A stretch of DNA of 62,760 bases, taken from positions 1 through 62,760 of the forward strand of contig JAPLHV010000034.1 in NCBI GenBank assembly GCA_026389455.1, given 5' to 3'. The position numbers and the translations under genes are program-made. Shown here piece by piece: positions 1 through 62,760 of this stretch; the first letter of the stretch is position 1; the number at the start of each line of letters is the position of its first letter. The notes beneath the pieces were generated by a model. It ran no database searches, was not told the origin of the DNA, and worked only from the letters and a program-made list of their open reading frames with translations. This stretch comes from Coprothermobacterota bacterium (GTDB lineage Bacteria > Caldisericota > JANLFM01).

Positions 1-278
1 TGCTTGATCGCCCCGTCCTTGCCGGCCGCGTCCAAAGCCTGGAAAATGATCAGCAGCGCATAGTCGTTCTGCGCGTATAGTTTATCCTGCAGCTTGGCCA
101 GAGCTTTCACGCCCTCCGCCAGGATCTTCCCGGCATCTGCCTTCTTCAGGTAATCGGCCGTATAGGCCGGGTCGTAATCCTTCTCCAGGTCGATCTTCGA
201 TCCTGGTTCGACCATCAATGGCCGGATTGCGTCTTCGATCTTCATCCTCGATTCCTCCTCTGCTGCGGATGTGTTCAT
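1..278 (-). CDS. ppk2: Polyphosphate kinase 2 family protein, N-terminal part (runs off the window start); start at 278 or 245
   Basis: Manual translation of the minus strand gives MKIEDAIRPLMVEPGSKIDLEKDYDP...LQDKLYAQNDYALLIIFQALDAAGKDGAIK, with the PPK2 Walker A motif. ATG at 278 overlaps the ABC gene stop (ATGA); ATG at 245 has a GAGGAGG SD. Confidence 0.85.
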   Translation of the reverse strand, partial: MNTSAAEEESRMKIEDAIRPLMVEPGSKIDLEKDYDPAYTADYLKKADAGKILAEGVKALAKLQDKLYAQNDYALLIIFQALDAAGKDGAIK

Positions 279-2122
279 TTTCCCTTCGCCAGGGCGCCCT
301 TGAATTGGCTCATGTAGAGGTCGTAATAGAAGCCTTGACGAGCCATCAGCTCCTCGTGAGAGCCGCGCTCAATGATCTCTCCTTCTTTGATGACCAGGAT
401 CACGGCGGCCTTGCGGACAGTGCTCAGGCGATGGGCGATTACGAAGCTGGTGCGGCCTTCCATCAAACGATGCAGCCCTTCTTGGATCAGTTTCTCGGTG
501 CGGGTGTCAACATTGGAAGTAGCTTCGTCCAGGATCAGCATGCGCGGGTTGGCGACCATCGCCCGGGCGATGGTGATCATCTGGCGCTGTCCCTGGCTGA
601 GGTTGGCGCCGCGTTCGGTCAAGAGGGTGTTATAGCCTTGCGGCAATTGCATGATGAAATCGTCGGCGTTGGCTTCTTTGGCCGCGGTTATGCACTCCTG
701 GTCGGTGGCGTTCTCCCGGGCGTAGCGCAGGTTCTCCATCACCGTGGCGGAGAAAAGGAAAGCCTCTTGCAAAACCACTCCAACCTGCCGGCGAAGACTC
801 TCCTGGAAGAGGCTGCTGATCTCTTGGCCGTCGATGGAGATACTTCCGCGATCCAGGTCATAGTATCGCGTGAGGATATTCATGATCGTGCTCTTCCCGG
901 CTCCGGTAGGTCCCACCAAGCCGATCATCTGCCCGGGGAACGCTTCAAAGCTGTTGTCCCGCAGGACGCGGCGGCCCGGCAGATAGCTGAAATCTACGTG
1001 TTCGAAGTGGACCAGCCCCTCTATCGGCTGAAGTTGCACAGCATCCGGCCGGTCTTTCACCGAGGGTTCTTCGTCGAGGATGGAAAAAACCCGGTCGGCG
1101 CCGGCCATCGCCGCCAGGAAGGAATTATAGATCTGGCCGAGCTCCTGGATCGGGTCTTGCAACTGCATGGCATAAGTGAGGAAGATCACTACTGTCCCGA
1201 AGCCGAAAGCTCCCTCGATGGCCATAATCGATCCGACCAGGGCTACCAGAGCCGTCTGGATGTTGTTCACCACACCCATTACGGGAGTGGCCAGGAGCGC
1301 GGTGAACTGCGCCCGAGCGCCGGTGTCGCGCACCGTATTGCTGTGCTTCTCCAGGAAGTCGCCGACTTGTTGCTGCTGGCGGTAGGCAATGATTGTCTTG
1401 CCGCCGGAGATGGTCTCCTCCATGTAGCCGTTGGTGGCGCCGAGCTGTTCCTGCAAGCGCGCGAAGGCCGGCCCGGCCACCCGCCCCAGCGCCCCCACCA
1501 GCAGCAGCATGAGCGGGATGACGACCAGGACAGTCACTGTCAGGGAGATGTTGAGGATAAACATTACCACCACCGTCATCAAGATGATCAAAGTGGCCCG
1601 CAAGATCCGGCTGACCCCGTTGGTATAAAAGGCATTGACCACGCCGATATCATTGGTCACGTTGCTCATCAGTTCTCCGATCGGTTGGCGGTCGAAGAAG
1701 CTGAGGGAAAGCGACTGGATGTGGTTGAAGAGCTCGGTGCGCAGATGATAAGAAGCCTTCTCGGCGAGGATAGCCACTACCCTGTCGCGGAAATAGCTGA
1801 AAAGGACAATCCCCAACCCCACCGCGACGATGACGAGAACTACCACTTGCAGATCTTGGAGGGTCCCGCGGGAACTTCCGGTGGCCGGACCCCCGGCTGC
1901 TCCGGAGATAATGTCGATGGCACGCCCGATAAGGACCGGCAAGGCCACCTTCAAACCTTGGGAGATGAACAGAAGGACAATCATGGACCAGAACAGCCCC
2001 CGCTCCAAGGTCATGTAGTGCAACATGCGGCCGAGTGTTTGCCGAGGTTTAGCCTTCGGCGAGGGTGGATCCGCCGTCACTCGATCGCGCAGGACGGTGG
2101 CCTCAGTGGTGGTAGTATTCAT
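275..2122 (-). CDS. ABC exporter fused permease/ATPase (consensus-site half of a heterodimer, TM288-like)
   Basis: Six-TM domain, GPTGAGKS, LSQGQRQ, ILDEATS. Confidence 0.93.
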   Translation of the reverse strand: MNTTTTEATVLRDRVTADPPSPKAKPRQTLGRMLHYMTLERGLFWSMIVLLFISQGLKVALPVLIGRAIDIISGAAGGPATGSSRGTLQDLQVVVLVIVAVGLGIVLFSYFRDRVVAILAEKASYHLRTELFNHIQSLSLSFFDRQPIGELMSNVTNDIGVVNAFYTNGVSRILRATLIILMTVVVMFILNISLTVTVLVVIPLMLLLVGALGRVAGPAFARLQEQLGATNGYMEETISGGKTIIAYRQQQQVGDFLEKHSNTVRDTGARAQFTALLATPVMGVVNNIQTALVALVGSIMAIEGAFGFGTVVIFLTYAMQLQDPIQELGQIYNSFLAAMAGADRVFSILDEEPSVKDRPDAVQLQPIEGLVHFEHVDFSYLPGRRVLRDNSFEAFPGQMIGLVGPTGAGKSTIMNILTRYYDLDRGSISIDGQEISSLFQESLRRQVGVVLQEAFLFSATVMENLRYARENATDQECITAAKEANADDFIMQLPQGYNTLLTERGANLSQGQRQMITIARAMVANPRMLILDEATSNVDTRTEKLIQEGLHRLMEGRTSFVIAHRLSTVRKAAVILVIKEGEIIERGSHEELMARQGFYYDLYMSQFKGALAKGK

Positions 2123-3936
2123 GCCGGGCCTCCTTCCGCTTTCAGCTCTTGGCGAGAACCGCCGACACTGGAAGGCAGATCCTCCAGCTTCCCCAGTTGC
2201 GATTCGAAGATCTCCCGGTAGAGGGGACTGGTGGCAATCAGTTGGGTGTGGTTGCCCACCGCCACTTGGCGGCCGTTCTCCAAGAGGACGATCTGGTCGG
2301 CTGTCAAGACCGTGCTGATGCGCTGGGCCACGAAGAAGGTAGTGGTCTTCCCCAGCAAGCCGCGCAAGGCCTTCTGGATTCGCGCCTCGGCGCCGACGTC
2401 GACCGCCGAGGTGCTGTCGTCGAGGATCAGGATGCGCGGCTTGGGGACCAGTGCGCGCGCGATGGAGAGGCGCTGGCGCTGCCCGCCGGAGAAGTTGTTG
2501 CCGCGGCGGGTGACGCGGGCATCGTAGCGCTCGGGGATGGCAGTGATGAATCCATGCGCATCAGCCGCAGCAGAAGCCTCCATCATCTCCTCTTCGCTGG
2601 CCTCGGGCCGCCCCACCAACAGATTGGCCCGCACTGTGCCGGAGAAGAGGACCGCTTCCTGCAAGGCCAGGCTGACCATCTGCCGCAACTGCGACTGAGG
2701 GAAGTCACGCACGTTGATGCCGTCGATCAGGACCCTCCCTTCGACTACGTCATAAAAGCGGGGGACCAGGTGTACCAGCGTCGATTTGCCGGAGCCGGTG
2801 GCGCCGAGGAAACCGATCGTCTGGCCGGGCTCCACCTCGAGGTTAATGTCCTTGAGGACCATGGCGCTTTCCATTTGGCCATCCTCGCTGCGGTAGCCGA
2901 AGGAGGCGTGCTCGAAGACTACGCCGCCCTTCAATCTCTCCCAGTCGATGGGTTCCACCCCAGGCTTGTCCTGCACCTCCGGTTCAGCGTCCAACACCTG
3001 GAAGATCCGTCCTGCGGAGGTCTCCCCCGACTCAAGGTAGGGCAACAGGTAGGCCAGCATCACCATCGGCACGATGATGTAGAGCAGGTATTGGGCAAAG
3101 ACCACTACCTGACCCAAGGAGAGGGTCTGCGAGACCATCACCCCCGAGCCGCCGAAGTAGAGGACGGCAGCCGTGGCCAGATAGACGATGATATTTGTGG
3201 CCGGGTTGACCATGGCGATGCGAATGGCTGGCGCCAGCGAGGTCTTCCTCAATTCCTCCGCGGCAGCGGCGAAACGCCTCGACTCGTGCTTCTCGCGCAC
3301 GAAAGCCTTGACCACGCGCACGCCGGCCAAGTTCTCCTGGAGCACGCTGTTGACTTGATCCAAGCGTTGTTGGCGGTCGCTGAACATCTTCTGCACCCCG
3401 TTCAGCAGGAATCCCATGACGATCACCACAACCACCATTACCACCCCCATGATCCAGATCAGAGAAGGGGCCATCACCCAGGTCAGAATGAAGGTGATGA
3501 GAATGGCCAGGGGAGCTTGCAGGATGATGATCATTCCGTACAGCACAGCAGTGCGGATATTGGTGATGTCGTCGGTCAGTCGCACCAGCAAGTCACTGGT
3601 GCGGAAGCGGTCGATGTTGCCGAAAGAGAGGCTCTGCGCTTTGCGGTAGGTCTTGACCCGCAAGTAGTTGCCTGTCTCCTCGGAGAAAATGACGGCATAG
3701 ACAGCGTTGCCAATGCTGAAGAAGGCCCCGATGATGGCCAGCCCGATCATCCACAACGAGGTATTGATGACCACATCGACGTTGCCTGCTTGGACCCCTT
3801 GATTGACCAGTTGGCCGTTCAAGGTCTGAATCAGCAGGGTAGCAGTGATCGCCAAGGCGACCAGCAGTTGCGAGAGGGCGAAGTGCCATCCCGCCCCCTT
3901 GTAGATTGATAACATGCGACGGAAATGTTTAAACAC
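2119..3936 (-). CDS. ABC exporter fused permease/ATPase (degenerate Walker B half, TM287-like)
   Basis: [23 protein letters not shown] (D in place of the catalytic E); 4-nt overlap with its partner. Confidence 0.93.
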   Translation of the reverse strand: MFKHFRRMLSIYKGAGWHFALSQLLVALAITATLLIQTLNGQLVNQGVQAGNVDVVINTSLWMIGLAIIGAFFSIGNAVYAVIFSEETGNYLRVKTYRKAQSLSFGNIDRFRTSDLLVRLTDDITNIRTAVLYGMIIILQAPLAILITFILTWVMAPSLIWIMGVVMVVVVIVMGFLLNGVQKMFSDRQQRLDQVNSVLQENLAGVRVVKAFVREKHESRRFAAAAEELRKTSLAPAIRIAMVNPATNIIVYLATAAVLYFGGSGVMVSQTLSLGQVVVFAQYLLYIIVPMVMLAYLLPYLESGETSAGRIFQVLDAEPEVQDKPGVEPIDWERLKGGVVFEHASFGYRSEDGQMESAMVLKDINLEVEPGQTIGFLGATGSGKSTLVHLVPRFYDVVEGRVLIDGINVRDFPQSQLRQMVSLALQEAVLFSGTVRANLLVGRPEASEEEMMEASAAADAHGFITAIPERYDARVTRRGNNFSGGQRQRLSIARALVPKPRILILDDSTSAVDVGAEARIQKALRGLLGKTTTFFVAQRISTVLTADQIVLLENGRQVAVGNHTQLIATSPLYREIFESQLGKLEDLPSSVGGSRQELKAEGGPA

Positions 3937-4000
3937 CTCTTCTCCTCATCCGGTGCGTTTCTCTCCTTTCGGCCAGGGGGGCAGATTTCTTATTGTAATT

Positions 4001-4030
4001 AAGTAGTCAAGTAGTTTAGTGATCTAGTCA
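4001..4030. repeat. Octamer tandem repeat, half array (NAGTRRYY)
   Basis: aagtagtc aagtagtt tagtgatc tagtca. Confidence 0.7.
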
Positions 4031-4032
4031 GG

Positions 4033-4070
4033 ACACCCTACCGGGGGCTGTCTAGCCGCAGGCTGTCTCA
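4033..4070. repeat. 18-bp motif family copies (anchor ACACCCT plus CTRCCGGGGGCTGTCTAG, then CCGCAGGCTGTCT)
   Basis: acaccctaccgggggctgtctagccgcaggctgtctca. Confidence 0.75.
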
Positions 4071-4076
4071 TTGAAT

Positions 4077-4144
4077 CAGTGGTTAAGTGATTAAGTGGTT
4101 TAGTAGTTTAATAACTACTTAGCCACTTAGCCACTCAATTACTG
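4077..4144. repeat. Inverted octamer array (4 units, 4-nt loop, 4 reverse-complement units)
   Basis: cagtggtt aagtgatt aagtggtt tagtagtt taat aactactt agccactt agccactc aattactg. Confidence 0.85.
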
Positions 4145-4148
4145 CCAA

Positions 4149-4242
4149 CCTGCGGCAACATTATAGCCTGCGGCAACATTATCGTTAATGGGGACAGATT
4201 TTAAATCTGTCCCCATTAACGGCGCTGCCGCAGGCTGTCTAG
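4149..4242. repeat. Composite: 18-bp tandem (x2), 39-bp perfect palindrome (4183-4221), inverted 18-bp motif
   Basis: cctgcggcaacattatag x2; cgttaatggggacagattt-t-aaatctgtccccattaacg; ctgccgcaggctgtctag. Confidence 0.9.
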
Positions 4243-4331
4243 CATTCTTTATTTCATCTTCACATTTCCTTACCCCGCCGTTCACACGAGTCCGCTTTAC
4301 TAAGGAAAATACAGAAAGGAAGCGTAAAAAG

Positions 4332-5516
4332 ATGAAAATACAAAGAACCGTGCTGTGGATCGTCCCGCTGCTGGCAGTCCTGGTACTTGCGGGCTGTGCT
4401 GGTCCCTTCTCGGAAACAATGGGGACAGATTTGAAATCTGTCCCCATTGTTTCGCGGCAACTGGCCACCAACACCAGCACCTCCCTGGCGGAGATCTTCT
4501 CCCCCTCTACAACCAGCGAACCGCAGGGGGTCAACGAGACCACTGAGGATGCCATCACCTTGGCGGTGGGGAAAGTGAACCCTGCTGTCGTCTTCATCGA
4601 CACCACTTACCAAACCGTCCAGCAGGACGATCGCTTCAACTTCCCCGGCTACTACGCCATTCCCCAGCAGCAACAGCCCCAAGAGGGGCAGGGCTCGGGG
4701 GTGATCGTGGACGGCGGGAATGGCTACCTCCTGACCAATAACCATGTGGTAAAGAATGCTGTCGCGATCAAAGTGACCCTCCCCGACGGCCGCACCTTCA
4801 CCGGCAGCGTGGTCGGCGCCGACTCACTTGCCGACATCGCTGTGGTCAAGATCGACGGCGCCAACCTGCCCGAAGCGAAACTGGCCGACAATGCCAATTT
4901 GAAAGTAGGCTCGTGGGCGATCGCCATCGGCAACCCATACGGCTTCGAGAATTCGGTCACGGTGGGGGTCGTCTCCGCCCTAAACCGGACCATCAGCGAC
5001 CCGGACAGCGGCAATCCCCTGATGGACCTAATCCAAACCGACGCTGCCATCAACCCCGGCAACTCCGGGGGCGCCTTGGTCAACATCAACGGTGAGGTGA
5101 TCGGAATTAATACAGCCATCATCGAATCGGCCCAAGGGATCGGTTTCGCCGTGAACATCGACGCCGCCAGCCGCTCTTTCCAAGACATCGTCGCGCACGG
5201 GAAAGTAACCCGAGCATGGATGGGGATCACCTTCGCTGGAGTGACCGAGGAGATCGCCAAGCAATTGAACCTGACCCAGGCTTCCGGCGCTTTGGTCGGC
5301 AGCGTCTCGGTTGGCGGTCCTGCGGCGAAGGCTGGCCTCTTGGCCGATGACGTCATCCAGGCAGCGGACGGAACCCCCATCATCAAGGCCGAGGAGTTGA
5401 GTCAGTTGATCCTCTCCAAGCAAGCCGGCGACGCGCTCACCCTCACCGTCTGGCGCAATGGCCAGACCCTCAGCCTGACGGTGACCCTGGGAGAGATGCC
5501 CAGCCAGATTCAGTAG
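4332..5516 (+). CDS. htrA: HtrA/DegP-family serine protease with one PDZ domain, predicted lipoprotein
   Basis: Lipobox VLAGC, TNNHVV, DIAVVKI, GNSGGAL and a C-terminal PDZ. The start was moved from 4188 to the ATG that begins the signal peptide. Confidence 0.9.
   Translation: MKIQRTVLWIVPLLAVLVLAGCAGPFSETMGTDLKSVPIVSRQLATNTSTSLAEIFSPSTTSEPQGVNETTEDAITLAVGKVNPAVVFIDTTYQTVQQDDRFNFPGYYAIPQQQQPQEGQGSGVIVDGGNGYLLTNNHVVKNAVAIKVTLPDGRTFTGSVVGADSLADIAVVKIDGANLPEAKLADNANLKVGSWAIAIGNPYGFENSVTVGVVSALNRTISDPDSGNPLMDLIQTDAAINPGNSGGALVNINGEVIGINTAIIESAQGIGFAVNIDAASRSFQDIVAHGKVTRAWMGITFAGVTEEIAKQLNLTQASGALVGSVSVGGPAAKAGLLADDVIQAADGTPIIKAEELSQLILSKQAGDALTLTVWRNGQTLSLTVTLGEMPSQIQ
4413..4453. repeat. 41-bp perfect palindrome inside htrA (encodes ETMGTDLKSVPIVS)
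   Basis: gaaacaatggggacagattt-g-aaatctgtccccattgtttc. Confidence 0.9.
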
Positions 5517-5567
5517 GAAAAGACGCCCTGCCGGGGGCTATCATCCTCTCCTTCTACCCTCCTATTT

Positions 5568-5608
5568 CAACCATGGGCTGCCTACGGCAGCCCATGGTTG
5601 TTTCGTTT
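5568..5608 (+). terminator. Rho-independent terminator after htrA
   Basis: 15-bp perfect stem caaccatgggctgcc/ggcagcccatggttg followed by tttcgttt. Confidence 0.75.
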
Positions 5609-5659
5609 GAATCCTTTCGTTTCGTTTTCCAGAGGAGCCAGCCTATTTTGTCAGTTTCC

Positions 5660-5684
5660 GTAGGGGCAGGTTTCAAACCTGCCC
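5660..5684 (+). repeat. GTAG-type REP
   Basis: gtaggggcaggtttcaaacctgccc; identical copy at 31658. Confidence 0.85.
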
Positions 5685-5757
5685 ATATCATCGTTTCGTT
5701 TTCCAGGGGACAACGTGTATATTGAGAGAGCAAAGCGTGAAGAAGGAGGATGCAGCC

Positions 5758-6720
5758 ATGTTGAAGCCAAGACGCTTGCGTCTAGGAGATACGGTCGGGT
5801 TGGTGTCCCCCTCCAGCGGCCCCTGGAAGCGCAGCGAGCTTTGGAGGGGGATCGCCGCGTTGGAGTCGTGGGGGTTTCAGGTGAAGGTGGGGGCGCATGC
5901 TTATGACCGCCACTACGACTATGCGGGCCTCGACGCGGACCGCGCCGCGGACCTGCTCTGGGCTTTCGATCACCCCGGGATCGACGCCGTCTTCTGCAGC
6001 CAGGGGGGGATTGGGGCGGCCCGCCTGCCCCGCCTGCTGGACTTTGACGTGATCCGGGGAAATCCGAAAATCTTCCTTGGCTACAGCGACATCACCGCGC
6101 TGCACCTGGCCATCGGCCGGGAAGCTGATTTGGTGACCTTTCATGGCCCCAGTTTGGCGGGCTTTGATCCGGAATCGATGACGGCCTACAAGAAGGACCT
6201 CCTCCTGCGCGCGCTCACCGGCGATGAGCCGTTGGGGGAGATTAAAATGGCCGATCCCGACAAGTACCTGCTGAAGATCAATGCCGGACGGGTCCAGGGG
6301 TCCCTCGTGGGGGGGAACTTGACGCTGGTTTGCGCCTCCCTGGGAACACCTTGGGAAATCCGCACGGAAGGCTGTATCCTTTTCCTGGAAGAATTAGAGA
6401 CCGAGCCCTGGCAAATGGACCATCTACTCACTCACTTGTTGAACGCGGGAAAGCTAGAGGCCGCCCGGGGCATCCTCATCGGCGAATGCCTGGACTGCGA
6501 GCCTCGCAAGCTGGATCCCGGATCTTTCAACCAACGAAGCCTGGAGGACATCCTCTTCGAGTTGCTGGAGCCGCTGGGGCGCCCGGTCCTCTATGGGCTC
6601 CCTCTGGGCCACACCAAAGACCGCGCGACCTTGCCTTTAGGGGTCGCCGCTACCTTAGACACGGCGGAAGGGTTCTTCCGCATCGATGAAGTCGCGACGA
6701 TAAACGGAAAGGAGAAATGA
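5758..6720 (+). CDS. S66 peptidase (LD-carboxypeptidase/MccF family)
   Basis: GDTVGLVSPSS, QGGIG, GYSDIT nucleophile elbow, GGNLT, FLEE, GHT; GGAGG SD before ATG 5758. Confidence 0.9.
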   Translation: MLKPRRLRLGDTVGLVSPSSGPWKRSELWRGIAALESWGFQVKVGAHAYDRHYDYAGLDADRAADLLWAFDHPGIDAVFCSQGGIGAARLPRLLDFDVIRGNPKIFLGYSDITALHLAIGREADLVTFHGPSLAGFDPESMTAYKKDLLLRALTGDEPLGEIKMADPDKYLLKINAGRVQGSLVGGNLTLVCASLGTPWEIRTEGCILFLEELETEPWQMDHLLTHLLNAGKLEAARGILIGECLDCEPRKLDPGSFNQRSLEDILFELLEPLGRPVLYGLPLGHTKDRATLPLGVAATLDTAEGFFRIDEVATINGKEK

Positions 6721-8918
6721 TGACGCGCGCACTGTGGAAACAAGCAATGGTCTGGTTGTTGGCGCTGGCCCTGATCGGCGGAGGGCTGGGATTGGTTCCC
6801 GGGCAGGCTGTGGCGGAACCGCGATACCTGACCATCGGCACGACCGAGGATCTGGACAGCCTGAACCCCTTCGTAGCTTACGAACGCGCTTCCTTTGAGG
6901 CCTTCCTGCTGATCTACGATTCGCTAGTCTCTTTTGACCGCAATCTGGAACCGCAGGCGTCTTTGGCCCAGAGCTGGGAAAGAAGCGCTGACGACCTGAC
7001 CTGGACCTTCCATTTGCGGTCGGGAGTGAAATGGCACGATGGACAACCTTTCACCTCTCGAGATGTCAAGTTCACATATAACCTGATCCTAGAAACCGGC
7101 CTGGGCTTGAATGCCGAGTTTCTCCGGGGGATCGAGTCGGTGGAGGCTAAAGATGAATTGACCGTGGTCATCAAGACCAGCGAGCCGAAGGCGAACATGC
7201 TCCTGAACCCCACCCCCATCCTACCCGAGCATCTCTGGAAAGACGTGCCCTCCACTGAGTTGGAGATGTACGCCAACGATAACCCAGTGGGCACGGGTCC
7301 ATTCAAGTTCGGTGAATGGAAAAAATCCGAGCGCCTGCGCCTGGATGCCAACCAAGAGTACTTCCGCGGTCCTCCCCGCATGGACGGCGTCTTCTTCTTG
7401 ATCTATGCCAATCGCGACACGATGGCCCAGTCTCTTCTGGTGGGGGAGATCGATGTCGCCCTGAATCTTTTTCCCAGCCAGTTGAAGGGGTTGCAGGGAG
7501 ATCCTGGGATCTGGCTGCACGGCTTCGAGGAAAACGGCTTCACTGAATTGGCTTTCAACTGCTGGACCGACCCCAGCTCCAAGGGGAACCCAGTTTTGCT
7601 GGACAAACGCGTGCGCCAAGCCCTGGAGTGGGCCATCGACAAGCAGGAGATCATTGCCCTCGCCCTGGAAGGAGAAGGCAACCCTGGGACGACCTTGATC
7701 CCGCCGACCGATCCCTTCTGGCATTACCAGCCCACGCCGGGGGAACTGCGTTCGTATGACCCCGCCAAGGCCAATGCCTTGCTGGATGCCGCCGGCTGCA
7801 AAGACATCAATGGCGACAAGATGCGCGAGGATCCATCCGGCAATCCCTTGAAGCTGCGCTTTCTTCTCCGCTCGGAGAACACCCAGGAAGTGAAGGCCGG
7901 GCAAATGATCAAGAGTTACCTGCAGAAGGTCGGCTTGGACACAGAGCTGGAAACGGTGGACGATGGGGCTCTCAATGACCGCATCTTCCAGGGCGCCGAC
8001 TTCGACATGTTCATCTGGGGTTGGGGCGGCGACGTGGATCCCAGCACCCTCTTGAACATATTGACCAGCGGCCAGATCGGTACCAACAACGACTGCTACT
8101 ACGGCAACCCTATCTTCGACGCGCTGGTGGTCAAGCAAGCCACCCTGATCGACCCCAGCTCTCGGCAAGACGCGGTGTGGGAAGCCCAAAGAATCCTCTA
8201 CGAGGACCTTCCCTACTGCATTCTTTGCTACGACACCTCCATCCAGGCGGTGCGCAAGGACAAGGTGGAGGGGATCGTCCCGGTGATCGGCGATGGAGCG
8301 CTTTTCTACGCCAACACGGCCGAGAACTACCTTAGCGCCGCCCCAGCCGGGAGTACTCCTTCGCCGACGCCCACCCCCAGCTCCACCCCTACTGCCTTGG
8401 TTTTCCCTGACCTGGCCGGCCATTGGGCTGCCCCAGCGGTAACCAAGCTGGTCAGCTTGGGCCTGGTCAAAGGATTCCCGGATGGCAGCTTCCGGCCCGA
8501 TGCGCCGATCACCCGGGCCGAGCTGGTGACCATGCTGGTGCGCGCCAAAACCTTGCCGGCCTCTCCAATAGCGGCTGCCTTCAGCGACGCGAATGGCCAT
8601 TGGGCTGCAGCCTCGATCGCTGCCGCAGTCCAAGCCGGGGTCGTCACCGGCTATCCGGATGGAACCTTCCAACCGGACCGCCCAGTTACGCGCGCGGAGG
8701 AAGCGGCCATGATCGTGCGACTGGAGGGCGCCGCAGGCGGGACGCCGGAAGTGCCTTCCTTCGCCGATGTCCCCCTTGAATACTGGGGATTTGGATCCAT
8801 CGAGACCGCCAAGACGATGGGTCTCATCACCGGGTATCCGGATGGGACCTTCCACCCGGATCAAACCAGCACGCGGGGCGAAGCCTGTTCCATGGTCAGC
8901 CGTCTGCCCGGCCTCTAG
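6717..8918 (+). CDS. Family-5 (Opp/Dpp) peptide-binding protein fused to three C-terminal SLH domains
   Basis: Signal peptide, LRSGVKWHDG and GTGPF; PT linker followed by three F.D..GHWA...G..G.PDG.F.PD...TR repeats. Confidence 0.9.
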   Translation: MMTRALWKQAMVWLLALALIGGGLGLVPGQAVAEPRYLTIGTTEDLDSLNPFVAYERASFEAFLLIYDSLVSFDRNLEPQASLAQSWERSADDLTWTFHLRSGVKWHDGQPFTSRDVKFTYNLILETGLGLNAEFLRGIESVEAKDELTVVIKTSEPKANMLLNPTPILPEHLWKDVPSTELEMYANDNPVGTGPFKFGEWKKSERLRLDANQEYFRGPPRMDGVFFLIYANRDTMAQSLLVGEIDVALNLFPSQLKGLQGDPGIWLHGFEENGFTELAFNCWTDPSSKGNPVLLDKRVRQALEWAIDKQEIIALALEGEGNPGTTLIPPTDPFWHYQPTPGELRSYDPAKANALLDAAGCKDINGDKMREDPSGNPLKLRFLLRSENTQEVKAGQMIKSYLQKVGLDTELETVDDGALNDRIFQGADFDMFIWGWGGDVDPSTLLNILTSGQIGTNNDCYYGNPIFDALVVKQATLIDPSSRQDAVWEAQRILYEDLPYCILCYDTSIQAVRKDKVEGIVPVIGDGALFYANTAENYLSAAPAGSTPSPTPTPSSTPTALVFPDLAGHWAAPAVTKLVSLGLVKGFPDGSFRPDAPITRAELVTMLVRAKTLPASPIAAAFSDANGHWAAASIAAAVQAGVVTGYPDGTFQPDRPVTRAEEAAMIVRLEGAAGGTPEVPSFADVPLEYWGFGSIETAKTMGLITGYPDGTFHPDQTSTRGEACSMVSRLPGL

Positions 8919-8965
8919 CCGAACGCCTGCCTAAAGGGAGGCAAGATCATCATGCTTCGCTCAGG

Positions 8966-9934
8966 ATGACCCGCCGCTACTTCTTCAGCAAGCTGTTCCA
9001 AGCCCTGCTGACGATCCTGATCATCCTCGTGATGAACTATTTCCTCTTCCGGGTGATGCCGGGGGATCCGGTCTCGATGTTGGTGCGCAACCCCCGCATG
9101 TCCCCGGAGGCGACGCAGAAGGTGGCCGAGATGTTCGGATTGGACAAGCCCTGGTACCAGCAGTTCGGGATCTATCTGATCAACCTGACCTCGGGCAACC
9201 TCGGAACCTCCTTCATCTACAAGAAACCGGTCGGGGGCATTATCATGGAACGCTTTCTGGCCACTATGCTATTGACCGTAGCGGCTGAAGCGCTGGCCAT
9301 CCTGGGCGGGGCGCTGCTGGGAATTATCGCCGCCTGGAAGAGAGGGAAACGGGTGGATGTGGCCGCCTTGGGCTTTGCCCTGGTGACATACGCCATGCCC
9401 ACCTTCTGGCTGGGAATCCTGATGGTGGCTCTCTTCGCCGTGACACTGCGCTGGTTTCCAACTTCCGGCATGCTCACCCCGACTCTTTCCATGGCCGGAT
9501 TCTGGCAAAGGCTGCCCGATACGCTCTGGCATCTCGTCTTGCCGGGAGTGACCTTGGCCCTGGTGCTACTGGGCGAGTACGCGCTGATCATGCGCAACGC
9601 GCTAATCGACGTGCTGACCGAAGACTACATCACTACCGCTCGAGCCAAGGGAGCGTCAGAAGGACGGGTCCTCCGCCGGCACGCCCTGCCCAATGCAATG
9701 ATCCCGATGGTCACGCTGATCGCCCTGAACCTGGGATTCACCATCACCGGCGCCCTCCAGGTGGAGACAGTCTTTTCCTGGCCCGGCCTGGGCCGGCTGA
9801 TGTATGACGCCCTGGCGGGACGCGACTACCCCTTGCTGCAGGGGATCTTCCTGATAACGGCCATCGCCGTGGTGGGCGCCAACTTCCTCTCCGACCTGAC
9901 CTACCGTTTTCTCGACCCGCGGGTGAAAGAGTAA
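8966..9934 (+). CDS. Opp/Dpp ABC permease (OppB-like)
   Basis: MPGDP, EDYITTARAKG EAA loop, RDYPLLQG. Confidence 0.92.
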   Translation: MTRRYFFSKLFQALLTILIILVMNYFLFRVMPGDPVSMLVRNPRMSPEATQKVAEMFGLDKPWYQQFGIYLINLTSGNLGTSFIYKKPVGGIIMERFLATMLLTVAAEALAILGGALLGIIAAWKRGKRVDVAALGFALVTYAMPTFWLGILMVALFAVTLRWFPTSGMLTPTLSMAGFWQRLPDTLWHLVLPGVTLALVLLGEYALIMRNALIDVLTEDYITTARAKGASEGRVLRRHALPNAMIPMVTLIALNLGFTITGALQVETVFSWPGLGRLMYDALAGRDYPLLQGIFLITAIAVVGANFLSDLTYRFLDPRVKE

Positions 9935-9937
9935 GGA

Positions 9938-10888
9938 ATGGTACACCTTCACTTCCCTTCCATTCGATCAAAGCAGCGCGGGGACAGATTGAAATCTGTC
10001 CCCGGAATCTGTCTCCCGGGTGCGAGGGCAAGGCAACGGAAAGGGTGGCGAGAAAACTGGTCCCTCTTCCGAGCCAACCGGATGGGGATGGCCGGGTTGA
10101 TTCTCTTCCTCTTCTTCGTCTTGGTGGCGATCTTCGGACCCATCCTCTGGCCCTACGATCCATTGGAGTTCGGCTCCCCGGCCGATGTCCTGCAACCGCC
10201 CAGCGCAGCGCACTGGCTGGGGACCGACGACATGGGCCGGGACGTCCTGCTGGGATTGATCGCCGGGAGCCGCGTCTCGTTGATGGTGGGGATCCTGGCC
10301 ACCGTCGTCTCAATGTCGGTGGGCGCCTTTGTCGGTTTGACGGCAGGCTACCTGGGAAAGGGAACGGATGCCGTCCTGATGCGCTTCACCGATGTCTTCC
10401 TGGTGCTTCCCTGGCTTCCCTTGATGCTGATCCTGGCCGCTCTGCTGGGGGCCAGTCTGTGGAACATCATCCTGGTGATCGGCCTGACCGGATGGGCCGG
10501 CACGGCCCGCCTGGTTCGCGCCCAGGCCTTGGCGGTGAAGGAGCGGCCTTTCGTGGAGCGGGCTCGCGCCCTGGGCTCCTCCCGCTGGGGAATCATGGGT
10601 CGCCACGTGCTGCCCAACGTTTTCCCGCTGATCTTCGCCAACACCATCCTTATTGTAGCTGTCTCGATCCTCTCCGAGACCACCCTCAGTTTCCTGGGAA
10701 TGGGCGACAGCACCCGCCCCAGTTGGGGGATGATGCTGCACTTTGCCTTCGCCTCGGGCGCCATCTCCAACGGCGCTTATTGGTTCCTGGTCCCTCCCGG
10801 GCTGTGCGTCCTGCTGGTGGTGTTGGCTTTCACTTTCATGGGGTACGCGCTGGATGAGATTCTCAACCCCAAGCTGAGGAAGCGCTGA
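9938..10888 (+). CDS. Opp/Dpp ABC permease (OppC-like)
   Basis: HWLGTDDMGRD, FVERARALG, PSWG. Confidence 0.9.
   Translation: MVHLHFPSIRSKQRGDRLKSVPGICLPGARARQRKGWRENWSLFRANRMGMAGLILFLFFVLVAIFGPILWPYDPLEFGSPADVLQPPSAAHWLGTDDMGRDVLLGLIAGSRVSLMVGILATVVSMSVGAFVGLTAGYLGKGTDAVLMRFTDVFLVLPWLPLMLILAALLGASLWNIILVIGLTGWAGTARLVRAQALAVKERPFVERARALGSSRWGIMGRHVLPNVFPLIFANTILIVAVSILSETTLSFLGMGDSTRPSWGMMLHFAFASGAISNGAYWFLVPPGLCVLLVVLAFTFMGYALDEILNPKLRKR
9979..10017. repeat. GGGGACAGATT palindrome plus an extra half-site in the oppC 5' region
   Basis: cggggacagatt-ga-aatctgtccccg followed by gaatctgtctccc. Confidence 0.8.
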
Positions 10889-10889
10889 G

Positions 10890-11837
10890 ATGCCACTCCT
10901 GGATGTGCAGGATCTGCACGTCTCTTTCTCCATGCGCCAAGGAATGGTGAGGGCTGTGGATGGGGTCAGCTTCACTCTGGAGGAAGGGGAATCGTTGGGC
11001 TTGGTCGGCGAATCCGGTTGCGGCAAGACCACCGCCGCGCTTTCGCTTCTGCGCCTTCTGCCGCCCAATGGACGAATCGACTCCGGCAAAATCCTCTATC
11101 AGGGACGAGACGTGCTGACTTTCACCGCGGAAGAGTTGCGTCGTTTCCGCTGGAAGGAAATCTCGATCATCTTTCAAGGGGCGATGAACGCCCTCAATCC
11201 GGTGCAGCGGGTAGGGGACCAGATCGCTGAAGCCATTCGCCTGCACCAGCCGGTAAGCGAGAAAGATGCCGGCAAACAGGCCCAAGCGCTGTTGGAAAGG
11301 GTGGAACTGGAAGGGCGGAGGGTAAACGACTATCCCCATGAGTTCAGCGGCGGGCAGCGCCAACGGGTGATGATCGCCATGGCCCTGGCCTGCCGCCCCC
11401 GCATCGTTATCGGGGACGAGCCTACCACTGCCCTCGACGTGATGGTCCAGGCGCAGATCTTCGAGCTGGTGGAGAGCTTGCGCAAAGAGTTGGGAATGGC
11501 CATGATCCTAATCACCCATGACCTCTCCGTGCTGGGCGACACCTGTGATCGGGCAGCGGTGATGTACGCTGGCCAGATTGTGGAGATCGGGCCCATCGAG
11601 ACCCTCTTCCAAACCCCCTGCCACCCCTACGCGCGTTGTCTGCTGCGATCTTTCCCGCGCCTGCAAGGATCTCGTTCGATGGCCGACTCGATTCCGGGCA
11701 CGCCGCCCAACTTGATTGAGGTTCCTCCCGGCTGCCGTTTTCACCCCCGCTGCCCAGAGGTCATGGCCATCTGCTCCCGGGAACAACCGCTTCTCCTGGA
11801 GCGCGGACCGCGCCACAGTGTAGCTTGCCATGGATAG
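10890..11837 (+). CDS. Opp/Dpp ABC ATPase (OppD-like)
   Basis: [22 protein letters not shown]-terminal GCRFHPRC. Confidence 0.93.
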
Positions 11838-11880
11838 AACACCCTGCCGGGGGCTAGATAGAACACCCTGCCGGGGGCTA
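11833..11880. repeat. 24-bp perfect tandem duplication of the 18-bp motif family
   Basis: gatagaacaccctgccgggggcta x2; contains the oppD stop codon. Confidence 0.9.
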
Positions 11881-11898
11881 TCTACCGGAGGGGAATCA

Positions 11899-12891
11899 TT
11901 GGCGCCTGAGATCTTGCGGGTGGAAGAACTGAAAGTACACTTTCCTCTGCGCAGCAGTTTCCTGCAAGGGAAGAGCGGAGCGGTCAAAAAGGTCGTTCGA
12001 GCAGTGGATGGCATCTCCTTTTCCATCGGCGAGGGAGAAGTATTCGCTTTGGTTGGGGAATCCGGCTGTGGCAAGACCACGACTGGGAAGGCGGTTCTGG
12101 ATCTGCTTGAGCCGGACTGCGTCTCGGGGAAGATCGAATTCTTCGGCCAGGACCTACTGCGGATGAAGGCCACAGAAATGAAGCAGTTCCGCCGACGCGC
12201 ACAGATGATTTTTCAGGATCCCTACCAATCCTTGAACCCCCGCGAGACCGTCTACGACATCGTTTCCGAGCCGTTGGCGATCCATCGCCTGGCCAAGAGC
12301 GAGGCTGACCGCCGGGAGAGGGTCGCTGCCTCTTTAGAAAATGCCGGCTTAAAGCCCACTGAGGATTATCTTGACCGCTACCCGCACGAGCTCTCCGGCG
12401 GACAGCGGCAGCGGGTCGCCATTGCCGCTGCGCTGATCCTGGAGCCACTTTTCCTCGTGGCTGATGAGCCGGTTTCCATGCTGGACGTCTCGGTGCGGGC
12501 GGATATCCTGAAGCTGATGGTCTCGCTGCGCGACCGCTACCGCATCTCCTACCTCTTCATCACCCACGACCTGGCTTTAGCCTGGGTGTTGGCCGATCAT
12601 GCGGCCATCATGTACCTGGGCAAAATCGTGGAAGTGGGGCCAGCCGAAGCAGTGATCCAAAAACCTCGTCACCCCTACAGCCAAGCTCTAGTGGAGGTCA
12701 TGCCCCGGTCCGAGCCGAGGGCGGCCCGCCCTCGCGTAATCCTTCGAGGGGAAGCCCCCAACCCAGTGCAAATCCCATCCGGCTGCCGTTTTCACCCTCG
12801 CTGCCCAATCCCCCTGCCCCGGTGCAAGGAGGACGAACCGGCTTTAGAAGAGCTGGAAAGCGGCCACCGGGCAGCATGCTGGAGGCTCTAG
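11899..12891 (+). CDS. Opp/Dpp ABC ATPase (OppF-like)
   Basis: [21 protein letters not shown]; likely TTG start at 11899 after a GGAGGGG SD. Confidence 0.9.
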   Translation: MAPEILRVEELKVHFPLRSSFLQGKSGAVKKVVRAVDGISFSIGEGEVFALVGESGCGKTTTGKAVLDLLEPDCVSGKIEFFGQDLLRMKATEMKQFRRRAQMIFQDPYQSLNPRETVYDIVSEPLAIHRLAKSEADRRERVAASLENAGLKPTEDYLDRYPHELSGGQRQRVAIAAALILEPLFLVADEPVSMLDVSVRADILKLMVSLRDRYRISYLFITHDLALAWVLADHAAIMYLGKIVEVGPAEAVIQKPRHPYSQALVEVMPRSEPRAARPRVILRGEAPNPVQIPSGCRFHPRCPIPLPRCKEDEPALEELESGHRAACWRL

Positions 12892-12895
12892 CATC

Positions 12896-14089
12896 ATGGA
12901 AGAACATCTTAAGCAAAGAATTGAACAACTCACCACGGAACTGGCGCCACAACTTCTGGCGATCAACCGGTCCCTCTTTGAGAAGCCCGAGTTGGGTCTC
13001 CAGGAGCGCTTCGCCTGCGAGCTTCTGGGTGACTTTCTTCGCTCCCGGGGGTTCGCCTTGCGAACCGGCCTGGGCGGCCTCACCACCTCCTTCCAGGCCG
13101 ATTGCCCGGCATCTTGGGAAGGCCCGGCCTTCGCTCTCCTGGCTGAATACGATGCCCTTCCCGAGATCGGCCATGGTTGCGGCCATAACCTCATCGCAGC
13201 CAGCGCAGTGGGAGCCGGCGCTGTTCTGCTGCGCCTGAGGGAAGAGGGCAGCCTCAACCAGGGGCGCCTCCTGGTGATCGGCACGCCAGCCGAGGAAACC
13301 CTCGGCGGGAAGATCCCGATGCTGGCCGAGGGAGTTTTCGAGGGGATCGACGCCACCGTGATGGTGCATCCGGAGACGCTGAACATCGCCCGGGGAAAGG
13401 CCCTGGCTGTGGATCATCTTCGCTTCCGCTTCCTTGGGAAAAGCGCCCACGCCGCCTCCAACCCGCAGGCCGGGATCAACGCCCTGGAGGCTGTGCTGCT
13501 CACCTTCCAGGCGGTGAACGCCTTGCGCCAGCACCTCCCTCCCACCGCCAGGGTGCATGGGATCGTCACGCGGGGCGGAACGGCGGCGAATGTCATCCCC
13601 GATCTAGGCGAGGTCGAGTTCATGGTGCGCATGCCTCATCGGGAGGAACTGAACCTTCTGCGCGAGCGGGTCGTCGATTGTGCCCGCGGAGCGGCTCTGG
13701 CAACCGGCTGCCGCCTGGAGATCGAGGCGGCGGGGCTTCCCTGCGATGAGATCCGAGACAACCCGGCCCTCTCCGCATTACTGGAAGAGAGCATGCGCGA
13801 CCAGGGACTGAGCGATATCCTGCCTGAAGACCCCTACCCCGGCTCCTCCGATTTCGGCAACGTGAGCCAAGCGATCCCTGCTGCCTACGCCTTCGTGGCT
13901 TTCGCCCCTCCCGGCGTGGAGATCCATTCCCGCGAGTTCGCCGCGGCCACTGTAACGCCAGTGGGAGAGAAGGCCCTCCTGACCATGGTGCGAGTTCTGG
14001 CTGAAGTGGGGGCAAGATTCTGGAGCGAACCCATCCTGCGAGAGCAAGTCTATCTGGATTTCCACCAGCGCCGGGAGGACGCTGAGTGA
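12896..14089 (+). CDS. M20 amidohydrolase (Acy1L2/AbgB-like)
   Basis: GHGCGHN, PAEE, SAHAA, SSDFGNVS. Confidence 0.88.
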   Translation: MEEHLKQRIEQLTTELAPQLLAINRSLFEKPELGLQERFACELLGDFLRSRGFALRTGLGGLTTSFQADCPASWEGPAFALLAEYDALPEIGHGCGHNLIAASAVGAGAVLLRLREEGSLNQGRLLVIGTPAEETLGGKIPMLAEGVFEGIDATVMVHPETLNIARGKALAVDHLRFRFLGKSAHAASNPQAGINALEAVLLTFQAVNALRQHLPPTARVHGIVTRGGTAANVIPDLGEVEFMVRMPHREELNLLRERVVDCARGAALATGCRLEIEAAGLPCDEIRDNPALSALLEESMRDQGLSDILPEDPYPGSSDFGNVSQAIPAAYAFVAFAPPGVEIHSREFAAATVTPVGEKALLTMVRVLAEVGARFWSEPILREQVYLDFHQRREDAE

Positions 14090-15300
14090 CCGTCGAACCA
14101 TGGGAGCGGGTGGTCCAGAGCATTACGGCCGCAGAAATCCTGGCCTTGGCCAAGGAATTGATCGCCATCCCCTCTCACTCACAAACAAGAGGTCAAGAAC
14201 GAAATGTCGCAGAGGCAATCCGCTGCTTCTTTCAGAAAGAAGGCATTTCGTCCTGGCTGGAGTCGCCTCGTGGAGGACGCCCGAACGTCTTCGCCCGCCT
14301 GGGCATGGGGCACGAGCCGGCCCTCCTCTGGTGCGGCCATACCGATACAGTTCCGCCGGGGGAATACGAGGGAGATCCCTATCGCGGCGAGGTAAAAGAG
14401 GGCTTCCTCTTTGGCCGCGGAGCAGTGGATATGAAGAGCAGCCTGGCTTGCGCCATGGTCGCCCTGGCCGGATTGAAGCGAGCCGGCATCTCCCTTTGCG
14501 GGCAGGTCCTCTTCGCCGCGTTAGCCGACGAAGAAGGGGCAAGCGCGGGGGCGCGGGCCTTGCTGCGCAGCGGCTTGCGAGCAGATGGAGCGGTAGTTGG
14601 AGAACCGACCGGCTTGACGCCCTGCCTGGGGCACCGAGGCTTGGAATGGTTCCAGATCGAGTTCCGAGGCGTTCCGCTACATGGCGGCCGCCAGCAGGAG
14701 GGGGTGAACGCCATCACTCTGGCCGGACGCTTCCTGCATCGCCTGGAGGATGACTTGCTGAATGCGTTGGCAGAACGGCGTCACCCCTGGCTGGGCCCAT
14801 CGACCTTGAACTATGGACGAATCGAGGGAGGGACCCAGCCAAGCACGGTGGCGGGGCGCTGCCTCCTGCAACTGGATCGCCGCTGGATCCCGGGAGAATC
14901 TCGCGAAAGTGTGCTGACGGAACTGCAAGACCTCTTGGACCGCCTGCAGATGGAAGATCCATCGTTTCAGGCCACCGTGCGGATCATGGAAAGTAGCCGG
15001 ATGGAGGAGGGGATCGTGCATGAGGCATATTGGTTGGATCCCGGCCAACCCCTGGCCCGTTGCGTCCAGGAAAGCATCATGCGAGTCCTCGGGAAAGAAA
15101 TGGCTTTTGGCGCATTCCCAGCCTGGAGCGATGGCGGCCTTCTGGCTGCCTATGGCGGGATCCCCACTGTCATCCTGGGTCCGGGCCAGCTCTCCAGCGC
15201 GCACTCCCCCCACGAGTCGATCGATATTTCCCAGCTCTTCCCGGCATCCCTGATCTTTGCAGATTTGTTTATGCACTTCTGCGGAGAGGAGCGCGGTTAG
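14086..15300 (+). CDS. M20 peptidase, ArgE/DapE family
   Basis: GHTDTV, GRGAVDMK, DEE, GEPT, AHSPHE. Confidence 0.88.
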   Translation: MTVEPWERVVQSITAAEILALAKELIAIPSHSQTRGQERNVAEAIRCFFQKEGISSWLESPRGGRPNVFARLGMGHEPALLWCGHTDTVPPGEYEGDPYRGEVKEGFLFGRGAVDMKSSLACAMVALAGLKRAGISLCGQVLFAALADEEGASAGARALLRSGLRADGAVVGEPTGLTPCLGHRGLEWFQIEFRGVPLHGGRQQEGVNAITLAGRFLHRLEDDLLNALAERRHPWLGPSTLNYGRIEGGTQPSTVAGRCLLQLDRRWIPGESRESVLTELQDLLDRLQMEDPSFQATVRIMESSRMEEGIVHEAYWLDPGQPLARCVQESIMRVLGKEMAFGAFPAWSDGGLLAAYGGIPTVILGPGQLSSAHSPHESIDISQLFPASLIFADLFMHFCGEERG

Positions 15301-15384
15301 GGGAATCGCCTCTCGTGTCGCTCCCACTCCTCCCGGCTGCTACAATAGCGGTCAATGTGAGCACAAGAAGATGAGGGGGTTCTT

Positions 15385-16074
15385 TTGATTCACGATATTA
15401 TTGCCGCTGTAGCCGGTTGGATCATCAACATGATCTCAGCTACCGGGTATTGGGGCATTTTCCTGCTAATGGCCTTGGAGTCGGCCTTGATCCCGATCCC
15501 TTCCGAGATTACGATGCCCTTCGCCGGCTATTTGGCCGGCACCGGGCTGTTCAACCTGTGGTGGGTGATCCTGGTGGGCGCTTTCGCCAATCTGGTGGGA
15601 TCCCTGCTGGTCTTTTGGTTGGGCTGGTGGGGACAGGAAGCCTGGGTGCGCCGCGTCCTTCGTCGTTACGGCCGCTTCCTCTTCCTCTCCGAGGAGAAGC
15701 TAGACCATGCCGAAGTCTGGCTGCGCCGCCACGGCGAGAAGATCGCCTTCTTCTCTCGCCTCCTCCCCGTAGTGCGGACCTTCATCTCCTTGCCGATGGG
15801 AATGGCGCGGATGAACCCCCTGCGGTTCTCCCTCTTCACCTTCTTTGGTTCGTTGATCTGGTCGGCCGTCTTGACCTATGCCGGTTATGCCATGGGGCAG
15901 AATTGGCAGGCGCTGGAGCCGTATTATCGCGAGTATGAGATCGTCCTGGTAGCCCTTGCCGTGACGGTCCTTGCTTTCTGGATCTGGCGTCGGGTGCGCA
16001 AGCGCCTGCAGCCTCCGCCCGCCAAAGTCGCCGAAAACGACCCCGGGGTGAAAGATCCCCCAAAAGAAGGCTAA
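15385..16074 (+). CDS. DedA family membrane protein
   Basis: LESALIPIPSEI, FFSRLLPVVRTFISLPMG. Confidence 0.92.
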   Translation: MIHDIIAAVAGWIINMISATGYWGIFLLMALESALIPIPSEITMPFAGYLAGTGLFNLWWVILVGAFANLVGSLLVFWLGWWGQEAWVRRVLRRYGRFLFLSEEKLDHAEVWLRRHGEKIAFFSRLLPVVRTFISLPMGMARMNPLRFSLFTFFGSLIWSAVLTYAGYAMGQNWQALEPYYREYEIVLVALAVTVLAFWIWRRVRKRLQPPPAKVAENDPGVKDPPKEG

Positions 16075-16217
16075 CCCTCCGAGCGACCTGCGGTCCAAAG
16101 TAAGACCAATCTGCGCTGGAATTTTCCAGAGCCTAGACGGTCCTTTCGCTCTCCTTCGCTCCATTAAAGAGCAGGCGCTATCGTCGCACTGCATAAAAAC
16201 TAAATGGTTCCTTCTCT

Positions 16218-16334
16218 TTTCAAGTGGGCGTCCTACCAGCCTGCGGCAAGTTGACTTGTTGTCGTCTGCCCTGATGATCCAAGAGAACTTGTTGACCTTT
16301 AGACTGCCTTACCCACTCGGGATGAGAAAGAACC
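16218..16334 (-). repeat. 117-bp dispersed element, copy 1
   Basis: Aligns without gaps to the reverse complement of 35448-35564, with 13 mismatches by manual alignment. Confidence 0.9.
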
Positions 16335-16383
16335 TGTAAAACTCTGTCTAAAACGCCGTGATGCCCCGCATCATACCAAAACG

Positions 16384-17052
16384 CTAAATATAAAGACCTG
16401 ACCCCATCTTCTCCGTGATCGCGTCTGCTGTCGTCACGCAGGCGAAACCGAATGCGAGGTTCAGGAGACTGGCGGTATGCATCTCCTCGTTGACCGAACC
16501 CGTTCCATCCGCTGGAATGAAAACGCGGTAGTCCCGGTAGTAGGCATCGCGCGCCGTCGATTCGCAACAAAGATTGGTCATGACACCGGAAACAACGATG
16601 TCTTCCACTTTCAGACAACGCAACACGGTCTCCAAGTCCGTGTTGTAGAAGGCCGAGTATCGATGCTTGAAGACCACTTTCTCGCTGGACATCGGCGCCA
16701 AGTCCGGATGGATCTCGCTTTCCTGGCTGTCTTCAAGGCACTTGCCCTCCCACCACCATCCCATGATCCCGCTATCGAGATCGTTCGGATGATGCACGTG
16801 CCGGGTGAAGATGACGGGGCGGCCGAACCGGCGAAAGGCATCTAAGAGCCGCTTCACCGTCGGAAGAATCGCCACGCCTCCACATGTGAAGGTCTGGGAC
16901 GCCGGATCGAGGAAGAACCGCTGCATGTCGACCACGAGCAAAACGCTCGCCGCCACGTTCAGCCTCATCTGATGCCGGTTGTACGGAAGGATCCGATCCA
17001 GCCAGTCCAGAGCCTTGGATCCGATGTTCTCGGCTGTCGCGTATGGTTCCAT
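16384..17052 (-). CDS. Isochorismatase-family cysteine hydrolase
   Basis: LLVVDMQ, KHRYSAF, GVMTNLCCESTARDA (Asp-Lys-Cys triad). Confidence 0.92.
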   Translation of the reverse strand: MEPYATAENIGSKALDWLDRILPYNRHQMRLNVAASVLLVVDMQRFFLDPASQTFTCGGVAILPTVKRLLDAFRRFGRPVIFTRHVHHPNDLDSGIMGWWWEGKCLEDSQESEIHPDLAPMSSEKVVFKHRYSAFYNTDLETVLRCLKVEDIVVSGVMTNLCCESTARDAYYRDYRVFIPADGTGSVNEEMHTASLLNLAFGFACVTTADAITEKMGSGLYI

Positions 17053-17490
17053 GATTCCTCCTTGAGTTGTGCCCTGGTTCGCTTAACGATCGCTATCAGT
17101 TGCGTGCAGAGCGAAGATTGTCAACCGCAAACCGGGGTTGGGCAGTGTTTCGCCATTGCCTTTCTTGGCTGCGATCCCTTTCCGCACCATGGAATTCTTC
17201 TCCCATCATCGCTGCTGATCAGTGTAACAAAAACTGACTGTGCGAGACTACCCGTCGATCCCTGCACGTGACCTAAGTCTGGTTTAGGCAACAATGGCTA
17301 GAATCGGTTCTATCTCAATTTCCGCCTAGGTTTTGCTACCTTTCGCGAGTATCTTGGTGAAGCCTGGCGTCTCAATAGGTGGTACGCTATCGAAAGAGAT
17401 TCCGTGAAAAGCGAATGGTCCGGGTGCTTGAGCGCCTCCGGCGCCCTGCGTCTTTCACGGGATCGGAAGACTTCAATTGGAGGTGATCTG

Positions 17491-19723
17491 ATGAACTGGA
17501 ATAGAAGAAGTGTTATCTCTCTGCTGTTGTTGACCGTCCTCCTTCTCACGCTGTGCGGGTTGCCCTCGCCTGTTTCGGCGGACGGCGCTCTCCGCCTCTC
17601 CCTGGAGACCCAAGACTTCATTCGCTCCCTCGAGGAGAGGATCCTGCAGGCGGGCGAGATGGTCCCGGACCCGATTACCCTCTCCCACGCCAGGGGCCAG
17701 GCCGTCTTCCCTGCAGCCATCTACCCGGCCAGTTACGATCTGCGCACGCAGGGAAAGCTGACCCTGGTGAAAAACCAGAATCCCTACGGAACTTGCTGGG
17801 CCTTCGCCTCATTGGCTTCTTTGGAATCAGGCTTGATGCCCGGTCAAGCGTGGGATTTCTCGGAGAACCATTTGGCCCGCTGGAGCGGTTTCGACAACGC
17901 GCCGCAGGGAGCCTACAACCACGGTGGCAACGCCACCATGAGCACCGCCTACCTGGCTCGCTGGCAGGGACCGGTCAACGAGGCGGACAGCCCCTACCCC
18001 GACCCCTCCACCCCCTCGGCGCTGCCGGTGCAGAAACACGTCCAGGAGGTTCTTTTCCTCCCGCCCCGGGCCACCAAGCTGAACAATGACAACATCAAGG
18101 GCGCCCTGACGACTTACGGCGCCGTGACCGCCTCGCTATACTGGAACGATCTCTACTTCAGCGCCGCCGCCAACTCCTACTACTACGCCGGGTCAACTGC
18201 CACCAATCACGGGGTGGCCATCGTCGGGTGGGATGACAACTACGACAAGAGCCTCTTCACCGGCGCCAGTGGATCCCCTTCCAGCAACGGCGCCTTCATC
18301 GTGCGCAACAACTGGGGAAGCGGCTGGGGAGAAGGCGGCTACTTCTACCTCTCCTACTACGACAGCAAGCTGGATCTCTTCCGCGTCTTCAACAACGCTG
18401 AGGCGACTACAAACTATGGCCGCGCCTACCAGTACGATCCTCTCGGCTGGATCGGCGAGGTCGGTTGCGGCACCAACACGGCTTGGTTTGCCAACGTTTT
18501 CACCGCACAGGCCGGCGAGAGCCTCGCCGCAGTGAGCTTCTACACCACCGATGTCAATGCCGCCTATGAGGTCTACCTGAAGACCAACTTCAACGGCGCC
18601 TCCTTCGTCGGTCCGCTCCCCAGGCTACCATACCGTCAGCTTCGCCTCCCCGATCCCGGTGACCGCGGGCAGCAAGTTCTGCGTAGCGGTGAAGATGACC
18701 ACGCCCAACGATACCAACCCAATCGCTATCGAGTGCGCGGTGGCCGGCTACTCCAGCGGCGCTTCCTCCGGACCGGGCCAAAGCTACACTAGCTCGTCTG
18801 GCGCCGTTTGGACCGATATCACCACCGATCCTGATCCTCTCTTTCAGACCGCCAATGTTTGCCTGAAAGCCTTCACAACTTCCGTCGCGCCCGTCCCCAC
18901 GATTGGCTGGAGCCCCTCTTCCTTCACCTTCCAGGCAACCCAGGGAGGCCTCAATCCCTTGTCGAAGACCCTCTCCATCTGGAACGCAGGGACCGGGATC
19001 TTGAACTGGAATGCCGCTCTTAGCGCCACTTGGCTCTCCCTGAGTCCCACTACAGGCGCCTCGACCGGAGAGACCGACATCATCAGCGCTTTCGTCGATA
19101 TTGCCGGCCTAACAACAGGAACCTACTCCGCCACCATCACCCTCAGCGCCGCCGGTGCATCCAACTCGCCTCAGCAGGCGCCGGTGACACTGGTAGTCAG
19201 CCCCTCCGGCCCAGGGGTAAATCTAAACTACGATCTGGTGGCCGGCTGGAATATGATCAGCATCCCGCTGGCCCTCGCCAATCCCAACCCGGACGCTCTG
19301 CTCCCGCTCGGGTGGCCGCTCTATGCCTGGGATGCGGTCCAGGGGATCTATCTAGGCCGAGATCAAATCCTCCTTTCCCTAGGCGACGGATATTGGTTGA
19401 AAGTGCCGACTGCGCAACCTCTGGTTCTCTACGGCCCAGCCAATGAGCAAACCTCTACGGCCATACACCTGGAAATTGGGTGGAACATGATCGGCACTCC
19501 CTACCACCAGCCAGTAAGTTGGGGTTCAGTCACAGTGACCAAGGGGGCGGAGAGCAAGAACCTGGATCTGGCCATCACCGCCGGCTGGATCCAAAGCGCC
19601 TTCTACCGCTGGACTGGAACCACTTATCAATTGGTCGGCAGCGGGGGGACCTTTCAACCGACCTCCGGCTGTTGGGTGAAAACACTCCAAGCAGGCTGTT
19701 CTTTCACCTTCCCCAAGCCTTGA
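17491..19723 (+). pseudogene. Secreted papain-like (C1A) cysteine protease with lectin-like and BACON-like/C-terminal beta domains, frameshifted near 18600-18620
   Basis: Signal peptide after a GGAGG SD; QNPYGTCWAF, NHGVAIVGW, RNNWG. The homologous sequence continues as PGYHTV...KMTTP in the +1 frame (ORF 18659-19723). Confidence 0.8.
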
Positions 19724-19788
19724 GACCGCCTCTTATTGGGCGCCTTATGCGGATCGATGTGTGTGATCAATAGGAAAAGGAGAAGTCG

Positions 19789-20442
19789 ATGAACAATGCG
19801 GCCTGGCAGGATTTTGAAGTGGCCCTGCTGGCGATGGATCGGATTCGCGCACGCGCTCTTTTGCGGACGGAGCGCCTAGAGGAAGCAGTAGTATCTTCCC
19901 TGGAGTCACTGGTAATTCCTTCCCTGGAGCAGATTGGAATTCGTTGGGAGGCCGGGGAAATTTCCCTGGCCCAAGTCTATATGGCCGGACGGATCGCGGA
20001 GGAGTTGGTTGATGAGTTCCTCCCCCCGATGAGCCCACAGCGCACCGACCAACCCAAGATAGCCATCGCTGTGTTGGAGGATTGCCATGCTCTGGGAAAA
20101 CGCATCGTGATCTCCGCTCTGCGAGCAAGTGGATACGAATTGACCGATTTCGGGCATGGTTTGACGGCCGTCGATCTGGCGCGCCGTGTCAAGCGGGAGG
20201 GAGTGCAGATTCTCTTGATTTCGGTACTGATGCTGCATTCAGCCTTGCGCGTGGCCGAACTTCGTAAACTGCTGGGCGACTCCGGCGACTGTGCTGGCTG
20301 GCTCCCGCCCCGATTGATTGTCGGCGGGGCGCCCTTTCTTTTTGACAGCCGGCTCTGGCGCGATGTGGGGGCTGACGCCATGGGACGAAATGCGGCAGAA
20401 GCGGTTTCTCTGGTCAAAGAGGCTGTGGAGGAGCAGAAATGA
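19789..20442 (+). CDS. Corrinoid (B12-binding) protein with cap domain
   Basis: Helical cap, DxHxxG (DCHALG), SVLM, VGGAPF. Confidence 0.9.
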   Translation: MNNAAWQDFEVALLAMDRIRARALLRTERLEEAVVSSLESLVIPSLEQIGIRWEAGEISLAQVYMAGRIAEELVDEFLPPMSPQRTDQPKIAIAVLEDCHALGKRIVISALRASGYELTDFGHGLTAVDLARRVKREGVQILLISVLMLHSALRVAELRKLLGDSGDCAGWLPPRLIVGGAPFLFDSRLWRDVGADAMGRNAAEAVSLVKEAVEEQK

Positions 20443-21494
20443 GCAGCGCAATGACACCTTTACAGCGTGTCTTGACCGCTCTCGGCCACCAGGAAGCGGA
20501 CCGTGTGCCCTTTTTCCTGTTCCTCAGTCTGCATGGCGCAAGAGAACTGGGGATGCCCTTGCGTCAGTATTTCTCACGGGGAGAGAACGTGGCAGAAGCG
20601 CAGTTGCGCATGCAAAACCGTTACGGACACGATTGTCTGGACGGATTTTTCTATGCTCCGGCCGAGATCGAGGCCTGGGGAGGGGAAGTGGTTTGGTTCG
20701 AGGACGGGCCACCCAACTCGGCGACCCCCTTCCTCTCTGACGTAAGAGCTATCGCCGGCTTGAAACCTCCGCGCGTGGAAGAGACGCCCGTCCTGGTCGA
20801 AGCGCTGAAAGCCATCTCCTTGATGAAAGAACAGTCGTCTCTTATCCCAATCCTTGGGGTAGCGATTTCGCCCTTCTCCCTGCCGGTCATGCAAATGGGC
20901 TTCGAGGCTTACCTGCAGTTGATCCTTGAGCAGCCCGAGGCATTCTGGCAGTTGATGCGCGTCAACGAGGAGTGGTGCGTGTCTTGGGCAAACGCCCAGC
21001 TCTCCGCCGGCGCCACGGCCATCGCCTATTTCGACCCGGTCTCATCGCCGACTGTGATCCCGCCGGATCTGTACCGAAAAACCGGCTTCCTGGTCGCCTG
21101 CCGCACCCTGCCGCGGATCCTCGGACCCACCGTTACTCATCTGGCCTCGGGACGGGCCCTTCCCATCCTGGATGACCTGGCCGCAACAGGGACGGCTGGA
21201 GTGGGGGTAAGCGCGCTGGAGGATCTGGCCGAATTGAAACGGGTTGCTTCCGGAAAACTGGCTCTCCTGGGGAACTTGAACGGGATCCAGATGCGCCACT
21301 GGACGGCGGCTGACGCTGAGCGCGAGGTGAAGCAAGCCATCGCCAAGGCGGGGAAGGGGGGCGGCTTCATCCTGGCGGACAACCACGGGGAGATCCCTTG
21401 GCAGGTTAGCGAGGGAACGCTCTCCGCCATCGCCGATACCGTTCGACGATGGGGTCATTACCCCCTGGATTGGATCGATGAGTCCCTCACCTAA
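20439..21494 (+). CDS. Uroporphyrinogen decarboxylase/MtaA-CmuA fold protein
   Basis: ERV...DRVP-type N-terminus, AEIEAWG, YFDPVSS, LLGNLNG, GGGFIL. Confidence 0.85.
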   Translation: MSSAMTPLQRVLTALGHQEADRVPFFLFLSLHGARELGMPLRQYFSRGENVAEAQLRMQNRYGHDCLDGFFYAPAEIEAWGGEVVWFEDGPPNSATPFLSDVRAIAGLKPPRVEETPVLVEALKAISLMKEQSSLIPILGVAISPFSLPVMQMGFEAYLQLILEQPEAFWQLMRVNEEWCVSWANAQLSAGATAIAYFDPVSSPTVIPPDLYRKTGFLVACRTLPRILGPTVTHLASGRALPILDDLAATGTAGVGVSALEDLAELKRVASGKLALLGNLNGIQMRHWTAADAEREVKQAIAKAGKGGGFILADNHGEIPWQVSEGTLSAIADTVRRWGHYPLDWIDESLT

Positions 21495-23451
21495 GCTCTG
21501 CCTGGTCTTCTGCCGTAATCTAGCTCCGGAGGTGAAGGCTGTCCTGGCCGATGGCGCCTTCCCCGACGTAGAGATGGCCACCTTCCCGGCCCGCTGCACT
21601 GGACGCATGAGGAAAGAAGCGCTGGAGCTGTTCTTCAAAGAGCTATCCACACGCTATGACCGGTTGGAGATATTCGGTGGACCTTGTCTGACCATACAAG
21701 AACAGACTTGTCGCCAGATCGGGAATTGCGCCTTGCACATCTTTCAGCCATGCTGCCATCCGCTCTTGGAGCAAAACCACTTGGAAGAGTTTCTTCGAGA
21801 AGGGGCTTACCTGCTGACTCCCGGATGGATTCTGCACTGGCGCGAATACCTGGAGGAGTGGGGCTTCGACCAGGCTACAGCACGATCCTTCTTCGGCGAA
21901 TTCTGCCGTACGCTCCTGCTTCTGGATACCAACGTCTGGCCGCAAGCAGCAGAACAGCTCCAACAACTGGGCGAATATCTGGACTTGCCTACCAAACGAG
22001 TGTCCTTGGGTTTGGATTTCTTTCGTCTTTTCATCTCCCGGATCGTGCTAGAATGGCGCATGGAAAAAGAAAATCGCAGCTCAAAGGATTCGCTGAGCCA
22101 AGACCCCTCCGGCGACCCCGGGCGGCAATCGGCGGAGTACGGGATGGCCTTGGATCTGTTGGGCCGGCTAACCAAGACCGTAGACGAGGAAAGCGTTATC
22201 GAGGGGATCTTGGAGCTCTTCACCCTGCTCTTCGCTCCGGCTCGATTGACCTATCTCCCCATCCAGGAGGGAAAAGCGGGAACGGCGATCAGTCGCCCAC
22301 CTGTCGAGGAGTCGGAGTTCCCCACTTTGATGGCCTTCCATCGTTCCGGAGAAGAATACGCCTGGAACGAGGAGAGGGACGGCTTCCACTTGAGGATGGG
22401 GGAGGCGGGGACAATCGGCGTTCTGGAAGCAGCCCGTTTTGCTTTCCCCCAAATGGGTGATCGCTATCTGAACCTTGCGCTGCTAGTAGCCCGCGTCTCC
22501 AGCCTGGCCATCGCCAACGCCCGCGCCTTCCGCCGGCTGGAGGAAGCCAAGGAGAGCCTCAGTCGCACCACCGCCCAATTGGAGGGAATCTTCCAGGCGA
22601 TGCCGGATCTCTTCTTCCTGCTGGAAGCGGATGGAACCATTCGCGATTGGAAGGCAGGATCCCAGACGGAGCTGGGGAAGCCGGAGGCGTTCCTCCCCGC
22701 GGAAAGCCTTCTGGGGAACAAGCTGCAGCATCTCCTCCCGCTCCAATTTCGAGCAGCCTGCTTGAACTCTCTCCAGCAGGCCTCCACCAGGGAAGAAGTG
22801 ACAGCCTTCGAGTTTTCCCTCTTGCAGGCTCAGGACGAGCGTTCTTTTGAGGCTCGCATGGCGCCAATGGCAGGAGGCTTGGTGATCTGCTGCATCGTCC
22901 GCGATATCACGGAACGGAAGCGGATGGAAGAGAAGATCTTGACCCTCTCCATCACCGACGAGTTGACGGGGCTGCTCAACCGTCGCGGTTTCCTGACCAT
23001 GGCTACCCAGCAACTGAAGATCGCCAAACGGACGAAAAACCGTCTCTGGTTGATCTTCGCCGACTTGGACGAGTTGAAGTGGATCAATGACCACTTGGGG
23101 CATGAAGCGGGTGACCGGGCGATCCAGCAGATCAGCATCCTCCTGAAAGAGACTTACCGGGAAGCGGATATCTTCGCCCGCATCGGAGGGGATGAGTTCG
23201 TCGTGCTGGCCACCGAGATCTCGCCGGCAAGTGCGGCTAACCTGGTCAGCCGTTTTGCAGGGAGCGTGCGCCAATGGAACAAGCAAAGTGAGGAACCCTT
23301 CACCCTCGACCTCAGCTTGGGGGTTTCCCTCTTCAACCCCGCTTTTCCGGTGAGCCTGGATGAGCTGATGCGCCAAGCCGACGATGGCATGTACCAGCAA
23401 AAACGCCTCAAGAAAGCGGTAAAAGAACGCTTGGAAAAAACAGAAGGGTAG
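21478..23451 (+). CDS. Diguanylate cyclase: DUF1638-like N-terminus, GAF-like, PAS and GGDEF domains
   Basis: YLLTPGW...WGFD...LLLLDT segment; DELTGLLNRRG, DLDELKWIND, GHEAGD, RxxD I-site (READ), GGDEF. Confidence 0.88.
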   Translation: MSPSPKLCLVFCRNLAPEVKAVLADGAFPDVEMATFPARCTGRMRKEALELFFKELSTRYDRLEIFGGPCLTIQEQTCRQIGNCALHIFQPCCHPLLEQNHLEEFLREGAYLLTPGWILHWREYLEEWGFDQATARSFFGEFCRTLLLLDTNVWPQAAEQLQQLGEYLDLPTKRVSLGLDFFRLFISRIVLEWRMEKENRSSKDSLSQDPSGDPGRQSAEYGMALDLLGRLTKTVDEESVIEGILELFTLLFAPARLTYLPIQEGKAGTAISRPPVEESEFPTLMAFHRSGEEYAWNEERDGFHLRMGEAGTIGVLEAARFAFPQMGDRYLNLALLVARVSSLAIANARAFRRLEEAKESLSRTTAQLEGIFQAMPDLFFLLEADGTIRDWKAGSQTELGKPEAFLPAESLLGNKLQHLLPLQFRAACLNSLQQASTREEVTAFEFSLLQAQDERSFEARMAPMAGGLVICCIVRDITERKRMEEKILTLSITDELTGLLNRRGFLTMATQQLKIAKRTKNRLWLIFADLDELKWINDHLGHEAGDRAIQQISILLKETYREADIFARIGGDEFVVLATEISPASAANLVSRFAGSVRQWNKQSEEPFTLDLSLGVSLFNPAFPVSLDELMRQADDGMYQQKRLKKAVKERLEKTEG

Positions 23452-23492
23452 GGGTTTGGGGACAGATTTTAAATCTGTCCCCAAACCCCTAC
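23448..23492. repeat. 45-bp perfect palindrome (GTAG termini enclosing the GGGGACAGATTT core)
   Basis: gtaggggtttggggacagattt-t-aaatctgtccccaaacccctac; contains the DGC stop codon. Confidence 0.92.
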
Positions 23493-23617
23493 GGCAGGCG
23501 CGGGGGTGACGGTGGGTGTGACAAGGGGCAGGTGGGAGTTTCGTTCCGCAGAGCAGTCAGCCGAGTGAAACGCTTTGTGTTGTGGGATCCCCGGTGAATC
23601 GCTGTTTGTGCGATTCA

Positions 23618-23651
23618 TTGACCTCCGGTCTATCCGGGGGTAAACTAGAAT
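23618..23651 (+). promoter_or_regulatory. Sigma70-type promoter of dnaE
   Basis: TTGACC-N17-TAAACT; alternative -10 TAGAAT 7 nt before the GTG. Confidence 0.6.
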
Positions 23652-23658
23652 AACCGCC

Positions 23659-26600
23659 GTGGGCTTCGTTCACCTGCACGTTCACTCCGAGTTCAGTCTT
23701 CTAGACGGGCTCTCGCGCATCGACGACTTGGTCGAGCGAGCCAAGGCCTTGGGCATGCCTGCTGTCGCTCTCACCGACCACGGCTCGATGCATGGAGTGA
23801 TTCCCTTCTACAGGAAGGCCAAAGAGTCCGGGATCAAACCGATTATCGGCTGTGAGGTCTATGTAGCGCCCCGGACCCGCTTCGACAAGGAAGGGAAACA
23901 GGATCAGCCCTACCACCTGCTGCTCCTGGCCAAGGATCTCACCGGCTATCGCAATCTCCTGAAGTTGGTCAGCCTGGCTCATCTAGAGGGCTTCTACTAC
24001 AAGCCGCGCGTCGATCACGACGCGCTTAAAGCTCACGCGGAGGGTCTGATCGCCCTTTCCGCCTGCCTGAAAGGGGAGATCCCCAGGAACTTGCTGCAGG
24101 GAAACGCCGAACGCGCCGAGGAGATCGCCCGCTTCTATCTGGAGATCTTCGGTCGTGGAAATTTCTACTTCGAAGTGATGAACCATAAGCTGCCCGACGA
24201 GAAGGTCTACTTCGACCAGATGGCCGACCTGGCTCGCCGCTTGGGGATCCCTCTGGTGGCCACCAACGACTCGCATTACATGGCCGAGACCGACTACCGC
24301 ACCCACGAGATCCTTCTCTGCGTGGGTACCGGCAAAGCGCTAGAGGACGCCAACCGCCTCTCTTTCGTGAACAATGAGTTCTACTTCAAGACCGAAGAGG
24401 AGATGCGGCAGGCCGTCCCACTGCCGGAGGCTTTGGCCATCACCGAGGAGATCGCCGATCGGTGCAACCTAGAGCTGCAGTTCGGGCGCTTTCACTTGCC
24501 CAACTTCCCTACTCCTCCCGGTGAGACGCTCGACTCCTTCCTCACCGGTCAAGTAGAGGAGGGGCTTCGCCGCCGTTTTCCAGAGGTCTCTCCGGCCCAG
24601 CGAGAGCGCGTCGATTTTGAGTTGAACACCATCCGGCAGATGGGCTTCGCTGGTTACTTCCTGATCGTCTGGGATCTGATCCGCCACGCCAAGAAGTCGG
24701 GGATCTCGGTCGGCCCGGGTCGCGGGTCAGTGTGCGGCTCACTGGTAGCTTATGCCTTGGACATTACCGAGATCGACCCCCTCCGATACGACCTTTACTT
24801 CGAGCGCTTCCTCAATCCGGAGCGGATCTCGATGCCGGATGTGGACACCGATTTTGCCTCGGAGCGACGGGAAGAGGTGATCGAATACATCAAGGGGAAA
24901 TACGGCGCGGACTGCGTCGCTCAGATCGTCACCTTTGGGACGATGGCCGCCCGGGCAGCCATTCGCGACACCGGCCGGGTATTGAAGGCGCCTCTTTGGC
25001 AGGTCGACAAGATCGCCAAAATGATCCCCTTCGGTTCTTCCCTAGCCGAGGCCCTCACCACCGTCCCCGAGCTGCGAGAGGCGGTCGACGCCGACCCCAA
25101 GGTATCCGACCTGCTGCAGTCGGCCCGCGGCTTGGAGGGGATCTCTCGCCACGCCTCGACCCATGCCGCTGGGGTAGTGATCTCAGCCGAGCCGTTGAAC
25201 AACTACGTGCCCCTCATGCTGGGCGCCGATGGGATCGTCACTACCCAATTCGCCATGACCGAGATCGAGAAGATCGGTCTTCTGAAACTCGATATCCTCG
25301 GCCTCTCCACCCTCAGTATGATGGATGGCGCTTTAGCTTTGATCGAAAGGCGCTGGGGGAGGCGCATCGACTGGGCCGAGACGCCTCTCGACGATGCCGT
25401 CACCTTCGCGATGCTGCAAGGGGCGGAAACCTCCGGGGTGTTCCAGTTGGAGTCTCGTGGGATGCGTTCGATCCTGAAGAACCTGAAGCCGACTTGCGTG
25501 GAGGATATCATCGCCATCGTCGCCCTCTATCGCCCCGGCCCGATGGCCATGATCGACGACTTCATCCGTCGCAAGCAGGCACAGGTGCCGATCGACTATC
25601 TGCACCCGTCTTTGGAGCCGGTCCTCAAGCAAACCTACGGCACCATCGTCTATCAGGAGCAGGTCATGCAAATCTGCGCCGTCATGGCCGGATACACCCT
25701 GGCTGAAGCCGACTTGGTGCGAAAAGCGATGGGCAAGAAGGACCAGGCCATGATGGATCAGCAGCGACCGGCCTTCATCGCCCGGTCCATCGAGCGGGGG
25801 GTGGACAAGGATCTAGCAGGGAAGGTTTTCGACTTCATGGCCGAATTTGCCAAATATGGGTTTAACAAAGCCCACGCCACCGCCTATGGGGTTTTGGCTT
25901 ACCGCACCGCCTACCTGAAAGCACACTACCCGCAGGAATTCATGGCCGCTTTGCTCACCTCAGTTCGGGCCGACGACGAGAAAGTGCGCCAGTATGTGGA
26001 GGAATGCCGCCACTTCGGCCTCAAAGTGCTGCCTCCCAACCTCAACCAGGGTGAGCTGGGATTCACGCCCGCGACAGCGAGTCAGCCCGCGACAGCGAGT
26101 CAGCCCCCGGCAGGGTGTTCCGCCCAGCAGGAGGAGATCTACTTCGGCCTGGCGGCGATCAAGAACGTGGGTGGGGGAGCAGTAAACCTGATCGTCGAGG
26201 AACGCCGAAAGAACGGGCTGTTCCGCTCCTTCTCAGATTTTCAGGAACGCGTTGTCTCCCATCTGGTGACCAAGAAGACAGTAGAGAGCTTGATTAAAGC
26301 AGGCGCTTTCGACTTCGGCGGTCGTGGCCGATCCGAGCTGCTGGGCAACCTGGAGCGCAGTGCCGGCTCTTCCCGGCGTTCCAGCCGGAAGGAACAAACC
26401 GGCCTTTTCGGGGAGTCTTCACCCGGTGAACGCACACCGGGGGGGGAAGACAGCTACGCCCAGGGTAGTCCTGCAATCAGTCGAAGCGAAGGGAAGACTT
26501 CCGAGGGGGAAATCCTAGCCATGGAGAAGGAAGTGTTGGGCTTCTACATCTCCAACCACCCGCTGGCCCGCTACCAGGAACAACTGGCTAAGCTGAACCT

Positions 26601-27156
26601 GACCCCGCTGGCTGGCCTGGGCGAATGCGCCGAGGGAGAACAGGTGATGGTGGGGGGGCTGATCGCCGCCAGCAAGCTGCATACTGCCAAGAACGGTGCG
26701 CAGATGATCTTCCTTACCCTGGAAGACCTGGGCGCCACAGTGGAAGTCACCGTGCTGCCCAAACTCTACAAGGACTTCGCCGGGGTGGTAGGAAAAGAGG
26801 GGGTTCTGGTGCTGCGGGCCAAGGTCAATTTGGGCGAAGACCGGGTGAAGTTGCTGGCTGAGCATTTCCAAGAGTTCCTGGAACGCGAGGCTCTGGAGAT
26901 GCGCAAACAGTCCGATGCCAAGAAGGAAGTCTTCCTCTACCTGGTCATCCCGCACGACGCCACGCCGGATGCCTTGCTGGCGGTGAAGAAGGAATTGGAG
27001 AGCTTCCCCGGGCAGTGCCCGGTGACCCTGCACCTGCGCCTCAACGGGCGAAAGGTGGTAATGGCCCCCTCGCGCAAGTTCTGGGTGCGCAACGACCCGC
27101 GTTTGCTGGTTCGCTTGCGCAAGATCCTGGGGGATGAAAACGTCCAGATCTCCTGA
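23659..27156 (+). CDS. dnaE: DNA polymerase III alpha subunit
   Basis: HLHVHSEFSLLDG PHP domain, GRGS, MPDVDTD, KLDILGL, YGFNKAH, OB fold. Confidence 0.98.
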   Translation: MGFVHLHVHSEFSLLDGLSRIDDLVERAKALGMPAVALTDHGSMHGVIPFYRKAKESGIKPIIGCEVYVAPRTRFDKEGKQDQPYHLLLLAKDLTGYRNLLKLVSLAHLEGFYYKPRVDHDALKAHAEGLIALSACLKGEIPRNLLQGNAERAEEIARFYLEIFGRGNFYFEVMNHKLPDEKVYFDQMADLARRLGIPLVATNDSHYMAETDYRTHEILLCVGTGKALEDANRLSFVNNEFYFKTEEEMRQAVPLPEALAITEEIADRCNLELQFGRFHLPNFPTPPGETLDSFLTGQVEEGLRRRFPEVSPAQRERVDFELNTIRQMGFAGYFLIVWDLIRHAKKSGISVGPGRGSVCGSLVAYALDITEIDPLRYDLYFERFLNPERISMPDVDTDFASERREEVIEYIKGKYGADCVAQIVTFGTMAARAAIRDTGRVLKAPLWQVDKIAKMIPFGSSLAEALTTVPELREAVDADPKVSDLLQSARGLEGISRHASTHAAGVVISAEPLNNYVPLMLGADGIVTTQFAMTEIEKIGLLKLDILGLSTLSMMDGALALIERRWGRRIDWAETPLDDAVTFAMLQGAETSGVFQLESRGMRSILKNLKPTCVEDIIAIVALYRPGPMAMIDDFIRRKQAQVPIDYLHPSLEPVLKQTYGTIVYQEQVMQICAVMAGYTLAEADLVRKAMGKKDQAMMDQQRPAFIARSIERGVDKDLAGKVFDFMAEFAKYGFNKAHATAYGVLAYRTAYLKAHYPQEFMAALLTSVRADDEKVRQYVEECRHFGLKVLPPNLNQGELGFTPATASQPATASQPPAGCSAQQEEIYFGLAAIKNVGGGAVNLIVEERRKNGLFRSFSDFQERVVSHLVTKKTVESLIKAGAFDFGGRGRSELLGNLERSAGSSRRSSRKEQTGLFGESSPGERTPGGEDSYAQGSPAISRSEGKTSEGEILAMEKEVLGFYISNHPLARYQEQLAKLNLTPLAGLGECAEGEQVMVGGLIAASKLHTAKNGAQMIFLTLEDLGATVEVTVLPKLYKDFAGVVGKEGVLVLRAKVNLGEDRVKLLAEHFQEFLEREALEMRKQSDAKKEVFLYLVIPHDATPDALLAVKKELESFPGQCPVTLHLRLNGRKVVMAPSRKFWVRNDPRLLVRLRKILGDENVQIS
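26068..26120. repeat. In-frame 18-bp tandem plus motif anchor inside dnaE
   Basis: cccgcgacagcgagtcag x2, then cccccggcagggtgttc (PATASQPATASQPPAGCS). Confidence 0.85.
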
Positions 27157-27174
27157 GGGAGAAACCAGCTTCTG

Positions 27175-27260
27175 GGGACAGATTTCCGGACCGTTAATGG
27201 CGCTGTTATTGGGGACAGATTTTAAATCTGTCCCCAATAACAATGCTGCCGCAGACTATC
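27175..27260. repeat. Composite: half-site, 39-bp perfect palindrome (27204-27242), 18-bp motif
   Basis: ggggacagatttc...; tgttattggggacagattt-t-aaatctgtccccaataaca; gctgccgcagactatc. Confidence 0.88.
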
Positions 27261-27267
27261 AATTAAG

Positions 27268-29682
27268 ATGCCGCAGATCTCCGCGCTGATTCAACATCTA
27301 CGTGACACACTGGGCAAGCAAGGTCAACTGACCTACCTTGAGGCGACGGCAAGTCATTCGGCTCAATATGGTGAGCTGGAGAAACCGGTAGCTCCCCTTC
27401 TCCAAGAGCTTCTCTCTCGAAAGGGACTGCGCCTTTACAGTCACCAGGCAGAGGCGATCAATCCGGCTCGTCGCGGGGAGGATGTTATCCTTACCAGCCC
27501 CACCGCCTCAGGGAAGAGCTTGGCCTTCAACATCCCGGTATGGGATCGGTTGCTGACTCAACCCTTCTCTACCGCTCTCTACATCTACCCACTGAAGGCG
27601 CTGGCCAACGACCAGTTGAAGACGCTCCTGGCGTGGGATCAAGAGTTGGGAGCGAACCTCCACCCGGCCATCTATGACGGCGACACTCCAGCCGGCGCCA
27701 AGCGGCAGATCCTGGAGCGCTCGCGGCTGATCCTGACCAACCCCTACGCTCTGCATGAGTATGCCCCCTGGCACCATCTCTGGCGGCGTTTCTTCCTTAA
27801 CCTGCGTTATGTGGTCATCGACGAAGCCCACACCTACCGCGGCATCTTTGGCTCACACATCGCCTGCCTATTGCGCCGCCTGCAGCGGATCTTCGCTTAT
27901 TACCACGCTCGACCCACTTTTATCCTCTCCTCGGCCACCCTTCGCAACGCCGCTCAATTCGCCGGAACATTGATAGGTCGCCCCGTCTGCGCAGTCACCG
28001 AAGACGGCTCACCGCATGGCCCACGCCTCTTCCTGCTCTGGAACCCAGGATTCACCCCCGAGTCCGACCGGAGGTCCATGGATCGCACAAACAGCGATTC
28101 ACAGAGGATCCCGCAAACCACAAAGGAAGGAAAACGTCGCTCCCCTCACCTGGAAGTGCGAGATCTTGTGGTGGAGCTGGTACGATTCGGCTTGCAGACG
28201 ATTTGCTTCTCCTCTTCGCGAGCCATCGCCGAGCTATTGGCGCGCTGGACCCGTGAGCAACTGGCAAAGGAGGATCCCGATCTGGCCGGCCGCGTGGCAG
28301 CCTACCGCGCCGGCTACCTGGCGGAAGACCGGCGCCGCTTGGAGACGCAGTTGCGGAAGGGGGAACTGCGCGCTGTCTTTTCCACCAACGCCTTGGAGTT
28401 GGGGATCGATATCGGCTCACTGGACGCGGTGGTGATAGCTGGCTACCCGGGCGCCATGATCTCTGTGCGGCAACAAGCCGGACGCGCAGGACGCGGCTTG
28501 GAGGAATCCCTGACGGTGATGGTGGCTTTCCCGAACCCGCTCGATCAGTATTTCATCCAGCACCCAGACGCCTTCTTCAGCCGCCCTTTGGAAGAGGCGC
28601 TGCTGAACCCCGCCAACCCGCACATCCTGCGCGGACACTTGCAAGCGGCCGGCGCTGAACTTCCCTGGCGTGACGCAGAGGAAGCGAAGGCAGTCTTCGG
28701 AACTCCCGCTTCGGCTGTCTACAAGGAGCTGGAGAATGAAGGGTTTCTAGCCGGCGGCCGTTACCGCGGCCCAGCCGAGAGAGCCTCGGCAATCGTCTCT
28801 CTAGAGAATATCGGCGAGCAATCAATACAGTTGCTGCGGATCTCTTCCGCCCTTGGAGTAGGAACCTCCGAGCGCCTACCCTCGCGCGAAGGGAAAGGAA
28901 GGGAAACGGTCGTAGGGGCGACGGATGCGTCGCCCCTACTGGAGACAATGGATCTGCCCAGGGCGATGCGCGAAGCCTACCCGGGAGCCATCTTCCTCCA
29001 CCAGGGAGAGACCTTCCGGGTGGAATCGCTGGACCTGAAAGCGGGGATCGCCCGCGCCCGGCCGGTGGATGTGGACATGTACACCTCAACGCGCAAGGAC
29101 AGCGATATTCGCCTCCTGGAGGAATATGCCCGCCGCCGAACAGCGGAGGGCATCGAGGTCGCCCTCGGCGAGGTAGAAGTCACCGAACGCATCCTTGGTT
29201 TCTTCATCAAGCGCTTTGACCAGGTCTTGGATTACCGCGACCTGGACTTGCCCCCTCTCTCCACCGTCGCTCAGTCGGCCTGGTTCCGCGTCCCGACTTC
29301 GCTACGAACTCGCTTGCTGGAAGCCGGGGAGGATTTCGACGGCGCCCTCCACGCCTTGGAGCACGCCACTATCGCACTGGTTCCCCTCTTCGCCCTCTGC
29401 GATCGCTGGGATCTGGGGGGTGTCTCCTACCCGGAGCGCTCCGCCATGGGCGGCCCGGTGATCTTCCTTCACGAGGGAGCGCCTGGAGGGGTGGGGATCG
29501 CCGAGAAGATTTACCAAGTATTGCCGGAGTTGCTGCAGGCTGCGCTGGAGATGATTCGCTCCTGCTCCTGCCGGGATGGGTGCCCTTCCTGCGTCCTCTC
29601 CCCGAAATGCGGCAACAACAACCAGCCGATGAGCAAGGCGGGGGCGATCCTCCTCTTGGAGGGGCTCTTGGGCGGGAAATGA
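27268..29682 (+). CDS. DEAH-box helicase with DUF1998 Zn domain (MrfA/SftH/Hrq1-like)
   Basis: PTASGKS, DEAH, TNALELGIDIG, QQAGRAGR, CSCRDGCPSC. Confidence 0.93.
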   Translation: MPQISALIQHLRDTLGKQGQLTYLEATASHSAQYGELEKPVAPLLQELLSRKGLRLYSHQAEAINPARRGEDVILTSPTASGKSLAFNIPVWDRLLTQPFSTALYIYPLKALANDQLKTLLAWDQELGANLHPAIYDGDTPAGAKRQILERSRLILTNPYALHEYAPWHHLWRRFFLNLRYVVIDEAHTYRGIFGSHIACLLRRLQRIFAYYHARPTFILSSATLRNAAQFAGTLIGRPVCAVTEDGSPHGPRLFLLWNPGFTPESDRRSMDRTNSDSQRIPQTTKEGKRRSPHLEVRDLVVELVRFGLQTICFSSSRAIAELLARWTREQLAKEDPDLAGRVAAYRAGYLAEDRRRLETQLRKGELRAVFSTNALELGIDIGSLDAVVIAGYPGAMISVRQQAGRAGRGLEESLTVMVAFPNPLDQYFIQHPDAFFSRPLEEALLNPANPHILRGHLQAAGAELPWRDAEEAKAVFGTPASAVYKELENEGFLAGGRYRGPAERASAIVSLENIGEQSIQLLRISSALGVGTSERLPSREGKGRETVVGATDASPLLETMDLPRAMREAYPGAIFLHQGETFRVESLDLKAGIARARPVDVDMYTSTRKDSDIRLLEEYARRRTAEGIEVALGEVEVTERILGFFIKRFDQVLDYRDLDLPPLSTVAQSAWFRVPTSLRTRLLEAGEDFDGALHALEHATIALVPLFALCDRWDLGGVSYPERSAMGGPVIFLHEGAPGGVGIAEKIYQVLPELLQAALEMIRSCSCRDGCPSCVLSPKCGNNNQPMSKAGAILLLEGLLGGK
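28912..28939. repeat. GTAG REP palindrome in-frame inside the helicase gene
   Basis: gtaggggcgacg-gatg-cgtcgcccctac (VGATDASPL). Confidence 0.88.
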
Positions 29683-29767
29683 GCGGGGAGCCATTGGTTC
29701 TCCGCTTGCCCCTCCCTTCCTGTGGTATCTTTAAGGGTAAGGGCAAACGAGACCAAGAGAGGACCGC

Positions 29768-30574
29768 GTGTTAGAGAAAATTGATCTGAGCCTGAAGTTG
29801 AGCAAGGCGGAGTTCCAAGCGCGGATGCGCCGCCTGCACCCGCGGTTGAACCTCTCGCAACGTATGACGGCGCGCGCCGGGATCCCGGTGATGATCGTCT
29901 ACGAGGGCTGGGAGGCCTCCGGCAAGGGCACCAGCCTCAACCAGGTAACCGAGTGGCTGGACCCTCGTCACTTCCGCGTGTACCCCATCTTCTCCCCTAC
30001 CCCCGAAGAATCGCTGCACCCCTTCCTTTGGCGCTTCTGGCTGAAGATCCCCAGCTACGGCGAGTGGGCCTTCTTTGACCGTAGCTGGTATCACCGCGTG
30101 CTGGCCGAGCGGGTAGAGGGGAAAGCTCCTCGTCAGGCCTGGCAAGGGGCTTTCCAGGAGATCAATGCCTTCGAGCGCCAGTTGAGCGATGACGGCTATG
30201 CATTGATCAAGCTGTGGCTGCACATCAGCAAGAAGGAGCAGAAGAAGCGCTTCGCCAAGCTGGAGGGGCAGCGCTACGCCTCCTGGGTGATCACGGCAGA
30301 GGACCGTCGCGAGCACACCCTGTACGCCCAATACCTGGCTGCTCTGGAGGAGATGTTTGTCCAGACCAGCACCTATCCTGCCCCCTGGACTATCGTCGAG
30401 GCGATGGACCGCCGCTACAGCCAGGCAAAGATCGTAGGGACGGTCGTGGCCGCTCTGGAGAGCGCCCTTAAGGATCGTGCCCCCCAGATCTTCGCCGAGT
30501 ACCTGGAGACCGCTGCCCTGATCGACCGGGAGAAAGAGCCGCCGATGGATGCCTCGCTGGAGGTGACGGCATGA
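29768..30574 (+). CDS. ppk2: PPK2 family domain (resembles the N-terminal domain of polyP:AMP phosphotransferase)
   Basis: EGWEASGKG, FDRSWY, KLWLHISKKEQKKRF. Confidence 0.88.
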   Translation: MLEKIDLSLKLSKAEFQARMRRLHPRLNLSQRMTARAGIPVMIVYEGWEASGKGTSLNQVTEWLDPRHFRVYPIFSPTPEESLHPFLWRFWLKIPSYGEWAFFDRSWYHRVLAERVEGKAPRQAWQGAFQEINAFERQLSDDGYALIKLWLHISKKEQKKRFAKLEGQRYASWVITAEDRREHTLYAQYLAALEEMFVQTSTYPAPWTIVEAMDRRYSQAKIVGTVVAALESALKDRAPQIFAEYLETAALIDREKEPPMDASLEVTA

Positions 30575-31281
30575 TCCTCGATAGGGTCGATCTAAACGCA
30601 GCGCTTCCCAAGAAAGAGTACGCTGCGCGCCTGCCTGCTTTGCAGGAGCGGCTGCGGGAACTGGAATTTCGCATCTATCAGGCGAGGTTGCCGGTGGTGG
30701 CGGTCTTCGAGGGGTGGGACGCCGCCGGAAAGGGCGGCGCCATCAAACGGTTGACCGAACACCTTGACCCGCGCGGCTACGCAGTCCACTCCTACGCCGC
30801 ACCTGTAGGAGAAGAGAAGACCCATCACTACCTCTGGCGTTTCTGGCGCAACCTTCCCAAGGGCGGGCACATCGCCGTCTTCGACCGCAGTTGGTATGGC
30901 CGTGTGCTGGTGGAACGCGTGGAGAGCCTTTGCCCGGAGGAAGCCTGGAAGCGCGCCTACCAGGAGATCAACGAATTTGAGGGAAACCTGGCCTCCTTCG
31001 GCGCGGTGATCGCCAAGTTTTGGCTGCACATCAGCGCCCAGGAGCAGGAACGCCGCTTCCGCCAGCGGGAGGGCGACCCCTTCAAGAATTACAAGCTAAC
31101 CGAGGAGGATTGGCGCAACCGCCAGAAGTGGCCGGCTTATGAGGATGCTGCCGAGGAGATGATCCTGCGTACCAGCACGCCGTATGCTCCTTGGTCGGTG
31201 GTCCCAGCCAACGACAAATACCATGCCCGGGTCGTCTGTCTGGAAACGGTTGCGAACGCCATCGAGAGCTTGTTGAAGTGA
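30571..31281 (+). CDS. ppk2: PPK2 family protein (resembles the C-terminal catalytic domain of polyP:AMP phosphotransferase)
   Basis: EGWDAAGKGG, FDRSWYGRVLVERV, KLTEEDWRNR. Confidence 0.93.
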   Translation: MILDRVDLNAALPKKEYAARLPALQERLRELEFRIYQARLPVVAVFEGWDAAGKGGAIKRLTEHLDPRGYAVHSYAAPVGEEKTHHYLWRFWRNLPKGGHIAVFDRSWYGRVLVERVESLCPEEAWKRAYQEINEFEGNLASFGAVIAKFWLHISAQEQERRFRQREGDPFKNYKLTEEDWRNRQKWPAYEDAAEEMILRTSTPYAPWSVVPANDKYHARVVCLETVANAIESLLK

Positions 31282-31661
31282 CGGCGAGCAAGCCCGAACC
31301 TGCCCGCAGACACCGCCCCTTCACTTCAGATCTGGGGTTGTTGATCGCCATTCCCCTGGTCTGCATTCTTACCTGCATTTTCTACAATCGTTGGACCGAC
31401 TTGGCGGGAATGGGCGGAGGAGTCTTGCTCGGGATCATCCTCGCCCTAGTCCTCTGGAAGGGAGAGCTTCGCACCATGAACGCTGTCGAGGCCGCCCTGG
31501 AGACTCTCGCTGTCGGCGGGTTCATCTTCCTCTTTCTTTCCTTTTGGGGGTTGTTGGGGCGCGTGCAGATCCTTCTTTCCCTCTTGGCCATGGTCTTAAT
31601 GACCGTCTTCTGGGGGTTCCTGCTGGTTCGCGCTTTGGGCAAGCGCGGCTCCGCCGCGTAG
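31278..31661 (+). CDS. Small hypothetical membrane protein (about 4 TM)
   Basis: GTG overlaps the ppk2 stop; four hydrophobic segments. Confidence 0.65.
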   Translation: MTASKPEPARRHRPFTSDLGLLIAIPLVCILTCIFYNRWTDLAGMGGGVLLGIILALVLWKGELRTMNAVEAALETLAVGGFIFLFLSFWGLLGRVQILLSLLAMVLMTVFWGFLLVRALGKRGSAA

Positions 31662-31682
31662 GGGCAGGTTTCAAACCTGCCC
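31658..31682 (+). repeat. GTAG-type REP
   Basis: gtaggggcaggtttcaaacctgccc; its TAG is the stop of the upstream ORF. Confidence 0.85.
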
Positions 31683-31739
31683 TGACCAGCTTGGCGCAGC
31701 GTGGCTTCCCCCAAGTCTCCGTTTGCGCTATATCTAGTT

Positions 31740-31867
31740 GAGTGATTCAGTAATTAAGTGACTAAGTGGCTGAGTAATTAAGTGGTTGAGTAAGATCTAG
31801 ACAGTCCTCGACTCAGAGAAGTGACTTAACCACTTAACCACTTGACCACTAAACCACTTGACCACTG
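31740..31867. repeat. Inverted octamer array (6-7 units, spacer, 5 reverse-complement units)
   Basis: gagtgatt cagtaatt aagtgact aagtggct gagtaatt aagtggtt ... aaccactt aaccactt gaccacta aaccactt gaccactg. Confidence 0.88.
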
Positions 31868-31890
31868 TATTCAAGAAACCGGAGGATCCA

Positions 31891-33558
<1,668 letters not shown>

Positions 33559-33570
33559 GGAGGAGAAGCC

Positions 33571-33975
33571 ATGGACAAACAGAAAATCCGCATCCTCATC
33601 GCCAAGGTCGGCCTGGACGGGCATGACCGCGGCGCCAAGTACATCTCCCAAGCCCTGCGCGATCGGGGCTACGAGGTGATTTACACCGGAATCCGCCAAA
33701 CCACAGATGACGTGGCCAAGGCAGCGGTTCAGGAAGATGTCAAATTCGTCGGCCTGAGCCTGCTCTCGGGCGCCCACAATCAGCTCTTCCCCAAGGTAGT
33801 GGAGAAGCTGCGGGAGCTGGGGGCGGCAGATATCGTTGTCTTCGGCGGCGGGGTAATCCCGGCCGACGACATTCCTTTCCTCTTGGAACACGGCATCCGC
33901 GCCGTCTTCACCCCCGGAACCACTACCGACCAGATGGAAGAGTTCATCCGTACGGTCATGGAGGAAAGTGCCTAG
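33571..33975 (+). CDS. Methylmalonyl-CoA mutase, B12-binding small subunit
   Basis: GLDGHDRG (DxHxxG), SLLSG, FGGG. Confidence 0.95.
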   Translation: MDKQKIRILIAKVGLDGHDRGAKYISQALRDRGYEVIYTGIRQTTDDVAKAAVQEDVKFVGLSLLSGAHNQLFPKVVEKLRELGAADIVVFGGGVIPADDIPFLLEHGIRAVFTPGTTTDQMEEFIRTVMEESA

Positions 33976-35017
33976 CCTGCTGGATAGCCTGCGCGATCGC
34001 AAGGTGCGAGCTTTGGCGCAGGCCATCTCTCTCTCCGAAAACGATCCGATTGGGGCGGCCGAGCTGTTCAGCCAGCTTGGCCCGGTGGCGCCGCGCTATA
34101 AAATCGGCCTCACCGGCCCTCCCGGCTCGGGAAAGAGCACCCTCATCCGCGCTCTTCTCGACCAGGCGGTGGCGAAAGGTTTGCGTACAGGGGTGATCGC
34201 CGTCGACCCCTCCAGCCCCTTCTCCGGGGGAGCTCTCCTGGGGGATCGTCTGCGCATGCAACTTCCCAATTTCGACCCTCAGCAGGTCTTTATCCGCAGC
34301 CTCTCTTCGCGCGGACACCTGGGCGGCCTCTCCCCCGGGATTCTCACCAGCCTCAGTCTGCTGGAGCACTACGGCTTCGACCTGATCCTGCTGGAGACGG
34401 TCGGGGTGGGACAGGCCGAAATCGAAGTGATGTATCTGGTCGATCTCGTGCTGGTAGTTCTGGTTCCGGGGATGGGGGACGAGATTCAGGCCATGAAATC
34501 CGGTTTGATGGAGATCGCTGACCTCTTCCTGATCAACAAGTGCCGACGCCCCGGCGCCGAGGCCCTGATGAGCGAGCTGTTGACTATGCTTGCCTCTGCC
34601 CCTCGTTTCCAGGAAGAAGGCGTCTGGCGGCCGGAGATCTTCCGTACAGAAGCAATAGATGGGGAGGGCGTCAGCGCACTTTTCGAGCGGTTGTTCTCCT
34701 ACCGGGAGGATCCCGTCCTCCAGACCTACCTTCAAAATAAACAGCGCCGCCGGCTCTACTACCAGGTCTTCCAGTCTGTGCTGAACACCTTCCGCGTCTG
34801 GACGGCCGACGCCCTGAAACCCATCACCCTAAACCCGGACCAGGCTTTTAACGCGCATGAGCTGGCACAACGAGTGATCGGGGAGGTCTGCCGCCAGGAA
34901 AGAGCGCGCCATGACGCCCAGCCCTTGGAAGGAAACATAGCGGACACTCTAGCCTGCGGCAGCGCGTCCCACCCAGATATTACAAAAAGAGACTCGCTGC
35001 CGCGGGCTGAGACGTAG
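33968..35017 (+). CDS. meaB: MeaB/ArgK GTPase chaperone of the mutase
   Basis: GPPGSGKST, AVDPSSPFSGGALLGDRLRM, ETVGVGQ, NKCR. Confidence 0.92.
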   Translation: MPSLLDSLRDRKVRALAQAISLSENDPIGAAELFSQLGPVAPRYKIGLTGPPGSGKSTLIRALLDQAVAKGLRTGVIAVDPSSPFSGGALLGDRLRMQLPNFDPQQVFIRSLSSRGHLGGLSPGILTSLSLLEHYGFDLILLETVGVGQAEIEVMYLVDLVLVVLVPGMGDEIQAMKSGLMEIADLFLINKCRRPGAEALMSELLTMLASAPRFQEEGVWRPEIFRTEAIDGEGVSALFERLFSYREDPVLQTYLQNKQRRRLYYQVFQSVLNTFRVWTADALKPITLNPDQAFNAHELAQRVIGEVCRQERARHDAQPLEGNIADTLACGSASHPDITKRDSLPRAET

Positions 35018-35030
35018 AGAATCGGAGGAA

Positions 35031-35465
35031 ATGATGTTGAAAAAGATCGATCACATTGGGATTGCCGTACTATCCATCGAGGAGACCGGCGCCATGCTGG
35101 AGAAGCTGGGTTTGATCAAGGAAGGGGAGGAGGAGATCGCCTCGCAGAAGCTGCGCGTGGCCTTCTTCAATGTTGGCGGTGTGCGCATCGAGCTATTGGA
35201 GCCGACCTCTCCAGAGTCCACGGTATCCAGGTTCTTGGAAGCCAAAGGGCAAAGCGTTCACCATATCGCCTACGAGACAGAGGATGTGGACGCGGAACAG
35301 CAGCGTTTGCTGGGGGAGGGGTTCGTCTTCATCAACGAGACTCCTCAGCCCGGCGCGCACGGCGCCCGCACCGCCTTCCTGCACCCCAAGGCGACCGGGA
35401 AGATCCTGACTGAATTGGTAGAACACCCTGCCGGGGGCTGTCTAGATGGTTCTTTCTCAAACTGA
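35031..35465 (+). CDS. mce: Methylmalonyl-CoA epimerase
   Basis: IDHIGIAV, IELLEP, HHIAY, FLHPK, ELVE. Confidence 0.93.
   Translation: MMLKKIDHIGIAVLSIEETGAMLEKLGLIKEGEEEIASQKLRVAFFNVGGVRIELLEPTSPESTVSRFLEAKGQSVHHIAYETEDVDAEQQRLLGEGFVFINETPQPGAHGARTAFLHPKATGKILTELVEHPAGGCLDGSFSN
35418..35445. repeat. 18-bp motif family copy in the epimerase 3' end
   Basis: gtagaacaccctgccgggggctgtctag. Confidence 0.85.
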
Positions 35466-35564
35466 GTGAGTAAGGCAGTCTGAGGGTAAACAAGGTCTCT
35501 GGGATCATCAAGGCTGACGACAACAAGTCAACTTGCGGCAGGCTGGTAGGATGCCCACTTGAAA
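35448..35564 (+). repeat. 117-bp dispersed element, copy 2
   Basis: Reverse complement aligns to 16218-16334; contains the epimerase stop. Confidence 0.9.
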
Positions 35565-35746
35565 TGATAAGGAACCAACACGATCAACCTAAGACCTTGG
35601 GTCCCGACCCCGGCAGAGCAATTTGATGGAAAGGCGTTACCTGTTTTTTCGTTAATCTTAAAGTCAAACCTATTGACATACCACCCCTTTAGCGGTGTAT
35701 CCTTTTCCCGTAGCACATCCTACGGAACAAGGAGCGTAAAGGGAAA

Positions 35747-37078
35747 ATGAAGGTGATTGTTATTGTCGCAGTGGCTTTGGCTTTGCTGGTCAGCCTGGGG
35801 GCGATGCCTTTCAGCGCGAATCCGGCGGTCAACGCCGAGGAAACGGAGTCCATGCCGGCTATTGATTGGACGGTGCGGCACAGCTTTGAGTTCTATCAGG
35901 ATCTGGCCAATAACCTGGCCGCCAAACACCCTTTCCTGGTGAACACCTATCCCATCGGCCGGAGCTGGCGCGAGCTGCCGATCACTTGCATCGAGCTGAG
36001 CAAGAAGACTATCATCCCTACCACCAAGCCGGGGATCGCCGTCATCGCTAACATTCACGGCGGAGAGCGGGAAGGCGCCGAAAGCGCCGCCTACTTTGCC
36101 TGGTGGTTGGCCAATAGTTACTACACCGATAAGACGGCTAAAGCCATCCTGGACAAGTTTACGGTCTATGTGATCCCGGTGATGAACCCGGACGGGTACG
36201 TCAACTCCTTCCTCGCGAACACTCGTTACAACTCCCGCCCCACCGACAACAACGGGGATAAGATCCCTAATAATGATCCTTACACCGATACCAACGGCGA
36301 TGGCTTCATCGCTACTGTCTACACCGGCTCGCCCACCTCAACCATCGGTGAACGAGTCAGGATCGGAATGGAGAGCCCGGACTGGGACAAGAACGGGAAA
36401 CCCGGCGACGACCCGAAGTTCAGCACCATCGACCTGAACCGCACTTTCGACTACATGTGGAACCGTTTTGACCCAGACACGGGCACCGGCGCCAACTCCT
36501 GGTTGCGGGCTGGCCCGGACGCCGCTTCCGAACCCGAGGTGCAGGCTGTGCAGAACTTCCTCAAGGCCCATCCCGTCTATGCCGTGGCCACCCTCCACAC
36601 TGGCGAGCAGTCCGTCCTCTGGCCATGGTGCTGGACCGGCCAAGTTCCCCCGGACGGCCCCTTCATGGCCGCTGTCGGCACGGCGATGGCCCAGGCGATC
36701 ACCGCCGGGACAGGCCGGCCTTTCTATGCCATGACTTCTTACGAAGACTACCCCACCAGCGCCGAGATGATCGACTGGACCTACGGCCGGCTGGGGATCC
36801 ACTCCTACACCATCGAGGTCTACGAGGGCGGCCTTCCCACCCCCGACTGGCCCTGGACCTGGGGTAACCCACCCCTCCCCGACCAGTGGATCTACCTGGG
36901 CGATTGGATGGGCTTCCACAATATCTGGTTCCGCAACACCGGCAGCGCTCAGATGGTTAACCGAGCCCCGCCGGATCAGGACATGATGGTCAAGGGGGTC
37001 AAGGACGGCCTGGTAGTGATGATCCAGAGCGAGCCCTATGGCCCCGGCCCAAGCGTCCCGCTTTGGATGAACTGGTAA
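35747..37078 (+). CDS. Secreted M14 zinc carboxypeptidase family protein
   Basis: Signal peptide, IHGGERE (HxxE), NPDG, DLNRTF, TLHT, YTIE. Confidence 0.85.
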   Translation: MKVIVIVAVALALLVSLGAMPFSANPAVNAEETESMPAIDWTVRHSFEFYQDLANNLAAKHPFLVNTYPIGRSWRELPITCIELSKKTIIPTTKPGIAVIANIHGGEREGAESAAYFAWWLANSYYTDKTAKAILDKFTVYVIPVMNPDGYVNSFLANTRYNSRPTDNNGDKIPNNDPYTDTNGDGFIATVYTGSPTSTIGERVRIGMESPDWDKNGKPGDDPKFSTIDLNRTFDYMWNRFDPDTGTGANSWLRAGPDAASEPEVQAVQNFLKAHPVYAVATLHTGEQSVLWPWCWTGQVPPDGPFMAAVGTAMAQAITAGTGRPFYAMTSYEDYPTSAEMIDWTYGRLGIHSYTIEVYEGGLPTPDWPWTWGNPPLPDQWIYLGDWMGFHNIWFRNTGSAQMVNRAPPDQDMMVKGVKDGLVVMIQSEPYGPGPSVPLWMNW

Positions 37079-37105
37079 ACAACGTCCTTCGCTAGTCGCC
37101 CTTCT

Positions 37106-37144
37106 GAAAACCTGGGGGTGCATTTTGCCGGCCCCCAGGTTTTC
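37106..37144 (+). terminator. Rho-independent terminator after the M14 gene
   Basis: gaaaacctggggg / cccccaggttttc 13-bp stem. Confidence 0.65.
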
Positions 37145-37397
37145 TCTTCAGCTTTCCCTTTTTCTCTAGCATTTTTCTCAGGGATAGGGTTAAATAGTAA
37201 GCGGTCGCACCTAAAACCCAATAGGACGAGCCGCGAGATCATGTCCTTTTTCTGGAAAAGAACCAAAGCAACGCGGAGTTCGCTATAATGAGGAAAAAGG
37301 GGGTGATGACAAGAGGGAATTGGGTGCAGGAAAAAAGCAGTCTTCGGGACAGGAAACCCGGAGAATAGGACAAGAATCAGTAAAGGAGAGTGGAAAA

Positions 37398-38606
37398 GTG
37401 AGAAACAGCCGTAAAGCATTTGTGGTCGTGGTGTTGGTTATCGGGCTTCTGGCGATGGTGGTGGGGTGCGCGGCGCCCAGCACACCGACCCCGACCCCGA
37501 CCGCCACCGCGTCCTCCCCGACCCCGACACCAACTACACCGCCCCCTGGAGGGGACATCATCATTGGTTGCGTAGCCCCGCTCACGGGTGACTCCGCCAC
37601 CTTCGGAAAGTCTACCCAGAATGGCGTTCAGCAAGCCCTCGACGAGACCAACGCCAAAGGCGGCCTATTGGGCGGGCGCCAGTTGATCCTGAAAACCGCC
37701 GACGACAAGAGCGACCCCACCGAGGGCGCTGCCGGCATTACTCGGTTGATCGAACAGGACAAGATCGTCGCTGAGATCGGAACGGTCCAGTCCAAAGTCT
37801 CCCTGGCCATCGCTCCCATCCTTCAGGCCAAGAAGATCCCGATGGTCTCCCCAACTTCTACCAACGAAAAAGTGACCCTGGTGGGCGACTTCATCTTCCG
37901 CGCCTGCTTCATCGACAACTTCCAGGGAACCGTAGGAGCTGCCTTCGCTTATACCAACCTGAAGGTGACCAAAGCGGCGGCTCTCTTTGACGTCGGCAAC
38001 GACTACACCAAAGGGCTCGCCGAAAGTTTCCGCGACGCTTTTACCTTGCTCGGCGGCACGATAGTGGGCTTCGAGGCTCACCCCACCGGGGCGACCGACT
38101 TCAACGCGCAGTTGACCAAACTGATCGCCGCCGGCCCTGAACTGCTTTACCTTTCCGACTACTACAACGATGTCGGCCTGATCTGCAAGCAAGCCCGCGC
38201 CCTCGGCTACAAAGGCTACTTCCTCGGCGGCGATGGCTGGGATTCCCCGGATTTGGTCAAGATCGGCGGAGCAGATGTGGAGGGTGGCTTCTTCACCAAC
38301 CACTTCTCCAAGGATGACACCCGCCCAGAGGTGCAGACCTTCGTGAAAGCTTACACGGCAAAATACGGCGAAGCCCCGGACGCCCTGGCCGCTCTCGCCT
38401 ACGATGCAGCCAACCTGATGCTTGACGCCATTACTCGTGCCGGCTCCACCGATGGAACGGCAATCCGCGATGCATTGAAAACCTCGAATTTTAAAGCCGT
38501 CTCCGGCACAATCAAGTTTGATGCCAACCGCAATCCAATCAAAGCAGCCGTCATCATCGAGATAAAAGGCGGCCAGCAGGCTTACAAGGCTACGGTTGCG
38601 CCTTAA
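37398..38606 (+). CDS. livK: Branched-chain amino acid ABC substrate-binding lipoprotein
   Basis: Lipobox VVGC, PT linker, APLTG, DDKSDP, GGDGWDS; GTG start after GGAG. Confidence 0.9.
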   Translation: MRNSRKAFVVVVLVIGLLAMVVGCAAPSTPTPTPTATASSPTPTPTTPPPGGDIIIGCVAPLTGDSATFGKSTQNGVQQALDETNAKGGLLGGRQLILKTADDKSDPTEGAAGITRLIEQDKIVAEIGTVQSKVSLAIAPILQAKKIPMVSPTSTNEKVTLVGDFIFRACFIDNFQGTVGAAFAYTNLKVTKAAALFDVGNDYTKGLAESFRDAFTLLGGTIVGFEAHPTGATDFNAQLTKLIAAGPELLYLSDYYNDVGLICKQARALGYKGYFLGGDGWDSPDLVKIGGADVEGGFFTNHFSKDDTRPEVQTFVKAYTAKYGEAPDALAALAYDAANLMLDAITRAGSTDGTAIRDALKTSNFKAVSGTIKFDANRNPIKAAVIIEIKGGQQAYKATVAP

Positions 38607-38651
38607 TCCGACCCTTGCTATCTGTCGAACCCGACCTATAGGATGAAATTC

Positions 38652-38683
38652 GCAGCCGGGAGCACAGACCCGCTCCCGGCTGC
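38652..38683 (+). other. Intercistronic 12-bp hairpin between livK and livH (mRNA stabiliser or partial terminator)
   Basis: gcagccgggagc / gctcccggctgc. Confidence 0.6.
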
Positions 38684-38701
38684 TTCTGTAAGGAGGTCTC
38701 T

Positions 38702-39616
38702 TTGGAATTAACGACATTCTTCCAGCAGCTAATCAACGGCCTCCAGCTGGGGGCGATCTACGCCCTGATCGCATTGGGCTACACCATGGTCTACGGTATC
38801 ATCCGCTTGATCAACTTCGCGCACGCCGATTTCCTCATGGTCGGCGCCTTCGCGGTCTACTTCTTCGCTTCCTTTATTCTCACGCTGACAAATGCCATTC
38901 CTCCGATCATCCTCTTCATCCTAGGCTTGATCGTCGCATTAGTAGCGGGAGCTTTGATCGCCGAACTCTCCAACCGCCTGGCCTACAAACCGCTGCGCTA
39001 CAAACCGCGCCTTTCCGCTTTGATCACCGCTGTCGGCGTCTCGATGTTCCTGGAGTACTTCTTCGCCTCCCTTCCCTTCATCGGGCCCTCCTTCCGCGCC
39101 TTCCCCGACCTCCTCAAGCCGGTCAGCTTCGTGGTGGGCGGCGTCTACCTGAACAACATCCAACTGCTGGATATCGGCCTGGCCATCGTGCTGATGATAC
39201 TCCTGACTTTCATCGTCAATCGCACGATGATGGGGAAGGCGATGCGCGCCGTCTCCCAGGATAAGGACGCGGCCAAGCTGATGGGCATCAACGTCGAACG
39301 GACCATCACCTTCGTATTCCTCATTGGTGGCGCCTTAGCCGGCGCAGCCGGCATCCTGATGGCCATGACCTACCCCCGAATCTACCCGAACATGGGCATC
39401 TTGCCGGGCCTAAAAGCCTTCGTGGCGGCCGTGCTGGGCGGGATCGGCAACATTCCCGGCGCTATGCTGGGAGGCTTCTTGCTGGGCATTGCCGAGATCT
39501 ACGCTACCAGCTACAACTCGCTCCTCGGTGAGGGCATCGCCTTCGCCATCCTGATCATCGTGCTGCTGGTCCGTCCCCAAGGCCTCCTCGGGGAAAAGCA
39601 ATCAGAGAAGGTATAG
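38702..39616 (+). CDS. livH: Branched-chain amino acid ABC permease
   Basis: YALIALGYTMVYG, INFAH, GKAMRAV, AAVLGGIG. Confidence 0.94.
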   Translation: MELTTFFQQLINGLQLGAIYALIALGYTMVYGIIRLINFAHADFLMVGAFAVYFFASFILTLTNAIPPIILFILGLIVALVAGALIAELSNRLAYKPLRYKPRLSALITAVGVSMFLEYFFASLPFIGPSFRAFPDLLKPVSFVVGGVYLNNIQLLDIGLAIVLMILLTFIVNRTMMGKAMRAVSQDKDAAKLMGINVERTITFVFLIGGALAGAAGILMAMTYPRIYPNMGILPGLKAFVAAVLGGIGNIPGAMLGGFLLGIAEIYATSYNSLLGEGIAFAILIIVLLVRPQGLLGEKQSEKV

Positions 39617-39624
39617 GCGGCGAG

Positions 39625-40611
39625 ATGAAAAAGGTATGGAGGAACCTACCCACTCTTCGCTTACTGATCTATGCCGTCGCTCTCTACATACTCCTCATGC
39701 TCTTGAGCTCAGGCGGCATCCTCAATGACTACCTCATGATCATCATCAACATTTGCCTGATCTACGTCATCCTGGCCACCAGCCTGAACCTGATCAACGG
39801 CATCACCGGGCTATTCTCGGTCGGCCATATGGGCTTTGCCGCGGTCGGCGCGTATGTCGCCGGAACATTTACGACCCTTGTCTGGAAGCTGCCCAATGAT
39901 GGAAGCGTATCGACCACCCTTCTTTTCATCGTGGCGCTGGTGCTCGGGGGTATCGGCGCTGCCATCGTCGGGGCGTTGATCGGGATGCCGGCCTTGCGTC
40001 TGAAAGGAGACTACCTGGCCATCGTCACTCTGGGCTTTGGCGAGATCATCCGCACCATCATCAACAACATTGACGCCGTCGGAGGGCCGCGAGGCTTGCT
40101 GGGCATTCCTGCACTCTCCAGCTTTACGATCATATTTGTTGCGACAGTGGTGACCGTTCTCATCTTGCGCTACTTAGTCTATTCCAGCCACGGGCGAGCT
40201 ATGATCTCGGTGCGCGAGGACGCTACCGCTGCCGATCTGGTGGGAATCAACACCACCAAATACAAGGTGTGGGCTTTCGTCATCGGCGCCTTCTTCGCCG
40301 GCATCGGCGGGGGGCTGCTGGCCCATTTGATCCAGCTTGCTCACCCGACCCAATATGGCTTTTACGCTTCATTCCTGGTGCTGATCGTAGTCTACATCGG
40401 CGGGGTCGGCAGTATGACCGGTTCCATCCTGGCAGCCTTCGTGCTGACAATCCTGGAAAAGTATCTATTGCCGATGCTCCTTCAATGGGCAGGTCTCGGG
40501 GTGGAATGGCGCATGGTGATCTATTCCCTCTTGCTGATCATCGTGATGATCTATCGCCCAGAAGGACTGATGCCTCGTGAAGCCAAGTTTATGATCCCGG
40601 AGGACCACTAA
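39625..40611 (+). CDS. livM: Branched-chain amino acid ABC permease
   Basis: SVGHMGF, RLKGDYLAIVTLGFGEI, VREDATAA. Confidence 0.93.
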   Translation: MKKVWRNLPTLRLLIYAVALYILLMLLSSGGILNDYLMIIINICLIYVILATSLNLINGITGLFSVGHMGFAAVGAYVAGTFTTLVWKLPNDGSVSTTLLFIVALVLGGIGAAIVGALIGMPALRLKGDYLAIVTLGFGEIIRTIINNIDAVGGPRGLLGIPALSSFTIIFVATVVTVLILRYLVYSSHGRAMISVREDATAADLVGINTTKYKVWAFVIGAFFAGIGGGLLAHLIQLAHPTQYGFYASFLVLIVVYIGGVGSMTGSILAAFVLTILEKYLLPMLLQWAGLGVEWRMVIYSLLLIIVMIYRPEGLMPREAKFMIPEDH

Positions 40612-40612
40612 G

Positions 40613-41395
40613 GTGCCCGAGGAGAAGAAGGTCGTCCTGAAAATTGACCAGATGTCGCATTCTTTCGGAGGGTTGAAGGCTGTCTCCAATTTTAACCTTG
40701 ACCTCCCTGAAGGGGTGATCTGGGGCATCATCGGACCCAACGGAGCAGGAAAGACCACTGTCTTCAACCTGGTCACTGGCGTCTACCGTCCAAGCCAGGG
40801 GCACATCCACCTGCTCGGCGAAGAGATCACCGGCAAGAAACCCTTTACCATCGTGGCCAAAGGGGCAGCCCGTACCTTTCAGAACATCCGCCTCTTCGGC
40901 AATATCCCGGTGTTAGACAACGTGCGCATCGGGATGCACAAGAACTACCGTCCCAGCATGTTCGATTGCGTGATTCGCGACGGAAAGTTCCGCCGCGCGG
41001 AAAAGAAGATGCGGGAAGAGTCGATGGAGCTGCTCGCTCGTTTTAACCTACATGGGCGGGCGGACGAGATCGCTAAAAACCTGCCTTATGGAGAGCAGCG
41101 CCGCTTGGAGATCGCCCGCGCCTTAGCCACCAACCCCAAACTGCTGCTCTTGGACGAGCCGGCCGCGGGCATGAACCCCAACGAGGTTGACAAGCTGATG
41201 GAAATGGTCTACCTCATCCGTGATGAGTTCAAGCTGACCATCCTCCTGATCGAACACCAGATGCGTTTCGTCATGCGCATCTGCGAGTGGATCAAGGTGA
41301 TGGATTTCGGTGAAACCATTGCCGAAGGGGTGGCCTCCCAGATCCAGAATAACCCTCGGGTAATCGAAGCCTACCTTGGCAAGGGAGTGAACTGA
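40613..41395 (+). CDS. livG: Branched-chain amino acid ABC ATPase
   Basis: GPNGAGKT, LPYGEQRRLEI, DEPAAG, EAYLG. Confidence 0.94.
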   Translation: MPEEKKVVLKIDQMSHSFGGLKAVSNFNLDLPEGVIWGIIGPNGAGKTTVFNLVTGVYRPSQGHIHLLGEEITGKKPFTIVAKGAARTFQNIRLFGNIPVLDNVRIGMHKNYRPSMFDCVIRDGKFRRAEKKMREESMELLARFNLHGRADEIAKNLPYGEQRRLEIARALATNPKLLLLDEPAAGMNPNEVDKLMEMVYLIRDEFKLTILLIEHQMRFVMRICEWIKVMDFGETIAEGVASQIQNNPRVIEAYLGKGVN

Positions 41396-42108
41396 TGGCC
41401 CTCGCCCTGGAAGTGAAAGACCTCCATGTGGCCTACGGCGGGATCAAAGCCTTGCGTGGGATCTCCGTCAAAGTGGAAGCATGTTCCATCGTGACCATGA
41501 TCGGGGCCAATGGAGCCGGTAAATCCACCACCCTTCGAGCCATCTCCGGAATCGTTGCCAAGCAGAGCGGACATGTGACCTTCTTCGACAAGGACATCAC
41601 CAGCACGCCTGCTCATATCATTGTGGCCATGGGGATCTCCCACGTGCCGGAAGGCCGGCGCATGTTCGCGACGCTGAGCGTCATGGAAAACCTGGAGATC
41701 GCCACCTACACGCGCCATGATAAAAAAGAGTTCGCCGAGTCCCTGGAAACCGTTTTCAGCCTTTTCCCCCGCCTGAAAGAACGCAGGAAACAACTGGCGG
41801 GAACGCTCTCCGGCGGCGAGCAGCAGATGTTGGCTGTAGGCCGGGCCATGATGACTCACGGGAAAGTGATGCTCCTCGACGAGCCGTCGATGGGCCTTGC
41901 CCCCGTACTGGTGGAAGAGATCTTCCGCACCATCAAGAAGATCAACGAATTGGGCACCACCATCCTTCTCGTGGAGCAGAACGCTCGTATGGCCTTGGAA
42001 TATTCTAATTACGCCTATGTATTGGAAGTAGGCGTGGTCTCCGCGGAAGGCCCCTCCAGCCAGTTACTGGACGACCCCCGGGTGAAGGAAGCCTACCTGG
42101 GCGGCTAG
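41395..42108 (+). CDS. livF: Branched-chain amino acid ABC ATPase
   Basis: GANGAGKS, LSGGEQQML, DEPSMGL. Confidence 0.94.
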   Translation: MALALEVKDLHVAYGGIKALRGISVKVEACSIVTMIGANGAGKSTTLRAISGIVAKQSGHVTFFDKDITSTPAHIIVAMGISHVPEGRRMFATLSVMENLEIATYTRHDKKEFAESLETVFSLFPRLKERRKQLAGTLSGGEQQMLAVGRAMMTHGKVMLLDEPSMGLAPVLVEEIFRTIKKINELGTTILLVEQNARMALEYSNYAYVLEVGVVSAEGPSSQLLDDPRVKEAYLGG

Positions 42109-42154
42109 ACAACCTGCAGCAGTATGTTCTATGAAATCTTTACCTCCCATGACA

Positions 42155-42185
42155 CCGGGGGGCTTCGGCCCCCCGGCCTTTTTTT
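42155..42185 (+). terminator. Rho-independent terminator of the liv operon
   Basis: ccgggggg-cttcgg-ccccccgg with a cUUCGg loop, then 7 T. Confidence 0.85.
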
Positions 42186-42239
42186 CTAGTTCTTTTCTCA
42201 ACCTGACGTTGTTTCCCGGGAATGCTATCATCAACCCTC

Positions 42240-43187
42240 ATGAAGCCCCACCGTAGCCAACTACAAGCACATCTTCTGATGGGGCTCAGCGTTTTGCTCT
42301 GGGCCAACGCCTTCATCGCTATCAAGTTGGGCTTGCGCGAGCTTTCCTTCCTCTCGTTGACCACCTTGCGCTTCTTCTTCGCTTCCCTCTTCTTCGTGGC
42401 CGCCTTGTTGCTGACCCAGGGTCGCATTCCCCTTCCCCGCAGGAAAGAGCTCCCCCTCCTGGTTCTCCTGGCGATCATCGGCGCAGCCCTTTACCATGTC
42501 GCCCTTAACTACGGCGAGCTATTTATCCCGGCCGGTACAGCCAGTCTGATCATCGGCAGCAGTCCCATCTTCACAGCCATCCTGGCCTCTCTCTTCCTCA
42601 AGGATCGCCTCGGCTGGATCGGCGTCCTGGGCATCATCATGGCCTTCGCCGGACTTTTCCTGATCTCCTGGAAGGGGTCCGGCGGTGGGCTCGATTTCAG
42701 CAACCTGAAGGGGGTGGCAGCCGTGCTGGTGGCCACCCTGGGTTGGTCGACCTACCCAATCCTGGCTCGCAGGATCGTATTGGAAAGAGGGCCAATCTTC
42801 GTTTCAGCCTATATGTTCTTCATCGGACTGTTAATCATGCTGCCGATCAGCGACGGCGCTTTCACCGCCATGAGCTCTCTCTCCCTCACCACTTGGGGAG
42901 CGGTGCTCTTCCTGGCCATCTTCTGCACAGTGCTCGGCTATATCTTTTATAACCGTTCGCTGCAAATACTGGGCGCCACCACCACGATGGCTTATGTCTA
43001 CCTGATCCCGGTGGTCGCCGTCTTCTTCGGCTGGCTGATCCTGGGCGAGTCGATCCATTTGGAGCTGGTTCTGGGCGCCGCCATGGTCATCCTGGGGGTG
43101 CTGGCGATCAACCTGCGTTCTCGTCGAAAGCCTGCTCTTGGTCGCTCGCCTTCGGGCGCAGCAAAGGGGCGGGGAAAGCCTGCCTGA
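42240..43187 (+). CDS. EamA/DMT family transporter (start 42240 or 42222)
   Basis: About 10 TM segments in two EamA repeats. Confidence 0.88.
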   Translation: MKPHRSQLQAHLLMGLSVLLWANAFIAIKLGLRELSFLSLTTLRFFFASLFFVAALLLTQGRIPLPRRKELPLLVLLAIIGAALYHVALNYGELFIPAGTASLIIGSSPIFTAILASLFLKDRLGWIGVLGIIMAFAGLFLISWKGSGGGLDFSNLKGVAAVLVATLGWSTYPILARRIVLERGPIFVSAYMFFIGLLIMLPISDGAFTAMSSLSLTTWGAVLFLAIFCTVLGYIFYNRSLQILGATTTMAYVYLIPVVAVFFGWLILGESIHLELVLGAAMVILGVLAINLRSRRKPALGRSPSGAAKGRGKPA

Positions 43188-43885
43188 TGATGACTTCCTG
43201 GCCGGTGATCCGCCTTGAAGAGGCGGACAGCACCATGGAAGCAGCGAGGCTGGAAACGAATCGAAGGCCCCCTCCCTTCGTAATCTTGGCCGAACGGCAG
43301 ACCCACGGCCGGGGCTGGAAAGGGAACGAATGGATCAGCCCGGCGGGAGGGCTGTGGTGGACGGCTGTCTTTCCGGTACAGCAAGCAGCCGCCCTCTCCC
43401 TTTTCCTTTCCCTCCCTATGCTGCGCGTCCTTTCGCGCTATTCCCCCCACCTGGCGGCCAAGTGGCCCAATGACCTCTATACGAAGGAGAGGAAAAAAGT
43501 GGGGGGGATTCTGGTGGAAGTTCGTTCCGGTATCGCATACGCCGGCGTGGGGATCAACGTCAACAACTGCCTCCCGCCGGAGTTGGCCGGGCAAGCGATC
43601 TCTCTGTCTAAGCTGGTCGGCCATCCCCTGGACCTCGATGTTCTTCTCGGCGAGCTCTTGGACGCGCTGGCGGAAGATCTGCCGCGCTTCAACCGGGAGG
43701 GGTTCACCCCCTTCCGGGCTCTTTACGAGGAGCGCCTCCTCGGACGAGATAAGCGGGTGACCCTGCAAACAGATGCTGAAACCCTAGAAGGGAGGATCTC
43801 CGGCATCCGAGAGGATGGCTGTCTCCTGCTGGAGACTGAGACATGCTTGCGCGTCATCGCCTTGGGGTCGTTGACGCGCTTCTAG
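43187..43885 (+). CDS. birA: Biotin-protein ligase (no HTH domain)
   Basis: QTHGRG, KWPND, KVGGILVE, GVGIN. Confidence 0.92.
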   Translation: MMTSWPVIRLEEADSTMEAARLETNRRPPPFVILAERQTHGRGWKGNEWISPAGGLWWTAVFPVQQAAALSLFLSLPMLRVLSRYSPHLAAKWPNDLYTKERKKVGGILVEVRSGIAYAGVGINVNNCLPPELAGQAISLSKLVGHPLDLDVLLGELLDALAEDLPRFNREGFTPFRALYEERLLGRDKRVTLQTDAETLEGRISGIREDGCLLLETETCLRVIALGSLTRF

Positions 43886-43956
43886 GGATTGGCTTTCCAT
43901 CCACATCTTCACGTGGAACAATACGCTCCAACAGGCGTAAAGAGGAATGACCGAGA

Positions 43957-45204
43957 ATGCATGAATCGATGAATATCCCTTTATGGGCTTCTGTCCCCTT
44001 CCTCCTGATGCTCCTGGCCATCGCCCTGGGGCCCTTGGTCAAACCGCACTGGTGGGAGAGAAACTACCCCTGGGTGGCGCTTGCACTTGGCGCTGTAGTG
44101 ATCCTGCTCTACCTCTTCTATTTCCGCACCCTGGAACCGTTGGGGGAGGTAGCCTTGGACTACTTCGCCTTCATCTGCCTGATCGGCTCTCTCTTTGTCG
44201 TTACAGGGGGGATCCTGATCCGCATCGAGGGAGTAGCCACCCCCTTCCTCAATACGGCCATCCTATTGGTAGGCGCGGTCATCTCCAACGTCATCGGCAC
44301 CACCGGCGCCTCGATGCTGCTGATCCGCCCCTTCCTGCGTTTGAACAAGGGCCGCTTCTCCGCCTACCTGGTGGTCTTCTTCATCTTCCTGGTTTCCAAT
44401 ATCGGCGGCGCCTTGACCCCCATCGGCGACCCGCCCCTCTTCCTTGGCTTCCTCAAGGGGGTGCCCTTCTTCTGGCTGATCCCCCATGTGTGGTTGATCT
44501 GGCTCTTCACCATCGCCCTCCTCTTGATCGTCTTCTACTTCTTCGACGTGCGCAACCGTCGCGGCCTGGACGCCGAGCCCGCCTTCGCCGGACCCTTCCG
44601 GGTGCGGGTTTTCGGCCTCTGCAACCTGGCCTTCCTGGGCGGGATCATCCTGGCCGTGCTCTTCCTGCCCACCCCCTGGCGCGAGCTGGCCATGATCGTC
44701 TGCGCCTTGGCCTCTTTCCTCGTCACTCGGCGGTCCACCATCCACCAGGATAACGCCTTCACCTTCGGCCCGATCCGCGAGGTGGCCATCCTCTTCGCCG
44801 GCATCTTCATCACCATGCTGCCGGCCCTGGCCTGGCTGCGCGGCAACGCCCAGACCCTTGGCCTGAGCGCTCCCGGCCATTTCTATTGGACCTCCGGCGC
44901 GCTCTCCTCTTTCCTGGACAATGCCCCCACCTACCTCTCCTTCCTTAACACAGCCATCGGTTACACCGGCCTGAATGTGCCGGCCATGCTCCAACAGGCG
45001 CCGCAATTCATCGTGGCTATCTCCCTCGGCTCAGTCTTCTTCGGGGCTAACACCTACATCGGCAACGGGCCCAACTTCATGGTCAAGTCGATCTCCGAGA
45101 CGGCCGGGGTGAAATGCCCCTCCTTCCTTGGCTACATGGCCCGCTTCTCCATCCCCATCCTGATCCCTATCTTCGCCTTGGTCTGGTTGCTCTTTTTGAG
45201 GTAG
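43957..45204 (+). CDS. Putative Na+/H+ antiporter-like transporter (IT superfamily)
   Basis: SNVIGTTGASM, LTPIGDPPL, SFLDNAPTY, YIGNGPNFM. Confidence 0.8.
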   Translation: MHESMNIPLWASVPFLLMLLAIALGPLVKPHWWERNYPWVALALGAVVILLYLFYFRTLEPLGEVALDYFAFICLIGSLFVVTGGILIRIEGVATPFLNTAILLVGAVISNVIGTTGASMLLIRPFLRLNKGRFSAYLVVFFIFLVSNIGGALTPIGDPPLFLGFLKGVPFFWLIPHVWLIWLFTIALLLIVFYFFDVRNRRGLDAEPAFAGPFRVRVFGLCNLAFLGGIILAVLFLPTPWRELAMIVCALASFLVTRRSTIHQDNAFTFGPIREVAILFAGIFITMLPALAWLRGNAQTLGLSAPGHFYWTSGALSSFLDNAPTYLSFLNTAIGYTGLNVPAMLQQAPQFIVAISLGSVFFGANTYIGNGPNFMVKSISETAGVKCPSFLGYMARFSIPILIPIFALVWLLFLR

Positions 45205-45205
45205 G

Positions 45206-45233
45206 GGGATCGGGGATAGTGGATAGGGGATAG
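45206..45233. repeat. Heptamer tandem repeat (STRR-like)
   Basis: ggggatc ggggata gtggata ggggata. Confidence 0.65.
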
Positions 45234-45368
45234 GCTGCTCATCCATGCACTTCGCTCGAGGTCAGGTTTTTGAGGACAAGTGCAGGTAGCCGATAGATGC
45301 CGTGTATACTACAATACTTGTGGATTTTAGATTGCTGATTGGATCGCTTGAAAAGCAAAATGGCTTGC

Positions 45369-45464
45369 GTAGGGGCGGGTTTCAAACCCGCCCCCTGCAT
45401 AGCTTGCGGCAGCACAGCTAGACAGCCTGCGGCAGCACGAGCTAGACAGCCTGCGGCAGCACGA
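45369..45464. repeat. Composite: GTAG REP (45369-45394) plus 24-bp tandem of the 18-bp motif family (45417-45464)
   Basis: gtaggggcgggtttcaaacccgcccc; gctagacagcctgcggcagcacga x2. Confidence 0.88.
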
Positions 45465-45497
45465 AGTTAAGATCACACCATAGAGAGGGTATCCGGA

Positions 45498-47054
45498 ATG
45501 ACAGAACGCACCATGCAAGAGTTGGTTCGAGAGCTCGAGGACTGGAAGTCAGCCATCATCGATGCCCCTGGAGCTCGGGCCAAGAAACAGCACGAGAAAG
45601 GCAAGCTCACCGCCCGAGAGCGCATCGATATGCTCCTGGATCCGGACAGCTTCGTCGAGTTCGATGCTTTCATGGCCCACCGCTGCAGCAATTTCGGCAT
45701 GGAGAAGACAGAAATCCCCTCCGATGCCGTGGTCACCGGATACGGCGCAGTGGATGCGCGGCCGGTCTTCGTCTTCTCCCAGGACTTCACCCTTTCAGGC
45801 GGGTCTCTGGGTGAAGCGCACGCTCAAAAGATCGTCAAAATGCAGGAAATGGCCGTGAAGATAGGGGCGCCCATGATCGGCATTAACGACTCAGGCGGGG
45901 CGCGAATCCAGGAGGGTGTAGACTCCCTTCATGGTTACGGCATGATTTTCTTCCGCAACACGCGCGCTTCCGGGGTGATTCCCCAGATCTCGGTGATCCT
46001 CGGCCCCTGCGCCGGGGGAGCGGTTTACTCTCCGGCCATCACCGACTTCGTCTTCATGGTGGACAAGGTATCCAGCATGTACATTACCGGGCCGCAGGTG
46101 ATCAAGTCGGTCACCGGCGAGGATGTCGGCGTGGAGGAGTTGGGTGGCGCGATGGTACACAACTCCGTATCGGGTAACGGCCATTTCATCTACGACAGCG
46201 AGCAGGAGTGCTTCGCCGGCGTTCGCCGCTTGCTTTCCTTTCTCCCGGCCAACAACCTGGAGGATCCACCCGTGACCGAGACCGGCGACGACCCGGGACG
46301 CATCGACTTCGAGTTGCGCGACCTCGTCTCTACTAACACCAAGGTTCCCTACAATATCAAGGACGTCATCCTGCACCTGGTGGACAACCAGGATTTCCTG
46401 GAAGTGCATCAGTATTTTGCCCCCAACATCGTTGTCGGCTTTGGCCGCATCGGGGGTCAAACGATCGGAGTTATCGGCAACCAGCCGCTCGTCCTGGCCG
46501 GCTGTCTGGACATTAATGCCTCGGACAAAGCGTCCCGCTTCATCCGTTTTTGCGATGCCTTCAATGTGCCCTTGTTGACGCTGGTGGACTGTCCTGGTTA
46601 CCTCCCCGGCAAGACACAGGAACATGGCGGGATCATCCGTCACGGCGCCAAGCTGCTCTTCGCCTACGCCGAAGCCACCGTCCCCAAGCTGACCGTGACC
46701 TTGCGAAAATCCTACGGTGGCGCTTCAGTGGCCATGTGCAACAAGGATCTGGGCTGCGACCTGGCCATCGCTTGGCCGCAAGCGGAGATCGCTGTGATGG
46801 GCTCTGCCGGGGCTATCAATATCATCTTCCGCAAGGAGCTGGACGGCGCTGCCGACCCAGTCAAGCGGCACGAAGAGTTGACGGCCAACTACGAAAAGAT
46901 GTTCTCCAACCCCTACGAAGCAGCCAAACGCGGCTACATCGACGCAGTCGTGGTTCCCGAGGAGACACGCGGCCGCATTGCCTCCGCCCTGGCGCTGCTG
47001 CGCACCAAGCGGGAGGTTGTCCCCTCCAAGAAGCACGGCAACATCCCCCTCTAG
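45498..47054 (+). CDS. Acyl-CoA carboxyltransferase (MmdA/PccB/transcarboxylase 12S-like)
   Basis: GKLTARERI, DSGGARIQEG, GPCAGGAVY, KKHGNIPL. Confidence 0.94.
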   Translation: MTERTMQELVRELEDWKSAIIDAPGARAKKQHEKGKLTARERIDMLLDPDSFVEFDAFMAHRCSNFGMEKTEIPSDAVVTGYGAVDARPVFVFSQDFTLSGGSLGEAHAQKIVKMQEMAVKIGAPMIGINDSGGARIQEGVDSLHGYGMIFFRNTRASGVIPQISVILGPCAGGAVYSPAITDFVFMVDKVSSMYITGPQVIKSVTGEDVGVEELGGAMVHNSVSGNGHFIYDSEQECFAGVRRLLSFLPANNLEDPPVTETGDDPGRIDFELRDLVSTNTKVPYNIKDVILHLVDNQDFLEVHQYFAPNIVVGFGRIGGQTIGVIGNQPLVLAGCLDINASDKASRFIRFCDAFNVPLLTLVDCPGYLPGKTQEHGGIIRHGAKLLFAYAEATVPKLTVTLRKSYGGASVAMCNKDLGCDLAIAWPQAEIAVMGSAGAINIIFRKELDGAADPVKRHEELTANYEKMFSNPYEAAKRGYIDAVVVPEETRGRIASALALLRTKREVVPSKKHGNIPL

Positions 47055-47063
47055 GGGCGCGCC

Positions 47064-47255
47064 ATGGAGAGCAACGAGAGAATTCCCCAGGAAATTCAGG
47101 TGGTCATTGCTGCCGCCCTAGCCCGCTACCTGAAGGATGACAAGCTGGCCTTCAAAGTAGTTTCCATCAAGCTGGTGCAAACCTCCCAGATCAACCTTTG
47201 GGGATTGACGGGGCGCCAGGAGAACATGCTCGGGACACGCGGCCGCAGGTTATGA
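47064..47255 (+). CDS. Small soluble subunit resembling the C-terminal part of MmdD/OadG
   Basis: VIAAALARY...F.VVSIK...WGLTGRQENM; no TM helix. Confidence 0.7.
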   Translation: MESNERIPQEIQVVIAAALARYLKDDKLAFKVVSIKLVQTSQINLWGLTGRQENMLGTRGRRL

Positions 47256-47419
47256 TGTTGCCGCAGGTTAGCCAAAATAGCCCCCGGCAGCTTGATAGCC
47301 CCCGGCAGCTTGATAGCCCCCGGCAGCTTGATAGCCCCCGGCAGCTTGATAGCCCCCGGCAGCTTGATAGCCCCCGGCAGCTTGATAGCCCCCGGCAGGG
47401 TGTTCTGTCTAGCCGCAGG
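47242..47419. repeat. 18-bp tandem array (6 perfect units plus a partial) with anchor and flanking motif copies
   Basis: cttgatagcccccggcag at 47291-47398 preceded by a 14-nt partial unit; ends ggtgttctgtctagccgcagg; gccgcaggttatgatgtt duplication upstream. Confidence 0.95.
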
Positions 47420-47446
47420 TAGAAGGAAGCGAGGATAGGAAAAGCG

Positions 47447-47887
47447 ATGACCCGTAAGTACGTGATCAAGGTGAACAACAAGCCCTATGAAGTGGAGGTG
47501 ACGGAGGTGGGCCGCACGCCCAACGCCCCCCTCCCCCCTGCCCCGCTGCCCCCAGTCGTCGTCGCCTCCGCACTGCCTGCGCAAAGGGTGAGCATGCCGA
47601 TGCCGGGAGGCCCTCCGCCGCCCCCCACCAGCAAAACCCCAAGCGGATTGACAGCCCCCGGCAGGGCGTTCAGTGAAAAGGTCGTACAGGCGCCGATGAC
47701 CGGCACGATCATCAAAATCCTCTGCCGGGTCGGTCAGGAGGTCAACGAGGGGGACGTGATCCTCAAACTGGAAGCGATGAAGATGGAGACCGAAATGGCC
47801 GCCCCCTTCCCCGGCCGGGTGAAGGAGATACGCGTGGCCGAGCGCCAGAACGTCACCGCCGGCGACGCCCTGGTGGTCATGGAGTGA
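47447..47887 (+). CDS. Biotin carboxyl carrier protein
   Basis: YEVEV N-terminus, Pro-rich linker, EAMKM. Confidence 0.94.
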   Translation: MTRKYVIKVNNKPYEVEVTEVGRTPNAPLPPAPLPPVVVASALPAQRVSMPMPGGPPPPPTSKTPSGLTAPGRAFSEKVVQAPMTGTIIKILCRVGQEVNEGDVILKLEAMKMETEMAAPFPGRVKEIRVAERQNVTAGDALVVME

Positions 47888-47897
47888 GGAGGCCCCG

Positions 47898-49379
47898 ATG
47901 AACCGCACCAACAAACCGTTTGTACACATCACCGATACCGTCTACCGCGACGCCCACCAGTCGCTGATCGCCACCCGCATGCGCACCGAAGATATGGCGC
48001 CGATGATCGAGTACATGGATCAGATGGGTTACTGGTCCTTCGAGATGTGGGGAGGCGCCACCTTCGATTCCATGCTGCGTTTCCTCAACGAGAACCCCTG
48101 GGAACGCATCCGCATCTTCAAAAAGCATTGCCGGAACACTCGCCTGCAGATGCTTCTTCGCGGCCAAAACCTGGTTGGCTACAAGCATTACGCCGACGAC
48201 ATTCTGGAGCGCTTCATCCGCCACGCCGCCGACTTGGGGATCAATGTCTTCCGCGTCTTCGACGCCCTTAACGACATCCGCAACATGGAGAAGGCCATCC
48301 GCGTAGCCAAGTCCACCGGCGCCACCGTGCAGGGCTGCATGAGCTACACCCTCAGCCCGGTGCACTCCATCGACGGCTTTGTGGGATTGGCTAAGGAACT
48401 GAAACAGCTCGGTTGCGACATCATCACCATCAAGGACATGGCCGGCCTGATCTCCCCGGCGTCAGCCCTCGAGCTGGTTTCCAAGCTGAAAAAGCAGGTC
48501 GGGTTGCCCGTCTGTCTTCACTCCCACTGCACCACTGGGATGGCGCCTACCTCCTACTTCAAGGCTGCCGAGGCTGGAGTGGACATCCTCGACTGCGCCC
48601 TCTCGCCCTTCGGCTCCGGAACCTCACAGCCCCCGACCGAGACGATGGTGGAAATGCTGGAGAGCGCCGGCTTCTCGACCGGGGTGGATGCCGGCAAGTT
48701 TCTGGAAGCGGCAGAGTACTTCCAGGAGATCAAGGACTCCATCTACGCTTCCCTCATCACTCCGGTAGCCGAGCGAGTCGATGTCCGCGCCTTGATCTAC
48801 CAGGTGCCCGGTGGGATGCTGACCAACATGGTCTCTCAATTGGAGAAGCAAAACGCTTCGGACAAATTCAAGGCGGTGCTACAGGAGATCCCCAAGGTGC
48901 GAGCCGATTTGGGGTACGTTCCCCTGGTGACCCCCACTTCGCAGATCGTTGGCACCCAGGCCACTATGAACATCCTCTCCGGCGAGCGCTACAAGATTAT
49001 CATCCAGGAGGTCAAAGATCTCTGCAAGGGCCTCTATGGACGGACCCCCGCCCCCATCGACCCCGGATTGATCAAGAAAGCGATCGGCGATGCCGAGCGC
49101 ATCACCGACAGGCCGGCCAACCACATCCCGCCCGACTGGGAGAACTGCAAAGTAGGAATGGCCCCCTACTCCCAGGAGGAAGAGGATATCCTCACCTACG
49201 CCCTCTACCCCAGCGTGGCCAAGGAGTACTTCGAGGCCAAGGCCGACCCGATCAAGTGGAAAGCGCGAGAGGAATCCCTGCGGTTCGGCAAACCCCTCCC
49301 CGACGGCCACCCCCAGCGCCAGTTCATCCTGCGCATCAACGGGGAGGACTATGAGGTGGGGATCACCGAACAGGAATAG
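47898..49379 (+). CDS. Pyruvate/oxaloacetate carboxyltransferase (OadA/transcarboxylase 5S-like, no biotin domain)
   Basis: RDAHQSL, WGGATFD, IKDMAG, HSHCT, VPGGM, LVTPTSQ. Confidence 0.93.
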   Translation: MNRTNKPFVHITDTVYRDAHQSLIATRMRTEDMAPMIEYMDQMGYWSFEMWGGATFDSMLRFLNENPWERIRIFKKHCRNTRLQMLLRGQNLVGYKHYADDILERFIRHAADLGINVFRVFDALNDIRNMEKAIRVAKSTGATVQGCMSYTLSPVHSIDGFVGLAKELKQLGCDIITIKDMAGLISPASALELVSKLKKQVGLPVCLHSHCTTGMAPTSYFKAAEAGVDILDCALSPFGSGTSQPPTETMVEMLESAGFSTGVDAGKFLEAAEYFQEIKDSIYASLITPVAERVDVRALIYQVPGGMLTNMVSQLEKQNASDKFKAVLQEIPKVRADLGYVPLVTPTSQIVGTQATMNILSGERYKIIIQEVKDLCKGLYGRTPAPIDPGLIKKAIGDAERITDRPANHIPPDWENCKVGMAPYSQEEEDILTYALYPSVAKEYFEAKADPIKWKAREESLRFGKPLPDGHPQRQFILRINGEDYEVGITEQE

Positions 49380-49405
49380 GCAGCTCTTCTCTGGATCTGT
49401 AGGCT

Positions 49406-49456
49406 CTTTGGGGGCAGATTTAAATCTGTCCCCAAAGTTTTTGGAAATCTGTCCCC
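49406..49456. repeat. GGGGACAGATTT palindrome (one mismatch) plus an extra half-site
   Basis: ctttgggggcagattt-aaatctgtccccaaag ... ggaaatctgtcccc. Confidence 0.85.
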
Positions 49457-49460
49457 TTGA

Positions 49461-50630
49461 TCAGGGGAAAAGCGCATTCGCCAGGAAACGCTCCAGCACG
49501 CCAGCATCCCGTTCCCATAACCTCAGGTCAATCCATTCCTCTGGTTGATGAGCCTGGGCGATATCCCCCGGCCCGAAGAGGGCGAAAGCTGGAGATCCCG
49601 TTGGGAAGAGTGTCGGAAGGTCGGTACAGTACGTGGCCGCCTCCCATAGCGGACGCTCCCCCCGCACCAGCGTATAGGCGCCGGCCAGCATCTGCAGGAA
49701 GGGATTCTCTAACAGCGTCACCATTGGCCGCTTGTAGCTGATCGTCTCCCAGGAGAAACGGCCCGGCGCCGCTGCCTTGGACCCCTCTTCTTCTAGCGCA
49801 GCGATGATTGACGCTTTGGCCTCCTCGCTGCCCAGGCGGATGTCCAGCTCGGCCTTGGCGCGATCCGGGACAATGTTGACCTGACGACCCCCCTCTATCC
49901 GGCCGACATTGAGCGTGGCCTTTCCCAGGAGAGAAGTGGAGGGCAGCTCCTCGACCTTCGACTGGATCTCCAAGAGGAACCGCGCGCAGGCCATCACTGC
50001 GTTGATCCCTTCGGCGGGGGTGGATCCGTGGGCTTCTTTGCCGAAGAAGGAGGCGCGCAGCCAGAACTCACCGCGCTCCCCTACCAGCACCTGGCCGGCA
50101 GTGGGCTCGGCGATTAAGGTGAAGAGCGCGTCCTCCACCAATCCAGCCTTGGTCATGGCCTCTGCGCCACGATAGCCGTCCTCTTCATCGGCAGACAACA
50201 ACAGGCGCAAGGAGCAGCGAGGCGGACCCTCGCGCCTGGCGCGTTCAGCAACGGCGGCGAAGGCTTCCAGCAACATGGCGACTCCCCCCTTCATATCCGT
50301 CGCTCCCAGCCCGAAAAGTCGATCTCCCACGAGGCGCGGTAGATAGGGATCGGCCTGCCAGCCCTTGGGAGAGGCAGCCCCGCTGTCGCCGCCTGGGCTT
50401 ACCGTATCCAGGTGGCCGCAGAGGAGCAACGCTCCTCCTTCTCGTCCCGGGATCGTGGCAGTCAAGGAGGAACGTCCCGGCGCGTAATCCAACAGAGCGC
50501 TGGGGATGCCTCGTCGATCCAACCAAGCCGCAATCCAAGCAGCGAGAGGGCGCTCGTCTCCCGGTGGGTTGGGGCTGGGGATCGCCACCAAGGAGGAGAT
50601 CAGCTCCCCTCCCCTCCTACGAACTGCCAT
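49461..50630 (-). CDS. M20 peptidase, ArgE/DapE family
   Basis: GHLDTV, GATDMKGG, DEE, AEPT, AHQPEE. Confidence 0.88.
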   Translation of the reverse strand: MAVRRRGGELISSLVAIPSPNPPGDERPLAAWIAAWLDRRGIPSALLDYAPGRSSLTATIPGREGGALLLCGHLDTVSPGGDSGAASPKGWQADPYLPRLVGDRLFGLGATDMKGGVAMLLEAFAAVAERARREGPPRCSLRLLLSADEEDGYRGAEAMTKAGLVEDALFTLIAEPTAGQVLVGERGEFWLRASFFGKEAHGSTPAEGINAVMACARFLLEIQSKVEELPSTSLLGKATLNVGRIEGGRQVNIVPDRAKAELDIRLGSEEAKASIIAALEEEGSKAAAPGRFSWETISYKRPMVTLLENPFLQMLAGAYTLVRGERPLWEAATYCTDLPTLFPTGSPAFALFGPGDIAQAHQPEEWIDLRLWERDAGVLERFLANALFP

Positions 50631-51807
50631 TGCCGAAACCTTCCGGTGGGTTCAGATAGAGTCGGGGGACTTGCTTGCCGATGGCGCAGAGGATCTCATA
50701 GCTGATCGTTCCGATCTTTGCCGCCAACTCGTCAACCGGCAATCCTGGGCCGAAGACAAGCACTTCTTCGCCGGCTTGCACATCACCCAAGGCGGTGACG
50801 TCGGCCATCGTCAAGTCCATGCAAATGGTCCCGATCTGAGGGACCCGCTGACCTCGCAGGATCACCTCAGCCTTGTTGGAGAGAAAGCGGCTGTACCCGT
50901 CGGCGTACCCCACCGGCAAGGTAGCGACGAGCGTTTCCCGGGTGGCAGTGAAGGTACACCCGTAGCTGATGCTGCTCCCGGCTGGGACGCGATTGACCGC
51001 CATCACCCGGGTGGTCAGTTCCATCGCCGGGAGAAGAGGGATGCTGCGCTGGATCTCGGCGGTGGGGTAAACCCCGTACAAGAGAAGACCGGGTCGAACC
51101 ATGTCATAATAGGAATCAGGCAAGTCAAGGGTGGCAGCGCTGTTGGCAAAATGCCTGAGGGGAACTTCGATGCCTTCGCTTCGCAGGGCGGCCAGTACTT
51201 CCTCGAACTTCTCCATCTGCTCGAGGGAGTAGCGCTTGTCCGGCGCGTCGGCTGCGGCGAAGTGGCTGAACAACCCTTCCAGTTCCAGGTGCGGCAGGCG
51301 GGAGATAGCTCGTGCCAGGGGAAGGGCATCCTCCGGTCGAGCGCCGATACGGCCCATCCCGGTGTCCACTTTCAGATGCACCACCGCCTTGCGCCCCTGG
51401 CGGGAAGCAGCTCTATCCAACGCTTCAGCCAGCTCCAGCGTAGCCACGGTTTGGGTGAGTCCCAAGGCGACAACCTGTTCAGCCTCGCTGGGCTCGATCA
51501 GGCCGAAGATCAGGATCGGGCAACGAAACCCTGAGGCTCGCAACGAACGGCCCTCTTCCGGCCGGGTTACGGCCAAGTAGTCAGCCCCTCCAGCCAACAC
51601 CGCCTGGGTGACAGGGACTGCGCCGTGGCCGTAGCCGTCGGCCTTGACCACGGCCATCAGCTTGCAGCGGGATCCGATCTTCTCCTTGATGCGCGCCGTG
51701 TTAGCCCGGATCGCCCCCAGGTCGACGACGGCCCGGGTGGCACGCACCAAGCCGGGCTGCTTCTTGGTGGGTTTGAGTGTGATGGACTCTTCAGAGGTAA
51801 GGGTCAT
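50617..51807 (-). CDS. alr: Alanine racemase
   Basis: AVVKADGYGHG, KVDTGMGRIG, SHFAAAD, VRPG, GYADG, GTICMD, GTISYE. Confidence 0.97.
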   Translation of the reverse strand: MTLTSEESITLKPTKKQPGLVRATRAVVDLGAIRANTARIKEKIGSRCKLMAVVKADGYGHGAVPVTQAVLAGGADYLAVTRPEEGRSLRASGFRCPILIFGLIEPSEAEQVVALGLTQTVATLELAEALDRAASRQGRKAVVHLKVDTGMGRIGARPEDALPLARAISRLPHLELEGLFSHFAAADAPDKRYSLEQMEKFEEVLAALRSEGIEVPLRHFANSAATLDLPDSYYDMVRPGLLLYGVYPTAEIQRSIPLLPAMELTTRVMAVNRVPAGSSISYGCTFTATRETLVATLPVGYADGYSRFLSNKAEVILRGQRVPQIGTICMDLTMADVTALGDVQAGEEVLVFGPGLPVDELAAKIGTISYEILCAIGKQVPRLYLNPPEGFGNGSS

Positions 51808-51808
51808 C

Positions 51809-52369
51809 TCAGTCGTAGCGCTCCTCTTTCCAGGGGTCGGCGGAATTGGAGTAACCGCGCGTTTCCCAATACCCCAGCATCTCCTCTGCCAGGAAGCGGA
51901 TCACGCGCAGCCATTTGATCGCCTTGTAGGCATATTTCCCGGGCACGAAAAACCGCAGTGGGCCTCCATTGGAGGGTGGAATGGGCGACCCGTTCAGCTT
52001 CCAACTGATGATAGCCGGTTCCTTGCGCAGGTAATCCAAGGGGAGGTTGGTGGAGTAGAGGCCTTCCGCTTGGAATAATACATGAAGGGCTTCCGGCTTG
52101 GGCTGAACCAATTCCAGCAAGCGGGCGAAAGTCAAACCGCCCATCCGCAGATCGAAGGCGCTCCATCCGGTTACGCAGTGGAAATCACCCACCAGCAGCT
52201 CATCGAAGGCACTCTTCAATTGGGGCAATGTCCAAAGGACGGGTGTCTCGATCAAGCCCTCCACCTTCAGCGTCCAAGCCCCAAGGGGGAGTGAGGGGAT
52301 GGGGCTCTCGATATGCAGTGGGATCAGCGCCTTGGAAAAGCGCTGGTTGGGGGGCATCCGTTCTTTCAT
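51809..52369 (-). CDS. Sulfite-oxidase-family molybdopterin-binding protein (TM0442/MsrP-like short form)
   Basis: DFHCVTGWS, YSTNLPL, GGPLRFFVPGKYAYKAIKW, GYWETRGY; ATG 52369 overlaps the HAD stop. Confidence 0.88.
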   Translation of the reverse strand: MKERMPPNQRFSKALIPLHIESPIPSLPLGAWTLKVEGLIETPVLWTLPQLKSAFDELLVGDFHCVTGWSAFDLRMGGLTFARLLELVQPKPEALHVLFQAEGLYSTNLPLDYLRKEPAIISWKLNGSPIPPSNGGPLRFFVPGKYAYKAIKWLRVIRFLAEEMLGYWETRGYSNSADPWKEERYD

Positions 52370-53082
52370 TCCAGTATCTCCCTTCTCAATAATTCGACGA
52401 GATCGCGCAGGACATGCGGCGCCTCGGGGTAACGACCTCTCCGGTCCACCAAGTAGGGTTGCATCCCCACCCCTTGCGCTCCCTCCACATCCTCCTCGGG
52501 CATATCGCCGACATAGACGCACTGCTCGGCAGTCAAGCCGGTCATCTCCAGCGCCAAGCGAAAGGGAAGGGGGGAGGGCTTGATGGCCGGGGCGTCTTCG
52601 CGTGCGATTACAGCCGTGAAGAACGAAGTGAGCTGGAAGGAAGCCAGCTTCTGCCGGACCCCCTCGCCGGGGCGGGAGGAGATGAGAGCCAAGGTGCAAC
52701 CATCCGAGAATAGCCGCTGCAGCACGGGTCGAGTCTCGGGGTAGAGACGATCCCCTTCCCGGCGGTCCATCTCCGCGCGCAGGCGCCCGGCCAGATCGGT
52801 CAGATCCAACCCGAGGGAACCTCTCTCGTCCAGTCCCAGGCACTGGAAGATCCGTCCGGCGAAAGCACGCCAGATCTCTTCCCCCGAATTGAGACGAAAG
52901 CTTGATTGACGGTACCATTCCCGGGCGGCATAGTAGGCACTGTAGACCTCTTCCAGGGAATAGTAGAAGCCCAACCGGCCCATCGTCTGATAGAAATCCT
53001 CTTCCGGGGCGCGGAGCAAGGTTCCATCCATGTCGAAAAAATAGCCGCGGTGTTTCCAGAAGCTCGTCGTAATGTGGTTCAT
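52366..53082 (-). CDS. HAD-family hydrolase
   Basis: FDMDGTL, ISS, KP, VGDMPEEDV. Confidence 0.9.
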   Translation of the reverse strand: MNHITTSFWKHRGYFFDMDGTLLRAPEEDFYQTMGRLGFYYSLEEVYSAYYAAREWYRQSSFRLNSGEEIWRAFAGRIFQCLGLDERGSLGLDLTDLAGRLRAEMDRREGDRLYPETRPVLQRLFSDGCTLALISSRPGEGVRQKLASFQLTSFFTAVIAREDAPAIKPSPLPFRLALEMTGLTAEQCVYVGDMPEEDVEGAQGVGMQPYLVDRRGRYPEAPHVLRDLVELLRREILE

Positions 53083-53148
53083 TTCAATGACTCCCTAGTA
53101 TACCCAACTTGCGGGAATTCTTCTCGTTGGCGCAACATCACAGCTCGC

Positions 53149-53250
53149 GAAGGGGCGTCGCATGCGTCGCCCCTACCAGCTCCCGGCAGCTCGATAGCCC
53201 CCGGCAGCTCGATAGCTCCCGGCAGCTCGATAGCTCCCGGCAGGGGAGTT
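53149..53250. repeat. Composite: GTAG REP on the minus strand (53149-53176) plus variant 18-bp array (53178-53243)
   Basis: gaaggggcgtcgcatgcgtcgcccctac; ctcgatagcycccggcag x3 plus a partial, ending gggagttc. Confidence 0.88.
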
Positions 53251-53400
53251 CTGTGTCGCGATCGGTAAAGTCGGAGAAGGGTTCATGACCGGTTAGACGG
53301 GGGGAGGCAGTGTGAATGCCTGAGCCTCTGAAACTCCTCCCCTCCCGCCTGAGCCACAGCAGCGACTGTTGCGACGTTCTGATAGAATACCTTCGGAAAA

Positions 53401-54387
53401 ATGCTGGCCCTTGTGATCGTGATCATTGGCGTTGCCTTGGTCTTCGATTTCCTCAACGGTTTTCACGACGCTGCGAACTCTATCGCCACGATCGTCTCCA
53501 CCCGGGTGCTGACTCCACGCTTAGCGGTGATCTGGGCGGCTTTCTTCAATTTCGTGGCGGCCTTCACCTTCGGCACCGGGGTGGCGCACACCATCGGCGC
53601 AGGGCTGGTCGATATCGCCAGCACCGATGTCTACGTGATCCTGGCCGGCCTCTTGGGGGCCATTTTCTGGAATCTGCTGACCTGGTGGCTGGGCTTGCCG
53701 ATCTCCTCCTCGCACGCCTTGATCGGCGGGTATGCTGGCGCGGCGGTGATCAAATCCGGCTTCTCGGTATTGATCCTGAGCGGGTGGTTGAAAGTGCTGG
53801 CTTTCATCATCATCTCCCCCCTCATCGGCCTGATCTTGGGCTACAGCTTCATGCTCTTCATCTTTTGGCTTTATCGCAAACGAAGCGCCTACCGCGTCGA
53901 CCACACCTTTCGTCGCCTGCAACTGGTATCAGCCGCGGCCTATTCCTTGGGCCACGGTACCAACGATGCCCAAAAAACGATGGGGATCATCGCTATGGTT
54001 CTGTATACATCTGGCTACCTACAGACCTACGACATCCCCATCTACGTGATCTTGATGTGCCACGCTGCCATCGCTTTGGGGACTCTCTCGGGAGGTTGGC
54101 GCATCGTCAAGACGCTGGGCAGTAAGATCACCAAGCTGCAGCCGGTGGGCGGGTTTGCCGCTGAGACAGCAGGGGCCATTACCATCATCGGCTCCTCCCT
54201 GCTGGGCATCCCCGTCTCCACCACCCAAACCATCACCGGAGCAATTTTAGGCGTAGGCTCAGCTCGCCGAGTCAAGTCGGTCCACTGGGGGGTGGCTCGC
54301 TCCATCGTCTGGGCCTGGGTCTTCACCATCCCGGTGGCAGCCGGCGTTGGCGCCTTGGCTTACCTGGTGATTCGACTGTTCATCTAG
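53401..54387 (+). CDS. pit: Inorganic phosphate transporter (PiT family)
   Basis: NGFHDAANSIAT, GHGTNDAQK, PVSTT. Confidence 0.95.
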   Translation: MLALVIVIIGVALVFDFLNGFHDAANSIATIVSTRVLTPRLAVIWAAFFNFVAAFTFGTGVAHTIGAGLVDIASTDVYVILAGLLGAIFWNLLTWWLGLPISSSHALIGGYAGAAVIKSGFSVLILSGWLKVLAFIIISPLIGLILGYSFMLFIFWLYRKRSAYRVDHTFRRLQLVSAAAYSLGHGTNDAQKTMGIIAMVLYTSGYLQTYDIPIYVILMCHAAIALGTLSGGWRIVKTLGSKITKLQPVGGFAAETAGAITIIGSSLLGIPVSTTQTITGAILGVGSARRVKSVHWGVARSIVWAWVFTIPVAAGVGALAYLVIRLFI

Positions 54388-54476
54388 TGATCAAGTAATT
54401 TAGTAATTAAGTGATCAAGTAATCAAGTAGTTACTTAACTACTAAACCACTGAACTACTTACCTACTGCCCCACTG
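54385..54476. repeat. Inverted octamer array between convergent pit and DUF47 (probably also a bidirectional terminator)
   Basis: tagtgatc aagtaatt tagtaatt aagtgatc aagtaatc aagtagtt actt aactacta aaccactg aactactt acctactg ccccactg. Confidence 0.88.
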
Positions 54477-54483
54477 ACCTACA

Positions 54484-55104
54484 CTACGCATTCTTAATAA
54501 CGATGTTCTGGATCACGTCGGCCACGTCCTCACACTTATCCAACGCCTCCTCCAGCATGTCATAGATCTCCTTCAACTTCAGGATCTCCAACGGGTTTCC
54601 CTTGCTGTCGGCGAAGAGCAGGGCGATGGCTTTGCGATAAGTGTCATCTCCCTCATTCTCCAGACTATGCACCTCGATCCAATAGGGGGCCAATTTCTGG
54701 TAGTGAGGCAGCAGGTCGACAGCCTGCTTCAGTACCTTGACTGTCCTCAACAGCGTCTCGGTCATGGCGATCATGGCAGCATTGGGCTGATGCAGCGAGT
54801 ACAGCACAACGCTGTCGGCGACTGCCTCGGTGAAATCCACCACGTCGTCCATCGAGGCGGCCAAAGCGTAGATGTCCTCCCGATCGATGGGGGTGACGAA
54901 ACTCTGGTTGACCAGGCGGTTCACCTCGTGACTGAGGGTGTCGCACTCATGCTCGATCTCCTTAATGCGGCGGGACTTCTCGACTACCGAAGTGAAGTCC
55001 ACCATCAGGTCCAGCAAGAGTTCGACGGCGCGAACGGCTTTGGTCATGGTGGCTGAAAAAAGGTCAAAGAACTTCGTGTCACGGGGAAAAAGGTTCAGCT
55101 TCAT
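54484..55104 (-). CDS. DUF47 / PhoU-like phosphate transport regulator
   Basis: EHECD, SFVTPIDREDI, ENEGD, LKEIYDMLE, DKCEDVA. Confidence 0.92.
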   Translation of the reverse strand: MKLNLFPRDTKFFDLFSATMTKAVRAVELLLDLMVDFTSVVEKSRRIKEIEHECDTLSHEVNRLVNQSFVTPIDREDIYALAASMDDVVDFTEAVADSVVLYSLHQPNAAMIAMTETLLRTVKVLKQAVDLLPHYQKLAPYWIEVHSLENEGDDTYRKAIALLFADSKGNPLEILKLKEIYDMLEEALDKCEDVADVIQNIVIKNA

Positions 55105-55172
55105 GGGGAAAATCTAGCTTAAAGCGCGGCCGGCGGCAAGGGGGAGCATGACCGAAGGGCCGCCTCCCATGG

Positions 55173-55508
55173 TCACTTCCGAGGCGGAGGCGTTTGGGTG
55201 GGAGAGGGCGCCTTGCCGGGGGCTAACTTGTTGATTTTGAAGAGGGTACGGAAAAAAGCCATCGTTCCAGCTTGGAATGCCGAAACTTCGGCCAAAGGCT
55301 CCACCACCGTCTGGGCTGTCCGGCGTGTGGTCTCCTCCACTTTCCGAGCCTGTTCCGACAGGTTCCCCAAGGCTTGGCCGGCCGCCCTCTGCGCTTTCCG
55401 GGTGAAAACGAAGAGGGCATAGAGCGCCACCGCCAAGCCGAGCAGGAAGAAAAGGGCCAACACTGCCAAAATGATCAGGGCGATGTCGCGCCAGAGGTGC
55501 AGATCCAC
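55173..55508 (-). CDS. Hypothetical membrane-anchored coiled-coil protein (DUF948/YtxG-like)
   Basis: RDIALII N-terminal TM followed by a helical region; coupled to neighbours. Confidence 0.6.
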   Translation of the reverse strand: MDLHLWRDIALIILAVLALFFLLGLAVALYALFVFTRKAQRAAGQALGNLSEQARKVEETTRRTAQTVVEPLAEVSAFQAGTMAFFRTLFKINKLAPGKAPSPTQTPPPRK

Positions 55509-55509
55509 C

Positions 55510-55698
55510 TTATCCCTCCAGCTTGCCTAAGATCTCTTCGCGGGTGGCCTGCGCGGCTTTCTGCGCCTCTTCCCACGCTTCCCGCACGCGCTCCTCGGCC
55601 AAGATGCGGAAATCCTCCCCTTTCATCGGGGCGTAAAGGAGGCCGATCACGCCCCCCAGCAACCCGCCCAGGAGAAATCCCAACCAGAATTTTTTCAT
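55510..55698 (-). CDS. YtxH domain protein
   Basis: FWLGFLLGGLLGGVIGLLYAP.KGE; SD GAGGAGG before ATG 55698. Confidence 0.8.
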   Translation of the reverse strand: MKKFWLGFLLGGLLGGVIGLLYAPMKGEDFRILAEERVREAWEEAQKAAQATREEILGKLEG

Positions 55699-55700
55699 GC

Positions 55701-56012
55701 CTACCTCCTCAAAAAACCGCGAATGATCCCCCACACCAAGCTGACTTGGCCCCAGGTGCGGCCGATACGGGTTAGTGGGAGCAAGGTGGAGAGGAACTGC
55801 TGCATCGGTTCGGCCATACTCTGGAAAGCCGCTGCCATCCCGCGCACGCTCTGCATCGTCGCTTTCCCGTTCGCCAAGATGGGCTGCAGATCCGCGCGCA
55901 GGTGACGTAAAAGGGAGAGGACAGCCAAAAAAAGAGCTACCATCAACCCGAGCGAGATCAGGCTGACCGCCGCCAGAATGATAATTGCAACATCTCGAAA
56001 ATCTCCCAGCAT
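55701..56012 (-). CDS. Hypothetical membrane-anchored protein (DUF948/YtxG-like)
   Basis: RDVAIII TM start similar to 55173-55508; GGTGAGG SD. Confidence 0.6.
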   Translation of the reverse strand: MLGDFRDVAIIILAAVSLISLGLMVALFLAVLSLLRHLRADLQPILANGKATMQSVRGMAAAFQSMAEPMQQFLSTLLPLTRIGRTWGQVSLVWGIIRGFLRR

Positions 56013-56109
56013 CGCCTCACCTGCCTTCGCTTGGATAACTCTTCTATAGCACAGCTTTGACCGTTCCGCTAGACTTGTTCGAGTAAATCAAGTTTTACAA
56101 GGAAAATCG

Positions 56110-57105
56110 ATGAACATTCTGATTACGGGAACCACATCTGGGATTGGGTTGACGACCGCCCTGCATCTGATCGCCCGAGGCCACCGCGTGGTCGGCGCCG
56201 GACGTCACCCCGAGACCATCCCGCGGGAAGAACTGAAACGGCGCGTCCTGGCTGATCATACCCGCTACCGCCTGGCCGATGGCGGCAGAAAAGCAACGCC
56301 TATCGGCTCCTGCCTTCCGCCACCCTTGCAAGATCTGGATGGCCTGCTCGCCAAACTGCACATCGTTGTCATGGACATGAGCGAGGTCCAGGCCGTGAAA
56401 AAAGGGGTAGAGGACGCTTTGGCCCTCTTGGATGGCCGGATCGATGTGCTTCACTCCAATGCCGGAATGGGGATCTTCGGGGCTGTTGAGGAAGTCGACG
56501 AAGATTTGCTCCGCCGCCAGTTCGAAGCCAACGTCTTCGGGCCACAGCGCCTTCTCCACCAGATCCTCCCACTGATGCGGGCACAGCGGTCCGGAAAGAT
56601 ACTCTTCACCAGCTCGATCGGCGGCCTTTTCGGAATCCCCTTCCAAAGCCACTACTCCGCCAGTAAAAGCGCTCTCGAGCGAATCGCTGAAGGGCTCGCT
56701 ATCGAGGTGAGACCCTTCGGCATCCAAGTGGCGGTAATCGAGCCGGGCGACATCAACACGGCCTTTAACCGGACCACTGCCGAAGCGGTGACCGATCTGC
56801 GGAAGGCTGCAGGCAGCGCCGACTTGACGCAACTGCTGGAGGCCTTCCCGCTCCCCACTGCTTCTCCCTACTGGAAGCAAGCCGGCAATACCTGGAATTA
56901 CATCATTCGCACCCTCCCGCTGAAGCCCTCCCCTTCCACTGTAGCCCGCCTGGTGGTGCGCCTGGTGGAAGCAAAGCATTTGCACGGCTTCCGTTACACA
57001 GCCGGGGAGTGGAGCCAGCGCATCCTTCCCTTCGCGCGTCGTCTCCTCCCCGATAAGGTTGCTGAAAGCGTGATCAGCGCCATCTACGAGCTGAATAAAC
57101 GGTGA
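56110..57105 (+). CDS. Short-chain dehydrogenase/reductase
   Basis: TGTTSGIG, SNAG, SS, YSASK, PGDI. Confidence 0.9.
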   Translation: MNILITGTTSGIGLTTALHLIARGHRVVGAGRHPETIPREELKRRVLADHTRYRLADGGRKATPIGSCLPPPLQDLDGLLAKLHIVVMDMSEVQAVKKGVEDALALLDGRIDVLHSNAGMGIFGAVEEVDEDLLRRQFEANVFGPQRLLHQILPLMRAQRSGKILFTSSIGGLFGIPFQSHYSASKSALERIAEGLAIEVRPFGIQVAVIEPGDINTAFNRTTAEAVTDLRKAAGSADLTQLLEAFPLPTASPYWKQAGNTWNYIIRTLPLKPSPSTVARLVVRLVEAKHLHGFRYTAGEWSQRILPFARRLLPDKVAESVISAIYELNKR

Positions 57106-58043
57106 CCCGCGTCGCTCTCCTCTTGAAGGGGGATTTCTACGAGACGCCTGCCGACTTGAAGCGGGAAGGGCAGCAGGTGCGCACTGCCCAGGCTGTCTCC
57201 CGCGCCTTGGAGAACTTGGGGATGGAACCCTTCTACCTTCCCCTTTCCCCGCCGCGCTTCGCTCCCCTGCAGAACATACAAGCGGACCTGATCTTCAACC
57301 TCTATGCCTCCACCGGCCTGGAGCAAGCCTTGGTCAGCTCTCTCTTGGAGCTGACCCGCCTTCCCTACACCGGCTCCTCCCCGTTGGGTCACTTCCTGGC
57401 CCTGCACAAGCCCTGGGCGAAGAACATCTGGCGAGATTGGAATCTGCCGACACCGGCCTCCTTCGAGCACGGCGACCCCAAAACAGACGACTTCCCCTTG
57501 ATCGTCAAACCGGACCGGGGCGGTTCGGGGGAAGGGGTCTATTCCTCTTGTCTGGTCTACAACAAGAGCCAATTGCAGGAGCAGTTGACTTGGATGGCGT
57601 CCTTCTCGCCGCTCTTGGTGGAGCGTTTCATCGCCGGCCGCGAGCTGACAGTGGGCATCTTGGGAGACCCGCCACGAGCCCTCCCCCCCCTGGAGATCAC
57701 CTTCGACCGTCTCCCTCCGGAGCTTCCCCCCATCCTCTCCTACGAGGCCAAGACGCGCTTCGATGAACTGGTGGGGGTAAAGCGCGCCTCCCTCTCTTCC
57801 GAGTTGGAGGGCGAGGTGAGGCGAATCAGCGAGAGCGCTTTTCAGGCCCTCAACCTGCGCCACTACGCCCGCATTGATCTTCGTCTGGACGAGGAGGGGC
57901 ATCCCTGGCTGTTGGAGGCTAACAGCCTGCCTGGATTGGACCCGGATTACTCTGACTTCCCTCGCGCCGCCAAGTTGGCCGGTCTCTCCTACCATCAACT
58001 GATCGGGGAGCTGGTCCGGTTGGCCTTGGAGAAACCCCGATGA
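57102..58043 (+). CDS. D-Ala-D-Ala ligase-like ATP-grasp enzyme
   Basis: PYTGS, VKP..GGSG.G, VERFIAGRELTV, YARID, EANSLPG. Confidence 0.8.
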   Translation: MTRVALLLKGDFYETPADLKREGQQVRTAQAVSRALENLGMEPFYLPLSPPRFAPLQNIQADLIFNLYASTGLEQALVSSLLELTRLPYTGSSPLGHFLALHKPWAKNIWRDWNLPTPASFEHGDPKTDDFPLIVKPDRGGSGEGVYSSCLVYNKSQLQEQLTWMASFSPLLVERFIAGRELTVGILGDPPRALPPLEITFDRLPPELPPILSYEAKTRFDELVGVKRASLSSELEGEVRRISESAFQALNLRHYARIDLRLDEEGHPWLLEANSLPGLDPDYSDFPRAAKLAGLSYHQLIGELVRLALEKPR

Positions 58044-58738
58044 AGCAACTGGCCGCCTTGGAGACGCGCACCGATGGACGTACGATGGTTCATGCCCTCA
58101 CCCTGCCCGGCTGTTTTGTTCGCGGGGCTGACCGCGAGACGGCGCTGGTCGCCTTTCCCAAAGAGATCGAAGCTTTCCTGGGCTGGTTGGAGCAGAAGGG
58201 GATCCATCCCGAGAACACTGCCCGGGAGTGGGAACTGGTGGAGGAACAGCAGGGGGTAGCCCCTTTCGAATCGGGGGACGATGCGGCCCTCTTCCAACTG
58301 GACCTCCTCCCCCCGGAGGATGCTGAGCTGGAATCCTATCTGCGCGTCTCTCAAGCAGCCCGGGATGACTTGCTGGCCTTGACCGTCCCCCTCTCTCTTG
58401 AAGAGCGGAAGGCCCCTCGCTCTGAGATTCGGACCATCGAGGGTATCCTTTGGCACATCGCCCATGCGGAGGAGTGGTACATCTCTCGTTTGGGTGTAAT
58501 CCCCGAGCTGCACGCCTTCGACGCTTTCCCCGGAACCTTGTTCGAATACCTGGCTGCTGTACGTCGGCTGGCGCAGTCGCGCTTCCGCTCCCTGACCTCG
58601 TTGGAGCGAGCTACCATCTACCGCTTCCCCGAGTACACTAGCCACCCCGACGAACCATGGAACTTGCGCAAAGCTCTACGGCGGATGATCGAGCACGAGC
58701 GAGAGCACACCGCCAACATCCGGCGTATCCTGGAATAA
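58040..58738 (+). CDS. HicB-like N-terminal domain fused to a DinB/YfiT domain
   Basis: LPGCFVRG...ALV N-terminus; WHIAHAE and EHEREH metal-binding His motifs. Confidence 0.75.
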   Translation: MKQLAALETRTDGRTMVHALTLPGCFVRGADRETALVAFPKEIEAFLGWLEQKGIHPENTAREWELVEEQQGVAPFESGDDAALFQLDLLPPEDAELESYLRVSQAARDDLLALTVPLSLEERKAPRSEIRTIEGILWHIAHAEEWYISRLGVIPELHAFDAFPGTLFEYLAAVRRLAQSRFRSLTSLERATIYRFPEYTSHPDEPWNLRKALRRMIEHEREHTANIRRILE

Positions 58739-58960
58739 AAAGGACAGATTTATTTTTCTACTTTTCTCGGTCTTCCCAGCCCTCGAGATTCCACCCGTCT
58801 TTTCGATTTCTTCTCCATGGATTGGGGACAAGGGGGGGACGGCTGCGCCTTGCACTGTCGCAGGCGAGCCAAGCAACTGAAGCGTTCCTGTAGATCGGGG
58901 GGAGTTCGTCTTCTCGCTTGTGGGAACCGTAGAGGGCATCCTCTTCTTGGTCGTTATATA

Positions 58961-58985
58961 GGACGGGTTTGAAACCCGCCCCTAC
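58961..58985 (-). repeat. GTAG-type REP
   Basis: Reverse complement gtaggggcgggtttcaaacccgtcc. Confidence 0.85.
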
Positions 58986-59059
58986 GGCAAAGAGAGAGTC
59001 TAAAGATGCTGGCTGGGGGACTGGGCTGAGGAGATATTCAGGGAGTTGTGCGAAAGGCT

Positions 59060-59096
59060 GACATAATGCATTTGTTGTACAACACTGCGTTATGTC
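59060..59096. other. 37-bp near-perfect palindrome downstream of the response regulator
   Basis: gacataatgca-tt-tgttgtacaaca-c-tgcgttatgtc. Confidence 0.65.
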
Positions 59097-59120
59097 CCAA
59101 ATTTTTCCGAATTATTCAAG

Positions 59121-59777
59121 CTATTCTGTGTGGGGAGTCACCAGACCGTTCTGGATGGCGTAACGCACCAGGCTCACCACCTCATGAAAGCCCAACCGCT
59201 TCATCAGCAGCATGCGATGGGTATCAGCCGTACTGACGGCGATGTTCAGGATTTCGGCGATCTCCCGCGTGCTGTAGCCTTCGGCGATCAACTGCAGCAC
59301 TTGGCGCTGGGCGGGTGTCAGGGGTGGGGCGCCATGGTCGGCTCGCATCCGTGCCAAGTTCTCTTCCACTGCCGCTCGCGAGATGGACGGGGCTAGGTAC
59401 ATTCTACCCGCGCTGACCTCACGCAGCGCTTGCTCCAGCTCTCCGCCGGCGGCATCCTTCAACAAGTAGCCATCCGCCCCGGCTTGCAGGGCGCGGCAGA
59501 CGTACTCCTCGTTGGCATGCATGGAGAGGATCAGCACGCGCACCTTGCGCCATTTTCGCTTGATCCGCTGCGTCGCTTCCAGGCCGTTCAGTCGAGGCAT
59601 GGAGAGATCCATCAGGACCACGCGGGGGTGAAAGCGCCTGACGCATTCGACGGCCTCCTCCCCATTGGCTGCTTCGGCCAGCACCACCACGTCTGGGACT
59701 TTCTCCAGGAGGGAGCGCAGGCCGGCCCGGAAGAGGGTGTGGTCATCGGCCAAGATGACCCCGATTGGTCCCTTCAT
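59121..59777 (-). CDS. NarL/LuxR-family response regulator
   Basis: LADDH, MDLSMP, LSMH, GYLLK, LTPAQRQVL..IAEG HTH; ATG 59777 overlaps the kinase stop. Confidence 0.93.
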   Translation of the reverse strand: MKGPIGVILADDHTLFRAGLRSLLEKVPDVVVLAEAANGEEAVECVRRFHPRVVLMDLSMPRLNGLEATQRIKRKWRKVRVLILSMHANEEYVCRALQAGADGYLLKDAAGGELEQALREVSAGRMYLAPSISRAAVEENLARMRADHGAPPLTPAQRQVLQLIAEGYSTREIAEILNIAVSTADTHRMLLMKRLGFHEVVSLVRYAIQNGLVTPHTE

Positions 59778-61909
59778 TCCCTCCTCTTCCTGTGGTTCCC
59801 TTTGCCCAGGGGGAAGACCGCCCGCACCTCGGCGCCCTGACCCGGGCTGGTATGGATGGTCAGCTTTCCTTGCACCAGCAACACCCGCTCCTGCATCCCC
59901 ACCAAGCCAAGGCTCTCCCCCTTCATACCGGCTTCCATGGCATGCTCCAGGTCGAAGCCGCATCCGTCGTCACGCACGCACAAGAGGAGGGAATCGCCTC
60001 GCTGACTTACCGTGACCACTACTTCCTGGGCGCCGGCATGGCGAATGACGTTGGTCAATGCTTCCTGAACGACACGGAAACAAACAGTCTCCAATTCACT
60101 GGAGAGGTGCAGCTCGGCCGGCTCGGCGGAGAGGCCAGTCCGCAGTCCGGTACGGCGAGCCAAGCGATCCAAACTGCCGCGCAGGCACTCAACCAAGCCC
60201 AGGTCGTCGAGGGCAGTGGGACGCAACTCCAGAGAGAGGCTGCGCACCTTCTCAATGGCTTGGTCGATGGTGTCGACGCTCTCTTTCAAGAGGACACGCT
60301 CTTCCTCCTGCAGTTCTTGCACTGGGAGGTTCTGCAGGGTCAGCTTCACCGCCGAGAGAGCCTGCCCGATCTGGTCATGCAGCTCGCGGGCGATGACCCG
60401 CCGCTCCCCTTCCTGGGCTTCCAGCAGACGTCGGGGAATTGATCGCATCTGTTCTTCGGCCCTTTTGCGGTCGCTGATGTCGCGCGCAATGCCTAGAAAA
60501 GCGCGTGAGGCGCCGAGAGCGTTGCGAATCAAGGAGAGTTTCAGCTCACCGGGCAGGGTGGAGCAGTTCACCCGAGCCAGTGTGACTTCAAATGTAACAG
60601 ACCGGCCACTAGCCAACACACGCAGGGATTCTTGGTGGATGCGGACATTCTCTTCTGGAATGACCAACTCCCCAACCGGCAACCCCATCATAGCGTGGGT
60701 TGTCGCATACCCGTGCAGCGCGGCGGCCTGCTGATTAGCCAGCAGGATCTCACCGTTCAACCCCACCAGAACGATTGCATCCGGCGACGACTCCAGAATG
60801 GTGCGGGCTTGTTCTTCGCTCTCGCGCAAGGCTTGCTCGGATCGGGTCCGGGAAGTGACGTCTTCGATCATAGTGATCGCCTGGGAGACCTGGCCCCCCT
60901 CTATAATGGGAATCTTCTTCACCCGAAAGATCCCCTCCCGCTCTCCTCGCCGCAAATGAGTCAGGCTCTCCAGCGCTTGGCCGCTTCTGAACACCCACTC
61001 GTATTCCTGGCGCTGCACCTCCCCACCGAATGGGAAGACATCCGGCGCCTCCTGCCCCAGGATCTCCACATCCGTGAAGGCAGGTTCCTGTTCCCCACGC
61101 CACTCCCGCTGCATGCGCCGGAAGGCGCTGTTGGCAAGCAGGATGCGCAGATCGGGGCCGACCACGTGGAGGGGATCGTCGATCCCCTCGATGGTGGCAT
61201 GATACTGAACTTCCGACCGTACCAACGATTCGTGGCTGCGCCGGCGCATGATGGCGCCGGCCACCATTCCGCCGATGATGCGCAGCAAGGTGGCCGTCTC
61301 GGGGCTCCACTCCTTCTCCCGGCTGTATTGGTTGAGCCCGATCCAACCGAAGAGAGAACCCCCGAAGAGGATCGGGACAGCCAATGCCGAGTGAATCCCC
61401 AAGTAGTCCAGGAGGCGCTGTTCTACCTCCGCTTCCGGTGGCAGTTCGGCAACATTGGGAATCTCGATCGCCTCGCGCCGTCGCAGCTTCGCCGCCACCC
61501 AAGGGATCTCATCCACCTCGATGCAGGGAAGCAGCTCGTTGCTGCGACCGGGGAGACCGGAGAAGTATTGGGAGGACTGGAGGAAGTAGCGCGAGTCTGC
61601 GGACAACAACCGAATGAATGCGCTCTCCGCCTGGCAGAACTCACGCAATTGGGTCAGAGCGTCCTGCACCCCTTGACCCACCTCCTCTGGAGGCAAGTTC
61701 AGGAAATGGCTGGAGATCTGGGCGATCAGGCGATCTCCGCTGGCGCGGTGGCGAAGCTGCGATTCACTCACCTCGCACAACTTGATAGCCCCCGGCAGCT
61801 TGATAGCCCCCGGCAGCTTGATAGCCCCCGGCAGCTTGATAGCCCCCGGCAGCTTGATAGCCCCCGGCAGGGTGTTACGATCAATGCGGCCCTCCCTCCC
61901 CTCGGGCAT
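59774..61909 (-). CDS. GAF-PAS-PAS sensor histidine kinase (HisKA_3); exact start uncertain
   Basis: ERRVIARELHDQIGQ, QEALTNVIRHA, DDGCGF, LGLVGMQER. Confidence 0.92.
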   Translation of the reverse strand: MPEGREGRIDRNTLPGAIKLPGAIKLPGAIKLPGAIKLPGAIKLCEVSESQLRHRASGDRLIAQISSHFLNLPPEEVGQGVQDALTQLREFCQAESAFIRLLSADSRYFLQSSQYFSGLPGRSNELLPCIEVDEIPWVAAKLRRREAIEIPNVAELPPEAEVEQRLLDYLGIHSALAVPILFGGSLFGWIGLNQYSREKEWSPETATLLRIIGGMVAGAIMRRRSHESLVRSEVQYHATIEGIDDPLHVVGPDLRILLANSAFRRMQREWRGEQEPAFTDVEILGQEAPDVFPFGGEVQRQEYEWVFRSGQALESLTHLRRGEREGIFRVKKIPIIEGGQVSQAITMIEDVTSRTRSEQALRESEEQARTILESSPDAIVLVGLNGEILLANQQAAALHGYATTHAMMGLPVGELVIPEENVRIHQESLRVLASGRSVTFEVTLARVNCSTLPGELKLSLIRNALGASRAFLGIARDISDRKRAEEQMRSIPRRLLEAQEGERRVIARELHDQIGQALSAVKLTLQNLPVQELQEEERVLLKESVDTIDQAIEKVRSLSLELRPTALDDLGLVECLRGSLDRLARRTGLRTGLSAEPAELHLSSELETVCFRVVQEALTNVIRHAGAQEVVVTVSQRGDSLLLCVRDDGCGFDLEHAMEAGMKGESLGLVGMQERVLLVQGKLTIHTSPGQGAEVRAVFPLGKGNHRKRRE
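61781..61870. repeat. 18-bp perfect tandem array x5 with anchor
   Basis: cttgatagcccccggcag x5 followed by ggtgtt. Confidence 0.95.
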
Positions 61910-61965
61910 CCATCCAACGGGTAGGCGGCGTAGAGAGCAAGGAAGGAAGGCGAACGCCCTTCAGC

Positions 61966-62712
61966 TCACTTGCCCTTGGCCTGATCGGCCACTGCCTGAG
62001 CCGCTCTGGCGATCTCTTCCGGGTTTCCCAAATAACGGTGGCCGATGGGGTGCAAGTCTTCGCTCAAGTCGTAGACCAGGGGGATCCCGGTGGGAATATT
62101 CAGTTCCACAATCTCCTCGTCCGGGATCTGATCCAGATACTTCACCAGAGCGCGCAGGCTGTTGCCGTGGGCTACAATCAGCAAGCGCCGGCCGGCTCGG
62201 ATGGCGGGCACGATGGCCTGGCGCCAATACGGTAAAAAGCGAGCGACGGTGTCCTTCAGACACTCAGCGAGGGGGACTTGTTCCGGAGCCAGATCGCGGT
62301 AACGTGGATCATGCCCGGGCCAACGAGGGTCGGCCGGCTCCAGGGAAGGAGGTTGGATATCGTAGCTGCGCCGCCATAATTTCACCTGCGCTTCCCCGTA
62401 GCGGGCTGCCGTCTCTGCCTTGTTCAGCCCCTGCAGGGCGCCGTAGTGGCGCTCGTTCAGTTCCCATGCGCGCACCACAGGGATCCACATCAGGTCCATC
62501 TCGTCCAGCACCAGCCAAAGGGTGCGGATAGCCCGCTTCAATACCGAGGTGTAGGCCAAGTCGAAGGTGAAACCGGCCTCGCGCAAGACTCGCCCGCTGC
62601 GCGTGGCTTCCTCAATGCCCAGTGGGGAGAGATCCACATCGGTCCATCCGGTGAAGCGGTTCTCCTTATTCCACACGCTCTCCCCGTGCCGTAACAGTAC
62701 GATCTGGTACAT
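61966..62712 (-). CDS. gpmA: 2,3-bisphosphoglycerate-dependent phosphoglycerate mutase
   Basis: [27 protein letters not shown]. Confidence 0.97.
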
Positions 62713-62734
62713 GTCATTCCTCCAATCGAGAGAA

Positions 62735-62760
62735 GATAGCCCGCGGCAGCTTGATAGCCC
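62735..62760. repeat. 18-bp array, truncated by the window end
   Basis: gatagcccgcggcagcttgatagccc. Confidence 0.8.

Follow-up and report, generated by a model that had tools for sequence, protein, structure and literature searches.

A three-gene unit encoding a corrinoid protein, a URO-D-like protein and a signalling protein

The window (the whole 62,760-nt stretch of DNA analysed) contains three consecutive, slightly overlapping genes that encode a corrinoid protein, a protein with the fold shared by uroporphyrinogen decarboxylase (URO-D) and MtaA, and a multidomain signalling protein. The genes and the sites within them that are discussed here are as follows.

19,789–20,442, forward strand: corrinoid (B12-binding) protein, 217 residues, helical cap plus Rossmann B12 domain (PF02607, PF02310)
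20,080–20,097, forward strand: DCHALG, the DxHxxG lower-ligand motif of the corrinoid protein
20,439–21,494, forward strand: URO-D/MtaA-fold protein without zinc-thiolate ligands, 351 residues (PF01208, 1.4e-47)
20,625–20,654, forward strand: GHDCLDGFFY; a barrel strand begins at C66, and Y72 is at the position of the UroD catalytic Asp (alignment to UroD 6w2o)
20,868–20,903, forward strand: SPFSLPVMQMGF, a loop after a barrel strand, with columns invariant among homologues
21,132–21,152, forward strand: VTHLASG, residues 232–238; H234 is at the position of the MtaA zinc-binding His and A236 at that of the first zinc-binding Cys
21,204–21,224, forward strand: GVSALED; S258 is at the position of an acidic residue in MtaA (Glu) and in the HxC clade (Asp)
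21,366–21,398, forward strand: FILADNHGEIP, residues 310–320; H316 (or G317) aligns with the distal zinc-binding Cys
21,478–23,451, forward strand: DUF1638–GAF–PAS–GGDEF signalling protein, 657 residues (Pfam, AF2, Foldseek)
23,158–23,169, forward strand: RxxD I-site (READ), residues 561–564 of the signalling protein (sequence motif)
23,185–23,199, forward strand: GGDEF motif, residues 570–574 of the signalling protein (sequence motif)
23,448–23,492, no strand assigned: perfect palindrome with a 20-bp stem that overlaps the stop codon of the cyclase gene

The ATG of the corrinoid gene is preceded by a GGAG ribosome-binding site. No B12 riboswitch was found upstream of this gene, which lies 65 nt from the preceding open reading frame; the only match in an Rfam search at E ≤ 0.1 was a spurious microRNA on the palindrome. 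The stop codon of the corrinoid gene overlaps the start codon of the URO-D-like gene (ATGA), and the third gene begins 17 nt before the URO-D-like gene ends. The palindrome is a copy of a repeat family in the same genome and likely marks the end of the three-gene unit.

The AF2 model of the URO-D-like protein (pLDDT 89.5) matches MtaA (4ay7_A) with Foldseek TM scores of 0.82/0.85, and PF01208 and Foldseek both assign it the URO-D type (β/α)8 barrel of MtaA, MtbA and MtsA. The UroD-like fold of the acetophenone carboxylase subunit ApcE is also among its structural neighbours. It is the sole PF01208 match in the 2.63-Mb, 89%-complete genome. None of the cut-offs of the curated MtaA/MtbA/MtsA families is reached: the protein scores 104.2 bits against 235.4 for the MtaA/CmuA model TIGR01463, 75 against 400 for the MtaA_Meth model and 49.4 against 600 for the MtbA model. 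For the hemE model TIGR01464, the score is 38.8 against 302.95 bits. Model confidence is lower at residues 141–160 (pLDDT 67–72), which span the region of the SPFSLPVMQMGF loop, a candidate lid or corrinoid-docking loop.

The best NCBIfam matches of the corrinoid protein, MtbC and pyl_corrinoid, are both far under their cut-offs, and its D-x-H-x-x-G-K, S-x-L and GG motifs are conserved among 64 cassette homologues. The third protein comprises DUF1638 (residues ~1–200), a GAF-fold domain (~205–360), PAS (372–482) and GGDEF (492–645). In the AF2 model of residues 1–365 (pLDDT 90.4), the domain following DUF1638 matches GAF domains by Foldseek and continues into a signalling helix. The C-terminal domain (PF00990, 7e-36) retains both the active-site motif and the RxxD I-site of a diguanylate cyclase.

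The zinc-thiolate ligands are replaced throughout the family

The earlier note on this DNA had proposed that the URO-D-like protein lacks the zinc-thiolate cysteines of MtaA, reading VTHLASG and FILADNHGEIP in their place, and alignment to MtaA (4AY7) and to the clade of homologues with an HxC…C site confirms this. In a phmmer search against the PDB, ‘vlHiC-Gn’ of MtaA lies opposite ‘vtHlaSGr’ and ‘laPGCGiap’ lies opposite ‘laDNHGeip’, with S237 as a one-residue insertion relative to MtaA. A profile–profile alignment of 30 homologues against the HxC…C clade (probability 100) pairs H234 with the His and A236 with the Cys. The distal Cys falls on H316 or on G317, a one-residue disagreement between the two methods, and H316 also aligns with the histidine of the UroD ‘GHG’ motif. 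In place of the His-x-Cys…acidic…Cys site of the MT2 family, the protein has H234, A236, S258 and H316/G317.

With MtaA, MtbA and MtsA the protein shares the TIM barrel (TM 0.82–0.85), an adjoining cognate corrinoid protein, a His at the first ligand position, and DPxxSP and GN motifs after strands. Relative to these enzymes, however, the first Cys is replaced by Ala, the acidic residue by Ser and the distal Cys by His (or Gly); moreover, the protein is bacterial, lies outside any methanogenic context and has a signalling protein, not an MT1, as its linked partner. Since the family has replaced three of the four ligand positions of the MtaA/MT2-A type and the score is 104 against 235 bits, the view that the protein is not a conventional zinc-thiolate thiol methyltransferase stands. 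A check set beforehand was whether other cysteines might occupy the zinc site. Only C66, C180 and C221 exist, and they were rejected as candidates. In the secondary structure of the AF2 model, C66 is at a strand start, and C180 and C221 are within helices, off the catalytic face. Neither C66 (11 of 31 representative clusters) nor C180 (16 of 31) is widely conserved, with Ala, Val, Ile, Ser or Thr elsewhere, and C221 varies even among close homologues.

The replacement residues themselves are strongly conserved. H234, A236, S237, D314, H316, G317, E318, I319 and P320 are invariant among 30 homologues of 60–68% identity from many phyla. In the closest 90%-identity clusters, HxAS is present in 120 of 120 and [DE][NHQ]HGEIP in 115 of 120, and HxC…GC occurs in none of the 120. 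Judged from these alignments, the replacement of the zinc ligands is a family trait, and neither decay, chance nor sequencing error. A wider census covered 31 representative clusters at 50% identity in the family defined by H316-G317. E/D261, D/E314 and H316-G317 are kept in all 31, A236 and E318 in 30 each, and S258 in 26; D314, H316, G317 and E318 form the best-conserved signature. The conserved polar residues on the catalytic face are Y72, S237, S258, E/D261, D/E314, H316 and E318. H234 is more variable, being missing in 14 of the 31 clusters, including cassette-associated ones, and its loss tends to coincide with a change of N315 to His or Gln; a second histidine at either 234 or 315 accompanies the ever-present H316 in 25 of the 31. 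A quick tree with weak support separates the HxC zinc clade from the URO-D-like family, placing the two in opposite halves.

The earlier note overstated the strangeness of the cysteine loss. Most members of this URO-D superfamily branch are without the zinc-site cysteines, and zinc-independent corrinoid methyltransferases of this superfamily, CdmB and MtvB, are documented (PMC13222342). The missing cysteines alone are unsurprising, and it is the gene context, more than their loss, that is the interesting part of the locus.

The three genes form a widespread cassette

A genome scan yielded 80 loci, and tblastn on these showed that the order B12-binding protein, URO-D-like protein, DUF1638, GAF is kept in nearly all of them. 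The loci come from Desulfobacterota, Chloroflexota, Verrucomicrobiota, Nitrospirota, Gammaproteobacteria, Bacteroidota, Bacillota and Actinomycetota; conservation of the motif among them is partly by construction, because the scan used the DNHGEIP peptide as its pattern. In an all-against-all clustering of the genes at the 80 loci, only three families recur: a His-on corrinoid protein, the URO-D-like protein and the DUF1638–GAF protein. The same clustering revealed no fourth recurrent gene, whether MT1, MT2, RamA or another activase, transporter or response regulator. The window fits the definition of the cassette, with a B12-binding protein, a URO-D-like protein carrying A236, S258, D/E314 and H316-G-E318, and a [DUF1638]–GAF–output protein.

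The output end of the third gene is interchangeable. At 44 loci, it carries HATPase_c in 24 cases (with HisKA in 21) and GGDEF in 8, as well as PAS, REC and EAL domains. The cassette is retained in clades with 36–46% identity. Three distinct 50% clusters contain fusions of the URO-D-like protein to DUF1638; a 90% cluster of such fusions comprises 6 members from 13 contigs, and downstream of one fusion lies a gene for a histidine kinase–REC protein. A URO-D–histidine kinase fusion (P0123) was discarded as Rosetta-stone evidence, since it was seen only once, on a 4.7-kb contig, and is possibly a frameshift artefact; the fusions to DUF1638 have stronger backing. There are also departures from the pattern. 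DUF1638 is missing from the third gene in about one-fifth of the cassettes examined, and in one draft genome with such a cassette no DUF1638 was found anywhere. One relative (P0126) has the B12-binding/URO-D pair without an adjoining sensor. Of 14 cassette genomes, 3 lack a RamA-type activase, one of them a complete chromosome, and the idea of RamA as an obligatory partner is thus not supported.

Relatives of the cassette occupy at least 586 places in a one-genome-per-species collection. Carriers include cable bacteria, Thiomargarita, magnetotactic Nitrospirota, relatives of Geobacter, Syntrophales and Anaerolineae. The corrinoid/URO-D-like/DUF1638–GAF cassette is widespread and apparently previously undescribed. 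The suggestion in the earlier note that the protein might act as a sensor fits this context, in which the third gene of a conserved cassette encodes a DUF1638–GAF signalling protein with interchangeable outputs.

A probable B12-based cytoplasmic sensor

We consider it somewhat better than an even chance that the zinc-thiolate-free URO-D-like protein is the corrinoid-docking, methyl-transfer or state-setting part of a cytoplasmic three-gene B12 sensor. By analogy with MtaA and MtaC, the barrel face would dock on the upper face of the partner protein's cobalamin. There, the URO-D-like protein may catalyse or gate the transfer of a methyl (alkyl) group to or from cobalt, independently of a thiolate, in the manner of the zinc-free MTI enzymes of the UroD superfamily. 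Such a transfer would set the state of the cofactor, Co(I)/Co(II) or CH3–Co(III), and the DUF1638–GAF module would read that state, or a complex stabilised by it. The readout would pass here to the PAS–GGDEF diguanylate cyclase and elsewhere mostly to histidine kinases. The sensor might respond to a methyl donor, to a methyl acceptor or, via the cobalt state, to redox or oxygen.

Support for this B12-sensor reading comes from DUF1638, which is genetically tied to corrinoid-dependent methyl transfer: it is needed by the split B12-dependent methionine synthase of Phaeobacter inhibens and Ruegeria pomeroyi (PMC5764234, PMC12478193). There too, a small corrinoid protein gene lies beside a DUF1638 gene. 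However, that DUF1638 protein is free-standing and works with homocysteine- and pterin-binding methyltransferase pieces and RamA, whereas the cassette joins DUF1638 to GAF and output domains in one protein and has no methyltransferase-like protein other than the URO-D-like one. The reading is also supported by a separate, conventional catabolic cluster on another contig of the same genome, which comprises MttB-like and MtmB-like proteins, a corrinoid protein and RamA. Several observations weaken it. RamA, which would be expected for Co(I) turnover, is missing in the three carriers noted above; H234 is not conserved in all cassette-associated clades; and some loci lack DUF1638 or, as with the P0126 pair, an adjoining sensor. 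The MTI analogy is itself loose, because CdmB has an aromatic cavity free of metal, whereas the residues lining the pocket here are polar and acidic.

A more specific proposal, which we advance tentatively, is that the cassette represents a new class of signal input, a chemosensor of cobalamin state. Alkyl marks placed on, or removed from, the dedicated corrinoid protein by the URO-D-like protein would be read by DUF1638–GAF, which would then drive histidine kinases or c-di-GMP enzymes. Methyl donors or acceptors from the cell or its surroundings might serve in the marking step, or the step might depend on redox or oxygen. Such a chemosensor would be the first B12-dependent sensor other than photoreceptors and riboswitches.

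Alternative functions of the URO-D-like protein

The barrel might instead have lost methyltransferase chemistry and be a non-catalytic reader or cap. It would then only bind the upper face of cobalamin, H316 (or H234/H315) being a possible axial ligand of cobalt, and signal the presence or absence of an alkyl group at the upper position. AerR and photolysed CarH hold B12 by upper-axial His ligation. The loss of three of the four zinc-site positions, the lack of a recurrent second methyltransferase in the cassette, the carriers without RamA, the histidine pattern at 316 and at 234 or 315, and the UroD-like fold of ApcE among the structural neighbours would all suit such a role. Nevertheless, cross-phylum identity of about 60% and some 30 invariant polar residues, mostly on the catalytic face, are more enzyme-like, and the 234/315 covariation reflects only about three independent events on a weakly resolved tree. 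A purely non-catalytic role is unlikely.

Would an ordinary catabolic corrinoid methyltransferase, either MTI or MTII, whose operon merely includes its own regulator, account for the same facts? RamA and MttB/MtmB-type genes are present elsewhere in the genome, and the cognate corrinoid protein adjoins. The zinc-free MTIs of the UroD superfamily (PMC13222342) offer a precedent: like CdmB and MtvB, the protein combines a UroD fold and an adjoining corrinoid protein with the absence of a zinc-thiolate site. Its likeness as a UroD-fold partner of a corrinoid protein extends to OdmB/VdmB, MtoB and MecC/MecE, and in the mec cassette, too, a corrinoid protein and an MTI of the UroD family have a histidine kinase as their neighbour (PMC9768040). 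CdmB and MtvB have no zinc-thiolate requirement (PMC13222342), as would hold for the URO-D-like protein. Zinc-independent MTIs, however, are catabolic enzymes whose clusters include an MTII and, in many cases, an activase. At the 80 loci, by contrast, no second methyltransferase, activase or transporter recurs. The aromatic, hydrophobic cavity of CdmB also differs from the polar, acidic pocket with its invariant DNHGE. The only conserved input of the supposed regulator is DUF1638 plus GAF, the GAF helix is continuous with the phospho-acceptor domain in many histidine kinases of the set, and other clades have URO-D–DUF1638 fusions. Outputs as varied as kinase, cyclase and EAL suit a portable sensor module, not a pathway-specific transcriptional regulator. 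We regard a catabolic role as decidedly unlikely. The type 1 mlp clusters described by Kountz and Balskus resemble the cassette in being widespread in bacteria and in combining MtaA/MtbA homologues with a corrinoid protein but no tetrahydrofolate methyltransferase. They contain two to three Mlps and a Ram/RACE activase, lack a DUF1638–GAF gene, are linked to methyl-sulfur or methyl-selenide metabolism and occur mostly in Firmicutes (PMC10418091). Neither these clusters nor the mec cassette is the same system, as their composition differs.

It is highly unlikely that the protein is a metal-dependent alkyl transferase in which a His/His/carboxylate site (H234, H316, and D314 or E318) substitutes for His/Cys/Glu/Cys. 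H234 and H316 occupy two of the three MtaA ligand positions, from which homology would place them adjacent, and carboxylates are conserved nearby (D/E314 in 31 and E318 in 30 of the 31 clusters). The tendency of H234 loss to accompany a change of N315 to His or Gln had also appeared to favour such a site; as proof of a metal site it was downgraded, given the few independent events and the weak tree noted above. Against it, the His/Asp/Asn/His metal set suggested in the earlier note proved not to be a fixed feature: H234 is absent from 14 of the 31 clusters, some of them still in the cassette. In addition, the zinc alkyl-transfer sites of MetH, MetE and MT2-A each have at least two thiolate ligands (PMC539065).

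Light sensing, with the corrinoid protein as a B12 photoreceptor whose cofactor the URO-D-like protein re-alkylates after photolysis, is scarcely plausible. In its favour, the corrinoid protein combines a cap with a B12 domain and matches CarH weakly (2.3e-9), and its W53 is at the position of the CarH tryptophan. The CarH cap helix bundle carries a Wx9EH motif, and here V63-Y64 stand at the E-H positions family-wide (consensus ‘We.G..aLsQvYM’). CarH and AerR likewise use a cap and Rossmann-held cobalamin as the signal-perceiving cofactor of a regulator; they sense light via AdoCbl and act on DNA or as an anti-repressor, without an enzyme-like partner or DUF1638. Many carriers, moreover, are metagenome-assembled genomes labelled Syntrophales, Smithella, groundwater Chloroflexi and other anaerobe lineages, whose habitats are dark.

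The chance that the protein is a true uroporphyrinogen decarboxylase (HemE) is negligible: although it has the UroD fold, retains the C-terminal GHG histidine (as H316) and is the only PF01208 match in an 89%-complete genome, it scores 38.8 bits against a cut-off of 303, has Y72 in place of the catalytic Asp, lacks the N-terminal RQAGR arginine motif and is constantly linked to a B12 protein and a sensor.

Implications for cobalamin-dependent signalling

If the B12-sensor reading is correct, many anaerobes and gradient organisms would use a pair resembling B12 methyltransferases to feed signals into their two-component and c-di-GMP pathways. Cobalamin has so far been known to act in catalysis, riboswitches and photoreception. 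The cassette would add a new sensing mode and would offer a first clue to the function of DUF1638, a domain needed, on genetic evidence, for corrinoid-dependent methionine synthesis. The remodelled site (H234/A236/S258/H316) and the invariant DNHGE are clear targets for mutagenesis, and this site could reveal how an MtaA barrel operates when it has no zinc thiolate.

Replacement of the zinc-site residues in the URO-D-like protein

The URO-D-like protein matches the URO-D family (PF01208, 1.4e-47) and lies far under all curated MtaA, MtbA and HemE cut-offs (for TIGR01463, 104 against a cut-off of 235 bits). The positions relevant to its zinc site and genetic setting are as follows.

Features of the cassette and its surroundings in the window
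20439-21494, + strand: URO-D-like ORF, 351 residues
Residues 232-238 of the URO-D-like protein: VTHLASG
Residues 310-320 of the URO-D-like protein: FILADNHGEIP
19789-20442, upstream of the URO-D-like gene: corrinoid protein gene, cap and Rossmann domains
21478-23451, downstream of the URO-D-like gene: signalling gene encoding DUF1638, an unassigned middle domain, PAS and GGDEF
23448-23492: perfect palindrome, 20-bp stem (GTAGGGGTTTGGGGACAGATTT...), overlapping the stop of the cyclase gene; member of a repeat family that also occurs elsewhere in the genome

When the PDB was searched with phmmer, the best solved relative was MtaA from Methanosarcina mazei (4AY7), in which vlHiC-Gn lies opposite vtHlaSGr of the URO-D-like protein and laPGCGiap opposite laDNHGeip; the histidine of the latter segment also aligns with the one in the GHG motif of several UroD structures. 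Profile–profile alignment of 30 homologues with the clade of relatives that retains the HxC...C motif (probability 100) equates H234 with the His and A236 with the Cys of HxC, and places the distal Cys at G317, one residue from H316. The alignments bear out the earlier observation that this MtaA-like protein lacks His-X-Cys...Cys, with A236 at the first Cys and H316/G317 at the distal one. Between these two sites, at a conserved acidic position where MtaA has E and the HxC clade has D, the protein carries S258. MT2-A is reported to share the ligands of MetE, which are His, Cys, Glu and Cys (PMC539065). Should the acidic position of MtaA be the Glu ligand, three of the four zinc-ligand positions would be replaced.

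The possibility that other cysteines fill the zinc site, which the earlier note had named as grounds for refutation, is disfavoured by both topology and conservation. The protein has three cysteines; in its AF2 model (pLDDT 89.5, pTM 0.90), C66 opens a strand and C180 and C221 lie within helices. C221 varies even among close homologues, and across the 31 clusters representing the wider family C66 survives in 11 and C180 in 16, with Ala, Val, Ile, Ser or Thr in their place elsewhere.

Motif replacement as a family trait

H234, A236, S237, D314, H316, G317, E318, I319 and P320 are invariant among the 30 homologues (60-68% identity), which were drawn from KSB1, Thermodesulfobacteriota, Thermoleophilia, Chloroflexota and others. 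Conservation of the replacement motifs, a check proposed earlier, extends to the 120 closest clusters: HxAS is present in all 120 and [DE][NHQ]HGEIP in 115, and HxC...GC occurs in none. Wider relatives were sampled as 31 representative clusters at 50% identity, all keeping H316-G317, an unbiased set unlike the 80 cassette loci that were fetched with peptide patterns.

Positions kept among the 31 representative clusters
A236: 30/31
S237: 24/31
S258: 26/31
E/D261: 31/31
D/E314: 31/31
E318: 30/31
Y72: 22/31

In the model each of these positions lies directly C-terminal to a barrel strand, on the face where MtaA holds zinc and contacts the corrinoid.

HMMER, run exhaustively over 1.8 billion representatives, returned 1836 relatives of the URO-D-like protein. 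Among 82 full-length representatives from the best 150 of these, only about four carry HxC...C; the remainder form several clades without these cysteines, and a quick, weakly supported tree places the zinc clade in the opposite half from the URO-D-like family. Zinc-independent corrinoid methyltransferases of the UroD superfamily are already documented: zinc is absent from the 1.57-Å structure of CdmB, on which EDTA or zinc has no effect, and a Moorella O-demethylase is likewise without zinc (PMC13222342). The absence of the cysteines is real but less unusual than had been implied, and is ordinary in this part of the superfamily. The earlier conclusion that the protein cannot be a conventional thiol methyltransferase is sound as a negative inference about zinc-thiolate enzymes.

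Composition and spread of the cassette

The corrinoid protein conserves the lower-ligand motif DxHxxG-K. The stop codon of its gene overlaps the start of the URO-D-like gene (ATGA), which in turn overlaps the signalling gene by 17 nt. Residues 1-365 of the signalling protein were modelled (pLDDT 90.4) as a two-lobed alpha/beta DUF1638 followed by a middle domain with a predicted GAF fold ending in a long helix; its cyclase carries GGDEF and an RxxD I-site. In DUF1638 (residues 1-100, window 21478-21780), C12 and C92 never vary among 31 cassette homologues, and C40 is almost invariant; a free-standing DUF1638 retains the first and last of these, with GDCC between. These cysteines could form a metal or Fe-S site. 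An Rfam search found no riboswitch upstream of the cassette, and its miRNA match on the palindrome was spurious. Just 5′ of the cassette (17404-19723), two long + strand ORFs of 462 and 354 aa in different frames overlap by 134 nt and could be two genes or one secreted protein broken by a frameshift.

At least 586 relatives were found by scanning one genome per species. In nearly all of the best 80 loci, from at least eight phyla, tblastn reveals the order B12 protein, URO-D-like protein, DUF1638 and GAF; in about one-fifth, GAF follows the URO-D-like protein directly, with no DUF1638 between. As the retrieval patterns included DNHGEIP, motif conservation within these 80 is partly circular. 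Genomes with a DUF1638-less cassette usually encode a free-standing DUF1638 elsewhere, and one such draft genome lacks DUF1638 entirely. RamA homologues are encoded in 11 of 14 carrier genomes and absent from a complete Smithellaceae chromosome carrying the cassette. DUF1638-GAF is the constant part of the third gene and its outputs are exchanged: of 44 loci, 24 have HATPase_c (21 with HisKA) and 8 have GGDEF, with PAS, REC and EAL also represented, and in several kinases the GAF helix continues straight into the H-box. Side-by-side duplication, of the cassette or of the URO-D-like gene, is seen in some genomes (loci L041:6523-8513 and L061:6001-9028).

The order is kept in clades at 36-46% identity that lack H234. 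At 31% identity, a clade whose signature is HHTGG...SGGDIP carries a free-standing DUF1638 adjoining a PocR kinase; at locus L100:139-6614, the B12 protein, URO-D-like protein, DUF1638 and a 331-aa protein lie alongside a divergent PocR-PAS-HK-REC gene, a layout reminiscent of the mec cassette. The mec cassette (PMC9768040) and the mlp clusters (PMC10418091) share a related theme and differ from the three-gene cassette in composition. In Phaeobacter, a split B12-dependent methionine synthase requires DUF1638, of unknown function there, and a RamA-like protein (PMC5764234), a view of DUF1638 repeated since (PMC12478193); no signalling fusions are described in the DUF1638 literature that our library search found.

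URO-D-DUF1638 fusions occur in three separate 50% clusters, and one 90% cluster of them has six members on 13 contigs. Those of 540-555 aa (loci L102:1119-2759 and L103:5001-6623, and protein P0191) are each encoded 3′ of a B12-binding protein gene, and one fusion is followed by genes for an HK-REC hybrid kinase and a REC protein. That DUF1638 is fused to either a URO-D domain or a transmitter argues that the corrinoid protein, URO-D-like protein and DUF1638-GAF function together in a single complex. The fusion of URO-D to a kinase in P0123, a singleton, was set aside.

Interpretation and place in the host genome

In our best reading, the URO-D-like protein would dock on the corrinoid protein and serve a cytoplasmic B12-based sensor as its thiolate-independent component for methyl transfer or for setting the cofactor state; in the window this sensor would drive the diguanylate cyclase. 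The analysis shows the fold, the replaced motifs, the conservation, the gene order, the exchange of outputs and the fusions, and from these we infer docking, catalysis, which way the methyl group moves, a signal and any metal.

The protein might instead act as a reader without catalysis, ligating or capping cobalt. It might also be a methyltransferase of ordinary catabolism that is encoded beside a regulator of its own. When all ORFs of the best 80 loci were clustered all against all, only the three cassette families recurred; a second methyltransferase, a RamA-type activase, a transporter and a fixed response regulator did not.

A third alternative is a His/His/carboxylate metalloenzyme. Positions 234 and 316 should adjoin each other by homology with MtaA, so that such a metal site may exist. 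H234 is retained in just 17 of the 31 representative clusters. Of the 18 clusters with a His around position 234, 13 have Asn at residue 315; of the 13 without one, 10 have His or Gln there. The pattern hints at a preference for a second histidine at either 234 or 315, but only weakly, since the switch seems to have happened independently only about three times in the quick, poorly supported tree.

A light sensor, and a true HemE (39 against a cut-off of 303 bits), are the remaining and least probable rivals. The URO-D-like gene and the third gene are the only PF01208 and DUF1638 genes, respectively, in the 2.63-Mb, 89%-complete genome, where the PF01208 search found no canonical hemE; haem, if made, would need an alternative route or a hemE in the missing part of the MAG.

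The sensor reading can be set beside a catabolic corrinoid cluster elsewhere in the genome (contig C126:26500-37500), which encodes an MttB-family methyltransferase, ornithine cyclodeaminase, a 342-aa corrinoid protein, an MtmB-like protein, aldehyde dehydrogenase and a RamA/RACo activase, and no URO-D-type or pterin-type MT2. This cluster exemplifies a metabolic corrinoid system, organised conventionally, within the same organism.
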